From Octopus vulgaris (lineage: Eukaryota), in contig OX597814.1 of assembly GCA_951406725.2 (NCBI GenBank), forward strand, positions 102,858,001 through 102,922,000: 64,000 nt of DNA, in the 5' to 3' direction. This document shows, in pieces, positions 1 through 64,000 of this stretch. A program made the translations under genes and the position numbers. Numbering within the stretch: the first letter of the stretch is position 1; each line of letters begins with the position of its first letter. The notes beneath the pieces are model-generated. The model was not told the DNA's origin. It was given only the letters and a program-made list of their open reading frames with translations, and made no database searches.

Positions 1-671
1 GTGGTTTTCATAGACAGAAACTAAAAGAAGCCCATTATGTATGTATATATGTGCATGTGTGTGGATCTTTTCTGTTAGGCTCACACTTTTCAATTCCTTT
101 AATTTTGTTCCAGTTGATTTCAAATTTGGTATATTGATGTAGCTTTGTATGCTAATTATGGAAATTCATTTTTGCCATAAATTAATAATCAAAAAGTTAG
201 CAGCTTTTAAACTCTGCAAATTTTGGGAAATTTTACCCAATTGAAATCCACATACACATTGGTGTCTGTTTCCATAGTAACAAGCAAAGGTATAGTCTGC
301 TTGCCACTGCACAGCTCTTGATTACAACAGCTATATTGATGGAATATGTATGGAGGATCTTTTCTGCAACCCATTCAGATTGGTGGTCTTGAGATAGATA
401 AAACACTCTTCTCAAGATGTAAATACAACTGAGGAAGGGTGCTAACTGAGCAATGGGTTTTTGGAAGACTGTGCCTACACCTTCATGTTTTCTTTATGTG
501 GCGCCATGTTGAATCACAACAGACTGTAGGAATGCGTATGTCAGTTGATTCTTTCAGGAACACGCGGTGAGTGGAAAGTGCATGAGCATGTGTAAAACAA
601 ATAAACAATGCTGTGGCACCCACTATTATATGGTTGACTTACATCTCTGCAGGTTTATGTGATGCAGGAGA

Positions 672-1390
672 TACATCATCATCATCATCATTTAACATCC
701 ACTTTCCATGCTGGTATGGCTTTGACGGTTTGACTGGATTGGCAAGCCAGAGAGCTGTACCAGGATCCAGTCTGACTTTGGCTTGGTTTCTACAGCTGGA
801 TACCCTTCCTAATGCCAACTGCTCCAAGAGTATAGTGGGTGTTTTTTGTGTGTCACCAGCACTGGTGATTTTACATGTCATCAGCATGGGTGCTTCTATG
901 TGACACCAGCACCAGCCACAACTACAATTTCACTTGGCTTGACAAATCTTTTCAAGCACAGCAGATCACCAAAAGTCATGATCACTTCTCATCACTTCTG
1001 TGAGACCCCACACTTGAGGATCATGCTTCACTACAGTTCCCTCTATAGTTTGAGATAGGCACTTCTTTACACAGCTGTCCTTATCCATACCATGACCATA
1101 CCAATGCACACATCTCTTTCGCACACCACATCTGATGCCTCTTATACCCAACTTTACTCTCAAGATGCTTACACCCTGTTGTACATGCACACTGACATTA
1201 CCCATCCAGTGGAGTATACTAGAATCATTTCTTTCAAGCCTTTGCATGTCCTCTGCCATGTAACACAGGCATCATACAATCGGCCCTTCACTCTGTGAGA
1301 AAGGCCTTTTGTTGCCAATAAAGGTAGAAGCTTTCTGAACTTTACCCAGCCTATTCTTATTCTTACAGCTATGCTCTCAGAGCATAAAAA
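672..1390 (-). mobile_element. RTE-clade LINE 3' fragment with (GAT)n tail
   Basis: Minus-strand ORFs RIRIGWVKFRKLLPLLATKGLS..KGRLYDACV and LGIRGIRC..WYGH. The 3' UTR repeat ends in catcatcat on the + strand. Confidence 0.85.
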
Positions 1391-1779
1391 ATTCAAATTT
1401 GTTTGACAAACTCCTTGAGTGCATCGCAAACTTTCATTTTTGAATTTTAACTATAAACAAAATATGTATTGTTTACATGAACTGAACTACAGTTTTTTTC
1501 CTTTTTTTTTTGTACTTTTCTCAAAACTTATTTCATTGAAGATTTTTTTCTTTTGTTTACATACCTTGCAAAAAAAAAAAAAATTCATTTAGTCCCCTAA
1601 AAAGTAGAAATTATCTACTACCTCTAATGAGCCTCAGGGGCATTTAAGAAACTCAATTTCCTTAATGGCTGTAGTTTTTATGGCTGCTGTGTATCTTCCA
1701 CATACAGACTCGTCTTTGATAACCTTATTATTCCACTGCACCTTGTGTCTATAATTTACACTGGGTACACCATATGAAA

Positions 1780-2815
1780 TTCATGCCTACACCTTTCCTC
1801 CAAATCCAGCAGGGCCACTTAACTGAAGGGTTAGAGTCCTGTCTGTTTTCTTGCTTACTAAGACTTTAGTCTCTGCTAAGTTAACTTTAAGGCCCTTAGA
1901 TTCCATGTTAGCTTCCACAACTGGAATTTCTTTTCTAGTTCTGATATAGAATCTGCTATGAGGGCAAGATAGCATATAGTAGTTCCCAAGGGTTGTCAGT
2001 CTTGAATTCCTCTGTTATGGCCTGGAGGACAATGGCCTTGCATAATAACTCTTCCATATATCTTTCTTGTTCTCATCACTAAGTGCAAGCATACTATTAT
2101 CCATCCATGCACGCTTCTCTTCTACAATATCTCAATTCTCTATGTCTAGCAGTCTGAAACACCTCAAGTCTCTGATCTTCACACTATAGGACATTGGCAA
2201 GCCTCTTCTTTTTTTGCTTCTGCTCTAGCTAAATAAACCTGGCATCTAGCTTCCCTTTTAGCTTTCTGATATGATTTTTTGCTACCCACTCTTTTCCATT
2301 CTTTCCAGACCCATCTCTTTTATGGCCCTGTCAGTGTCACTGTTCCACCACTATGTCACCCTTGATCTGGTAGAGGCTTTGCTCCAACCACAGATTTGGT
2401 CTTTTGTCCTTTGTAGATTGTCCTGTAGGAACTTACAGTTCTCCTCTGTCATACATCTCTATTTCTTACCCCTTATCAAAGGCTTCATTAAGAACATCTC
2501 TAAATTTCTGCCTGTTTGAAGGATACTTCAGCTCCCATAACCTCTTTTCCATATTAATTTGCATTTTTAAATCCTTCTGATCCTAAGCCTGAAGTTATTA
2601 ACCACTATCCTCTGTTGAGTTGTTCATTCTTCACCTGGAAAGATTTTGCATTTACATGTATACACCTGTCCCTGTGTCTGAGGATGTTGTTAATCTAGCT
2701 AGTACGTCCACCAGATTGATAAGTGATCAGATGGTTGGCAGATTTCCTGAAGTTGATGTTGCAGACCAGTAAGCCATGAGCATCACAAAACTCCAGCAGC
2801 TTTGTTCCCCGCTAT
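1780..2815 (-). mobile_element. Decayed RTE LINE fragments (RT and endonuclease region)
   Basis: ESKGLKVNLAETKVLVSKK. Also an endonuclease-like LLEFCDAHGLLVCNINFRK on the minus strand near 2750-2800. Confidence 0.75.
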
Positions 2816-3779
2816 CTACATTCACACACACACACATGTAGAGTCTGTCTTCTGCTTACTTGGTGTTTGTGTGTAGATCAGATAATCAGTTTCCCATAGA
2901 TAAAAATAGAATTAATCTCTATTCCAGTATTGAGTACTCTTTCTTCAGACTAAATGGATCTGGCTGACAGAAAGTGAAAGGAACTTGTCCTTGTCTTGTC
3001 ATCACGTGATATGTGTAAAAGAGCGTCACCGTCATATAAGCGATGCTATTCGTTTTCAGTCTTTCGTTATATACGTCCGACCTTGGGGAAATATTACCGT
3101 GTTAGGTAATGTTATCAGTATGTAGGCTATCCAGCCACTTATTGTGCCTCAACGAGTTCCGTCTGATCCATGAAGCCTGGAAAGTGGTCGCTAAAACGAT
3201 GGTGGTTGTGGAGTGTGTGTGTATGTGTGGCGTGAATGAGAGAATGTGTCACACTGATTTCACCTGAGAATTACGTTTCATGGGACAATTGTCTCAGCCA
3301 CTTGAAGTCCAATTTAGTCTGCAGGTAGTTCAGATGATCGCACCACTGCCCGTTGCCAAAAAAAAAAAAAAAAGACTTCACAGATCTGTTAATGTAGATA
3401 TATACACATATGTATCTATGTGTATGTATGTGTTTAAAGAGGGGGATAGTTGGGAATTTAGTGCACTAAAAAGCGTAATTTCTTTGTTTGATTATGTTAA
3501 AGTGTGTATGTATGTGATTTTAAAGTTTGCTTGGCATGAATTTATTTGCAGACTCTTTCGAAATACAACAATATTTTTCTATTCATTTACTCGTCTCTCT
3601 CGGCTTACATATATACAAATCTAGTCAGCCTATATGTATGTACACACAAACACACACGTGTGTATGCGTGTGCACAATATATCTGCAATCAACAAGGAAC
3701 ATGAAAAACAACTCTCTCTCTCTCTCTGACTTTTCAAAATTATTCATATCTTGTTGAAATTGATAAGTTTTCTTTGAAT

Positions 3780-4265
3780 TTCCGAAACTTTCTAAGTAAA
3801 CTACTCGCGCGACGTATAATATTGAAATAGAAACCGGATTAAATGCCTGTTTTTGTGGTATCGTGTATCAGTTTTTAAGAAGTAACCTTTTCTTTGGTTT
3901 CTGATTATTAGAGATCTGACAATAAATTTGTTTTAATACCATATGGAAAGTCTGGTGAGTATAGGTTACATTGACATGACCAGTAAAATTCTTTCGTAGG
4001 TTTTTCCTTCCTATTTATTTTTATCCTCTCTAGACTATCGTCGCTGCTTCCGAAACTATTAGAAAGCGGGGAAGATTCGAGTCCTCCTTTTCTTCTGGTA
4101 GAATTCCATTGATTATCTCCCCTTCGATGCAGGTGCTCTCCAGCGTTGTACTTGACCTTGGTAAGTTATGATGGCGAGCTGCTGCTTCTGTATTGGCGAC
4201 TGATTTGGGATATCCCGACTGATTCGGAAAGAAACGTCTTACAACCACCTCACAATCTTAAGAAA
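3780..4265 (+). promoter_or_regulatory. Putative promoter / 5' UTR region of the RAF gene (CpG-retaining, non-repetitive)
   Basis: Visibly CpG-rich (e.g. actcgcgcgacg ~3803, atcgtcgctg, ttcgag, ggcgag, ggcgac) against a CpG-depleted intronic background. Lies just upstream of the first recognisable coding exon. The transcription start cannot be determined from sequence. Confidence 0.45.
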
Positions 4266-4286
4266 ATGACAACTACTGACAATCAA
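4266..4286 (+). CDS. BRAF: Tentative first coding exon of RAF kinase (MTTTDNQ)
   Basis: First in-frame ATG after an upstream TGA. Ends CAA|gtattt in phase 0, matching the phase-0 acceptor at 5641. Weak donor and no homology support. Confidence 0.35.
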
Positions 4287-5357
4287 GTATTTATTTATTT
4301 GAAAGCTTTGTGTATTTTCCCCTCTTTCATTTTAGTATTCAATCAGTGTCTGCGTTAATGTATGTTTTCATATGATGTATGTCCAAACGCGCTGTGTAAG
4401 TATGGGGGTGTTCTCGTATATACGTTGGTGTAGCTAGGCATGGTCTGGATGTAACTTATTGATACCTTTAGTTATTCACATGTTGATAGAATCACCTACA
4501 TTCTCCTCTAATTTTTAGCTTTCTGCTTTCTTTCCCCATTTTCGTTAAGATTTAACAAAATATAGTCATGAGGTAAATATCCGCTTCTTAGTGGAAATGC
4601 TATGTTTATGTAAAGCTAATTTTATGTCATTGTAAAAAAATAAAATAAAGACAAAGAAAATATAAATTCAAATGTTTGATGCCTATTAGACATATTTTAT
4701 CCTTCAGGCAATATTTTTTCTCTATAAACCACAATCTTTCAGTTGCATCACTTGGAGTTATCTTATATTTGCAAAGTTATTGGAAAATCCTACGTAGTGT
4801 TGCCTCCCTCCCCATTTGGCAACTAGTAGTCGTATTGATTGTGCTGTCGTATAACTTAGATAAAAGAAAAGCACATCAAATTAAGTCCTTGATAGCAAAT
4901 ATCGTGATTGTCACGTTAAAAATTTTAAAGGTAAAATAAAAAGAAATAGAGCTTTGGTGACGTGAAAACATTTGGAATAAAGAATGAAACAGAAAAAAAA
5001 AAAAAACGATTTGTTGACTGTTTTAGTCTATTTTCATCAATGTAAGCTACATTTCGAATTCACTTTTATTGTTACCGTTGATCGATGATGGAAATAGATT
5101 TTTAGTTCTAACATATTCAGTAAGGATTTTTCTATATTAACTAATTAAAAGGCTTCCAGTTTTGATTGCTTTATTAGTATAAGCTTAAAATAAATAAAAA
5201 AAAAAAAACAATTTTCACAGATTTAGCTGTTTGTTTCTGAAACTTTCACTACCTGTTAATATATTTTAAAATTTTAGTTTACGTTTTTTGTTTGAGGTTT
5301 TTTTAGTATCGGTTCAAAATATTTACTAAATTACACAGATAGTATTTTATCCTTTTT

Positions 5358-5394
<37 letters not shown>

Positions 5395-5640
5395 AGTCGT
5401 TACACCAATTTGTTTCGACACAAGTTCACATAAAGAATCTTGCAAACGAAACACAAAAACGAAGTTAATATTTCTTTTCCTAATTTGTGAATGCTTACCT
5501 CTGATATTTCCAGATTTATTTTATAAAGCAACAACGAGCGAAAATTATGGGATCAGCTAATGACCGATATTTGAAATTTGGTAAAATAAATCCTGATTTC
5601 TCTGAATGAAATTTGAAAAGTATATATTTTTTTTTTTTAG

Positions 5641-5742
5641 TTGAAAAACATTCGAAATGTCATTCGATTAACCAAAGAAAAACTTGAAGATATGAACAAA
5701 GAATTTGGTAAACACCAGCATCCACATCCATTATATATTCAG
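5641..5742 (+). CDS. BRAF: RAF kinase exon, BRS domain first part
   Basis: ttttag| LKNIRNVIRLTKEKLEDMNKEFGKHQHPHPLYIQ |gtttgt. Aligns to human BRAF [34 protein letters not shown]. 102 nt, phase 0-0. Confidence 0.93.
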
Positions 5743-6087
5743 GTTTGTAATGTTACTTTTTGTTCCTCCTTCATATGAAAATGTACTGTCTTTTCTTTTG
5801 CTTTTGTGCTTTTGTCATGTTTTTCTGTATAAGTTAATCAAAAAAGTGTGCATTACCTTTGTCGGCCCTCTCGGCAGGTGATATTGGTGTGGTTAATCCT
5901 TGGTTAATGTCTCCAGGGAATTCCAAAAGTGGGAATGGTTGGGAAAGTGTTTAATGTAGGATATGGAGACTCAGCAGAGATGAAGATGAGAGATAAATGT
6001 GTCAGGAAACTTTGAATGAAGGAAAGAAACAAAGGTTATTGTAATATCAGTTAAAAGGTAGGCAGAAGAAACAGTTTGTCTAATACG

Positions 6088-7130
6088 TTACAGGGTGCAT
6101 CATAAAGTGTTCCTGATTGCTTTTTAGTCATAATTTTTAGTAAGGGGCATAGAAATGCACAAGTTCTTTAGGATTTAATTAAATATGGTCATGTAGCATA
6201 TTAAGATGTGTCTCATTCACTATGTCTGCCATTACCCTTGACAATCGCCCAAAGATGGCCAAGAACTGAGTCACACGAATGCTGGATGGTTTCTTCACTT
6301 AAACAATCCCGTGACGCAACTAAGGCTTTCTTCATGGCAGTGATATTTTTATAGGAAACTCTTGAAACATCACTTTCTAGAATGGACCAAATAGCGAGGA
6401 CCATACGGCTGATGTCTGGGCTGCAGGGTTGGGGCCACACATTCTTGTCCCAGAACCTGCTGAAATGGCTCTGCATCATTGCTGTGTCACATTAGACGTA
6501 TGAAAAGGAGCAGCGTCTTGCATGAACATGTAATAATCTCCAAATGCTTTGGTCAACCATGTCAAAACATTATCTCCCAATATTTTCGTGTAAATTGCTG
6601 AATTGACCTTCATCCCCTCTTTAACGTGCACCAGAGGAGATTTTCCACCATCGGATGGCTCTGATACTCAAACCATCATTCTAGCAGGTTTAATTCAGCA
6701 AAACACCTTATGGGTGCCTTTGAGAACAACATCCGACCTCAGTTTTCGCTACAGCCTCCACAGTGAATAAATTTTCATCCAATCAGATGAAGACATTGTC
6801 ACCGGCACTCTGAACCTCCTCTGTCATTTTCTTGTACCTGTCCAGTCGCTGGACAACATCCACCATTTATTTCGTCCTTATAGGTAATTTTCAACCAGGA
6901 ATGGGCTTGCTGTTGATTGAAACTGTCTTTCTAGCATTTCATGATATTATAGACTGTTTAAGATCAACACCAACCCTTGAAGCCACATCTTTGGTGCTAT
7001 GTCCTGCTTTTTTGAGAGCTACAATCTCACATCGCCTGTTAGCTGCCATATTGAAATGTTCTACTTGCTGAATCTAAACAAACAGTGGAGTGTACATGAA
7101 CTATTGAATGTTGAGGAGTCATTTTAATTA
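6088..7130 (-). mobile_element. Decayed Tc1/mariner-superfamily (maT/DD37D-like) transposon
   Basis: Terminus ta|cagggtg. Minus-strand YMFMQDAAP and WPQPCSPDI..AIWSILE..IVKGNGRHSE motifs, frameshifted. The upstream boundary is approximate. Confidence 0.75.
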
Positions 7131-7544
7131 TTTTTGTGCCATTTCAAACTAAATTCAATAAAATAAACCTCGTCAGCTTATAATGTCTGTTTCAGTTTAA
7201 CCTAGATTTGTTTTTCCAAGTGAGGATAGGTTGAACAAGATTTCTTAGGGCAGTATTCTATGATCAGACGCACTTCTAAAGGCCAACCCTTTTTTCTCCC
7301 AAGCAAGCTACTTTATTCCATGTCTGTATGTTGAACCACTGTCAAACATTTTTATTGCGGACAGGATTACAAACACACACTCTCTCTCTCTCTCTCTCTC
7401 ACTCACACACACACACACACAAATATTGAACACTCAAAGTTAACAGAACATCAGGTAAAGGAAAGTCCAGGGAGACATGGGTAAAGTGTTGAAAATTGAT
7501 CTCCAGATGCTGAGCCACACAAAAGAGATCACAATGGACTGTGG

Positions 7545-8545
7545 TAATTAGTAACAGAGAAAACCAAAGTCTTAGTAAGTAAGAAATCAGTCAAATTACA
7601 GATACCCTCAGGTAGATGGCCCTGCTCAATCAGTAGGAAAGGCTTAGGTAGAAATTCCTTAAGATGTACCCAGTGCAAGCTATGGACACATAAGAGGTGC
7701 AACAATATCAGAGGAAGGTTAACTGGGAAAATAATTTTTGTGTGTGAAAGGTGCACGGGTACAATAAACAATAAATTTGTATAGAAAACAGACTCCATCA
7801 AATGCCATGGGGGGCTAAGCTAGAGGTAGTTGATAGATTTCGTTATCTAGATGGTGAAGTCAGTAGTGGCAGTGGATGCTCCTTGAGTGTGGCTGCAAGA
7901 ATAAAAATAAGCTGGGCAAAGTTCAGAGAGCTCCTACTTCTGTTGGCAACAAAGGGCCTCTCCCTCTGAGTGAAAGGCAGACTGTATGATGTTTGTGTGC
8001 AAACAGCTATGCTGCTTGGCAGTGAAACATGAGCTGTTACCACTGAGGACATGTGTAGGCTTGAAAGAAATTAAGCTAGCATGCTTCACTGGATATGCAA
8101 TGTCTGTGCATGTACAATAGAGTTTAAGCATCTTGAGAGAAAAGTTGGGCATAAGAGGCATCAGCTATGGTGTACAAGAGAGACAACTATGCTGGTATGG
8201 TCATGTGATGCATATGGACGAGGACAGCTGTGTAAAGAAGTGCTGGTCTCTAACTGTGGAGGGAATGAGGAAGACATAAGACAAAGTGGTGAAGCATGAT
8301 TTTCAAACATTGGGTCTCACGGAGGCAATGACTATTGACCAAAACCTTTGGCGGTGCTATGCTTGAAAACACCCATTAAGCTAAGTGAAATCATAGTTGT
8401 GTCCAATGCCAGTATCATGTAACTGGCACATAAAAAAGCACCTTTTGAGCATTGGGCCTCACAGGGGCAATGTGGCCGATGCTAGTGTCATGTAAGTAGC
8501 ACCCATAGAAATGTCACATAGCTAGCAGCTGTGCCAGTGTTGCAT
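7545..8545 (+). mobile_element. RTE LINE 3' fragment
   Basis: Near-identical to the other RTE copies (KTKVL, CTQCKLWTHKRC, WAKFRELL, GRLYDVCV), with stops and frameshifts. Confidence 0.85.
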
Positions 8546-10179
8546 AATAATTATATGCATGTAAATCCTATTTAGTCTACTCATTAATAGGAGAGGAAAT
8601 GATGTTGATTAATTTGGTGGGGGTGATGACTTGAGTGTGTCAGTTTTAGAACTACTGGACTAAACATCAATAGTAAATGGTAAAATTAATTAATTGATGC
8701 TTGATTATTGTCAAAATTAATTGGAGTTGGCATTTCATTTCATTAATATGATATGAACAGGGGTATGTTAAATATCAAACTTCCATGATCACAAAGAAAA
8801 ACTACTATTCATTTCATGAAAATATTTTTTGTGCACAATCCTAGATTACATCCATAAAGTACCACCCCTGCCTCTGCCCTACTGCAAACTCTTAACACTG
8901 CTTCTAACATTACTATTATAGTGGCCCCTGCTCCTCACACCTGACTTGTCTTTATATTAGAGCATAAGAGAAATTCTGAAATTACCCTATAAGCATTTAC
9001 TTCAGTTTATTTCTTGGTTCAACTAGTGGTAAACCCTGAGATGACAAATCCAAGAAGAAGGTGGCACTAGTAAATCCAAACGCCATCATGATATCATCAT
9101 CATTTAATGTCCATTCTCCATACTGGTATGGATTGGACAGTTTGACAGGAGTTGGTCGGCTGGAGAGCTACCCGGGCTCCATATGTCTGTTTTGGCTTGG
9201 TTTCTACAGCTGGATGCTCTTCCTAGTGCCAACCACTTACAGAGTGTACTGGGTGCTTTTACATGCCATCAGCACAGGCATTTTAGGGGTCTGCACACAC
9301 AAACACATTAATAGAGAGCCATGGGCCTTGTAAGTAAAAACATGCCCAAATATCAGTAATGTGGGCAGTGTCACTGATTAGCAAGACCTACTTGAGGCTG
9401 TGAACACTTTCCAATACTCTTTTTATACTTCATCTGTTAACAATGCATGGAAGGAATTGATTATTGTTTTCTAAAATGTTATACAAATGAATCCCCAAAC
9501 CCTTACTTTGTTCTCATAATGACAGTGATTTTTAACTTTAACAGTTAGATTTAATTTTTTACTCTGACCATGTTGTGTTCTCATTATCCATTCAGGTTTT
9601 TCCTGTCATATGGAGATGCTGTTACACCACACTGTGTTAGTTTGGAATATTTTTTGTTACAGAGTAGCTGAGAAGAAAGGAGCACAAATGTTACCAGATC
9701 TATTTGATCGTGTGAGTTCAGATGTTGAGGAAGCCAGGGATGTCTGTGTTGGAAATGGGCTTTGACAGTTTTGTATGTGTTGGTGTGAAAATTCAAAAGC
9801 AACTTTGTTAGTTTGTTGTTTTTGAATATTAAATGGCACAATTTTTCCTTCTACAAATTTATTTTTTTCAACTTCCGTATCACTTAAGTTGTAATTTAGT
9901 GTTAGTTACAGTTGAAGAAAAGATGGGGGTTTTGTTAGCTAAAACTGTCGCACATAATACTTTGAGTTTATGGATGAAGATGAACAACAGATATTTGTAA
10001 TCAAGGAAGCAGTATGAAAGATTTCTGATATAACAGCAAATGTGTTGGAACATTGGTATACAAGATAGAAAATTGCTTGTAATTATTGGGGGCTTTTAAC
10101 AAGGTTTAGTTTCAATATTGTCTTACACTAAATCAACTCATATACAAGTAAAAACCAACTATTTTGATTGGTTCACAAA

Positions 10180-10720
10180 CAGCTTGAAATCAGGTTTTTC
10201 CACCTCAACCTTGTATAAGGAAGCAATCGAATTGCTTTTTGATTTCATGGATGAGTTTTTCCTGACCCAGCTTGTTCATGAACCAACAAGGTGTCACAAA
10301 AACACCTGGAACCTAGTGTTCAGTTATCACACTGACACTATCCTCAATATTGCAGTGGGAAAAACTCCACTACTCTCAGACCATGATATGGTTCTCTGCA
10401 ATCTGAGATTCTACCACCCAAAAATCAAATCCAGTGACTTCTCTCCAGCTCATCCATTTGACATTATGCATCTTCATAATGCAGACGGGGATGCGATCAA
10501 TCGTGATCTTTCACAAGTTGATTGGGTCTTCACGCACGCACACACACCCTTAAGCATAAACACATCATGGTAGACATTTGTAGATACTGTGACAAATATA
10601 TACACAAAACATACTCCATTAAGATCAGTATACAAATCTAAGTGCAGAATCCCTAGAAATAGAAGTGTAATTATCAGAGAAATAAAAAGAATTAACAAGA
10701 AAATCAACCAACTTAAATAC
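10180..10720 (+). mobile_element. CR1/L2/Jockey-like LINE fragment (endonuclease C-terminal part)
   Basis: ORF 10118-10573: FLTQLVHEPTR..NTWNLVF..LSDHDMV..ADGDAINRDLSQVDW. Confidence 0.8.
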
Positions 10721-10870
10721 TGAATATTTATTTGGGTAGCTTATGTTAAAATATCTTAATACTCAAAATTCTATATCACCCACCATTTTTTGTTCAGTTG
10801 CTCATCACTCACTCAACAGTTGAAATTCCCCACAGCTTTATACCAGGACATGAAAGGTTAAAGTGTGTAT

Positions 10871-10912
<42 letters not shown>

Positions 10913-10914
10913 AC

Positions 10915-11242
10915 ATCCGTGCTAGCGGGGTGCAAAGAGCACCATACGAGTGTGACTGCTGACAGAGTGGCTAACCGGGTTCCATGCCAGTGGCACATAA
11001 AATGCACCATTCGAGTGTGATCATTACCAGCGTCGCCTTACAGGCACTTGTGCCCCGTGCTAGTAGGGTGCTAAGAGCATCAACTGAGCGTGATCGTTGG
11101 CGTTAGGAAGGGCATCCAGCTGTAGAAACTCTGCCAAATTAAGATTGGAGCCTGGTGCAGCCATTTGGTTTGCCAGCCCTCAGTCAAATCATCCAACCCA
11201 TGCTAGCATGGAAAGCGGACGTTAAACGATGATGATGATGAT
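10915..11242 (+). repeat. RTE 3'-UTR-derived repeat with GAT tail
   Basis: cgttaggaagggcatccagctgtagaaac...cccatgctagcatggaaagcggacgttaaacgatgatgat. More than 15 related copies occur in the window in both orientations. Confidence 0.85.
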
Positions 11243-11264
11243 ATATATGTATATATGTGTGTGT

Positions 11265-11660
11265 GCAGGTATGGCCGTGTGGTAAGGAGCTTGCTTGCTT
11301 CCCAACCACATGGTTCCAGGTTCAGTCCCATTGCATAGCACTTTGGACAAGTGTCTTCTACTATAGCCTCAGGCCAACCAAAGCCTTGTGAGTGGATTTG
11401 GTAGACAGAAACTGAAAGAAGCCCGTCACACACATATATGTTTGTGTGTGTTTCTTTGTGTCTGTTACCCCGTCACTGCTTGACAACTAGTGTTGGTATG
11501 TTTACATCCCCATAACTTAGCGGTTCAGCAAAAGTGACTGATAGAATAAGCACTAGGCCTAAAAAAATAAGACTTGGGGTTGATTTGTTCAATTAAAACC
11601 CTTTGAGGCAGTGTTCCAGCATGGCTGCAGTCAAATAACTGAGATAAGTAAAAGAAAGAA
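11265..11660 (+). mobile_element. tRNA-derived SINE
   Basis: A box tggccgtgtgg and B box ggttcagtccc, followed by a conserved body (caagtgtcttctactatagcc...ggtagacagaaactgaaagaagccc) shared with 1-45, 13791, 49225 and 61600. Confidence 0.85.
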
Positions 11661-11711
11661 TATACACACACGTATGTACATATATCTATATATATATATA
11701 TATATATATCC

Positions 11712-12040
11712 CCTCACTGGCTCCCATGCCGGTGGCACGTGAAAAGCATCATCCGAATGTGGCCAGTGCCAGTACCCCCTGATTGGCGCCCATGCTGGTG
11801 ACACTTAAAAAGCACCATCCAAACATGGTCGATGTCGGTACCCACTGACTAGCTCCAGTGCTAGTGGTATGTAAAAAGCACCCACTACACTCTCGGAGTG
11901 GGGTATTAGGAAGGGCATCCAACTGTAGAAACATTGCCTGATCAGATTGGAGCCTAGCACAGCTGCTGGCTCTCCAGACCTCAGTCAAACCGTCCAACCC
12001 ATGCCAGCATGGAAACCAGACATTAAACGATGATGACATA
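11712..12040 (+). repeat. RTE 3'-UTR-derived repeat
   Basis: Same family as 10915-11242, with aaaagcacc subrepeats. Confidence 0.85.
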
Positions 12041-12088
12041 AAAAATACAAAGTCAGATGACACCAGAAAAGCAATGATTATGTTATGA

Positions 12089-12190
12089 ACTTCATTAGTT
12101 TACAGCTGTTTCTGCTATAAGATGCAGTGGACTCGTAGTTGAATGCCAGAATAACATTCTATAGCTTCATTGGGCCTTCGAATATGAAGT
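12089..12190 (-). ncRNA. Degenerate hammerhead-ribozyme-like motif
   Basis: Minus strand reads CCAATGA-A-gctatagaatg...catcttatagc-A-GAAAC-AGCT-GTA. Same architecture as the 59.6 and 60.9 kb motifs. Confidence 0.45.
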
Positions 12191-12278
12191 GCAATTTATT
12201 TAGGGAAAAGTATTACATTTTTGCAATATACAGAGATGGCATTAGAAGTGAGGTCATTGCCGATGTAAGTAAAAAATT

Positions 12279-12600
12279 GTACAGGGTGACCCAATAGTTC
12301 TGTTACAAAAGTTAAATGTATTTCAGCTAAATCTGAACCAATTTGCTTGAAAACTTGTACACCAGTTTTTAACATTTTTAGCAATGTTACAGCAAAAAAT
12401 TATTCACTAAATCCACTTTGTTTCTTTAATACAGCCTTAAGCTTACTAGGCACTGCTTCAACAGCGTTTCATAAGATTTCTAGTGATATTTTATCTCTTC
12501 ACGCTGCAGCAACCTCTTCAAAGCTGCTACTAAATGCCACTTGTCTGCTCCTAGCTTCCTTAGAGACCACTGGATCTCAAAGTGAGGGGCTCTGTCAAAG
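12279..12600 (-). mobile_element. Tc1-like transposon end fragment
   Basis: ta|cagggtg terminus plus remnants resembling a transposase C-terminus. Confidence 0.5.
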
Positions 12601-13790
12601 GCTTTCTCCGGGTCAAGGAATGTCAAATAAAATGGTTTACATTTAGCTATTTCTGAAGTTGTCTTACTGGGAAGATGGCATCATTGGAATTCATTATTGC
12701 ACAAAACCAAACTGCAGTTCATCTAGTCTAAATCTGTTCCACATTAATCTATAATAATAAATGCCAAAATGAATTTCTGTGTGTCAGTGTGCCACACTTT
12801 GACACCCCCTCTCATTATTCAATGACACTTCTTCTTCTCCTCTTTCTGGGGTGAGAGTAATAGTAGGCATAGAGAAGGTGAGGGCAGTAGTAGATTGACA
12901 GTTGAGATGGTAACAGGGTGATAGTAATAGTATCAGCTGTGGTGGTGGTAGCTGAGGCAGTCAAGCATGACAGTGAAGTCAAAGGTGTTGATGGTGGTGG
13001 CGTGAGAAGTCTGAATGGTGTGTGTATGGCAGTTGTGGCGATGGTGATGGTTGAAAACAATCAACAGAAAGAAAGAGAGAGAGAGAGAAATGTTAGGCAG
13101 AAAAAAAAATTGTACTGATGACTTCCCTACCCCCGAATGTTGTCTATCATGAAGCTTTGCAATAAGTCCAAGCCCCCCATATTATATCATTGTTTTGATG
13201 AAAATTGTTCATTGCTTGAAAAAATATTAGTCAAATTTAATATGTACTATATGCATGAAGTGTCATTATAGGGCTCTAGACCCAATAAAGAGCCCTCAGC
13301 CACCCAAAGCTGGCTGGGCCCGCAACTCTCTTGGGAAGTTTCATGACCTGGTCCAGTAATTTGATACCTCTGTAATTCTAATGTCTCTCCTTTATTCTTG
13401 TAACAGCTGATTATAATGCTGCTACATCAGTCATTGGGGGATGACACCTTCTAGTATAACCTGATTATAACTATATAGATGACTAGGTTGTATGCTACTC
13501 TGTCAGATATTTTAAGCATCTTAGTGGTGATTCCTGTTGGAATCATATTGGAACCATTGGAGTAGAGTTGTTGCAAGATGCATAAAAAAACAGTCAGCTG
13601 AACTCAGAGTTGTCAAGTGGTACCCAAGAGCTCAGAAAAGCCTGCTTGGGAGGTTACCATGATAATGGGAAAATGATTTAATTAAATGGCTTGTGCCAAG
13701 ATGGAAAGGAAGAGTGCTATTAAGAAAGAGTTGGAAATGCATTGTGACCAACGATCTATATAGCAACATCTAGTAGTCAGGTGATATATA

Positions 13791-14175
13791 GAGCTCATGG
13801 TTGTGTGGTAAGAAATTTGCATTCCAGCCACATGGTTTCTGTTTCAGTCCCACTGTATGACACCTTGGGCAAGTATCTTCTTCTATTGCCTTGAGCCTTT
13901 CAAAGCCCTGTAAGTGGATTTGGTAGATGGAAACTGAAAGAAGCTTATCGTGAATATGTTACTGTCTCTTACCTTGACTTTGTGTGATGGTTGTAGCCAT
14001 GTATGACTGTCATACAAGCAGTATTCCACATTTCAATCTCCTGTGTAAATGTGTCTGGTCATAGGGAAATATTACTTGGAAACAGGTGATGGTTGACAAT
14101 AGGAATGGCATCCAGCCATTGAAAATCTGACTCATGTGAGCATAGAGAAGTGGATGTGAAATGTTGGTGATGGTG
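13791..14175 (+). mobile_element. tRNA-derived SINE (older copy)
   Basis: tggttgtgtggtaag and gtttcagtccc boxes; same body as 11265. Confidence 0.8.
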
Positions 14176-15196
14176 GTAGCAGAACTGCACTTATTTATCT
14201 CTCCCTCCCTTGAAGCACTTTCTTTGTCTTGTGTTGTCAGTGTCCTTCCATATCACTTTATTTTTCATTGAATTCTCTGTTCACCCCTCTTTTTCCCTTA
14301 TACACCCTCTTATTTTGCCATAGCTCCTCCCCCCATTACCCCTGTTCATCTACTTTTTTCAACCCTATGTACCTCTGACTTTGTCACTGGCACTCCACAC
14401 ACTTCAATCATCTGTACTTCCACCTATTACCTCCCTGACCAACTATTTCCACCTTCCCTGCTAAACTGATATTTATGATTGGCCATGCCTTCAGCCATAT
14501 TCACCATTTACTATGCTCCCCTCCATCCCCATCTCTAACCATCTGCTACTTTCCTTTCATACTTTCATGAACCTACCCACTCACTTTACTTAATCCTCTA
14601 TACCATTTATATTCATCTTCATATAACTTGAGGGTATGCTCTGACACCTCTTCACCACTATCTTTCTCTTTTGCAACTGAGGTAACCATGTACTTTCTCC
14701 CCTACGACAAGGCATCTGTTCCTGTCCTCCATTCATGCTTTAACCTCTTGTTTCTTGACATAAAGCCACCTCCCTCAAAATTTTACCCTCTTAGTTTAGA
14801 GGTCTTGTTAGTTACCTGTTGACTTTACTGGTACCAATGCTATGTAAAAAGTACCTGCTGGGAGCTGATTAGCATTAGGAAGGGTAATGCCAGAGCAAAC
14901 AGCCATAGAAACCATGCCAAAGTCGACATTACAGCTTGGTCCTCTGGCTTGCCAGCTCCTGTTGAACCATTCAGCCCATTCCAGTATGGAAATGGACATT
15001 AAATGGCCATGATATATAAACTTATATAAAATTTGTGTGTTTGTATATTCCCCCTCTTGGGCAATGTTGGGTGCATCTGCTAATCTAAGCTAATGTTCTT
15101 CCTAATCAGTCATGCTATAACTTCCCCTCTGATTTTCATGACTTGTCCTTTTCAGTTTTGATGATTTTAATAGATTAATTTGATTTTTTCATGTAG

Positions 15197-15427
15197 GAAT
15201 ATGAACAACTTACAAACAAAATTCATGATTTCCAATTAAAAGAGCAGCAGCTGTTAGATAAAGTGATTATTCCGTCAAGTGAAACTGAAGATGAAGATGA
15301 TGATGAAGAAGAAGAAGAAAAGTTACCTTCGCCTACAAATAGTTCCACATCTAGTCCAAAGCTCCCATTGAAATCTCCTGTCAGATCTACTATAAAGGTA
15401 TTACTCCCTAATGCACAATTCACTCGG
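15197..15427 (+). CDS. BRAF: RAF kinase exon, BRS end, acidic linker and start of the RBD
   Basis: atgtag| EYEQLTNKIHDFQLKEQQLLDK...KSPVRSTIKVLLPNAQFTR |gtaagt. Matches human [20 protein letters not shown]...IVRVFLPNKQRTV. 231 nt, phase 0-0. Confidence 0.95.
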
Positions 15428-15692
15428 GTAAGTCAACTTTTTTTGGTTTGAGATTTTTATTTTTGTTCTCATAATAAAGATATAATAAACTGCTACTTAA
15501 AGGAGGTCCTGTTAGTTTCACACAATGTGCTGAAGAGATAAAGGTTTTTATGAAATGTAAGAGCGATCAATAATATAAAACACATATTGCTAATTTAGTT
15601 TCTCTCACTCTTTCACAAAACAATTTGTCTCATATATTAGTGTAACTTTTAAAAAGTGCTAATTGGGAGCATATGTTTTTAAAATTTATTTG

Positions 15693-16471
15693 GGATCTTT
15701 TCTTTTTGAATGGCACATGTCAACACAATTTCTAGTTAACTAAACACTTTAAAACTTCGTATACTGGTAGAATGTGTCAAAATAAAACATTTTTTCTCTT
15801 GGCTTTCTTGAGAAAATTGTAATTTGTTTGTTTAACGTAGTTTAATTTTTTGAATTTTAACCAATGAATCGCCTCTAGTGAGCTAAAATCATTTGATGTG
15901 TCTAAAACTGAGACAACATCCTGTCACTAACCCTAACCTCACCCTCACCCTAAATTTTAACCTTTCGTATTTTTATTCTTAATTGTTAAATTAATGTAAT
16001 TGTTACGCGTGTGTCTAAAATTATTCGTTTTGATTTTGCTTTAGCCTTTCGTTATGTATACGTACGGAAAGCGTGTGTATAAAATTATAGAATTATTTTG
16101 TTTGTTAATTGTTTAAATTATTTTCCATTGCTTTCGTTTTAGCCATTCATTTTTTTTTTCTTAATTGTTATCCTTAAATTAATTTAACAAGAAAAAAAAT
16201 AAGAAAGGCTAAAATTTAGGGTGAGGTTAGGGTTAGTGACAGGATGTTGTCTCAGTTTTAGATGCAGCAAATGATTTTGCTCAATTAGAGGCAATTGATT
16301 GGTTAAAATTCGAAAAATTAAACTATGTTAAACAAACGAATTACAATTTTCTCAAGAAAGCCAAGAGAAAAAAATGTTTTATTTTGACACATTCTACCAG
16401 TATACGAAGTTTTAAAGTGTTTAGTTAACTAGAAATTGTGTTGACATGTGCCGTTCAAAAGGAAAAGATCC
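15693..16471. mobile_element. Foldback/MITE-like element with ~300-bp terminal inverted repeats and 8-bp TSD
   Basis: Begins GGATCTTTT and ends AAAAGATCC, flanked by the direct repeat TTTATTTG (15685-15692, 16472-16479). Arms ~15693-15997 and ~16176-16471 are reverse complements. Confidence 0.92.
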
Positions 16472-18069
16472 TTTATTTGAATCAAACTAATACTGCTCTA
16501 AGATTATCTCACAATGGATTTTACTGTAAAGGAAAAAATGAAGTTGGGGAAACAGTTAAATGTTGGAAGAAATCTACATTCAAGCAACTACTGTATTAGT
16601 CATACAAAACTAACTGTAGATAATAGGTGTACAAGACAGAGTGGCTAATATTACATTAATTCTATCACCTTTCAAAAATATAGTACATGATGAGGTTATA
16701 AAGTGTTGAATAAATTCTATGTTGGAGAGAAATGAAATATCTTATGATCACTTTGTAGCATGTGGAAAAGTACCACATGTTAATATAATGCTTTGTCAAG
16801 ATAACTTTTCATTGTAAATGAAAATGAACGAGTGAAGACAGTAGAATATTAACTTTGCTCATGTAATTAACTAACAATGAAACTTGTCAGGGGTGTAGTT
16901 TGTCAAGGGTTTCACTAATGGAATATCTTTCAGGCCTCCATATTTACTCCATACTTTTAAGCAATTTTCCATTTAACAAACAATTTTTAAAATACAAATT
17001 TATTTTCTTGATTTGTGCACCAGATGCAAATGAAAGAAAAATGTTTAAAAAGCAAATGGATTTATATTTATGCCACGACTTTTATACATCTATTAGTTGG
17101 ATTGCAGATGTTTTATCTCTAAATTCTTTTTATTTTGCTCTTTTGTTCCTTTTCCCAAAGAATGTAATTATTTATAAGGCTTGCCAGCCACAACAGAATC
17201 GATAATCCTAAAACCAAGGTATCACATAAAACAACATTGGTGTGGATGCTGGTTCCACATAAAAAGCACTGGTGATGGTGCCGCATAGAAAGCACCCAGT
17301 CCACACTCTGTAAAGTGTTTGGCGTTAGGAAGGGCATCCAGCTGTTGAAACCAAGCCAAAATCAGCTATGAAATCCACTGTGGCCCCTGGCCTTGCCGAT
17401 TCCTATCAGACCATCCAAACCATGCTAGCATGGAAACCATGATAATGATGATGATTGACAACAACTACATTAGAAATGCTGTTCCTATAGAGAGACTTTA
17501 TTTCTTGGTACTTTCTAAGTATTAAGGTTCTGATTTTCCAGGCTTTTATCCTTACCATTAGAGCTTGTATTTACATTTATGTTTCAATGATTTACACAGT
17601 CCCAGATTGAGTCTGAATTAACGAGGATGTTCTTATCCATAGTTGTTAAGAAAGGATTTGCCAAGTGCCTACAGTGTCATACAAAAGCCCAATCTGCTAC
17701 ACATGAAGCAGATTATAAAGTTGAAATGAGTCACTTCAAAAAATATATTCCTTTATAAGAGATCTCAGCCTAGCATATAATGGCTGCAGCTATCATGCTC
17801 TAGTAGAAAGTTACTGCAAATGTCTGCATGACGTGTGCATGCATTCACACACACACACACACATGTGGCTGCTGAAAAGTTCCTGGCTTTAAGGGTATTG
17901 TGAAAAGCCTGGTTGGAGGCCCAACCTTGAGTCCTTTCACAGTGTTTAGAAAAACTGAAGAACTGCTGCAATAAGCCTATGATTCTGAGAGGAATATGTC
18001 GAATAAAATCATAACTAACTGATCTTGTTTGTTTTCCTTTGCTCAAAGCCAGAAATTTTTCAGCACCCC

Positions 18070-18072
<3 letters not shown>

Positions 18073-18139
<67 letters not shown>
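18073..18139. repeat. (AT)n microsatellite
   Basis: Perfect AT run. Similar runs near 5361, 10880, 37954, 49605 and 58636. Confidence 0.95.
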
Positions 18140-18141
<2 letters not shown>

Positions 18142-18394
18142 CATTATCGTCATCATTTAATGTCCATTTTCCATGCTGGCATGGGTTGGACAGTTTGACT
18201 GAAGACTGGCAAGCCAGTAGGCTGCACCAAGCTCCAATCTGATCTGGCAAGGTTTCCACAGCTGGATGCCCTTCTTATGCCAACTACTCCAAGAGTGTAG
18301 GGGTTACTTTTTACATGTCATCTGTGTGTGTGTGTGTGTGTATGTGTATATACATATACACACACACATACACATGTGTATGTATACATGTGGT

Positions 18395-18429
<35 letters not shown>

Positions 18430-18433
<4 letters not shown>

Positions 18434-19445
18434 AACACAACAAATATTAAGAAAACAGATTCCATCACATGCCAGGGGGAGAAACTAGAAGTAGTTGATA
18501 GCTTCCGCTACCTAGGTGACAATGTCTGTCGTGGGGGTAGATGCTCAGAGAGTGTTACCACTAGAATAAGAATAGCCTGAGCAAAGTTCAGAAAGCTTCT
18601 ACCCCTACTGGTGGCAAAGAGCCTCTCTCAAAGTGAAAGGTAGATTGTATGATGCTTGTGCATGAACTGCCATGCTTGACAGAAGTGAAAACACGCCATG
18701 ACTGCTGAAGACATGCATAGGTTCAAAAGAAATGAAGCCAGCATGATGCGCTGGATGTGTAATGTCAGTGTGCACACATGACAGAGTGTAAGTACCCTGA
18801 GAGAAATGTTGAACATAAGAAGCATCAGATGTGGTGTGCAAGAGAGACATTTGCATTGGTATGGTCATGTACTATGGATGGATGAGGAGAACTGTGTGAA
18901 GAAGTGCCACTCCCAAACAGCTGGAGGAATCCAGAGAGAGGTAGACCCAGGAAGACATAGGATGAAGTGGTGAAGCATGACCTTCGAACGTTGGGCCTCA
19001 TAGACGCAATGACAAAAAACTGAGACCTCTAGAGATGAGAAGATCCAGCAAATAAAGTGAGTTCACAGCTGTAACCTACACCAGTGTTGCATAACCAGTC
19101 CACTCAAAAAGTATCTTGGATCGTAGGGTGACATGCTGTGTTTGAGGAGACCTATTGAGTCAAGTACATCAAAATCAAATTGAAATTGTAGTTGTGGTCC
19201 CCATGCCGGTGGCACATAAAAAGCACCATCCGATCGTGGTTGATGCCAGTCCCCTCTGGCCTCTGTGCCGGTGGCATGTAAAAAAAGCACCCACTACACT
19301 CTCGGAGTGGTTGGTGTTAGGAAGGGCATTCAGCTGTAGAAACACTGCCAGATCAGACTGGAGCCCGGTGCAGCCTCTTGGCTTCCCAGTCGAACCATTC
19401 AACCCGTGCCAGCATGGAAAACGGACATTAAATGATGATGATGAT
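18430..19445 (+). mobile_element. RTE LINE 3' end including UTR and GAT tail
   Basis: KTDSITCQGEKLEVVDSFRYLGD..RIRIA, continuing through GRPRKT into the 3' UTR repeat. Confidence 0.9.
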
Positions 19446-19829
19446 ATATATACACACACAAGAATATCTCTTTCTTTTGGAAAGGCACACATACACACAC
19501 AGCAGTAACTCCTGCCTACCGAATTCAATCACAAAGCTCCGGTCGGCTCGGGGCTATAGCGGAAGACACCTACCCAAAGTGCCACGCAGTGGGACTGAAC
19601 CCAAAACCATGATATATAAATGCATTATCATCATAACCATCCTTTAATATTTGTTTTCCATGCTGGTATGATTTTGACCTGAACTGGCAAGCTGCACCAG
19701 GTTCCAGTCTGATTTGACTTGGTTTCTACAGTTGGGTGTTTCTAACATGCCACCATTATTGGTGCTGTAACACTGGCAATAGTACTTTTTACACAGCACA
19801 TGTACACACACGTACACACATACACCGTC

Positions 19830-20725
19830 TTTATCATTTAGTGTCCACTTTCCATGTTGGCATGGGTTGGACGGTTTGACTGAAAACTGGTAAGCTGGGA
19901 AGTTCCAATCTGATTTGGGATGATTTCTATAGCTGGATGCCCTTCCTGATGCCAACCACTGCAAGAGTGTAGTGGGTGCTTCTTACATGCAACCAGCATG
20001 GGTGGCAGTTGTGTAACACTGGCATCAGCCACAGTTATGATCTCACTTGGCTTGACAGGTCTTCTCAAGCACAGCACTGTATATTGCCAAGGGTCTCTAT
20101 GAAGCCCAACTTTTGAAGGGTGCTTTTTATGTGCCACTGGCATGGGTGCCAGTTACCCAAAACTGGCATCGGCTACAACTACGATTTCACTTGGCTTGAC
20201 GAATCTTCTCAAATATGGCATTTTGCCAAAGGTCTCAGTCACTCGTCATTGCCTCTGTGAGGCCCAACGCACAAAGATCATGCTTCACCACCTCATCCCA
20301 TGTTTTTCTGGGTCTACCTCTTCCACCAGTCCCCTTCATTATAGATCAACCCTTCTTCACACCGCTGTCCTCATTCATACACATCACAGGACAATACCAG
20401 CACAGTCATCTCTCTTGCACACCACATCTGATACCTCTTATGCCCAACTTTTCTCTCAAGATGCTTACGCTCTGTTGTTCATGCACACTGACATTGCACA
20501 TCCAGCAAAGCATACTAGATTCATTTCTTTCAAGTTCATGCATGTCCCCAGCGATCACAGCCCATGTTTCACTGCCAAGTAGCATGGCTGTTTGCACACA
20601 GGGCTCATACTATCTGCCTTTCACTCTGAGGTAGAAGTTCTCTGAACATTGTCCAATCTATTCTTATTCTAGCAGCTACACTTTCAGAGCTTACACTTGG
20701 TCACCTAGGTATTAGGGGCTATCAT
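19830..20725 (-). mobile_element. RTE LINE 3' end
   Basis: MLLGSETWAVIAGDMHELERNESSMLCWMC..LREKLGIRGIRCGVQER plus the UTR repeat. Confidence 0.88.
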
Positions 20726-21826
20726 ATATACATACACACAACCTCATGTATCCTCCTCCAAAATGGAGATGAGTACCAACACTTTCATGTGGCATTCATA
20801 AGCAGTTGTGAAGATCCTTCACAAATGCAGTGTTGAGCACTCGTTCTCACTGTTTGATATTTGTGTGTGTGTGTGGAATATAACATAATGTCCTATGCAT
20901 TTGTAGATCTTCTGAAGTGACTGAGGCTAATATTACAAAAAATTATAATCTTAGCTAGAACAACTTTGAATTATAGAAATTTAATCCAAGGAATTGTTTG
21001 TATGTTCAGAGTAATGAAAGGTTGCCTTTATCTCAGATTAAATAATCCCTTGAGCAATAAAATAGTTTATAAAAGTGATTGGGAAATATTGTTGATGTTA
21101 TCTCATCATCATCATTTAACATCTGTTTTCCATGCTGGCGTGGGTTGGACAGTTTGACAAGAGTTGGCAAGCCGGAGAGCTGCACCAGGCTCCAGCTGCC
21201 TGTTTTGGCATGGTTTCTATGGTTGGATGCCCTTCCTAATACCAACCACTATCAACTATACTACTACTAGAACCAAAAATAAAGCATTATCATCTGTTCT
21301 TTGTATGATCTACATCATCATTTTACATCTACTTTCCATACCAGCATGGGTTGGACAGGTCATCTCAGTCCAAGTCACTTCATATTCATAATTATTGTTT
21401 CCCTAGATGGATCAGGGGACCACATCTCACCAATGTTTAAAGAGTGTATTTTGTCCATTTATCTTTTCATAAGTGACAGTGAAGTTATCCTAATGAAAAT
21501 AGAATTAGTTGCATTTCTCTCTCTCTAATTCAATAAATTTTGAATGATAATATAACTTACTTGGCCATATTACCAATAAGCCTTGGATAATAGTAAACTT
21601 CAAAGAGTGGGGGACATCAAAATAATCTTAGTTGTAATAAGCTTGTAATAATCATTGATAATTTGATCACTAGTTAATTATAATGTTTTTGAGGTTGAAC
21701 ATGTTTATTTATTAAACTAACGTGTCTAATGCTTTACCAGCAATAACCTTTACATTTTGTAACCATTTTGTTGAATGATTACTCATCTGACTTATTGATT
21801 TTTTTTTTCTTCAACATTTGTTACAG

Positions 21827-21936
21827 GTTCATGTAAAACCAGGAGTAACCTTGAAAGGAAGTCTTGCTAAAGCTATGAAGTTGCGTGACTTTGAACCTGA
21901 CAGATGTTTGGTATTTATACAAAAGCCATGGCCCAG
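21827..21936 (+). CDS. BRAF: RAF kinase exon, Ras-binding domain
   Basis: ttacag| VHVKPGVTLKGSLAKAMKLRDFEPDRCLVFIQKPWP(R) |gttaga. Carries the RBD helix KAMKLR. Phase 0-2. Confidence 0.93.
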
Positions 21937-23139
21937 GTTAGATTTTTTTTTTTAAAGAAAACATTCTACATCTTAAAGTTATATAATATTTATTTACATA
22001 TCTTGTCACAATATAATGCAATATGATTGTTGCTTTGCAAATATTCCAAAATTTACAATAGTAATGATAATTTCTAACATAAACACAAGGTAGAGGTATA
22101 GTTGATATAATCATCATCATCATCATCCACTTCCATTTCCAGGGTTTCACACTCTCGAAGGAGGAACCCCTCTCCGGACTCCTTCCACTGCTGTCTGTCT
22201 CTGGCCAGTCATGGCCATGTAGGCCCCAGGTAGCAGGTGAGATCATCTCGCCATCTTGTCTTTGGTCGCCCTCTTGATCTTGTCCATTGTCTTGGTGTCC
22301 CTTCTGTCTCCCTGATTGTCCATTGGCTAGTTCCAACTTCTTGTCATCCCGCCACACAAATACATCAGTATGTTTGCTTTGTTTCTCATTTATTGAACCC
22401 TGCTGTTATCAACTGTATTCCCTTATGTTAAACAAAAGGCAATGTCCAGATAAACTCAAATTTGTTTTCTTTGCTTTTAGTTTTGTCTCATTTTATTCAA
22501 TAATATTTGCATTTTAAGTATGTCAAAACTACCCTATTCTTAATTCAATCTTAATTCGAATTGTGAAAGGACTGAGACAATTGGCAATTTGCAGTGCTTG
22601 AGAGGACCTGTCCAGCTAAGTAAAACTGAAGCCATAAAGCCATGTTCATACACACCCACCCCACAGACAATCTGTGTCTGACAAACCTCTTCCCCACATC
22701 CCGTCTTTCCAGCATTTCACCCTTCCTTTCTCCCATGTTCATTGTCCACTGTATACCCCTCCTCTCTATCTCCCACAACATATCCTCCTTACAATCTCTC
22801 TATTTCTGTTCACTCACTGCATTGCCACTCACCCTATTAAATCCTTGGTCCCGCTTATATGCACCTCCCTGAAACTTGAGTGTACCCCTTGTCACATCTT
22901 CACCCTCCCTTTTCTCTCACTCCTACTGAGGTAACCATGTATTTCCTTTACTGCCTGATACTTATTTCTGTCCCTCTACTCATACTGTGGCACACGGCCA
23001 CCTTTCTCAACACTACTCTCTCCCACAGATGAGGGATCTTGTCTTGTAAATTATTTAGTGACTTCAGTGCTGCTGCTGCTGCTTGTGCAATGTAAAAAGC
23101 CTCCAGTACACCCAGTAAAGCAGTTGGCATTAGTAAGCC

Positions 23140-25310
23140 AGAAAGGCAGATGCTCACAATTGTTAAGTCTCCCAGTTGAAGAGTGTACACCCCAACATAG
23201 GCTACTAGTTAGTGACTTCAGAATTAGAGCTAGAAAGATCAATTGATTAGGAATAGAATTAAACTAGATGAGATGCAGTTTGGTTTTGTACTTGTGAGGA
23301 GTGAGACAGTTGGGGGGAAAAGTATTTGGCTAAAAGTAAGCTATTGTACATAGCGTTTGTCAACCTGGAGAAAGCTTTTGACAGAGTAGCCCACTGTTAT
23401 CTGGTAGTTTCTAAGGAAGCTAGGAGTACAGGAGTGACTTGTTAGAGCTGTACAAGCCATGTACAGTGGTGCTGTCAGTAAGGTGAGTTGGCCATGAATA
23501 CAGTGATGAATTTAGTGCTCAAGTAGAGGTTCACCAGGGCACAGCTCTCAGTCCACTCCTCTTATCCATCACTAGCAGTACTGCCCAGTTCTATGCACGC
23601 GCAAATTAAGCTAAACTTGGATGAAGTTCAATCAAAATTCAATTATTTTGGTTTTAAAATCAAGCATTTAATGCCCTCTATTTTTGCACTTATGTGTTCC
23701 ATTTCCGCAATAGGAAGTACGTAGAAGCGTTTCATAAATTTTTGTTGATCAAATAATTGCATTGTTGAATTATTCTTTTAGATCAGTATTTCTTAATGAG
23801 GATTTTAGGGGAGAGTTTCAGGGAGTCGCTGGCGATGTATCGTGATGATCAAAAATCCGGCCTGCTAAAATTTGGTTAAAGTGATTCAAACTGCAGACTC
23901 AATGCAAAATGGTCACATTTAATTCAAATTTTATGAAAACAATTGGTATGTGTTCACAAAGTCCAAACGATTAATACAGAAAAATCCCTCCAGGCTACAT
24001 CCTGAAAATTCATTTCTTTGCCGAATTTCTACAACGTTTATGGTGATTCGTTTTTATATCTTGATTTTTTTTATTTTTCATGCAATTTACACATGCTTGC
24101 ACGCGTGGTGAACACAGTTCACGTCAAACAGCTGACTGAGTAAAGTTCACTATTCAATGCATGGAATAAGGCCTAAACAAACACATTATCGATTTTTGTA
24201 CTTGCAAGATGATTTCGGAACAGAAATAGCGCAGTTCAATTTTCATTCACCTAAATTTTAAGTGACCTATTTTTGGTGGTTCTACGATTTGTTGGCTAGG
24301 AGATGTGCCGGGAAGTTAAACACATAGGCACACACACAGACACACAAGTTGAGTTATATATATATAGATTAGTCCTCCAGGTCATAACAAAGGAATTCAA
24401 AACTGGATGTCTGTAGTAGAATTGGAAAAGAAATTTCAGGTGTGGAAGCAAAATCTGGATTCAAAGACCTTGAAGTTAACCTAGTTGTTGTTAGCAAGAA
24501 AGCAAATAAGTCTCTCTTTCTGTCAGGTAAATGGCCTAGCTCAGTATGTAGGAAAGGAGTTGGAAGTGATTCCTTTTGCTACACCCAGTGTAAGCTATGG
24601 ACACATAAGTGATGCAGTAGAATCATAGATAGATTAACAGATAAAGTCATATGTGACAGATGTGCAAGAACAATAAGCACTAAGGACACACAGGACTTAG
24701 ACTCTCTCAAATGCCCAGGAGGTTTTCTTAAGGTTGTAAATAGTTTCTGTTACCTAGGTGACCAAATTAGCAATGATGGTGGATACTCTGAAAGTATTGT
24801 TTCTAGAATAAGAATAGGATGGAGGAAGTTCAGAGAACTTTTACCTCTGTTGGCAACTAAAAGACTCTGTCTCAGAATAAAAGATAGATTGTATGATGCT
24901 TGTGTACAAACAGCTATATTCCATGGTAGTGAGACATGGACTTTGAATGCAGAGGACATGCTTAGACTAGAGAGGAATAAAGGCATTATGCTCTGATGGA
25001 TGTGCAGCATTAGTGTACATGAATGACAAAGTGCAAATGTATTGAGAGAAAAGTTGGGCATAAGAGGAATCAAATGCACCATGCAAGAGAGAAGACTATG
25101 TTGGTTTGGACATGTAATGCGTATGAATGAAGACAGCTGTATAAAAAAGTGCCACTAAAAGTGGACAGTACCTGTGGAAGAGGGAGACCCAAGAAGACAG
25201 GACGAAGTGGTGAGGATTGATCTCAAGATGTTAGAACTTACGGAAGAAATAATAATGGACTGAGATATCTGGCAATATGAGGTTTTGGAGAAGACCCATC
25301 TGCATCAGTG
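23140..25310 (+). mobile_element. RTE LINE RT fragment interrupted by a Helitron-like insertion
   Basis: AFVNLEKAFDRV..VHQGTALSPLL before 23571, resuming with VLQVITKEFKTGC after 24369. Confidence 0.85.
23572..24368 (-). mobile_element. Non-autonomous Helitron-like element
   Basis: Minus strand starts TCtatatatatataactcaacttgtgtg and ends gggcagtactgCTAG. Inserted between A and T with no clear TSD. The 5' ~400 bp are nearly identical to 58660-59058. Confidence 0.8.
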
Positions 25311-26839
25311 AAACTGAGTTCTAGAAGCATTGTGCTCCACCCACACACAACAATTAAAATTTTCACTCACTCTACCCCAACAAATCAAACCACTTCTCCC
25401 CTCCCGAACTGCATCACTTCTCTTCCTCACATTTCCTCTTCATATGCTGTGATTATCTCCCACTCCCTAATCCTGTCCTCACTGTATTGTTGCTATCTCC
25501 AGGTTCTCACCAATCACTATTCCCCACCTCCGCTTCCTACTTGTGCCTTTCTTGATAATACCCAGCCATGTGTTTTATGACCAACATACCTTGAGGGTAT
25601 GCTCTGGCACTTGCCACCATTTATCTCTCACTTCCTTACTCTCCTATCCCATCTACTCCCCGTTCCTGATCCCCGTTCCTGGCACTTCGCCACCATCTCT
25701 CTCTTGCACTCTTATTATCGCCCACTCTCTCTCCCTCTCTCTCTTGCTCTTTCATTTGGTTGGGTAGCCATATATTTCCTCTCTCCTGGTAACCATGTAC
25801 CTCCACCCCAGCAACACACCTCTCTGTCACGTTCTTACCTTTCATCATCTGACACATGATCACCTCCTCTAATATCCCCTCCCCTCTAAAATATCTTTTG
25901 TCTTGCAAGGTACTTGGTGTCCCTGCCAGTGTTGGTGTCATGTAAAAACCAGTCCACACTGTAAAGTGGTTGGCATTTGTAAGGGCATCCAGTTGTAAAA
26001 ACCATACCCAAACTGACCACGCCTGTGCTGGTGCCACATAAAAATCACAGAGTCCACTCTGCTGAGTGATTGGTACTAGGAAGGGCATCCAGCTGTAAAA
26101 ACCAAACCAAAACAGACACTGAAGTCTGGTGCATTCTTCTGTCTGGCTAGCTCTTGTGAAATCATCCAATTCATGTCAGCATGAAAGGCAGACATTAAAC
26201 GATGATGGTGATGATGATGGTCCAATTGTCGAAACCATGCCAAGGTAGATTGTAGAACTTAGAACAATCTTCTGTCAAACCATCCCAGCAGTGCGAGTAT
26301 GAAAAACAGATGTTAAACAATGATTCTCGTATACCTTTTCTTTAATATAATATAGGTTGGCCCACTTGCTTTACTTCTCCCTCTAACCAGAGCTGGCAAG
26401 CAGGAGAGTAGCACCAGGTTCCAGTCTAATTTGGTTTGGTTTCCACAGCTGAATGCCCTTCCTAGCACCAACCTCTTTACAGAATGTACTGGGTGCTTTT
26501 ATGTGGCACTGGCATGGGTGCTATCATGTGCAGCCTGCACAGGTGCTTTCGAAGTGGTGCCAGCTCAGGTAGTTTTTACATGACACTAGTATAGGATTCT
26601 TGCAGGTCAATCTTCTTCAGTACAGCTAGGTGCCAGATATCTCAGTCCCTTGTCATTTCGTTAAGCTTCAGTGTTCTGAGATCGTACTCCAGTACTTCAT
26701 CCCATTTATCTTCCTGAGTCTCCCTCTTCCACGAATTCCATCCGCTTAGAGTGATTGGCACTTCTTTATGGAGCTGTCTACATTCATCCTCCAGTGCAGT
26801 CTTCTCTCTTGCATAGTGCATCTAATTCCTCTTATGCCT

Positions 26840-28200
26840 GTAGTAATTAAGGATATGAAGAGAGGACAGGATATTTGGTGGAGTGGGATATGAGCTAGGC
26901 ACCTGTGTAGTCAATCAGGTTGTCCAGGAAGGTATCATACCTAACCACAAGTGTAGCAGCCGTTATAGTCAGCTGCTACAAAGGGAAGGAAATAATTACG
27001 GAGATGTCAAATTGTTGAACCATGTCGAGAAAGTTACAGAAAATATCAGAGCACAACTAATTAAGAAAAACTTGATGGAATGTAGTTTGGTTTTCTACCA
27101 AGGAGAAACACTGTTGATGCTATATTCCTTGCAAGGCACTTGCAGGAGAAGCATTCAGCTAAAAGCAAATTGCTATACTTAGCATTTGTTGGCATGAAAA
27201 AAGGAAGCCTTTGACAAGGCCCCTCACTTTCTCTCATCTGGTGGTTGTTATGGAAGCAAGGTGTAGATGAATGGTTGGTGAGAGCTGCTCAAGCCATGTA
27301 CAAGGATGCTGTCAGTAGGGTGAAAGTCAGCAATGAGTAGAGCAACAAATTTAGGATGGAGATAGGAGTACATCAGGACTCAGTTATCAGCCACATCTTA
27401 TTCATCATAATCCTCTAGGCCATAACAGATGAGTTGAAGACTGTTTGCATACAAGAGCTCTTCTTTGCTAATGACCTTGTTCTTGTAGCTGAATCTCCTG
27501 TAGAATTAGAGAACTGGAATGAAAGGGCCTTAGAGTTAATTTGGCAAAGACCAAAGTACTAGTAAGCAGGAAAGTAGACAAAGTACTAATCTCTTCGAGG
27601 AAATAGTCCTGCTTGATATAGAAGAGGTGTAGAAATTCCAGCCCCCTCTTGTTCACCATAGTCCTCCAGGCAATAACAGAGGAATTCAAGACAGGATGCC
27701 CCTGGGAGCTTCTCTATGCTGATGACCTTGCTTTAATACCAGAATCACTAGCAGAACTAGAGGAGAAGTTTCAGGTATGGAAACAATGTCTAGAATCAAA
27801 GGGCCTTGGAATCAATTTAACTAAAACCAAAGTCTTAATAAAAGTGAAAAGCAAATTGTACATAAACAGCTATGCTACATGTGGAACATGAATGCAGAGG
27901 ACATGTGAAGTGCTTGAAGAAAATAAAGCCAGTATGCTCCGCTGGATGTGCAATGTCAGTGTGCATGTATGACAAAGTGTAAATGCTTTGAGAGAGAAAT
28001 TGGGTAGAAGAGGCAAGAGAGAAAACTGCACTGGTATGGTCATGTGATGTGTATGAATGATGACAACTGCATAAAGAAGTGCTGATCACTAAATGTGGAA
28101 GAGGAATATGTAGGATGACATGGGATGAAATGATGAGAAATTGATGTTGAGCTTCACAGAGGAGATAGTAAAGGAGTAAGACACTTGGTGATTTGGTCTG
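26840..28200 (+). mobile_element. Decayed RTE LINE RT fragments (two overlapping copies)
   Basis: FTIVLQAITEEFKTGCPWELLYADDLALI..ESKGLGINLTKTKV, containing the RT YADD motif. Confidence 0.85.
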
Positions 28201-29932
28201 ATTAGGAAGCCCCATCCAGCTAAGTAAAATCAATGCCATGAAGACATGTCCTTTATATCCATGCCCCCCCCACACACACAATCTGTCCTGTCAAACTTCA
28301 CCCCCCACAGCCCATCTTCCTAGCTTCTCCCACTTCTTGTCGTCTGTGTTCAACACCCACTGTATTCCCTTCCCTCTCTCTCCTACTCTCCCTCATGAAC
28401 CTTCCTGCACAGAGTGTCATCATTTCATGTCCATCTTCCATGCATGCATGGGTAGGATGATTCACAGGAGCTGGCCAGGTGGAAAATCTACCTTCTGCTA
28501 CTGTGTCTGTTTTGGCAGGGTTTTTACAACTGGATTCCCATCCTAACACTAACCACTCTGCAGAGTGGACTCAGTGATTTTTACGTGGCACTAGCACAGG
28601 CGAGATTAGTTTTTGGCATGAATTTTACAGCCAGATGCCCTTCCAAGTGCCAACCATTTTATTGTGGACTGAATGCTTTTTACATGGCACCAGCACTACG
28701 TAACTTGCAATACTACCCCATTTGAGGATGAGAACTCATGTCAGGGTATGAAAGGTTAGAAGGTGACAAAGAAACAGGGGCAGAAACAGGTGTCTTGCTA
28801 TAACAGAGGGCACATTGTAGGAGGTGATCCAAAATCAGATGATGAAAGGTTAAAGTGTGACAGAGAAATAGGGAGGCAGAAATAGGTGTCTTGTTATAGA
28901 GGAGGTACATGGTTACCCAATGAGAGAGAGGGAGAGAGAGCAGCTAGAAATGAGGTCAGAAATAGGTGTGTTGCTGTAGAAGAGATCTGTGGCTACCCAA
29001 CCAGAGGGAAGAACAAGAGAGAGCAGGAGAGGGATGGTGAAGCGCCAGGATATACTCACAAGTAACAAGGTTAGAAACATAGATGTGTAAAGGAAAGAAA
29101 GGTACAAAGGTTGTAATATATGCAGTCAAGTGTTGCCAGGAAGATGCAAATAGGGGTTGGGGATTGGGGTGATTGATGAAAACCTGGGTTGATAGCAGGA
29201 AAGAGGATTGAAAGACACATCTCTGTCCAATCTTTTCCTCACAACATGTCCTCCTGACACGCCTCCCCTCCTTCTCCCACTCACCTTTCACAATCTTGTG
29301 TATTTACCCATTCACTCACTTTATCCAATCCCTGATTCATTTCACTTTATTCATCTCCCCTCAACATGGCTGTACACCACATCACATTTTTACCATGTTA
29401 TCTATCTTACCACCCCCCCTCCCCCTATGGAGGTAGAAATATCTCCCCCTCAACTGCAAGACACCTATTTCTGTCCCTCTGCCCATACTTCTCATCATTT
29501 GACACAAAGCCACCTCCTTCAATACTACCCCTCCTCTTCATTTGAAGAGTCTTGTTCTTGTAATTTGCTTGGTGACCTTGCTGGTGTCAGGTAAAAAGCA
29601 CCCAGCTCACTCTGTAAAGTGGTTGGCATTAGGAAGGGCATCTAGCCTGAAAAACCATATCAAAGCAAGCAGAGCTTGGTGCAGCCCTGACTTTTCCAGC
29701 TCCTGTCAAACCATCCAACCCATACCACCCACAAAGAGATGTCAAATGATGATGACCATCATCATCGCCACCGCTGCCGAAAACCAGAAGAAATACTGCA
29801 AGATATTCAGTCTAACAGCTCACTACTTTATCATTAACCTCCAAAAGATGAAAGACAAAGTTGAATCACACATCTCCTAATTTTTCATATTTATTCAGCT
29901 TTTGAGATTTATGATAATCTGTTTTTCTTCAG

Positions 29933-30041
29933 GAAATTTATTCCCTGGGATGTTGATCTCTCAATGCTGGCAGCTGAGGAACTTTCTGTTGAATTTATCA
30001 GCCAACATCTCCCCACTGACAAGCCTTTATGCCACAACTAT
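29933..30041 (+). CDS. BRAF: RAF kinase exon, RBD end and C1 start
   Basis: cttcag| KFIPWDVDLSMLAAEELSVEFISQHLPTDKPLCHNY |gtaagt. Compare human IGWDTDISWLTGEELHVE...THNF. Phase 2-0. Confidence 0.94.
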
Positions 30042-33000
30042 GTAAGTATTTATTTGTAGACATATCTTTATAATGAAATCTCACATTGGCGCAAGATAGC
30101 ACATTTGTTTTTGAAAGTTGTGTTGATTAAAATGACATCCAATATATTACTGCTACCTGTTTAATTAACCTTGAATCAAAGGCGAGTCTAACTTCTGTAG
30201 GATTTCAATATAAACTAGAATAACTGGCTACTCTAAGGTATTTACAACTTCAATATTTTGAAGTAAGAAATTATTAGGTTGTGGCTGGCCATCTGAGAAT
30301 ATATCAGCAGCTTGCCTTGCCAGTTTACTGGACAAAAGCAATACTCTGTTGCACTTTTGGAAAGAGTTGCTTCAGTGTAAAGTACCTATTGTTTAAGAAC
30401 CTTAGCCATAATACTTGTTTTTGTTTGCAAAACATGTGTTGTGGTTAAGGTCAGCTACTTGACAAATGTAAATGTTTCATCTTAGGATGCAGAGAGCAAC
30501 TGATCATCATATAACTACTGTCTATTGAAAGCCATTTGAAGAGGTTATCAACTTATTAGCTACTTGAAGCATTAGAAGTTTATATTGTATCGGTATTTCA
30601 CTGTATAATGTATAATTAAGTATCTCTATGAATCTTGGAGATTATTTGAATGTGATTTCTACTGTACTTTTTCTGAGAGAGCATCCAAAAAGAAACATTT
30701 TTGATATTTCATTTGTTATATTTGGATGAATATTTTTGGAAATATGACAATTTGAATGATCAGCAAACTTATTGAAATCTTGTCTAATTGGCCTAAATGA
30801 ATAATTAGCTATATTTGTGGTCTCATATAATTTTCAAATTACTCAAATTACTAGTGACCATGGTATACCAGTTGGTTATTATTTTTTTTCAGGATTTTGG
30901 AAAGAAAACTTGGGTGGGAGCAATTTTATATATATATCTCAGACCTATTTTGTTACATGTTACAAGCTGTCAACTTCACAGTGTTTTCAGACCTAATTAA
31001 ATCAAGAAGCACAAGCCACAGGGACTTGAGTTTTGGTACATTTGTAGTTGGTATAGAACTAAATAAATCCTGAGATTTTGGAAGATGACATTCATCATCA
31101 TCATCATCGTTTAACGTCCGTTTTCCACGCTAGCACGGGTTGGACGGTTCGACCAGGGTCTGGGAAGCCAGGGGCTGCACCAGGCTCCAGTCTGATCTGG
31201 CAGAGTTCAAACTGGACAATTAAAAATGGCTATAAATGGTGGAGTTTCAGATTAGGACACCCACATAAGTTGAATTTTCCCCATTTTGACAGATGTTTCC
31301 TTTTTTTTCTTTATCTTTTTTAATCTATTTCAATAAAAGTCTTGGAAAGGATAGGGGTAAGCTTTTTGGAAAATTTATGATTTTTTTCCATCCTCCCATC
31401 CAGGCCGATTTTAGCTAATGTTTTTTTTTTGCATTAAGCACTTAAAAACGATGGGAGAAGCATTTTCACTAAAAAGCTGTATTTGTTTTTAATATTTTCA
31501 AACAAAGAAATTGTGTAATTTAAGGGAGATTTAGCTGTTGTTTCTCACACATCCTACACACACCTGGTTCTTTTCTCAGAATTGCATGTAGACCTAGATT
31601 AAAAAAAAAAAAATACAGGACAAAATATGAAAACTCCTTGTTTTAAGCATTAAAAAACAAAAATTAAAAACATTTGTAACTTACAGCAAAATCATTAGTA
31701 AGAGAGAGAGAAAAAAAAAACCTAAACAAGTATGTAAACAATAACACTAATTGTCTGTCTATATTCAAAATCAGGAAAAAAAATAATCTCATCTGATTTT
31801 AATAGTCTACAAAATTATATTCATTGTACAATATAATTTTTATTGGTGAAATTTGACCAATATTTCTCAAAGGAAAACAAAGTTTACATGTACAAGAATA
31901 TCTGCTAGGTTTCTCTAGCAGCTCTCTGCACATTAAAACAAGTGAGATGAAATAAACATTCTCAATACAACGAGTCTATGGTAAAGTTTGTCTCAATTCA
32001 GTGCATGTGTTTACTTAGTAATTACTTCATCCATTTCTTGAAATTCTGGCTCATGTTCTGTTTGATCTGTTGTTACACGTAAATATGTCAGTTTGGCAAG
32101 TGGCATCAGTATACCACCCACTTTACTAACTTTGTACCCTTTCATCATCATATCGTGGCCAAGTTTAGCAATGACCATATTAAATTTGCAAGAAATTTTT
32201 CTTTCCTATGATATAAAAATTTTGAAGAAAATATGATCTTTTCTAAATGAAAAGTAAAGATAAAATTTTCACGTTTATATTTTGTAATGCTTATATGACC
32301 TACCCCTATATATTTTTATATCAAAATAAAACAAAAACATTCCTCTTCATGACTGTATGATTTTGAACACAACTTGAGTTACAATGCTCCAGGACATTGA
32401 ACCAGAACTAGGGCTACCATTCAGCAGAAAAAAAAAATGGGCTAAACTCTGTAAATGCAAGAAAATACCAGTGTGTTTGAGGGACCCTGACATGATATGT
32501 AACAATCAGACTTTAATTAAAACTATAAAAGAAGAAAGTTCACATCTAAAACTTTCAAATGATATATAATGTTTTGAGGATAATATTTACTTTGACATGA
32601 AAATGAAGCAAAAAGTGTGTTTTTGTGTGTTCAAACTGTGCTTGTCTCCATTATATGGTGCTCTATAGTGATACCTAGTGTAATGCAAAGATATTTTCAA
32701 CTGCCTTCAACATTGGAAAATTGATCAAAAATATTTTTGTTAGCTTACCAGAAAATGTAAAGAAAAACTAATCCAGCGAATTTTCTCTTCATTTGATATA
32801 GTGACGTACATTATTCCTAATTAGGTTAACTGAAGAAAATAGGCCTTTTTTCTGTTATGGAGTCTGTTAGTACATATTTGAATGCATTAGTTTTAGCTAT
32901 CATAATTTGCATACAAATGAAATAGCAAGATGTTTTAGATTAGAAAGAGAAGTATCATTGTTAATGGGGCAGAAAAATACAAACTAATTCTGTTAATGCA

Positions 33001-33811
33001 ACACAATCCTCACTTACAGAAAAACATTCCTGCAGCACTGAACAAATCTGCTTTCTCTTCTGCCCACTCCTCCAGGAAATGTTGAATTCTACTTCTTCAT
33101 GTTAAAAGAAAAATTTAATTCTTTATAGCATCGATTTGTGCTTTTCTTTTTTTATTGACAAATTTTAAGAGTCAGTAGCATACTATAAATTTAAGCAACT
33201 TTAAAGATATTCCAATTATAATACTAATTTCTATTGTTAGCAATTTAGTATATTTTATGAATGATTTAAAACATTTCATATTTATACTACATTTTTGCAT
33301 TTGTAATCTGTTAATGACTATTTTCAGAACTTTCTGACTTCATATAATATTTCAATAGCTTTCTAGTAGAATGGTTTAAGTTTAAATGCAAGATGATTTA
33401 ATGATGCTAAAGTTAAAGGCAACTCCATTGTAAAATATACCAATGTAAGAAAATCCAAGGATGGGCATATATATATATAAATCATACTTTAAAACAAAAT
33501 TATGAATATCTAAAGTAAATATTTTAAATATTCTATAAATTGAAGTATGCTTACCACAAAACTGATAAATCTAATATTTTAATCAATGTGTCCCCTATAA
33601 TAACATAAAACTTTTGAGTTCATTTTGCCAGCCACATCTATATTGTCTCTAGTTTTCTTGAATTTATGTGTTTATATATTTTTATTTTTGTCATTACTAT
33701 GGTAAATTACATTCATGACATCATTTCAAATATTAACCATCTAACATTATGATTTCCTTCTTACCTAATATGCAGTCTAAAAAGATCTAAAGTATAAATT
33801 AACTTTTGTAG

Positions 33812-34011
33812 GTAAGGAAGACATTTTTTACTATAGCTTTCTGTGATCTGTGCAGAAAGTTGTTGTTCCATGGTTGTTATCGCTGTGCAACTTGTGGCCT
33901 CCGCGTGCATCAACGTTGTATACACCGGGCTTACAGCTACTGCGATGGTGGTGATGATTACCATTCACATTATGGTAGTCCAAATAGAATTTCAGAACCA
34001 ATGTACAATCA
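33812..34011 (+). CDS. BRAF: RAF kinase exon, C1 cysteine-rich zinc finger
   Basis: ttgtag| [44 protein letters not shown]...MYN(Q) |gtaagt. The Zn-ligand pattern is retained. Phase 0-2. Confidence 0.95.
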
Positions 34012-34739
34012 GTAAGTAAACACTATTTTATTTACCATTGGAATTTGTATCTTGTGGGAGAGTATATTGCTTTTCATGGATTATCACATTTTATGAGTGT
34101 TTTTTATATTCGTTGCTGACCTAAATTTTAAAAACCTATTAATATTAAGTTACATTTTATTTTTAATTAAAGACCAATTTAATTCTAATTCTAAAGAAAT
34201 AATTACAATTTAATCCTTTAGTTGATATGAAACTAAACAATTGAGAGGTTGACATTTGATTCCTTGTCTGTGGTTAAGATATTTAATTGTAAAATAACCC
34301 AGAGTAAAGGGCAAAAGCAACAAGAAATGTGAGATAAGTAGTTGGAGGAGAATACTGTAAAGGCAAGGAGCAGAAGATAAAAGCAACGAAACTGTCCTGG
34401 GAAGGTGGGCAAGAAGAGAGAACATTGAAGGGGAGAGGCAGAGGAGCAGCATCCTAGCCATCAACACTCTTCTCATTAGCTTTCTTTCTGCCATGCTTGC
34501 CTAAGGGAGCAGGTTTTCTCCATTACAGCATATCCTCAGTTGCTGCAGTCACTTGTCATCTCTTTTATGTGATTCACCATCTTCAGATCGGGTTTTGCCT
34601 CTTCTCTCATGTCTTTCTAGGTCTTCCTCTTCCACAGGCACCATCCACTTTGCTCTGATGGAGAGACCCTTCAGAGAAATATCTTTTTGTTTGTTAAAAA
34701 TTTGGCCTTTAGTGAGCCACATAATTTTATTGTTTCTAG

Positions 34740-34902
34740 ACCATTTCCAGATGTATCTCATACACTACCTACATACGTTTCCAGTCCGTTCAATCAGTTC
34801 CAGACATTGCCAAATCAACGTAACACTCGTAAGCGTCCTCCTCCAATATGCCAGAGAGAGCGTTCAACATCAGCTCCAAATGTCTGCTGTAATCTAGTCA
34901 AT
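34740..34902 (+). CDS. BRAF: RAF kinase exon containing the CR2 14-3-3 site
   Basis: ttctag| PFPDVSH...ICQRERSTSAPNVCCNLVN |gtaagt. RSTSAPNV corresponds to the BRAF S365 / CRAF S259 motif. Phase 2-0. An in-phase alternative acceptor exists at 34713. Confidence 0.92.
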
Positions 34903-35003
34903 GTAAGTAATAGCTTCTACCTTTCATTACTCAATGTTGACTTTGAGAAAAAAATTTTATATATGTATATCACCATTATGATATATATATATACACATAC
35001 ATA

Positions 35004-36220
35004 TATTGGTTCATCGCATACATAATGCAGTTTTCTTATACATTTATTTTTCAAAATTAAGGTAAACAAAGTTCTTTTTTAATCTAAAATATACTCTCCT
35101 TCATTTGTGTGGTAGACTTGCAAGGTTCCTCTTCCAAAATTCACTTGTCCATGACGAAAAATACTCCTCCAGTACTGTTCTGACCTCACCTACAGAATTT
35201 ATATGTGTTCCGTCCAAATGATTTTGAAGATTATGGAATAAATGATAATCAGATGGGGCAGTATCTGGCGAATATGTTGGGTGGGGCATCGTTTCCCATT
35301 CAAACTGCTCCACACTTTGGAATGTCATCCTTGCTGTATGTGGTTGAGCATTATCCTGATGAAAGAACACCATTCGTCTTGAAACCAAAAATGGTCTTTT
35401 TCCTTCTAGCACTGACTTAAGCTGCTCAAGTTGCTTGTAGTAGATCTCCTTTGTTATCATTTGGTTTGGGTTTGAAAGTTCAAAGTGAACTAAACCTTTC
35501 ATATCCAACCAAACAGATAAGAACATCTTACGTGGGTGAAGACCTTCTTTAGCCTGAGCTGCTGCTGTTTCTTCTTTCCTTACCCACTGTCTTGACCACT
35601 TGATATTTCTATATGGAACCCATTTCTCGTCACCAGTCACAATTCGGTCCAAAAAAGGTTCATTTGTGAGATGTGACAGCAAAGAAGAGCACACATTTAC
35701 TCTCTGTGTGCAATTAGACTCAGAAATTTGTGTGAAACCCATTGACCCAATTTGCTGGCTTTTCCGATGGCACGCAGGTGTTGAATGGTCAAATGACCAA
35801 ATCCAAGCTTCTCTGCTGGTTTCTCAACAGTTACAATGGGGTTTCGTTCCATCAAGGTTCGCAGGACTGTTCATCAAGCTCTACACATCTTCTAGGATGA
35901 GGCTCATCCTCTAGGCTGTAGTTTCCAGCTCAGAATTGCTAGAACCACCATTGACACCGGCTTATGCTTATAGTCTGATCCCCAAATACTTTCTATTGTT
36001 GCCTTTATTGAACTCATCAAGCAAAATATGCCAAATATACTCCTTTGTCACTTCCATTGTAGCTTTGGCAAAATAGTTCAAATCAATCTGCACTAACAAT
36101 AAGAACAAGGTAAAATTACTGCCTGCTTTTATACTAAGTTGAAACAGGTTGTTTATCCTGTCCTCTTCCAACTTTTAGTTCATGTAATTGAAAAACCCAC
36201 ATTATTTATGGGATGACCCA

Positions 36221-36223
<3 letters not shown>
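35004..36223 (-). mobile_element. Near full-length, decayed mariner (DD34D) transposon
   Basis: ~30-bp imperfect TIRs (tattggttcatcgcatacataatgcagtttt / aaaaacccacattatttatgggatgacccaata) in TA context. ORF 35101-35742 has VTGDEKWV, HQDNAQPH and YSPDTAPSDYHLF. The N-terminus is frameshifted. Confidence 0.95.
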
Positions 36224-36251
<28 letters not shown>

Positions 36252-36754
36252 CATACAGAGAGAGAGAGGGGAGTAGAGTAAAAATCTGTATGAATATTTA
36301 CTGTTTGTTTAAAGAAAATTGTGTGTGCATGTGTCACTTTGTGCATATTTGTGAGTTTTATATCTATTTTCCCATGCTAGCCTGAGTAGAAAGGATTTAA
36401 CATTTTGGGACATCTTAGTCATAACTGGCAAAATTGGTGTCCACATGTGGGTGTTAATTAGTCTATTTACTAATGTATACGTTTAAAAAATTTCAGTTAC
36501 CCTTTTGCTGTTGTACAAATCATGTTGCCAACTATGCTTTTTTTCTGTAAATTTTAATTGAAACCTCTTTTACTATGAATTTGATAATAGATTTTAATTA
36601 TTACCACTAGTAAATTTCTTAATCATTCTTAACATCTTCGTCACTTGACTTTTCTGTAAACTGGGATGTTAGATTGTTTACAAATTCTAATATTGTTACA
36701 ACTAGTTTTTTCTTATTTCTACATGTTGGATAGCCTTATGTAAATTATAATATA

Positions 36755-37948
36755 CCAGCAGTAATACCTGTCGTTGATCAAGTAATTACTTTTACTGTTT
36801 CTTAGGAGCCACGAAAAATATATAATAATTAAAATAGAAAAAAGATCAATTTCATACATGAACTTGTGTTTGTTTATTATATGACAATAATAAGTGAGTT
36901 GTATGCGTTATTTTATTTATCAATATAGTAAGGGCAATTATATATTTTTATAAGAGAAAAAATATGTAATAATTGAAGTAGGAAAAAGTTCAAATTCATA
37001 AATGAATTTGTGTTTGTTTATTATAAGTGAGTTGTATGTGTTATTTAATTTATCAATACAGTAATGGCAATTATACAATACAGTTCATTTAAATAGGTAA
37101 TTTACTCAATCTTGAATGTTATAATAGTAATGGTAAATTAAATTATTGAAGTATTCATGTCGCATTCAGAGTGAATATTTCTTTATAAACAATGTTTTTT
37201 TGTTTTATTTTGGGGTGCATAAGCAAAAAGATTTGCTTTTGCTGTAACACGTGATGCTCATACATAAAATTGACCATGTGAAAAGCATGGTTCTTCAAGT
37301 AGCAATCCAGCAACTTTTAGTGTTTGGCCCTGACTTTTATTAATGCTGATGGCAAAAGAAAGTGGGATAAGAAACTGTAACCACTCAAATTGGAATAGGA
37401 CATTAGATGGTATAACTGGTATGCGAGGAATGAAAATGGTCTTTTACCACAACCAGTGAGAATATTTGCCTCAATGCACTTCGTCATAAGTTTGTGCACA
37501 ATTAATCTTGTACCATTGTATAATTTTGGATGAGACAAATTATGCAATAGCATAATAGGAGTCCCTTTTTGTCAGGTGAAGACAATGAGGAGCTGTACCT
37601 GGTGGTTCTGGTGAGTTCAAAAATTCGATGGGGTAGTTAACAATACATCCTGATCATCAACAACACTGTCAATTGAGTTATAAGTGAATACTTCTCCCAG
37701 AAGTTTATTCAATAGCATATTATTAATGCTATTTACAGTAACATTTTTTTAGAGCCAGGATGGCTTGCTCACAGATCCAATCTGTATTGCTGTAATTATG
37801 AAGAAGATTAGGAAAGATTTCATCCACCAAATCATTGATGGAATCAGTTGAATTACATATTGGATTGAATGTAAGAAATTAGGCAATGGCATAATATCTC
37901 CTCTTGAATCAAGTACCTTCATTTTGCCGGAGAAAGAGACAGAATTTC

Positions 37949-38008
<60 letters not shown>

Positions 38009-38100
38009 AAAGCATAATAGCTTCCCCTGAACCATTTAGTTTCATTTTGGTGGACAAACGAATGAACAAACGGACAGTGTCTCTCTTTTATTTATATAGA
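36755..38100 (-). mobile_element. Internally deleted Helitron retaining the PIF1-helicase 3' end
   Basis: Minus-strand MLLHNL..LYNGTRLIV..CIEANILTG, SFAISINKSQGQTL and PCFSHGQFY. 5' end TCtatataaataaaag; 3' end aggtattactgCTGG|t. Confidence 0.85.
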
Positions 38101-38524
38101 TAGATAGAAGATAATATTGGAATAGGTTATTAGTTTGAAGAACTGAGTTGGCATATCTTTTGAGCCACATCCCAAACCAAATAGACAAAATCAAGTTAAC
38201 TTTATTGAATTAACGTGTCAGACAAAACAAAATAAGAAATCCAGCTTATAGTTTAAATTACTGTGAAGCAAAATAAGTTGTTGAATAGGTGTGTAGTTAA
38301 CTGAGAGAGAAATTCACCTTTTTGGTGATGGTTCCTGAATAAAATGTAGAGTTAAGAGAAAAAGCATAGCTACTATTTAACTATATTAATGATTGGATGC
38401 TACTTAGCAGCTGTCGTTGAGAGATAGCATATTTCTCTAAGATATTAAGCAATTTGAGAGATAGCATATTTGGCTAATATATTAGGCAATATATTTTGTT
38501 TTCTTTTGTTCCACTCCTATGTAG

Positions 38525-38591
38525 AGCTCCTTTTTGACATCTGAACAAGAATCGGGTAGAAAGAACATGGACTATCCTGGAGATCATTCAA
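38525..38591 (+). CDS. BRAF: RAF kinase hinge exon
   Basis: Long pyrimidine tract then gtag| SSFLTSEQESGRKNMDYPGDHS |gtatgt. Phase 0-1, which is exactly what is needed to join the phase-0 donor at 34902 to the phase-1 acceptor at 50804. Confidence 0.75.
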
Positions 38592-40047
38592 GTATGTATA
38601 CCTATAAACCATTTCTTGAACATATTTACTTCTGTGCTACAATTTTCCAAAGTTGTATAATGTATTATGTTTGAAAGTAAAATTGTAGATTGATTTAAGG
38701 AAATCTCTTCCAAGAAATATTCTTAATTTTAATTTATTTGTACATAGAGTATTTTCAAGAGCAATATTTATAAATCTGCAAATGTGAAAAATACAGAAAG
38801 TCACTGTTCTAACTCTTTACTGCCATTGTAACATTTTCATAAAAAAAAAAATACTCAAATAGTTGTATTTAAGAATGTTGTAATAAATTCACATCACTTT
38901 TTCACACAAAATCTCATATTCATAAACCTTCTGGAACTTGCTCTATTGTTTTTCCCATTCCTTTATATTCATTGCAAACGTATGCTAATTTGATTCAAGA
39001 GTTCTCTTGAAATTATTTTTTATGTCAGTTCTTCACATTTTAATCATTTCTATTGTTTTTGACATGTTTTTAAGGTTCCACCTTGTAAATAATATAAAAA
39101 TCATTCATATTACATAATGAGAGCATCTTTGCAGCTGCTTGACCAACTAGAAATAGCAGCCAAGTGTATCTCACACTTTAAAAGAAAAACTGAAGGATAT
39201 ATTGCATAATGTAATCCTAGATAAACTATGCCTGCAAAAAAGATGTAATAATGATAACGAGAATGATTTTAATTTGGGCTGATTTGTGAATCACTAACAA
39301 CTTCAATTCTTAGGTGTTGTATATTTTAAAAGTATATGAGATTACTGTATAAAGTAATGTAAAGGTTGAAGAAAATATCTATAAACTGTATTACCATGGC
39401 ACTTTGAAATGATGAAACATGTTTCCAATTTGCATAGTGTTTACCTGAAATGTTTTATCTGATATGTATGGTGTCTGTAAATTCAAATCTTGGACTGTCG
39501 TATTTTATATGATGAAACACAAAATTAAAACTTTATTCTTAGAAGATTTTACACTTACTTCATATCTCTGTTAATCATGGAGTTATGCGGGTATTTTTCA
39601 AAATTGTTTAAATTTATGGAAAGGACTGTCCATAACCACCAAAAATGTTCTCAGACCAGTGAGATCAATGTTTGACCGCAAGAAGGAGCTCTGTTGATAG
39701 CATCCACAGGACTTCTTAGACCAGTGAAGTTGATGTTATTCTTGATGAACTACAGGAAAATCTGGAGTGGTGTGGGAATTTCAGAGAGGTGACATTCAGG
39801 CATGGAAAGATTGTGTATAGTTGTTAGTGGGACTTAGCAGATGAATAAGTTGGATAAGGGGTATGAGACAAGCTGGCTTTGAGGTGGAAAGGCCACAATA
39901 GTGTTGAAGAATTACTAGTTTATGAATTCTATTTCCTTTTGCTGAAATTTAACTTCAAACTTGAAAGGTTTTTCTGAATGGTTTGCCCAAAAGGTATTTG
40001 AAGCATCACCTTTCTTTTGCTGTTGGCATTGTTTCTATGTATTTCAG

Positions 40048-40155
40048 ATGTTGCTGCACCAGGTACAAACCACAGCAACAGAAGTAACATGAGCCACAGA
40101 CAAGCTCTTCAGTATAAAGATAAACGTCATGCTAGCGACAGTATTACAGCTATTT
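40048..40155 (+). CDS. BRAF: Candidate alternative (cassette) hinge exon
   Basis: tttcag| (N)VAAPGTNHSNRSNMSHRQALQYKDKRHASDSITAI |gtaaaa. 108 nt, phase 1-1, open frame, non-repetitive. The donor position is uncertain. Confidence 0.5.
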
Positions 40156-41499
40156 GTAAAATTTCTCCATTTTTCTCTTCCTTTATGTCCAGAGGTATAC
40201 ACTACTGCATGCTTCAGAGTGGTGTGAAGATTTGGTTTGCCCTTCCTTCAGATAATGTTTTCATTTCACCTAACCTTTTACTGTGACTTTAGAATAAAGT
40301 TGAAGCAAACTAATCATTTTATTATCACATTTCAGTAAATAATAGAGCCAGAGGTGTTTTACTAATATTTATTGTGAAACATGTATCCAGTTTATATCTT
40401 GATGTCTTCTTAAAATCACTGATGGTTAGAAATATTAGTCTTCATAACAAGAGTAACTCTCTCAAATTGCTTCTTGACTTTATTTCTCTACTGTGTTCAT
40501 CATGTGACATACTAGTTGATTGAGTTGTTATTTGAACTTATGAAACTTTATTTTAAGCAATCCCCCAGGCTACTCATTCAAATCCTAAATAAGAATTATG
40601 GACTTGTATCATAATTTGATACATTTGAATAAGTGAAAGCAATAGCACTGATACGTTTGTGAATGTCTTACATGAGTTTTTAAAGGTTATAAATTCATTT
40701 AGGAGACCCTTCGAAACATCCATGATTATTATAGTTCTGAAGTCTGCCATTCAAGTTTTATTTGTATAGAGTATTTCTTTGCTCAAATTAAATCCATTTG
40801 ATAAAATGGATTAATCATTCATTATATTTGTTTTATCAATTTTTTAAAAATTACCAAGCTATAAAATTTTGTTTTAGCAGTACAGTGTCTCTTCATTATG
40901 GTACATAGTGTTTGGTATCTAATCAAAATATGAAGGTCTCAGATTCTATAATAACCTCTGAACTGTTCCCAAGACAAAATTGATTAACCTTTTGCCTATC
41001 AGCTGATTTTGTGACTGGTGCATTAACAGCGTTTTGCTCCAAGGTAATATTGTAATACAGAATATACCTATAGAGTTGCTGTATCTCAGATGTAAACACT
41101 TTGCATACAAAATAGTTTTGTGGACAGAAAAAAAAATTAGAAGAAAAGCTAACTATAAAAAATATTTAACAAATTAGATGCAAATTTGTAGACACCTTCA
41201 TATTATTATTTGGCTATTTGCTTTTCCAAGCTAGCATGAGTATGATGGGGATTTGTTTGAGGCAGGATTTTATGACTGGAAACCCTTCCTGCCACTGTGT
41301 GTTTTTCAAGGGTTTTTTTTTTATACCATAGTGCAGAGTTACAGGTCATAATATCAGTGAAGAATGTCAACATCAACAGTGTGTGTGTGTGTGTGTGTAT
41401 TTTCTGTCTATTGAATTCATTTTTACGGCCATTTTTCTCTCCTACACATAAGATGATGAAGCCATCAAACTAAAACCATTCCTTTGTCTGCCCACATGA

Positions 41500-42700
41500 T
41501 TTGCAAACATTTCACTGAAGCAAAAAATTAACTCGAAAACTTGTGAGCCTTACAAATCAATGAAAGTACAGACATGGGTTTTAAAAGCTCAACTAATTTC
41601 ATTTCTGTGAATCATCAGAGGTGGTAAAATCATAAGTCAATTTTTCTTTTGAGAATTGAAGGAAAGAATGACAAGAGGAGATGGTCTTTAACCTGGTAAA
41701 CCAAAATGTTACATTGAGAGGGATGCAGTAGCAAACTTATATTAGTGTTTGCACTGATGGCATTCCATCCATGCAGGGTTGAGAAAAAGGCTTTGTTGCT
41801 CATGTGTTACAAAAAAATTCACAAGTTAAAATTGTACATTGCATGATTCACCACAGAGTATTGGGTGTCAAAATCTCTACCTGATGGTCACCTGAAGACA
41901 ATAGACAACATTGTCAAAGTAGTGAATTACATAAAATTGCATTCCTATGGCGCAGACTTTTGCATCTCTATGTGAAACTATGGATTCTGATTTTAAGTGT
42001 TTAATGTTTCATACAGATGTGCAATGTCTCTCGAAAGGAAAAATGCTCTTTTGATTTATTAATGATGATAATTGGTGGCTGGAAGTAGCATTTCTCAATG
42101 ATGTTAAATTTGAGTCTGCAAGGAGTGAACAAAAATTTTACAATTAAAGTCTTTCACTGACAGGTTAGAACTGTGGATAAGGAAAGTTCAAATCTCACAG
42201 CTTGATTACTTCCCAGGTGTAGAGTCTTTTCCAAACAAATTCAAAATTTTGTCACACATGCAGAAGATAGAAAACAACCTCTTTGTATCGTTTTCTAAGT
42301 ATTTTCCTTCACTTGTTTATCAAATGTGCGAGTAGGTCATCAATCCTTTCACAAGATACAACAGTACACACCTGCCATAAACATTAACAGAAGAAAATTT
42401 AATCGACTTGGGAAATGATTCTGTGTACAAAGCCTCATTTTCTGTGCTAGAATTGTCAGAATTTTGGATTTTGCTTTGAAGCCAATATCCTCGGTTAGCT
42501 ACTACATCCGTTAAATCTCTGTTACCCTTTGGAACTTCGTATCTTTGCGAATTAGGTATCTCTGTGCTTATGGAAATTAACTAAAATAATATAGGAACAA
42601 TTACAGATGGTAGATGAGGGGTTACATATTTGTTCTATCTAGAGTCGTGTTTTGACAAAATTCTTTCTCAAAATCAATTGTATCCTTCTCACTAATACTT
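41500..42700 (+). mobile_element. Decayed hAT (Buster/Charlie-like) transposase
   Basis: VCTDGIPSMQG, IVHCMIHH, HTDVQCLSKGK and LPFGTSYLCELGIS remnants with many stops. Confidence 0.85.
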
Positions 42701-42719
42701 GTATTATATTACCTATATA

Positions 42720-44845
42720 TCATTATCATCATTGTTTTTAACATCCGCTTTCCATGCTGGCATGGGTTGGATGGTTTAACTAAGGACTAGCAAGCTGGGA
42801 GGTTGCACCAGACTCCAACCTCATCTTGCAAGGTTTCTACCGCTGGATGCCTTTCCTAACGCCAACTACTCCAAGAATGTAGTGGGTGCTTTTTACATGC
42901 TACTGGCACAGGGGCCAGTCAGGAAGTACTGGCATCGACCATGCTTGAATGGTGCTTTTTATGTGCCAATCAGGCATTGGCCACAACAACAATTTCACTT
43001 GACTCAACAAGTCTTCTCAAAGCACGGCATATTGCCCGACGATTGAAGGGTACTCTTAAATGGATTGGTTATGCAACACTGACATAGGCCATGGCTATGA
43101 TCTCACTTAGCTTGCTGGGTCTTCTCAAGCACAGCATATCTCCAAAGGTCTCGGAGATATGTTACCTTGCTTCTGTGAGGCCCAACGTTTGAAGGTCGTG
43201 CTTCAGCACCTCATCCCAAGTCTTCCTGGGTCTACCTCTTCCACAAGTTCCCTCCACTCTTAGAGTGTGACACTTCTTCACACAGCTGTCCTCATCCATA
43301 CACAACACATGATCATACCAGCGCAGTTGTCTCTCTTGCCTCTTATGTCCAACTTTTCTCTTGGGGCACTTACACTCTGTCATATATGCACACTGACATT
43401 ACACATCCAGCAGAGCCTACTAGCTTCATTTCTTTCAAGCTTACATGTCCTCAGCAGTCACAGCCTATGTTTCACTGCCATGTAGCATGGCTGTTTGCAC
43501 ACATGCATCATACAGTCTAGCTTTTACTCTGAGCAAGAGACCCTTTGTTACCAGCAGAGGTGGGAGCTCTCTGAACTTTGCCCAGGCTGTTCTTATTCTA
43601 GCAGCTACACTCTCAGAGCAACCACCCCCGCTACTGACTTGGTCACCTAGGTAAGAGAAGCTGTTTTCTGCACATTTTCAGTGTTTATTGTCCCTGTGCA
43701 TTTGTCACACACAAATACTATCTTTCCAGTTACCCATCTTTTGATATTGCTGCACCTCTTATGTGTCCATAGCTTACACTGGAGACATCTTATGGAATTT
43801 CTACCTACACCTTTTCTACAGGTCGAGCAGGGCCATCTACCTGAAGAGATTTGTGATTTGTCTGCCTTCCTACATTGGTTTTTGCTAGATTGACTCTAAG
43901 GCCCTTCAATTCTAGACCTTACTTCCACACCTGCAATTTCTCTAGCTCTGGTAGTGAGTCAGCTATTAGAGTAAAATCATCAGCATAGAGGAGCTCCCAG
44001 GGGCATCCTGTCTTGAATTCCTCTATTATTGCCTGGAGGACTGTGATGAATAAGAGGAGGGTGACTGATCTTTGGTGAACCCCTACTCCTACCCGGAATT
44101 CTTCACTAGGTGCCAACTGTCACCTTACAACATCCCTGTACATGGCTTGTACAGCTCTCACCAACCACTTATCTATCCCTAGTTTCCACATTGAACACCA
44201 GATAAGGGATCAGGGGGGAGCCTGTCAACAGGTTTCTCCATATCAATGAAAGCCAAGTACAGAGGTTTATCTTTGACTTAGAATTTCTCCTGCAGCTGTC
44301 TTACCAGAAATATAGCATCAATAGTGCTTCTCTCTGGCACAAACCCAAACTGCATCTCGTCTAAACTAATTCCCTCTCTAATTAGTTGGGCTCTGCCTCT
44401 CTCTTTAACTTTCATCACCTGATCCAACAATTTGATGACTATAGTGTAATTATTAGCAGTTGACTATGGTGCTGCTACACCAGTCATTGGGTATGACTCC
44501 TTCATGTATCACCTGGTTGACTATACAGGTGACTAGACTATAGCTTACACAGCCAGATATTTAAAGCACCTCTGCAGTGATTTCTGATGGGCCAGGGACT
44601 TTCCCTGTCTTCATACCCTTAATTACTTTATCTACCAAGCTACTGTCAATTCAGATAGCTGGTCCCTCTGTTGGGTTGATATTTTACAAACTCTCTTTCT
44701 CCCGTTCATTCTTTTCATTTAGCAACCTTTCATAGTGGCGTCTCCAAGTCTCTCTCCTTGCAGCATCATTATATGCAAGTGAGCCATCATCCATGTGGAC
44801 ACATTTCTCTCCTATGACATCACAATTCTTTCTCACACACCCTAG
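42720..44845 (-). mobile_element. RTE LINE, ~2.1-kb 3' portion
   Basis: VGVGVHQ..EEFKTGCPWELLYADD and RQLRWYDHV..GRGRPRKTWDEV, followed by the UTR repeat and tail. Confidence 0.92.
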
Positions 44846-44934
44846 AAAATAAACTGAAAAACAAACCCTGCATCACTTCTAACTTCTTTTTCTTTATTAT
44901 TAGTGTGTGTATGTATACACACACACACACTCAA

Positions 44935-45680
44935 GGTGCATGCATTCCAGAAGTTTTGTGACTTTTTCAGGAGAGACATTTATTATTTTCAAATAAATAC
45001 AAAACTCTAATGTCCTTCAAAATAGGATCCTCTGACTTCAATGCACCTGTTATGGTGCTCCAGTCACTTCATGAAAGCCCCATGGAAATCCTCTAAAGTG
45101 AAGGTGTCCAGGACCCTTGTCACAGCCTCCTTCTTCTTGAAAATGACTGACCTCGAGGTTGTCCTTCAGTTTGTTGAGCAACAAAAAAGGTCACTGGGAG
45201 CAAGATCTGGACTGTGGGAAATGATGAGAGGCAGTTTTGATTGCTTGTCTCTGTCAAGTGGTTGGTTACCAGGATGTTCATCACAGAACAATCTGAGAAC
45301 AAACTTATCACATCTTCCTGAATAATCCTGTATACAGTTGCCACACCAACTCCCAAACTATATGCTTATTATCTTTATAGACTCCTGATGAACTTCATTC
45401 AGAAAATAGATTTCCCCAACTACCTATGATGTTCTGGTGTCCTTTCCTTTGCACACCTCTCATTGTCTCACCTTCTCTCTATCATCTTCAAACTTCTTGT
45501 GTTAGCAAAAAAGTTAATGCATAAACTAAACAGTCTAGAGCATTTCGTAAGTTTCTATTGCATTTTCGCCCAGTTTAACACAAGACTTTTTTGCATAGCA
45601 AGCTTCCAAACATCCTGACTGCATTCTACAAACTAGTCAGCTGTGACAAGCTGTTTAGTAGGATGTGTTCAAAGTGTTGT
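44935..45680 (-). mobile_element. Mariner-like transposon remnant
   Basis: Minus-strand HSPDLAPSDLF near 45190-45220 and an HTH-like LGVGVATVYRII. Boundaries are approximate. Confidence 0.65.
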
Positions 45681-45779
45681 TACAGCCATCTCCTTCATTC
45701 TGGTTCAGCAAAAGTGGGGCTGAACTCAAACCTATCTGGTTGTAAAGGAAACTTCTCAAGCAGCCATGCCTGTTCTCTG

Positions 45780-46445
45780 AGTGTGGTGTGCCCATTGTAA
45801 ACAATATACATACAAAAGATGATGTGGGATCATTGGCAGGCTAATAGGGAAGGTAGATTTCATATGCAGCAGGTGCTCCAGAGCAATAAGCACTAAAAGT
45901 GCTTAGGAAGCTGATTTCCTTAGCTGCCCATACAGTTCCACAGAAGCAGTTCAAAGCTTTTGTTTCCAGGTGATTTAATTAGCATTGAGGCCAACTGTTC
46001 TAAAAGTGTTGTAGCTATAACAAGAACAGCTTGGATAAAGTTCAGGGCACTGTTACCTGGGCAACAAAGGGTTTTCCTTGAAAGACGAGGGCAACTTGTA
46101 TGATGCTTGTGTGCGAAGTACAGTGCAGTATAGCAGTGAAATGTGAAGGACCTGCAAAGACTAGAAAGAAATAAGGCAAGCATGCTTCGCTGTCTTGCGT
46201 TAGTGTATGTGAATGACAAAATGTAAATGAAATGAGAGGGGAAAGAAGATGGCAAGGGCACATAATGACGTCTGCATAAGCAAATGCTTATGAATGTTCA
46301 AATTGAGTGCTACCTGTGGAAAAAAGGAGATTGAAGAATACTTGAGAAGAGGTGGTGAAAATGACCTGAAGTTATTACATGTGATAAAAGAGATGAGAGA
46401 GGACTTTCATCTGATGGTAGGCAGTGCTGCAGAAGACCCTGACTC
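45780..46445 (+). mobile_element. Old RTE LINE 3' fragment
   Basis: Diverged match to the other RTE copies (RTAWIKFRALL, LYDACV). Confidence 0.7.
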
Positions 46446-49224
46446 CTGTGCAAGCTTAGCAAAATGCTATGAAATAATAGGACAGTGCATGCACATTCCC
46501 AGCTACTGTTCAGTGCATGCACCCCTCTGCCTATCCTATTATCTTCCACATCTCCTCAACATCACTTTTCGTATGACTACATCTCCCCATCACTATTGTG
46601 ATGGCCTTTGCTAATGTGAATTACCTAATTGCATACTTACTGTGTCATCAGCATTACTTATACTAAATATTACTCACTTATTCTTCCATACAATAGCAGT
46701 TCTCTTGCTGCAAAATCTTGTCTTTCAGTTGAACGTCATCATTAATCTCACTAGATCGAAAAGAGTTAATTCTATCTGCCTTGTCTCCTCTCACTAAGCA
46801 ACACAAAACTAAGTCATTTTTAATTGAAGAGCAACAAATTGTTTTTAGAAATTAGAATTTCATTTCTAAATATATGATTGAAATTGTTGCGCAAACACTG
46901 AGATGTGAGAAAGTACGATTATATTACCCATGTAGAATGTGTATCGAGGGACATAGAACACATCCAGCAGGTGATAGGAATGGAAATTATTTCAATTCCT
47001 TTGGGTTTTAGAGGTCATGTATGGTGGGTGTAGTTTTGTTGTTATACATAGGTTGGCTATTTAAAGAAAGAGACAAGATTAAATTGATTAAAATTCTGTG
47101 TTAGCTGAAATTATATGTTAATAATAATTTTACCAATAAAAGCATCTATTATAAATGATTATTATTAGTAATTGATTAAATAAAGGTTTTGTCTTCACAA
47201 ACTAATTTCCTAGTCTTTAAATTACCATAATATTTTTATGTATAAAGTTTTAAATTTGTCTTTACTGCTGCTGCTATATGCATATTGGTTATCATCAACA
47301 TAATGTTTGCTGAAAGCTGTAAATATTTATTAGAGAATGATAAATCATCACATTTGACAAATAAAACTAAATAATTTGCAAACCAAATAAAACTAATAAT
47401 TTGCAAACTAAATCCAAAAACGAAATATAATAAGCTTTAGTCAAGCTAGCAAGACATTGAGAAACACCATGTTCTGCTGTCTGAAAATAAGTGGAAATTT
47501 TACCGGTGAGTGTGTTAAATAATAAGGCACTAAAAGAGAATGACTCTCCCCAGACACAACAGAATATGCTTCAACACACGAACTCATATAAAGAATCTTG
47601 CAAACCAAATCCAAAAACGAAATATAAATAATGACTATTTTATGGTATTATCATAGAGTTAAGTTTAATGAAAGACATAATCTGATCAAGAATATGATAT
47701 ATAAAACTTTTTATTTAGAGTTTCTTTCAACCTCAGATATTTAAAAATGGACTTAAATAGTGAAAATTCATTGTTGATTGGTATTATTTAGGTATTTTCC
47801 CCAGGATTAGAATTTAAACATTTAAGAAGAAAACATTGCCCATTTTAAAGCCAACTCCTACAACTTAAATTAATGATTCAACTAAAATATTAACCTTTGT
47901 CAAATTAACTGCATTCGTTTTGAATTAAGGTTGAACCCACTTCATATGGGTAAGGGATTTACTCTAAATTTTTTCAATGACCCAAGTTACTAGAGGATGT
48001 AACTGATGTATAATTACATTGTCCTTATTTATTGCCTATAGGTCATTATTTGTTTTATATTTGCTTTCCATGCTGTCAATACTTAAAACAGGTTGTCACA
48101 GTGTGAATCACTTATTTAGAATTACTGCCCTCGAAATTGAGTTGAGGACTGCTACTTCTCACTCATATGTTCCATGTTTGGAACTGTTCTATAGCTAGAT
48201 ACCCTTCCTAATATGTACTGGATGTATTTTATCTATTTTATCCTAGCACCAGAAAGGTTATCATGTCCTCAGCTAAATAAGTAAATTGGTTTTCACTAAT
48301 TTTTGTGTTTACTTAGCAGCTAATCCTTATTTGAAATCCTTCTAGTTCAACTTTAGAAATGGAGATGAATTTACAACAGTTCAAACCCTTTAATCTATAT
48401 TGTTGTTTGTTGTTGTTTAATAATTTCACTAACCTTGAACCTGAGTGGATTGTATTGACTTTTTCTTTGTTTTTTTTTTTATTTAAATGAAAAATCAATA
48501 TTGTAAAATGTCCAAGAATTGTTTGTTCAACTGAATCACTATCCTCATTCTACAGAGTTATAAATTAATTATTGTACAGGGTTTTTTTTTTTGAATTTGT
48601 GTGTGTGTGTTGTTTTGTATATATATCATCCTCATTGTAAATGTTCACTTTTCTATGCTTGCATGGGTTTCACACAAACACCCAATACATGGAGTACAAT
48701 TAATGGAGTTTCATATCCATAACATGTACGTGATCAGTCAGACAATATATGGTGAATCATGTATTGTCTTCTCTGTGCATTGTTCATTTGTTTGTTTTTG
48801 TATGCCAGCCACAGCTTCGACAGAGAAAGATTGAAGGCAGGATTTTTACAACTGGATGGTCTTCCTGCCACTAATCCTTATTTTTTCAAGTAAGGTTGTT
48901 TTTTTTTTTATTCCAGAGAAATTTAAAAACACAGAGCTAAACTAATAATTTGTTGGCAAGAAATGTTAATAAACATCATCAGTTGCAGCTAAATTACAAA
49001 ACAGGGGTTTCGCTGTTTATAGCTGTGGCTCGGGGCAGATTGTAAACAATTATAAACATTCATGTACTCACATAGGCATGTATGGCAATTCACAGTATAT
49101 ATTTGTCTCACTAATCAGTACACATAAAACTCTGAGCAACAATGGGGTAATCCTCACCAATTGATTACTCACACACACATATATGCGTATAACACACGTG
49201 TGTGTGTTATATGTATAAAGTGTA

Positions 49225-49585
49225 AATATGGCTGTATGGTTGAGAAGCTTTCTTTCTAATCACAATCTCGGTTCAGTCCTACTGCATAACACTTTGGGCA
49301 AGTGTCTTCTTCAATAGCCCCAGGCCCAGATGGAAATTGTGTGTATGTGTGCGCTCTTGTCTTGGTATCATATTATGGTTGTAAAAGAACTTCACCATCA
49401 TACAGTGGATATTGTTCATTTCCATTCTTCTGTGTGAAACACATCAGGTCATTGGAGAATATTACCTCACCTGGAAACAGGTGAGGATTGGGAACAGAAA
49501 GGACATTCAGCCATAGAAAAGTTGCCTCAACAAATTCTGCCTGATTCGTGCAAGCAAAAGTGAACATTAAACAATATTGATGATA
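49225..49585 (+). mobile_element. tRNA-derived SINE (decayed)
   Basis: tggctgtatgg and ggttcagtcct boxes, followed by ttgggcaagtgtcttct. Confidence 0.75.
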
Positions 49586-49593
49586 TATATATA

Positions 49594-49645
<52 letters not shown>

Positions 49646-49654
49646 TTACTTAGA

Positions 49655-50130
49655 CTTAAGTTATTCCATGTTGTGAGGCACACAAAGGCAGCAAGGATTG
49701 ATCTGCCATTTTCCCTGTCGTTGCTGTTTTTGTGTACCAGGTGGTAGGCAGGTGCAAAATGTGACCTGCCAAGTATAACTGACATGGCTCCGTGATGTGA
49801 TGCAATGATAGGAACTTGCTCCATCGGAGGATTTCCTCATTTGTAAACAGCAAACAAGTTGTGGAAGACCTGGGCAATTTCTTCTACCCAAGAAGTGTCA
49901 TCAGCAATGATGGAAGCACAGAAAGTGATGTAAACAATGGAATTGATAAAGCAGGGGCCATATTGCAGCCTATACACCGAACCTGAATAATAACAAAACA
50001 TCAATTCTAACATAAACGTCCAGTTTTTTGGGGTGATAGTCTTGCTTGTGGTTTTGTATGGTTGAGAATTTTCACCAATAAAGATAGCCAAGAAGCTAGA
50101 AGTCCAATCAAATCTATAAAAGATCTTCAA
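49655..50130. mobile_element. Rearranged RTE-clade LINE fragments of a second family
   Basis: Minus-strand NEEILRW..LYLAGHILHLP, resembling an RTE C-terminus. The adjacent part appears to be in the opposite orientation. Confidence 0.55.
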
Positions 50131-50803
50131 AAGTTACTTTGAGATAGATCACACACATCCATGATTCATTCACATATAGAGATATGGATATTGGATATCT
50201 TGTGAGCTTGAGTGTACAAAGAGATGTATGACAGCAACTGTTGAGTCTCCTGTAGATAATCATCATCCAGTCTGCTTCCAGTATAGTGCTTTAGCTACTA
50301 CTATACTTAATAGTGCTACTAGTTAGGAAATGCAGAGCAAATGTAGTAGAAATGACAATAAACACAAGTTTATATCATTTGTTCCTACATGTGTTTCGTT
50401 GGAACTCAGCATTGAATGTTCCGGGTGCTGGTGGATGCTTAACCATAATGGATTGTCAAAGGAACACTTTATTGCATTATGTGTAAAGCTTTACATGAAA
50501 ATTTTCTGAGGTAAAAAAAAAAAAAAATCATGCAATTTATTTTGTAACAAAATATATTTGGGGAATTCTGGAATGCTTAAAATAGTCTTCTTTAGAAATA
50601 TGTTCATTTTGAAAATGATACTAATTCTTCTTTGATCAAGAAACTAATTACTCAAAATGTATCACCTCTACTATTTCTATGGCAAATGTTTGTAATATTT
50701 TAAGATAATTTGGTGTGTGTGTGTGTGCATTTTTTTTTTTTTTAAGAACTGCTCTCTTGATATAATTTTAATACTGATTTTCAGATATTTATTTTCTTTT
50801 CAG

Positions 50804-50964
50804 GTCACAACACTAATTGTTTGGCTCCACCTAACTCTGGTTCAAGCCACAGTCAGGGAAATAGTCCAACTAAAATCCACAGTGCAAGGGGTTCACCTAC
50901 CAACCAATCTGAACAAATGCGGCCACGTGCAAAATCAGTAGAATCAGAGCTAGGACAACATGTG
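50804..50964 (+). CDS. BRAF: RAF kinase hinge exon (RPRAKS motif)
   Basis: tttcag| HNTNCLAPPNSGSSHSQGNSPTKIHSARGSPTNQSEQMRPRAKSVESELGQHV |gtagat. SP sites and an RPRAKS motif as in invertebrate Raf. Phase 1-0. Confidence 0.88.
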
Positions 50965-51090
50965 GTAGATAATTTATGACATCTGTTTGAAATCCATTTA
51001 TAAATTAGTTTTATAAACAAGCTCCTACTTCCAAAGTCTCATACTGTTTATTTGATCTTTACATATTTTGTCTTATTTTCTAATCTATAG

Positions 51091-51287
51091 CGACTACGAC
51101 GAGATTCAAATGAAGAATGGGAACTTCCTGACAAAGAAATTATATTAATTCGTCGAATTGGTTCAGGATCATTTGGAACAGTATTTTGTGGTCACTGGCA
51201 TGGGCCTGTTGCTGTGAAAAAGCTGAATGTAGTTCATCCAACACCTGCGCAATTAGAAGCTTTCAAAAATGAAGTTGCTGTCTTAAA
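51091..51287 (+). CDS. BRAF: RAF kinase exon: NtA region, Gly-rich loop, VAVK, alphaC
   Basis: ctatag| [65 protein letters not shown](K) |gtacat. Phase 0-2. Confidence 0.97.
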
Positions 51288-51679
51288 GTACATATCTTCT
51301 TTCTTCTTTCAGTCTTAAGTTGGGAGAGTTATTCATTTTAGTTTTTAATGTGATCTTTATATTTAGAAGATAATATTACAGGGTTTATTTCTATATTTTC
51401 TCATATCATATATTGCTTTGTATATATGTAGATGTAAATCTCTCTTTCCACACATACAGCTATTCTGCAGATCCCTTTCACTTAGATCACTTGACAATTA
51501 TTTTATACTCATCGTCACATGCAGAGATCAGAGAATGCAACCATCTTGCTCATACATTAAAATAGATTTCCTCTTCTACTCAGTATTTTTCTCTCTGTTT
51601 ATTTGTACTTTGTTGTTCATATACACTAACACTTCAAATCCAGTAGAGCATGTTCAACTCATTTCTCTCTAGCTGTCAC

Positions 51680-52950
51680 ACTTTTCACTCATTTGTTATG
51701 TTTTGTTACCAAACACATACAGTCTGCCTTTCTCTTGAAGACATGAATCTCTTGGCTGTCACTAGGGTGATAGTTCCTTGAACTTTTTCCATTACAACCT
51801 TATTCCATCTCCCGCCTCTTTTAATTATGATTCCTATATAACAGCAGCTATCAACTGCTCTGAGGAAACCTTTTGGACTTTTAAAAGAATTTGATTCAAA
51901 GGTATTTTTGGTGCTTACTACTCTTGTGCATCTACTTCATATGAAGTTCTCCTATGTCAGCCTGCCTGTGGTACCCCTGCATTTCTTATTCACCCTTTGT
52001 TTACATTGGATACACTGTATAGCATTCTGATCTACTCTTTTCTACATGTGGAGTATGGTCACTTTCTAAATAGCACTGGGCTCTTGTTTTCTTTGCTGCT
52101 AAAACGTTTGTCTTTGGTTTACTCTAAATTATCATGTATCTGGACTTACTTCCATTTTGAAATCTCTTCTCTAATGCTCCAACATAACTCTCAGTTATGA
52201 GAACTAGGTCATTGGTACAGGTAGTCTGTCATTAACTTCTCTATAATGGCCTGAAGAACTATCATAAATAGGAGCAAGTTTAGAACTGAGCCATGATATA
52301 CACCTTGCATGCAAAATTCACCACTGATCTCATACCTTGTACATAATTCTCATAAACCATTCATCTGCATGTAATTTTCTTAGCAAACACCACATTACAG
52401 GGTATGATATTTTGTTAAAGGCCTTCTCCTGGTTGATGGATGTTAGGTACTGGCTTACTTTTTGCTGAAAATGTCACTTGTCTCACCAGGAAGAAGGCAT
52501 TAGTGATATCCTGTACAAACACATAACTGTCTTGCTTTTCATCAAAGCCAATTCTTCTTAATTCCTTGTGCTGTAACTCTTTCTGCCACTGCCATAATCT
52601 TGTCCATCTGTTTAATACATCTATAGTTGCTTTTTTCTGAAGCATCTCCTTTGCCATTGTAACAGCTGTTGATACTATTATGCCCAGTCATTGGATAAAA
52701 CACTTCCCTGCACCACTTGATTATCTATGCAAGTCACCAGCACATGGACCAGCTGTTTTCCCTGTCTTCATATCTCTTTAATAGCCATTTCGACTGTATA
52801 GCTTACCCTCTGTTGGGTTACATGATGTGGTCTTTCTCTCATGCAATCCCCTCATTTAGCATCATTTCAAAGTTGCATTCCATTCCTCATTCTCTTTGGC
52901 GTCTGTAAAAACAAGTGAACCATTATCATTATAAACACACCTCTCACCAC
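51680..52950 (-). mobile_element. Old RTE LINE RT fragment
   Basis: NAFFLVRQV, VYHGSVLNLLLFMIVLQAIIE and related remnants. Confidence 0.7.
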
Positions 52951-53129
52951 GCATCTGATTTCTCCCTTTACTAAGTTACTGGATATACAGCAAAATTGTA
53001 AGATAGAATTGTGTGCATTACTGAATTTTCAATTGAAGTTAAATTTACATAAAAGTAGGTGTACCCTGAAGGTAAAATATGAAATAGTGGAATTTATGCT
53101 CAATTTTGTATCATTTCAATTCTCACTGC

Positions 53130-54660
53130 TCACCATGCATATGGCAATTTATTATTACTTCTCATTATTCGCATTTCCTTGGAGATAGCCCCATTAGCCA
53201 CCACTACCTGACTTCTCTCTTCTAGAAAGTCATGTAGCCATTCTCCAAGTTTTCCAACTATACCAAGATTACATAATTTGTGACATATCGTACCATGGTC
53301 GACTTTGTTATAGGCTTTTGCAAAGTTAGGATATATCGTGTCCACATTTGAGTTGTTGAGCAGCTGCTTTAATACCCAGTCATAGTACAGCAAGAGCTGT
53401 GTCAGGCAGCTTCTACCTGGTTGAAAGCCATGCTGGTTGTCAGCAAGTCATTCTCTTCAAGAAATGCAATTAGTTTCCTTCAGACTATTCATTGCAAGAT
53501 GTGCTGATGTGTGCAGCCAATAGTTTTTAGCATTTACTCTGCTTCCTCCTTTATGAATAGGATATATTATTCCCTCTTTCAGTTTGTCCAGGAGCTTACC
53601 ATTTGCAAGGAAGCTTTGAAAAAGAAGTTGCAGTAGTTTTGCAAGGACTCAGTTGCATGACTTGAGGAGGATTGCTGGGAATTCATTGGGGCTGAGTTTG
53701 CATCTACATCATCTTCTTTGATGTTGTTGTAATTCAGTTGTTACTGCCTCTCTTTTTACATTTGTAGTGGTAAAGAATTCTAGAGGTTTCTTGACTTGCA
53801 TGTGCCAGAAGGTTGAGGTGAAGACACTTTTGAATTGTTTATTCAATGTTTCACTTATCCTCACTGTGTTTCCCATGAAGGAACCATCTTTTTTAGAGGA
53901 GGGGTACTAGTTTCCAACACACACAGGCAGTTTTTATGGCATATTTAAAGAAGGCTTTAGGTTTGATTTTATATTTCTTATAACCCAGGCTTCTTTATCT
54001 TCTCTTTCTTTTTCGTGGGAACATTTCAGGTGTTCCTCAATCTCCAGCTGTTTCCAGGTGAGATTTTTCACTGCCGTTTAGTATTCTGTTGAGGTAGTTT
54101 GCAGTCTTTGTATGCTATCTCATAAGAATTTTTTTCTCCCTGAGAATCTAGTTCTTATGTGCAGTGGCTTTTCCCTCTGGAACAATCTTATAGCATATGG
54201 CTTGCATTATGGACATAAATTGTTTGAATTTCATATCAGTGTCAGGTGTAGATAGACATTGGGGTCAATCCTGTTTGGTGATCTCTTTCTCAATTGATTT
54301 CCAGTCTGGTTTGTGGAAGTTCAGATTGGATAGATTTTGGGTGCTTCTCATAAGCTACATGTCTTTGGTATGTACATGGTCAGCTCTATTGTATTGTAGT
54401 CCAAGATTAGTGTCACTTTCACATTATGGATGAGATCCATATTGTTTATGAAACAGAGACCAAGTATATTGTTTGCCCTGGTTGGTTGGAGTATTACTTG
54501 CTCCATATATAACTTGTTGGTGAGGTTGACTCCACTTGGCTTTGTTCACATCATGTCATTCCTGAAAGGAAAAGGCCCTCAGGCCACTCTACATTGGGCA
54601 AGTTGAAATCTCCCATGAGAAATACACAGATGTTTAATTCCAACTTGGTTAAAACTTCTA
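53130..54660 (-). mobile_element. CR1/L2-like LINE ORF2 fragment
   Basis: VFLMGDFNLPNVEW (endonuclease) and QHGFQPGRSCLTQLL..VDTIYPNFAKAYNKVDH..WLHDFLEERSQVV (RT). Confidence 0.88.
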
Positions 54661-55315
54661 TTCTTGCAAGGCAGTCTTCGAAGTCAACAAAAGCCAAGTA
54701 CAGAGATTTATCTTTGGCTAGGCTAACTCTCTCCCTAATTAGTTGGGCTATGACCCTCTCTGTAACTTTCATCACCTGATCCAATAATTTGATACTCCTG
54801 TAGTTATTTCTATCTAAAGCATCACCTTTACCTTTGTAGCAGTTGACTATGGTGCTGCTATGCTAGTCATTGGGTATGACTCCTTCATGAACTACCTGAT
54901 TTACGATGCGGGTGACAAGACCATAACCCACACCACCTGATATTTTTAAGCATCACAGCAGTGATTCCTGATGGGAAGTGCTTTCCTTGTCTTCATATCC
55001 TTAATTGCTTTATCTCCCTGATTTATCTGCTGTCTATTCGGATAGCTGGTCCCTCAATTAGGTCAACATTTGGCAGACTCTCCTCCTCCCATTCATTCAC
55101 CCCATTCAGCAGTCTTTCATAATGGTTTCTCCAAGCCTCTTTCTTTGCAGAATCATTAAACACAAAGGCACCAATCCATGCGGATACATTTATTTCGTAT
55201 GACATCATGGTTTTCTCTCACATATTGTCTTGCTATCCGAACTACTTCAGTTCTTTGGTCCTCATGTTACTGAACATTGGCAAACTTCTTCTTTTCTGCT
55301 ACTCCCTTGGCTAAT
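54660..55315 (-). mobile_element. RTE LINE RT N-terminal fragment
   Basis: AKKEAWRNHYERLLN..EGPAIRID and MDQVMKVTERVIAQLIRERV..LYLAFVDFE. Confidence 0.85.
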
Positions 55316-55809
55316 AGTTGTGAAGTGAAAAAAATATTTTAAGAGTTGAACAAAATAAATTTCATGTTAAGAATTGTTGGGCAATTGTTTATCTAGTAAA
55401 GCTTCAAAATAACAGGATTTGTAATGAAATTCTAATTTAAATAAGACTAGGTTATTTCAGGTAGGTTCAACAAGGAAACTGAGCTGTCATTTTTTACACT
55501 AATTATACCAGCAAAGCAAAGCTTGCCTTTGCATAAGATCTAAACTGTCTTCCTCTTGCCTGCAGTGGAACAAGTTTCAAATTGTCAGCTGTTTTACACT
55601 CCATGAATCTTTATTCATCATCATTCAACATTTGTTTTCCATGCTGACATGGGTTGGACTGCCTTCATAAACCTTTCGTATTCTTCCAAGAACTTGACTG
55701 AATACTGAGAACAAAGGAATCTACTTCTACCATCTGGCAAGAAGTGTACTGGAAAGATAGTTACTTTTGATACATGTTCTTCATATTTTCTAATGCAGGA
55801 GCTGCCTAA

Positions 55810-56016
55810 CTGGCCCCTGTGCCGGTGACATGTAAAAAGCACCCACTACAGTCTTGGAGTGGTTGGTGTTAGGAAAGGCATCTAGCTGTAGAAACTTTGC
55901 CAGATCAGATTGGAGCCTGGTGAAGCCTCCTGGCTTGCCAGTCCTCAGTCAAACCATCCAGCCCATGCCAGCATGGAAAGCAGATGTTAAGCCATGATGA
56001 TGATGATGATGATGAT
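55810..56016 (+). repeat. RTE 3'-UTR-derived repeat just upstream of a kinase exon
   Basis: aggaaaggcatctagctgtagaaac...catgccagcatggaaagcagatgttaa followed by (gat)n. Confidence 0.85.
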
Positions 56017-56127
56017 ATATTCAAATCTCTTTCCTAATCTTTTTCGTCAACTCTAACAAGAAATGTCTTTAAAACATACTATTCCATAAGACTGACATTT
56101 TTTTTACCTATTTTTCTCTCTTTTCAG

Positions 56128-56304
56128 GAAAACTCGACACTTAAACATCTTATTATTTATGGGTTACACCATTGAACCTCAGCTTCAGATTGTCACTCAG
56201 TGGTGTGAAGGGTCAAGTCTTTACAAACGTTTACATGTAGAAGAAACCAAGTATGATATGTCTCAGTTAGTTGAAATAGGTCGTCAAACTTCACAAGGCA
56301 TGGA
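56128..56304 (+). CDS. BRAF: RAF kinase exon: dimer interface and hinge
   Basis: tttcag| [58 protein letters not shown](D) |gtaagt. 177 nt, phase 2-2. Confidence 0.97.
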
Positions 56305-57617
56305 GTAAGTTGGCACTTTGTTTCTCCTTTTAATACAAATTTTATTTAGCCATTTCAAAGAAAGAACTGCTTCTGCTACATAGTGGTTAAGTATAACAAA
56401 AGTAAATGAAATTGTCAATATGTTTATGTTATAGGGGGATAATATATATATATTACATACAAGAGATTTGTATTTGGTTAAATTTGAAAGACTTGTTAGC
56501 ATTTTGAGTTCTTTTGAAGAGGAAATAGTTCAGTGGAGATTGTACTTGAATAAGCAAACTGATAGTTGTATCAAATATTTAAGAATTCCCACTACATGCT
56601 TACTACAAGAACAGTTGTGAATTGTCCATAAATGAATCTGAAGGTTTTGTGCATTAAATTAAGTACAATTTTTGTTTTAAAAATTATTATTTTCATTCTG
56701 TAAATTAAGAAAGTTAATTTCAAGTGTTTCTTTTTACCTTTTTTTTACTTAAACCTGCAGCTGAGCAAATAAGGAATTCTACAGGATCAGGAATAGCAAA
56801 CCAATATTTTTTTGACTCAAAAGATCTTATAGACATTATAAGTCCCAGAAAATATCAACTGGTGGGACATAAACCACATATCAACAACAGCAAGTGATAG
56901 ATATGTGGTTGATGTCCCACCAGTTGATATTTTTTGTTTGTTTCATTTTTTTAAACTTTTTTTCTTTTTCTTTTTACAATGCCTAGTATTATTTAGTGGA
57001 GTGTCTTTCATACATGATCTTGTTTGTACCTGGATACCAGTGATGTTACATGGGGATCAACCTTTACCCATCCTCCCTGATTCACCTGTCTTCACAATCT
57101 CTTGGACGTTACTTTGGATATACCCTGGCTCCTTATCATCATCTTATCTCTCCTCCTGCCCATACACCATTCTACCTACCCATGTATTACATGGGGGTAA
57201 CACTGCTTTTCCTCCTGTTCGGCCCTACCCCTATCTTCTCTCTCTCTCTCATGTTCTCACTTTCCCTCTTTTAACCCCCTTCCCTAACATTGTCTCTGTT
57301 ATTGTCTTTCCTACTACCCTCTTTCAACAATAAAACTGTCTAACCAATAAGAACTTTTTGGACCCTGACAAACAGCCAGCACCTGCTGGTATGGCAGACA
57401 GACTGACCAGTCCATCACTGGCTCCACCTACTTAACCTTGTCCGCTCGTCCCACCCCATCCCATTACCATTACCACCTTGTCCATCCCTTCCACACAAAA
57501 CCCTGATATTACTCTTATCCTCCATTACCATCCTCTTGCAAGAAATTCGTTCCATCAATCATGGATGTTCTCTTTTGCTTTGCAAGTTACAAGGCAAACC
57601 CCGACAGTGCTCATGTA

Positions 57618-57950
57618 ATCATCATCACCATTGTTTAACGTCCATTTTCCATGCTAGCATGGGTTGGACGGTTCGACTGGGGTCTGGGAAGCCAGGAGGC
57701 TGCACCAGGCTCCAGTCTGATCTGGCAGTGTTTCTACAGCTGGATACCCTCCCTAATGCCAACCACTCTGTGAGTGTAGTGGGTGCTTTTTATGTGTCAC
57801 TAGCACAGGGGCCAGAGGAGGCTGGCAAATGGCCACGATCGGTTGGTGCTTTTTACATGTCACTGGCACGGACTCCAGTCAAGGCAACGCTGGCATCGGC
57901 CACGTTCGGATGGTGCTTTTTACGTGCCACCGGCACAGGTATCACAACTA
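57618..57950 (-). repeat. RTE 3'-UTR-derived repeat (inverted relative to 55810)
   Basis: catcat..tttaacgtccattttccatgctagcatgggttggacgg..ctacagctggataccctccctaatgcc. Confidence 0.85.
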
Positions 57951-58474
57951 CAAAAAAAAAAAAAGACTAGTACACTCTAACATGGTCAGTGTTAGGAAGG
58001 GCATACAGCTGTTGAAAAGAAACCCCAAAAAGGACATAAGTGAAACATACTCCTCCTGTTAAGAACTGATTTGGGCTATAATAGGCACATAACCCATGAG
58101 AAGTAGATACACTGATGATAATGTGTGGGTTTTCCCCAGAATGTTTTCACATTGACAGCTTTGAATGGTAGTGATGTTTATATCCAGCAGCATAGGGTAG
58201 TTTGACATGTGAAGACCTGGAATAATCTGTGTTTTAAATAACTTACTTGAAAACAAGGGTTGATATCTAGAAAGGCAACACAGAATGCAGAATACTATCA
58301 CAAGAAATCTCATCCAGTCCGTGTAGCAGAGAAACAACAGACATAAAAATGATGATGATAACAATGACAATGGTGGCAACAACACTTTTTGTCAGGAACC
58401 CTTTTTCTTGAAAGAATGATGTGAAAATTAGTTAAACATGTGTTATATAATTTTTCATTTTCTTTTTTTTACAG

Positions 58475-58521
58475 TTATTTACATGCAAAGTTTATCATTC
58501 ATAGAGATTTGAAGTCCAACA
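58475..58521 (+). CDS. BRAF: RAF kinase exon: catalytic loop HRDLKSN
   Basis: ttacag| YLHAKFIIHRDLKSN |gtatccttt. 47 nt, phase 2-1. Confidence 0.97.
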
Positions 58522-58630
58522 GTATCCTTTTAAAATTTCATTGTAAATTTAGATATTTTAAACATTTGTGTAATGATTTTGTTGAGAAAACTAATATTAG
58601 AGTTGTTTTGTTTAATTTTATTTTTAAAAT

Positions 58631-58631
<1 letters not shown>

Positions 58632-58684
<53 letters not shown>

Positions 58685-59417
58685 CAACTTGTGTGTCTGT
58701 GTGTGTATCTGTGTGTTTAACTTCCCGGCACATCTCCTAGCCAACAAATCGTAGAACCACCAAAAATGGGTCATTAAAGTTTAGGCGAATGAAAATTGAA
58801 CTGCGCTATTTCTGTTCCGAAATTCATCTTGCAAGTGCAAAAATCGATAATGTGTTTGTTTAGGCCTTATCTCATGCATTGAATAGTAAACTTTACTCAG
58901 TCAGCTGTTTGACGTGAACTGTGTTCACCATGCGTGCAAGCATGTGTAAATTGCATGAAAAATAAAAAAAATCAAGATATAAAAACGAATCACCATAAAC
59001 GTTGTAGAAATTCGGCAAAGAAATGAATTTTCGGGATGTAGCCTGGAGGGATTTTTTCGTATTAATATATATATATATATATATATATTTCATCATATAT
59101 ATATATATGTATGTATGTATATATATATACATATATATATACATATGAGAGTATGATAGAAGAAGGCTAACTCTTCCTTCTGTAGAAGAAAAGATTCAAA
59201 TCGGACCATGTTAACACCAAAAATTATTTACATCAAAAAGATGCCTTTTTTCTATGAAAATCCCTATTTTTTATGATGTTTTGACTGCTGTGTCGCCATT
59301 TTTCAGTGTATTTCACTTAAAGAGAATAACAAACTACATACTGCCAAATTTTTACTTTTCAAAAAATTCCAATTCTAAAGGGTCTAAACAAATCGCAACG
59401 CCGGGCAATACTGCTAG
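58632..59417 (+). mobile_element. Non-autonomous Helitron-like element
   Basis: 5' (AT)n-aaaattcaacttgtgtgtc shared with the 24368 copy. 3' end gcaacgccgggcaatactgCTAG|t. Confidence 0.78.
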
Positions 59418-59638
59418 TATATAATAATATGTTATGAGAGGTAATGGTGTCAATAAGAACCAAAGGTGTCAGGTAATGCTAAGTGCTATGGACAGACTAT
59501 AGTTAAGCTCCAGGTTCGGTGATTATGCGATTGTGGAGTCCAACGTAGGTCATATATCAACATGTGTATGTATAAAAAAATTTTCAGAATGTGATAAAAA
59601 TCCAAGACTGTGAAAGATTTTAGAATATTTATAAAGAG

Positions 59639-59686
59639 GTCTTACAGCTGTTTCCGGGATATTTTATATATCCCTTAATCGGAGAC
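59639..59686 (-). ncRNA. Minimal type-I hammerhead-like motif (core variant CCGAUUA)
   Basis: Minus strand reads gtct-CCGATTA-a-gggatat-ataaa-atatccc-g-GAAAC-AGCT-GTA-agac. Confidence 0.6.
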
Positions 59687-60859
59687 AGTGTGAAAAAATG
59701 GTTAAGCAATAGTTAAATTAGATAAGATATGATATAGTGAGTGAAGTGGAGGAATGAAAATAGACGTGAAATATGCGGGGATAATGCATCTGTAGATCCA
59801 TTATTTATGCAGAATGGTATACATTTAAGATTCCAGTACCTTGTGACTAAGTTCCAATAGTATTTAAAATTGGTCATTCCAAGTATAGAGTTTGTAAAGG
59901 GCGTTATTGAATTGAGGGTTGGGAATGTATTTATAAGGTCAAATAAAAAACAGCAAGAAACAAAGAAAAGAAAAAAGAAAAGTGAAGAGAGAGATAATAA
60001 AGAGATGAAGAGAGGGTAAGTGTACTGGTTAGTGGTCAGTCAAGATAAATTGATAGAAAGAAAGATATACCTGCATGTGCAGGGCGATAATACATACAGA
60101 TACACGTATATATGGGTATACATATATACATGTACATTATGAGTACAAGTTGTATGTGTAGATGTTAATATGTATAAATATCTATATAAATATATATATG
60201 CATGTTTAATATATGCATCTGTATACATCTTCACGTATATATTTTCTTCTACTACTAAGCACTGACCTGTCCAACCAACCTAATCTATATTTCCAAATTC
60301 CCCTCACTTAGGCTCTATCACTACATATCTGACACTCCTTCACTCTTTATACTCTCATACCTTTCTCTGTCATCCATCACCCCCTCATTCCTTCTATCTG
60401 ACACTCCTTTAGTCTTTACCCTATCATCTTTTTACACTCTCATTTCTTTATCTCTCTATCACCCTCACATTCCTGTTCCTTCTATCAATTTATCTTGACT
60501 GACCACTAACCAGTACACTTTCCCTCTTTTCATCTCTTCATTATCTCTCTCCCCACTTTTTTCTTTTTTTTTTCTTCTCTTTGTTCCTCTCTTCCTGTTT
60601 TCAATTTGACCTTATAAATACATTCCCAACTTTTAAGTCACTTTAAATAAAATCCTCTATTCAATAACACCATGTACAAACTCTATATTTGGAACTTACT
60701 CACAAGGTACTGGAATCTTATATGTATACCATTCTGCCTAAATAATGGATCTACAGATGCAATGTCCTTACATATCTCACGTCTATTTTCATTCCTCCAC
60801 TTCACTCTCTATATCATATCTTATCTAAAATAACTACTGCTTAACCATTCTCTCACGCT

Positions 60860-60907
60860 GTCTCCAATGAAGGGATATATAAAATATCCCGGAAACAGCT
60901 GTAAGAC
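60860..60907 (+). ncRNA. Minimal type-I hammerhead-like motif (core variant CCAAUGA)
   Basis: gtct-CCAATGA-a-gggatat-ataaa-atatccc-g-GAAAC-AGCT-GTA-agac. Stem I is gtct/agac, stem II is a perfect 7 bp, and the stem III loop is palindromic. Confidence 0.6.
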
Positions 60908-61149
60908 CTTTTTATAAATGTTCTAGAATCTTTCAAAGCTTTGGATTTTTATCTCATTCTGAAAATTTATATATATATATATATATATATACACAGGATT
61001 TGATCTTCTCAAAAGACAAAAGGAAAAACAGAAACTAGATGTTAAAACCATTTACCATCAGTATTCAATGCCTTCACAAACTATTTCATCAAGCCAATCT
61101 TGACATGGAATGGGAGCAAGATTATCTATTCTCAGCTTACCATTGAGTC

Positions 61150-62708
61150 ATTCACACTGTTTGGTATGCCATTACAAATGGGCCACCCTTTCTGGCTCCA
61201 GTGTTTCTTTCAAGCTCTGCTGTCCCACATGTACTGCTGACTAAAGAGGAAATTGACCATTTTCATGTCCACACAAATGGTCCAGTTGTGCTTGTGATGT
61301 TCGAGTATGTCAACAACTATTTTTTCCATGTCATTATGTTCTTCTCACAAATACACAACTGACCAACTGGACTGCCCCATAAACATTGCCATTGTGCAAG
61401 TGGAACATGCTTGAGGCTGCACTGAAAGGTATCCAGAAATAATTGCCACTCTGTTGGACTATATGTGGTAACACCTAAATTGCCTGAGAAATCCTGGGAT
61501 ATCATGGCAGTTAACAAACTGCTTGTCTTCTTAAAAAAGATCACAAAAGTCTGGTCCCACTTTCAGAAATATGAATCTTTTGCCAAGTACTCTTTTATTT
61601 ATTTATTTACTTGTTTCACACATTTGACTGCAGCCATGCTGGAGCACTGTCTTTAATAGAAGATATCAACCCCAGGACTTTGTAAACCTAGCACTTGGTC
61701 TCTTTTGCCGAACTGTTAAGTTATGGGAACATAAACACACCAACATCGGTTGTCAAGCGATGGTGGGGTGGGACAAACACAGACACACAAACATACATTA
61801 TATATATACAACAGGCTTCTTTCAGTTTCCATCTGGAGGGTACTGAATCATGCACAAAGTCATATTCTGTTTGGATAACTGCTGAGGGACTGATTACAAT
61901 GGTATCAGATGAGGAATCTTTGGATTCTAAAACCGTTTCTTGAAGCTCATTATCAAAATCTTCATGTTTCTCCTGTTCACTCCCTTTGTCTTCAGATGAG
62001 GCAAAACCATTAAAAACGGGAACTGGCAGTTCCTCATAGTGTGGAATAGGTTGAATTGTTGAGCGAATACAAAGATAAAAGATCTGATGCTAATTTTTTC
62101 TTGCCAAAACGTTCATGGTGATCAAGCAGAAACAGCAGTCTGTATATGTTGTCCTTGTGTTTTCACCAAACCATAGAAACTCCAAAAGCAGGCCCTTTCA
62201 TTTTCATTCTGTCTAGTTATGAACCATTTCCTCACAATTGTGACCCACAATATGAAGAGCCCATTTCTGGTCTTGGTTTTTCGGGAGAACTTGAGAGTAA
62301 GCTTTATAGGGCACCGCTCCTCACAATGTTGTACTGTGCCTTTGATGAAGTGCAAAGCAGCAGCAGCCACATACATAACAGTGTATTTACACATGTCTAC
62401 TTAAAGAAACTATTTAAGATTTGAAACAAGAGAAACAGCTGTTGTTTTTGTGTAAATCAGATAAATCTCTAAAATCCAAAATTAACTTTAAAAATAAAGA
62501 AAATATATCTTTAAAAAAAGAAATTGCCTAATTAAGGTTAAGGTACATCTAAAAAGCAATGTGTTCCTTTTTTTTTTTTGTGAAAATAAGTTTCAAATTG
62601 CATATTGAGGGAAACCTATTTCATATTTGAAATCAGCATTGACAAATGAATAGAATTAGTGGGAAAATTTCATGTAACAGAAAATATGAAGAAATTTGTT
62701 GCCCATTG
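61150..62708 (-). mobile_element. Decayed DNA transposon, Chapaev3 (CMC)-like, interrupted by a SINE tail (~61590-61835)
   Basis: Minus-strand remnants QDQKWALHIV, STIQPIPHYEELPVP, PTEWQLFLD..SLKHV and WDSRA..HW; terminus caatgggcaacaaa. Family named from remembered motifs. Confidence 0.6.
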
Positions 62709-63134
62709 TTATCTTTCTCCATATTAATCTGTGGTGCAAGTAACATGAATTATCTTTATCTCTTAATTGTGATACAGGTAACATGAATAAATTCTATGCC
62801 CCCTCTTCCCCATATAATGACAGTTGCTTTAGTGTTCATTGACTAACAAATCTGTTTTAATTGTAATGAGTCATGTTTAAGGTAGATGTTTCTAGAAGCT
62901 GATCTTATTAAAAATTTGTTGTATTCACTTCATGTTGGGATGGTTTAATTACAATCTGTCTAACCCGTTCTAACCTAAATAAATGTTTATAAAACCCATG
63001 GAAATATGTCTATGCTTCTAGGTGCTGCTTCAACTCTTGTCTATTAACTCAACAAACAATATTTTTAAAATTCATTTATTGATTAGATGTTAACACAAAA
63101 ACAAAATGATTTCCCTTAAATTATTGCTCTCCAG

Positions 63135-63253
63135 ATATATTTTTGACAGAAGACTTCACTGTCAAAATTGGTGACTTTGGTCTTGCAACTGTGAAAGCTC
63201 GATGGAGTGGATCCCATCAATTCCAACAGCCAACTGGTTCCATTCTGTGGATG
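63135..63253 (+). CDS. BRAF: RAF kinase exon: DFG and activation segment
   Basis: ctccag| (N)[39 protein letters not shown] |gtaaaa. 119 nt, equivalent to the human V600 exon. Confidence 0.98.
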
Positions 63254-63443
63254 GTAAAATTATTTTTTAATAAAATCTAATCAGTTAAACTTGATATCAT
63301 TTTGAAATTTGTTTCATATTTGCTTTGGGATTTAATTTGAGAATAACTACACTAGAAATACAAAAAATTAGAAAAACTTGTTAAATTATATATTTTTATT
63401 GAAAATATGTTGATGCTACTATAAATATTGGTGTTTCCTGCAG

Positions 63444-63575
63444 GCTCCTGAAGTAATAAGGATGAAAGATGACAACCCTTACACATTCCAATCTGATGTG
63501 TATGCGTATGGTATTGTCTGTTTTGAGTTGATGACCAGCTCACTGCCATATTCTCACATCAACAATAAGGACCAG
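63444..63575 (+). CDS. BRAF: RAF kinase exon: APE to alphaF/G
   Basis: ctgcag| [44 protein letters not shown] |gtaaga. 132 nt. Confidence 0.98.
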
Positions 63576-63810
63576 GTAAGAGAAAAGTTTTCAAACAATA
63601 TACAGAATATACATGTGCATTTTAAAGTCATTATCATTTCAGATTTCTTCAAATTATTGAACCTTTGCTTAAAAATATCTTCATTGCAGTATTGTTGAAC
63701 TATTTGTCCTCTCAATTACATTTAACTTCTTGTGGAAGCTATTTGTTGTACCAGCTTTACTATTAAAATATTCATAATTTTTGAAAAACTTCTCTCTCTC
63801 TCTCAATTAG

Positions 63811-63945
63811 ATCCTCTTCATGGTTGGTAAAGGCCATATACGACCTGACCCCAGTAAATCCAGATCAGATACACCCAAAGCTTTCAAACGTTTGATGATG
63901 GAGTGCTGTAAATACGATCGAAATGAAAGGCCTCTATTTCCACAG
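63811..63945 (+). CDS. BRAF: RAF kinase exon: C-lobe (the gene continues beyond the window)
   Basis: aattag| [45 protein letters not shown] |gtatgc. 135 nt. Confidence 0.97.
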
Positions 63946-64000
63946 GTATGCAAGGGAAAACTTTTAAATGTGGTAGTTAGGGTTAATGTATTAATCACAT

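Follow-up and report, generated by a model that had tools for sequence, protein, structure and literature searches.

An Insertion in a U12-Type Intron of a Raf Gene

The window, by which we mean the whole 64,000-nt stretch of Octopus vulgaris DNA that was analyzed, contains a B-Raf-like kinase gene on its plus strand. One of its introns (58522–63134) is of the U12 GT-AG type, with the donor GTATCCTTT and the branch site TTCCCTTAA. The exons on its two sides join in frame and read ...HRDLKSNNIFL..., as in Raf kinases; the one downstream has a B-Raf match at E = 1e-13. Inside this intron, two arms (59566/59578–60062 and 60476–60968/60979) are inverted copies of each other with 83.5% identity over 516 columns, gaps included, and are separated by 413 nt. 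A large inverted repeat in the U12 intron had been reported in an earlier reading based on the sequence alone (hereafter the sequence-only reading), and this repeat is real. Its outline had to be redrawn: the arms are inverted as described, but the presumed spacer is element sequence and the left copy is about 150 nt longer, reaching 59431.

The left copy (59431–60062, minus strand) corresponds to the 5′-truncated 3′ end, or pseudo-LTR, of a Penelope-like element (PLE) assigned below to the Hydra clade from its motifs. It carries a tail of about 150 nt (59431–59580, minus strand), found on this arm only. The right copy (60065–60968, plus strand) comprises the 5′-truncated 3′ UTR and the pseudo-LTR of the same element and ends, untailed, at the inner terminus. 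The former spacer (60065–60475, plus strand) is a part of the 3′ UTR held by the right copy only, and it is continuous with the arm in other copies. The sequence at the insertion site is a (TA)n run (60969–60991), and runs of TA or CT/TA also mark the ends of the copies of the family. No part of the element's ORF is present in the window insertion. Each copy harbors a hammerhead-like motif exactly where the sequence-only reading had located it. The left motif (59639–59686, minus strand) is antisense to the host gene and has the core CCGAUUA (59682–59676), with a G8>U change. The right motif (60860–60907, plus strand) is in the sense orientation and has the core CCAAUGA (60864–60870), with a G5>A change due to CpG decay; its predicted cut lies after 60903.

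Because the arm, the former spacer and the 170 nt on the left all recur in the genome as element sequence, we describe the locus as minus-strand 59431–60062 and plus-strand 60065–60968 placed head to head. Very probably, it results from a single old insertion of a Hydra-clade PLE as two 5′-truncated copies, each with a pseudo-LTR hammerhead that likely cut after GUA as a dimer in the parent element and is likely dead here. The locus itself is a fossil, ordinary in origin.

Other repeated or foldable sequences surround the insertion. A high-copy repeat of another kind (59160–59420), very deep in sequencing-run contigs, adjoins its left end. In the Raf intron upstream, an 86-nt near-perfect hairpin (56849–56934; stem of ~33 bp, −52.4 kcal/mol) resembles several miRNA models weakly, with scores below threshold, and is unmatched among the other loci compared; it is a candidate intronic miRNA or a small foldback remnant. 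An inverted pair of SINE-like sequences of 198 nt (55810–56007 and 57618–57815, 84% complementary) lies on either side of the exon near 56129–56305 and could pair across this exon in the pre-mRNA. DNA-like sequencing contigs of three organisms cover the repeat family, and one 113-nt contig from one of the three is identical to 59651–59763, which hints at a shared insertion.

The Repeat Family and Its Coding Region

We searched the genome (2.8 Gb in 227 contigs) with the parts of the insertion. The right arm gave 3332 candidates at first look and 46 matches scored at 86–100%, the former spacer (60065–60475) 1083 candidates and 52 matches, and the 170 nt left of 59578 gave 2662 candidates. In other copies, walking upstream leads into a GIY-YIG nuclease with a cysteine linker, then into a reverse transcriptase (RT). 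Copy L233, which aligns with both window arms at 72–76%, unites in a single stretch the RT, the linker, the nuclease, the 3′ UTR and a hammerhead with an intact CCGA core. The Penelope-like origin proposed in the sequence-only reading is thereby supported, and L233 is an intact-core copy linked to RT/GIY-YIG sequences of the kind for which it had proposed a search. Copies L122 and L124 have the same inverted layout as the window, joined to RT sequence. Copy L231 reaches the start of the ORF, with 48 nt between the end of its tail and the start codon; the spacing is the same in L042. A tail placed just before the ORF is the layout of a pseudo-LTR.

The single ORF for an RT with a C-terminal GIY-YIG domain is present but broken in L233, L234, and L231; in tblastn comparisons of broken-ORF copies with the intact relative L218, E values go down to 2e-89. 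Among the best 20 RT matches of the family, the longest open frame at the RT query is 336 aa and all frames are broken. No full-length unbroken or tandem family element was found among these 20 closest RT matches, for seven of which a long stretch of sequence was inspected. Intact frames of up to 1091 aa exist in relatives at 46–52% identity. The related PLE families L218, L219, and L220–L230 are young, with intact frames of 760–1091 aa and many Asn linkers. Three of them (L218, L219, and L226) have canonical CUGA hammerheads with a long stem II and the palindromes CGAUCG or CAAUUG; for several of L218–L230, a descriptor search found no hammerhead tied to the element. In the sister-family hammerheads L150, L155, L157, and L164, the same core bears a stem II about 25 nt longer. 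A Pfam search with five element proteins (RT and nuclease) returned no family.

Motif-Based Assignment to the Hydra Clade

The motifs of the family were set against the published definition of the Hydra clade, which comprises DKT, an RWK site, a CxCx5C linker, no CCHH, CxxC and CxH around conserved E and N residues, and (TA)n targets, as given in PMC8557442. In L231, DKT replaces DKG (SDKTGN). In L047, L056, L061, L065, and L233, the linker reads CNCxxxxxC (CxCx5C), CCHH is absent, and the nuclease has one Cys between VIY and YIG followed by CxxC..E..LN..E..CNH. A (TA)n target is found in the window and in most copies inspected. Near the N-terminus, one decayed family copy reads MRRK at the RWK site, where intact relatives have RWR and RWK. 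DKT, the linker and nuclease motifs and the TA targets point to a Hydra-clade PLE. The Neptune clade, which shares a C-terminal nuclease with a cysteine linker, was dropped as a candidate: its CX2-5CxxC linker and CCHH motif, as defined in PMC8557442, are both absent from the octopus family.

Beyond the C-terminal GIY-YIG, DKT, CxCx5C, the absence of CCHH, CxxC/CxH and the TA targets, the family shares with the Hydra-clade PLEs, as described by Craig et al. (2021; PMC8557442), an inverted truncated copy at the 5′ end and a hammerhead in the pseudo-LTR. The published set includes Hydra-1_Obim from Octopus bimaculoides (PMC8557442). Since the hammerhead sequence given for it there differs from that of the present family, the two families are distinct.

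Arrangement of the Copies and Proposed Mode of Insertion

For a survey of layouts, 88 loci were picked by the core pattern, 86 of which gave matches. Diverging pairs occur at 25 of the 86 loci (one of them included twice), and at the other 61 an arm has no diverging partner. The full tail is on a single arm in 22 of the 25 loci with diverging pairs, and is present twice in one complex locus. A same-direction pair of hammerheads was seen at only 1 of the 86 loci. An inverted truncated copy with a tail at one end is a signature of PLEs (PMC8557442, PMC11167929), which PMC11167929 attributes to reverse transcription that starts at two internal sites. In both papers the tail is 30–40 nt long, whereas it measures about 150 nt in the present family. 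We suggest that the element's protein would nick a TA run, and that reverse transcription would then begin at two internal sites separated by 150 nt, producing one tailed and one untailed copy.

Variants of the Hammerhead Core

An exact search of the genome with a 19-letter core pattern gave 2970 matches, and the reversed control gave none; the motif is therefore not due to chance. Adding the family's next letter to this pattern, exact 20-letter counts are 1150 for CCGA, 402 for CUGA, and 157 for CCAA. These counts bear out the ancestor CCGAUGA that had been deduced from the two window cores. Position 4 is C or U in all 146 aligned copies, and the CCGAUUA core of the minus-strand window copy is found in two of them. 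The CCAA cores and part of the CUGA cores are products of CpG decay. Another part of the CUGA cores is a real sub-lineage within family A (13 of the 15 copies with at least three of five marks), while the CUGA copies of subfamily A2 lack linked marks. A tree of 85 short segments nests this sub-lineage in family A (support 0.99), in a noisy data set with mislabelled duplicates and an unrooted clade. Sister family B (502 matches) has 86 CUGA, 12 CCGA, and 2 CUAA cores among the first 100 listed (hand count); family C (366 matches) has 66 CUGA, 29 CCGA, 3 CCAA, and 2 CUAA among the matches listed. As both families hold both letters, C4 and U4 occur across the clade.

The family majority carries C3, G5 A6 N7 G8 A9, G12 A13 A14, A15.1-U16.1, and H17, and departs from the strict hammerhead consensus because position 4 is C. 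Among 34 copies with an exact CCGA 5′ half (from 50 loci), seven keep an intact fold throughout. We considered pairing of position 4 with the extra letter before GAAA (C4-G in A1/A2, U4-A in B/C) as an off-switch, and rejected this idea because A3 and the CCGA copies of families B and C combine C4 with A. Rfam reported no hammerhead in 56000–64000 at E values up to 10, and none in five intact CCGA/CUGA loci; since intact motifs escape it too, the result for the window is uninformative.

Both window copies fall within the CCGA portion of subfamily A1, with 15 and 18 differences from its majority over 282 columns. They have lost G5 (G5>A, sense copy) and the C3-G8 pair (G8>U, antisense copy), and are probably inactive, as the sequence-only reading had supposed. 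That the two are disabled differently, as it had noted, calls for no special cause, as CpG decay yields CCAA in 157 copies. The two cores look like neutral decay: after insertion, the copies would have drifted to 5–6% from the subfamily majority, with CpG deamination as the source of G5>A and chance as that of G8>U.

Two other accounts of the window bear on these observations. The arms could be the terminal inverted repeats of a DNA transposon (a MITE or foldback element) that resemble hammerheads by chance, an outcome that the sequence-only reading had named as fatal to its proposal. Long inverted arms within a TA run would be expected of such an element. However, the arms nest as parts of a single linear unit with fixed 3′ ends and variable 5′ ends, they stand alone at the 61 loci mentioned above, their outer ends differ, so that no defined unit has equal inverted termini, and in other copies they lead into RT and GIY-YIG. 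We give this account virtually no chance, and the link of the arms to RT/nuclease sequence in L122, L124, and L233 refutes it. The sequence-only reading had further speculated that ADAR could edit A60866 to inosine in the duplex and so restore a G5-like base; a sense hammerhead revived in this way would cut the Raf pre-mRNA. Its structural premise stands: in the predicted fold of the pre-mRNA, 430 long-range pairs connect the arms, and A60866 is unpaired and faces C59680. Yet the duplex required by ADAR is also what buries the motif, and forcing stems I and II to form would cost 63.6 kcal/mol. An I-C pair would tighten this duplex further, and six more core adenosines sit in it. The second window copy is antisense and offers no dimer partner in cis. 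The A.C mismatch itself is what CpG decay in one arm would leave, as in the 157 CCAA copies. Inosine also lacks the 2-amino group of G5, a group probably needed for hammerhead activity. In four presumed RNA runs, contigs cover the repeat in short pieces only and no alternative letters are listed, which speaks neither for nor against editing. In the host pre-mRNA, the window copies would thus only pair into a long duplex; with the sense copy buried in it and lacking a dimer partner, rescue by editing is very improbable. We therefore retain a decayed PLE insertion as the reading of the locus.

Conservation, Folding, and Possible Activity of the CCGA Motif

We compared 27 positions of the motif (core, stem I, and stem III) with the flanks, using subfamily majorities. 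The underlying copies had been recognized by motif anchors, allowing up to 3 and 5 mismatches, a choice that biases the comparison toward conservation. Between A1 and A3, both CCGA, 0 of 27 motif positions and 26 of 181 flank positions differ (p = 0.03). Between A1 and A2, the values are 0 of 27 and 14 of 187 (p = 0.22, not significant). For A1 against family B they are 1 of 27 and 42 of 174 (p = 0.012), and for A1 against family C 1 of 27 and 57 of 152 (p = 0.0002). Two-sided covariation is scarce, the stems being more conserved than covarying. The pairing of stem II is kept through G.U changes and through self-complementary extensions, the latter in subfamily A3 and family C. Since core and stems stay constant while the flanks diverge, the motif was probably still under selection with C4.

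In folding predictions, the majority motif of the family forms stems I and II and the dimer stem III. For two molecules of the intact copy L008, the minimum-energy structure is a double hammerhead with an 8-bp stem III (−32.7 vs. 2 × −13.5 kcal/mol), in line with the minimal type I, dimer-type hammerhead suggested earlier. This predicted fold and the conservation lend support to catalysis by the CCGA motif but fall short of demonstrating it. In the mechanism that we propose, two hammerheads of a tandem transcript would pair via the palindrome CAGCUG into the 8-bp stem III and would cleave weakly after GUA, probably aided by the element's protein; C4 would be tolerated as a slower core, and the master elements would have retained it over a long period. 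We infer the tandem template of this dimer, as the same-direction pair is confined to 1 of 86 loci and no full-length element is among the closest 20. A viroid with the U4C change stays infectious with considerably lower activity in vitro (PMC3088659), a mutational scan recorded low activity when the CUGA turn carried a single change (PMC9901934), and the hammerhead of an anole PLE needed its protein (PMC11167929). In this last system, hammerhead mutants did not block insertion in vitro, and amplification alone is therefore no proof of catalysis.

How much the motif still does may be read in two further ways. It may have been noncatalytic already in the master elements, and have been kept as a structure for protein binding or folding or as a hitch-hiker. 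This would fit the dispensability of cleavage for insertion in vitro and the weak activity of CUGA-turn mutants (PMC11167929 and PMC9901934, respectively), as well as the CUGA cores of those young intact relatives, with ORFs of 800–1090 aa, in which the motif was found (L218, L219, and L226); the CUGA sub-lineage inside family A could be a selected reversion. Set against this, CCGA subfamilies whose flanks differ by up to 14% agree at every other catalytic position, in the palindrome and at the cut site, and position 4 takes only the two letters known from active ribozymes in all 146 aligned copies. We regard a noncatalytic motif as rather unlikely. The opposite reading takes a working U4C hammerhead to have been the standard ribozyme in a retroelement lineage of long duration. 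The masters of three related families would have switched between U and C at position 4, with C4 selected over thousands of copies. Core variants would then be missed systematically in PLEs, some of which are now called ribozyme-less, because published searches demand CUGANGA. We put this forward tentatively, as a real possibility that falls somewhat short of an even chance. Our own account remains a tolerated core that would cleave weakly as a dimer.

Comparison with Published Hammerheads

The octopus motif has close counterparts among Hydra-clade hammerheads. In File S2 of Craig et al. (2021; PMC8557442), 26 rows are of Hydra hammerheads. Of these, 12 share the A at the cut site, and in 15 the base of stem II is mismatched. 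The A.G mismatch that had been thought unusual is thus a letter variant of a known trait, which appears as U.U or U.C in the Hydra rows. The core is different: all 26 rows read CUGA, whereas the present family is CCGA in its majority. Likeness to the PLE hammerheads of Cervera and de la Peña (2014; PMC4209133) extends to type I with a short stem I and a 7-bp stem II, an extra letter after A9, a loop 3 that is palindromic (in Drosophila willistoni it is AGCU, together with A17), and pairs on opposite strands 100–700 bp apart that are presumed to act as dimers. In their Fig. S3, an extra letter before GAAA occurs in one motif only (shrimp), and none of 56 motifs has C4, the majority letter of the present family. 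These two lists came from CUGA-based descriptors, so C4 could hardly show in them.

As both the stem II base mismatch and U4C are already known, the octopus motif is a variant and not a new ribozyme family. Of the suggestion that it represents an undescribed variant family, one part survives: we found no retroelement family for which U4C has been reported in print as the prevailing core, although the survey of Lunse et al. (2017), reportedly a large one of PLE hammerhead variants, may list it. Descriptors fixed on CUGANGA undercount such hammerheads. The function of PLE hammerheads is called unclear in PMC8557442. Natural CCGA and CUGA copies with matching stems allow one to ask whether, and how fast, these hammerheads must cleave.

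CCGA is described as weakened but viable in viroid-like RNAs (PMC3088659 and PMC9608096), and bioRxiv 10.64898/2026.09.16.752053 records U4C for several circular RNAs. The octopus family has its core change in common with peach latent mosaic viroid and other viroid-like RNAs. Those RNAs are small and circular, with hammerheads of type III where the type is stated, whereas the present family is chromosomal, with a minimal, dimer-type predicted fold. The family matters modestly: a core reported so far from viroid-like RNAs here prevails in a chromosomal retroelement with more than a thousand copies.
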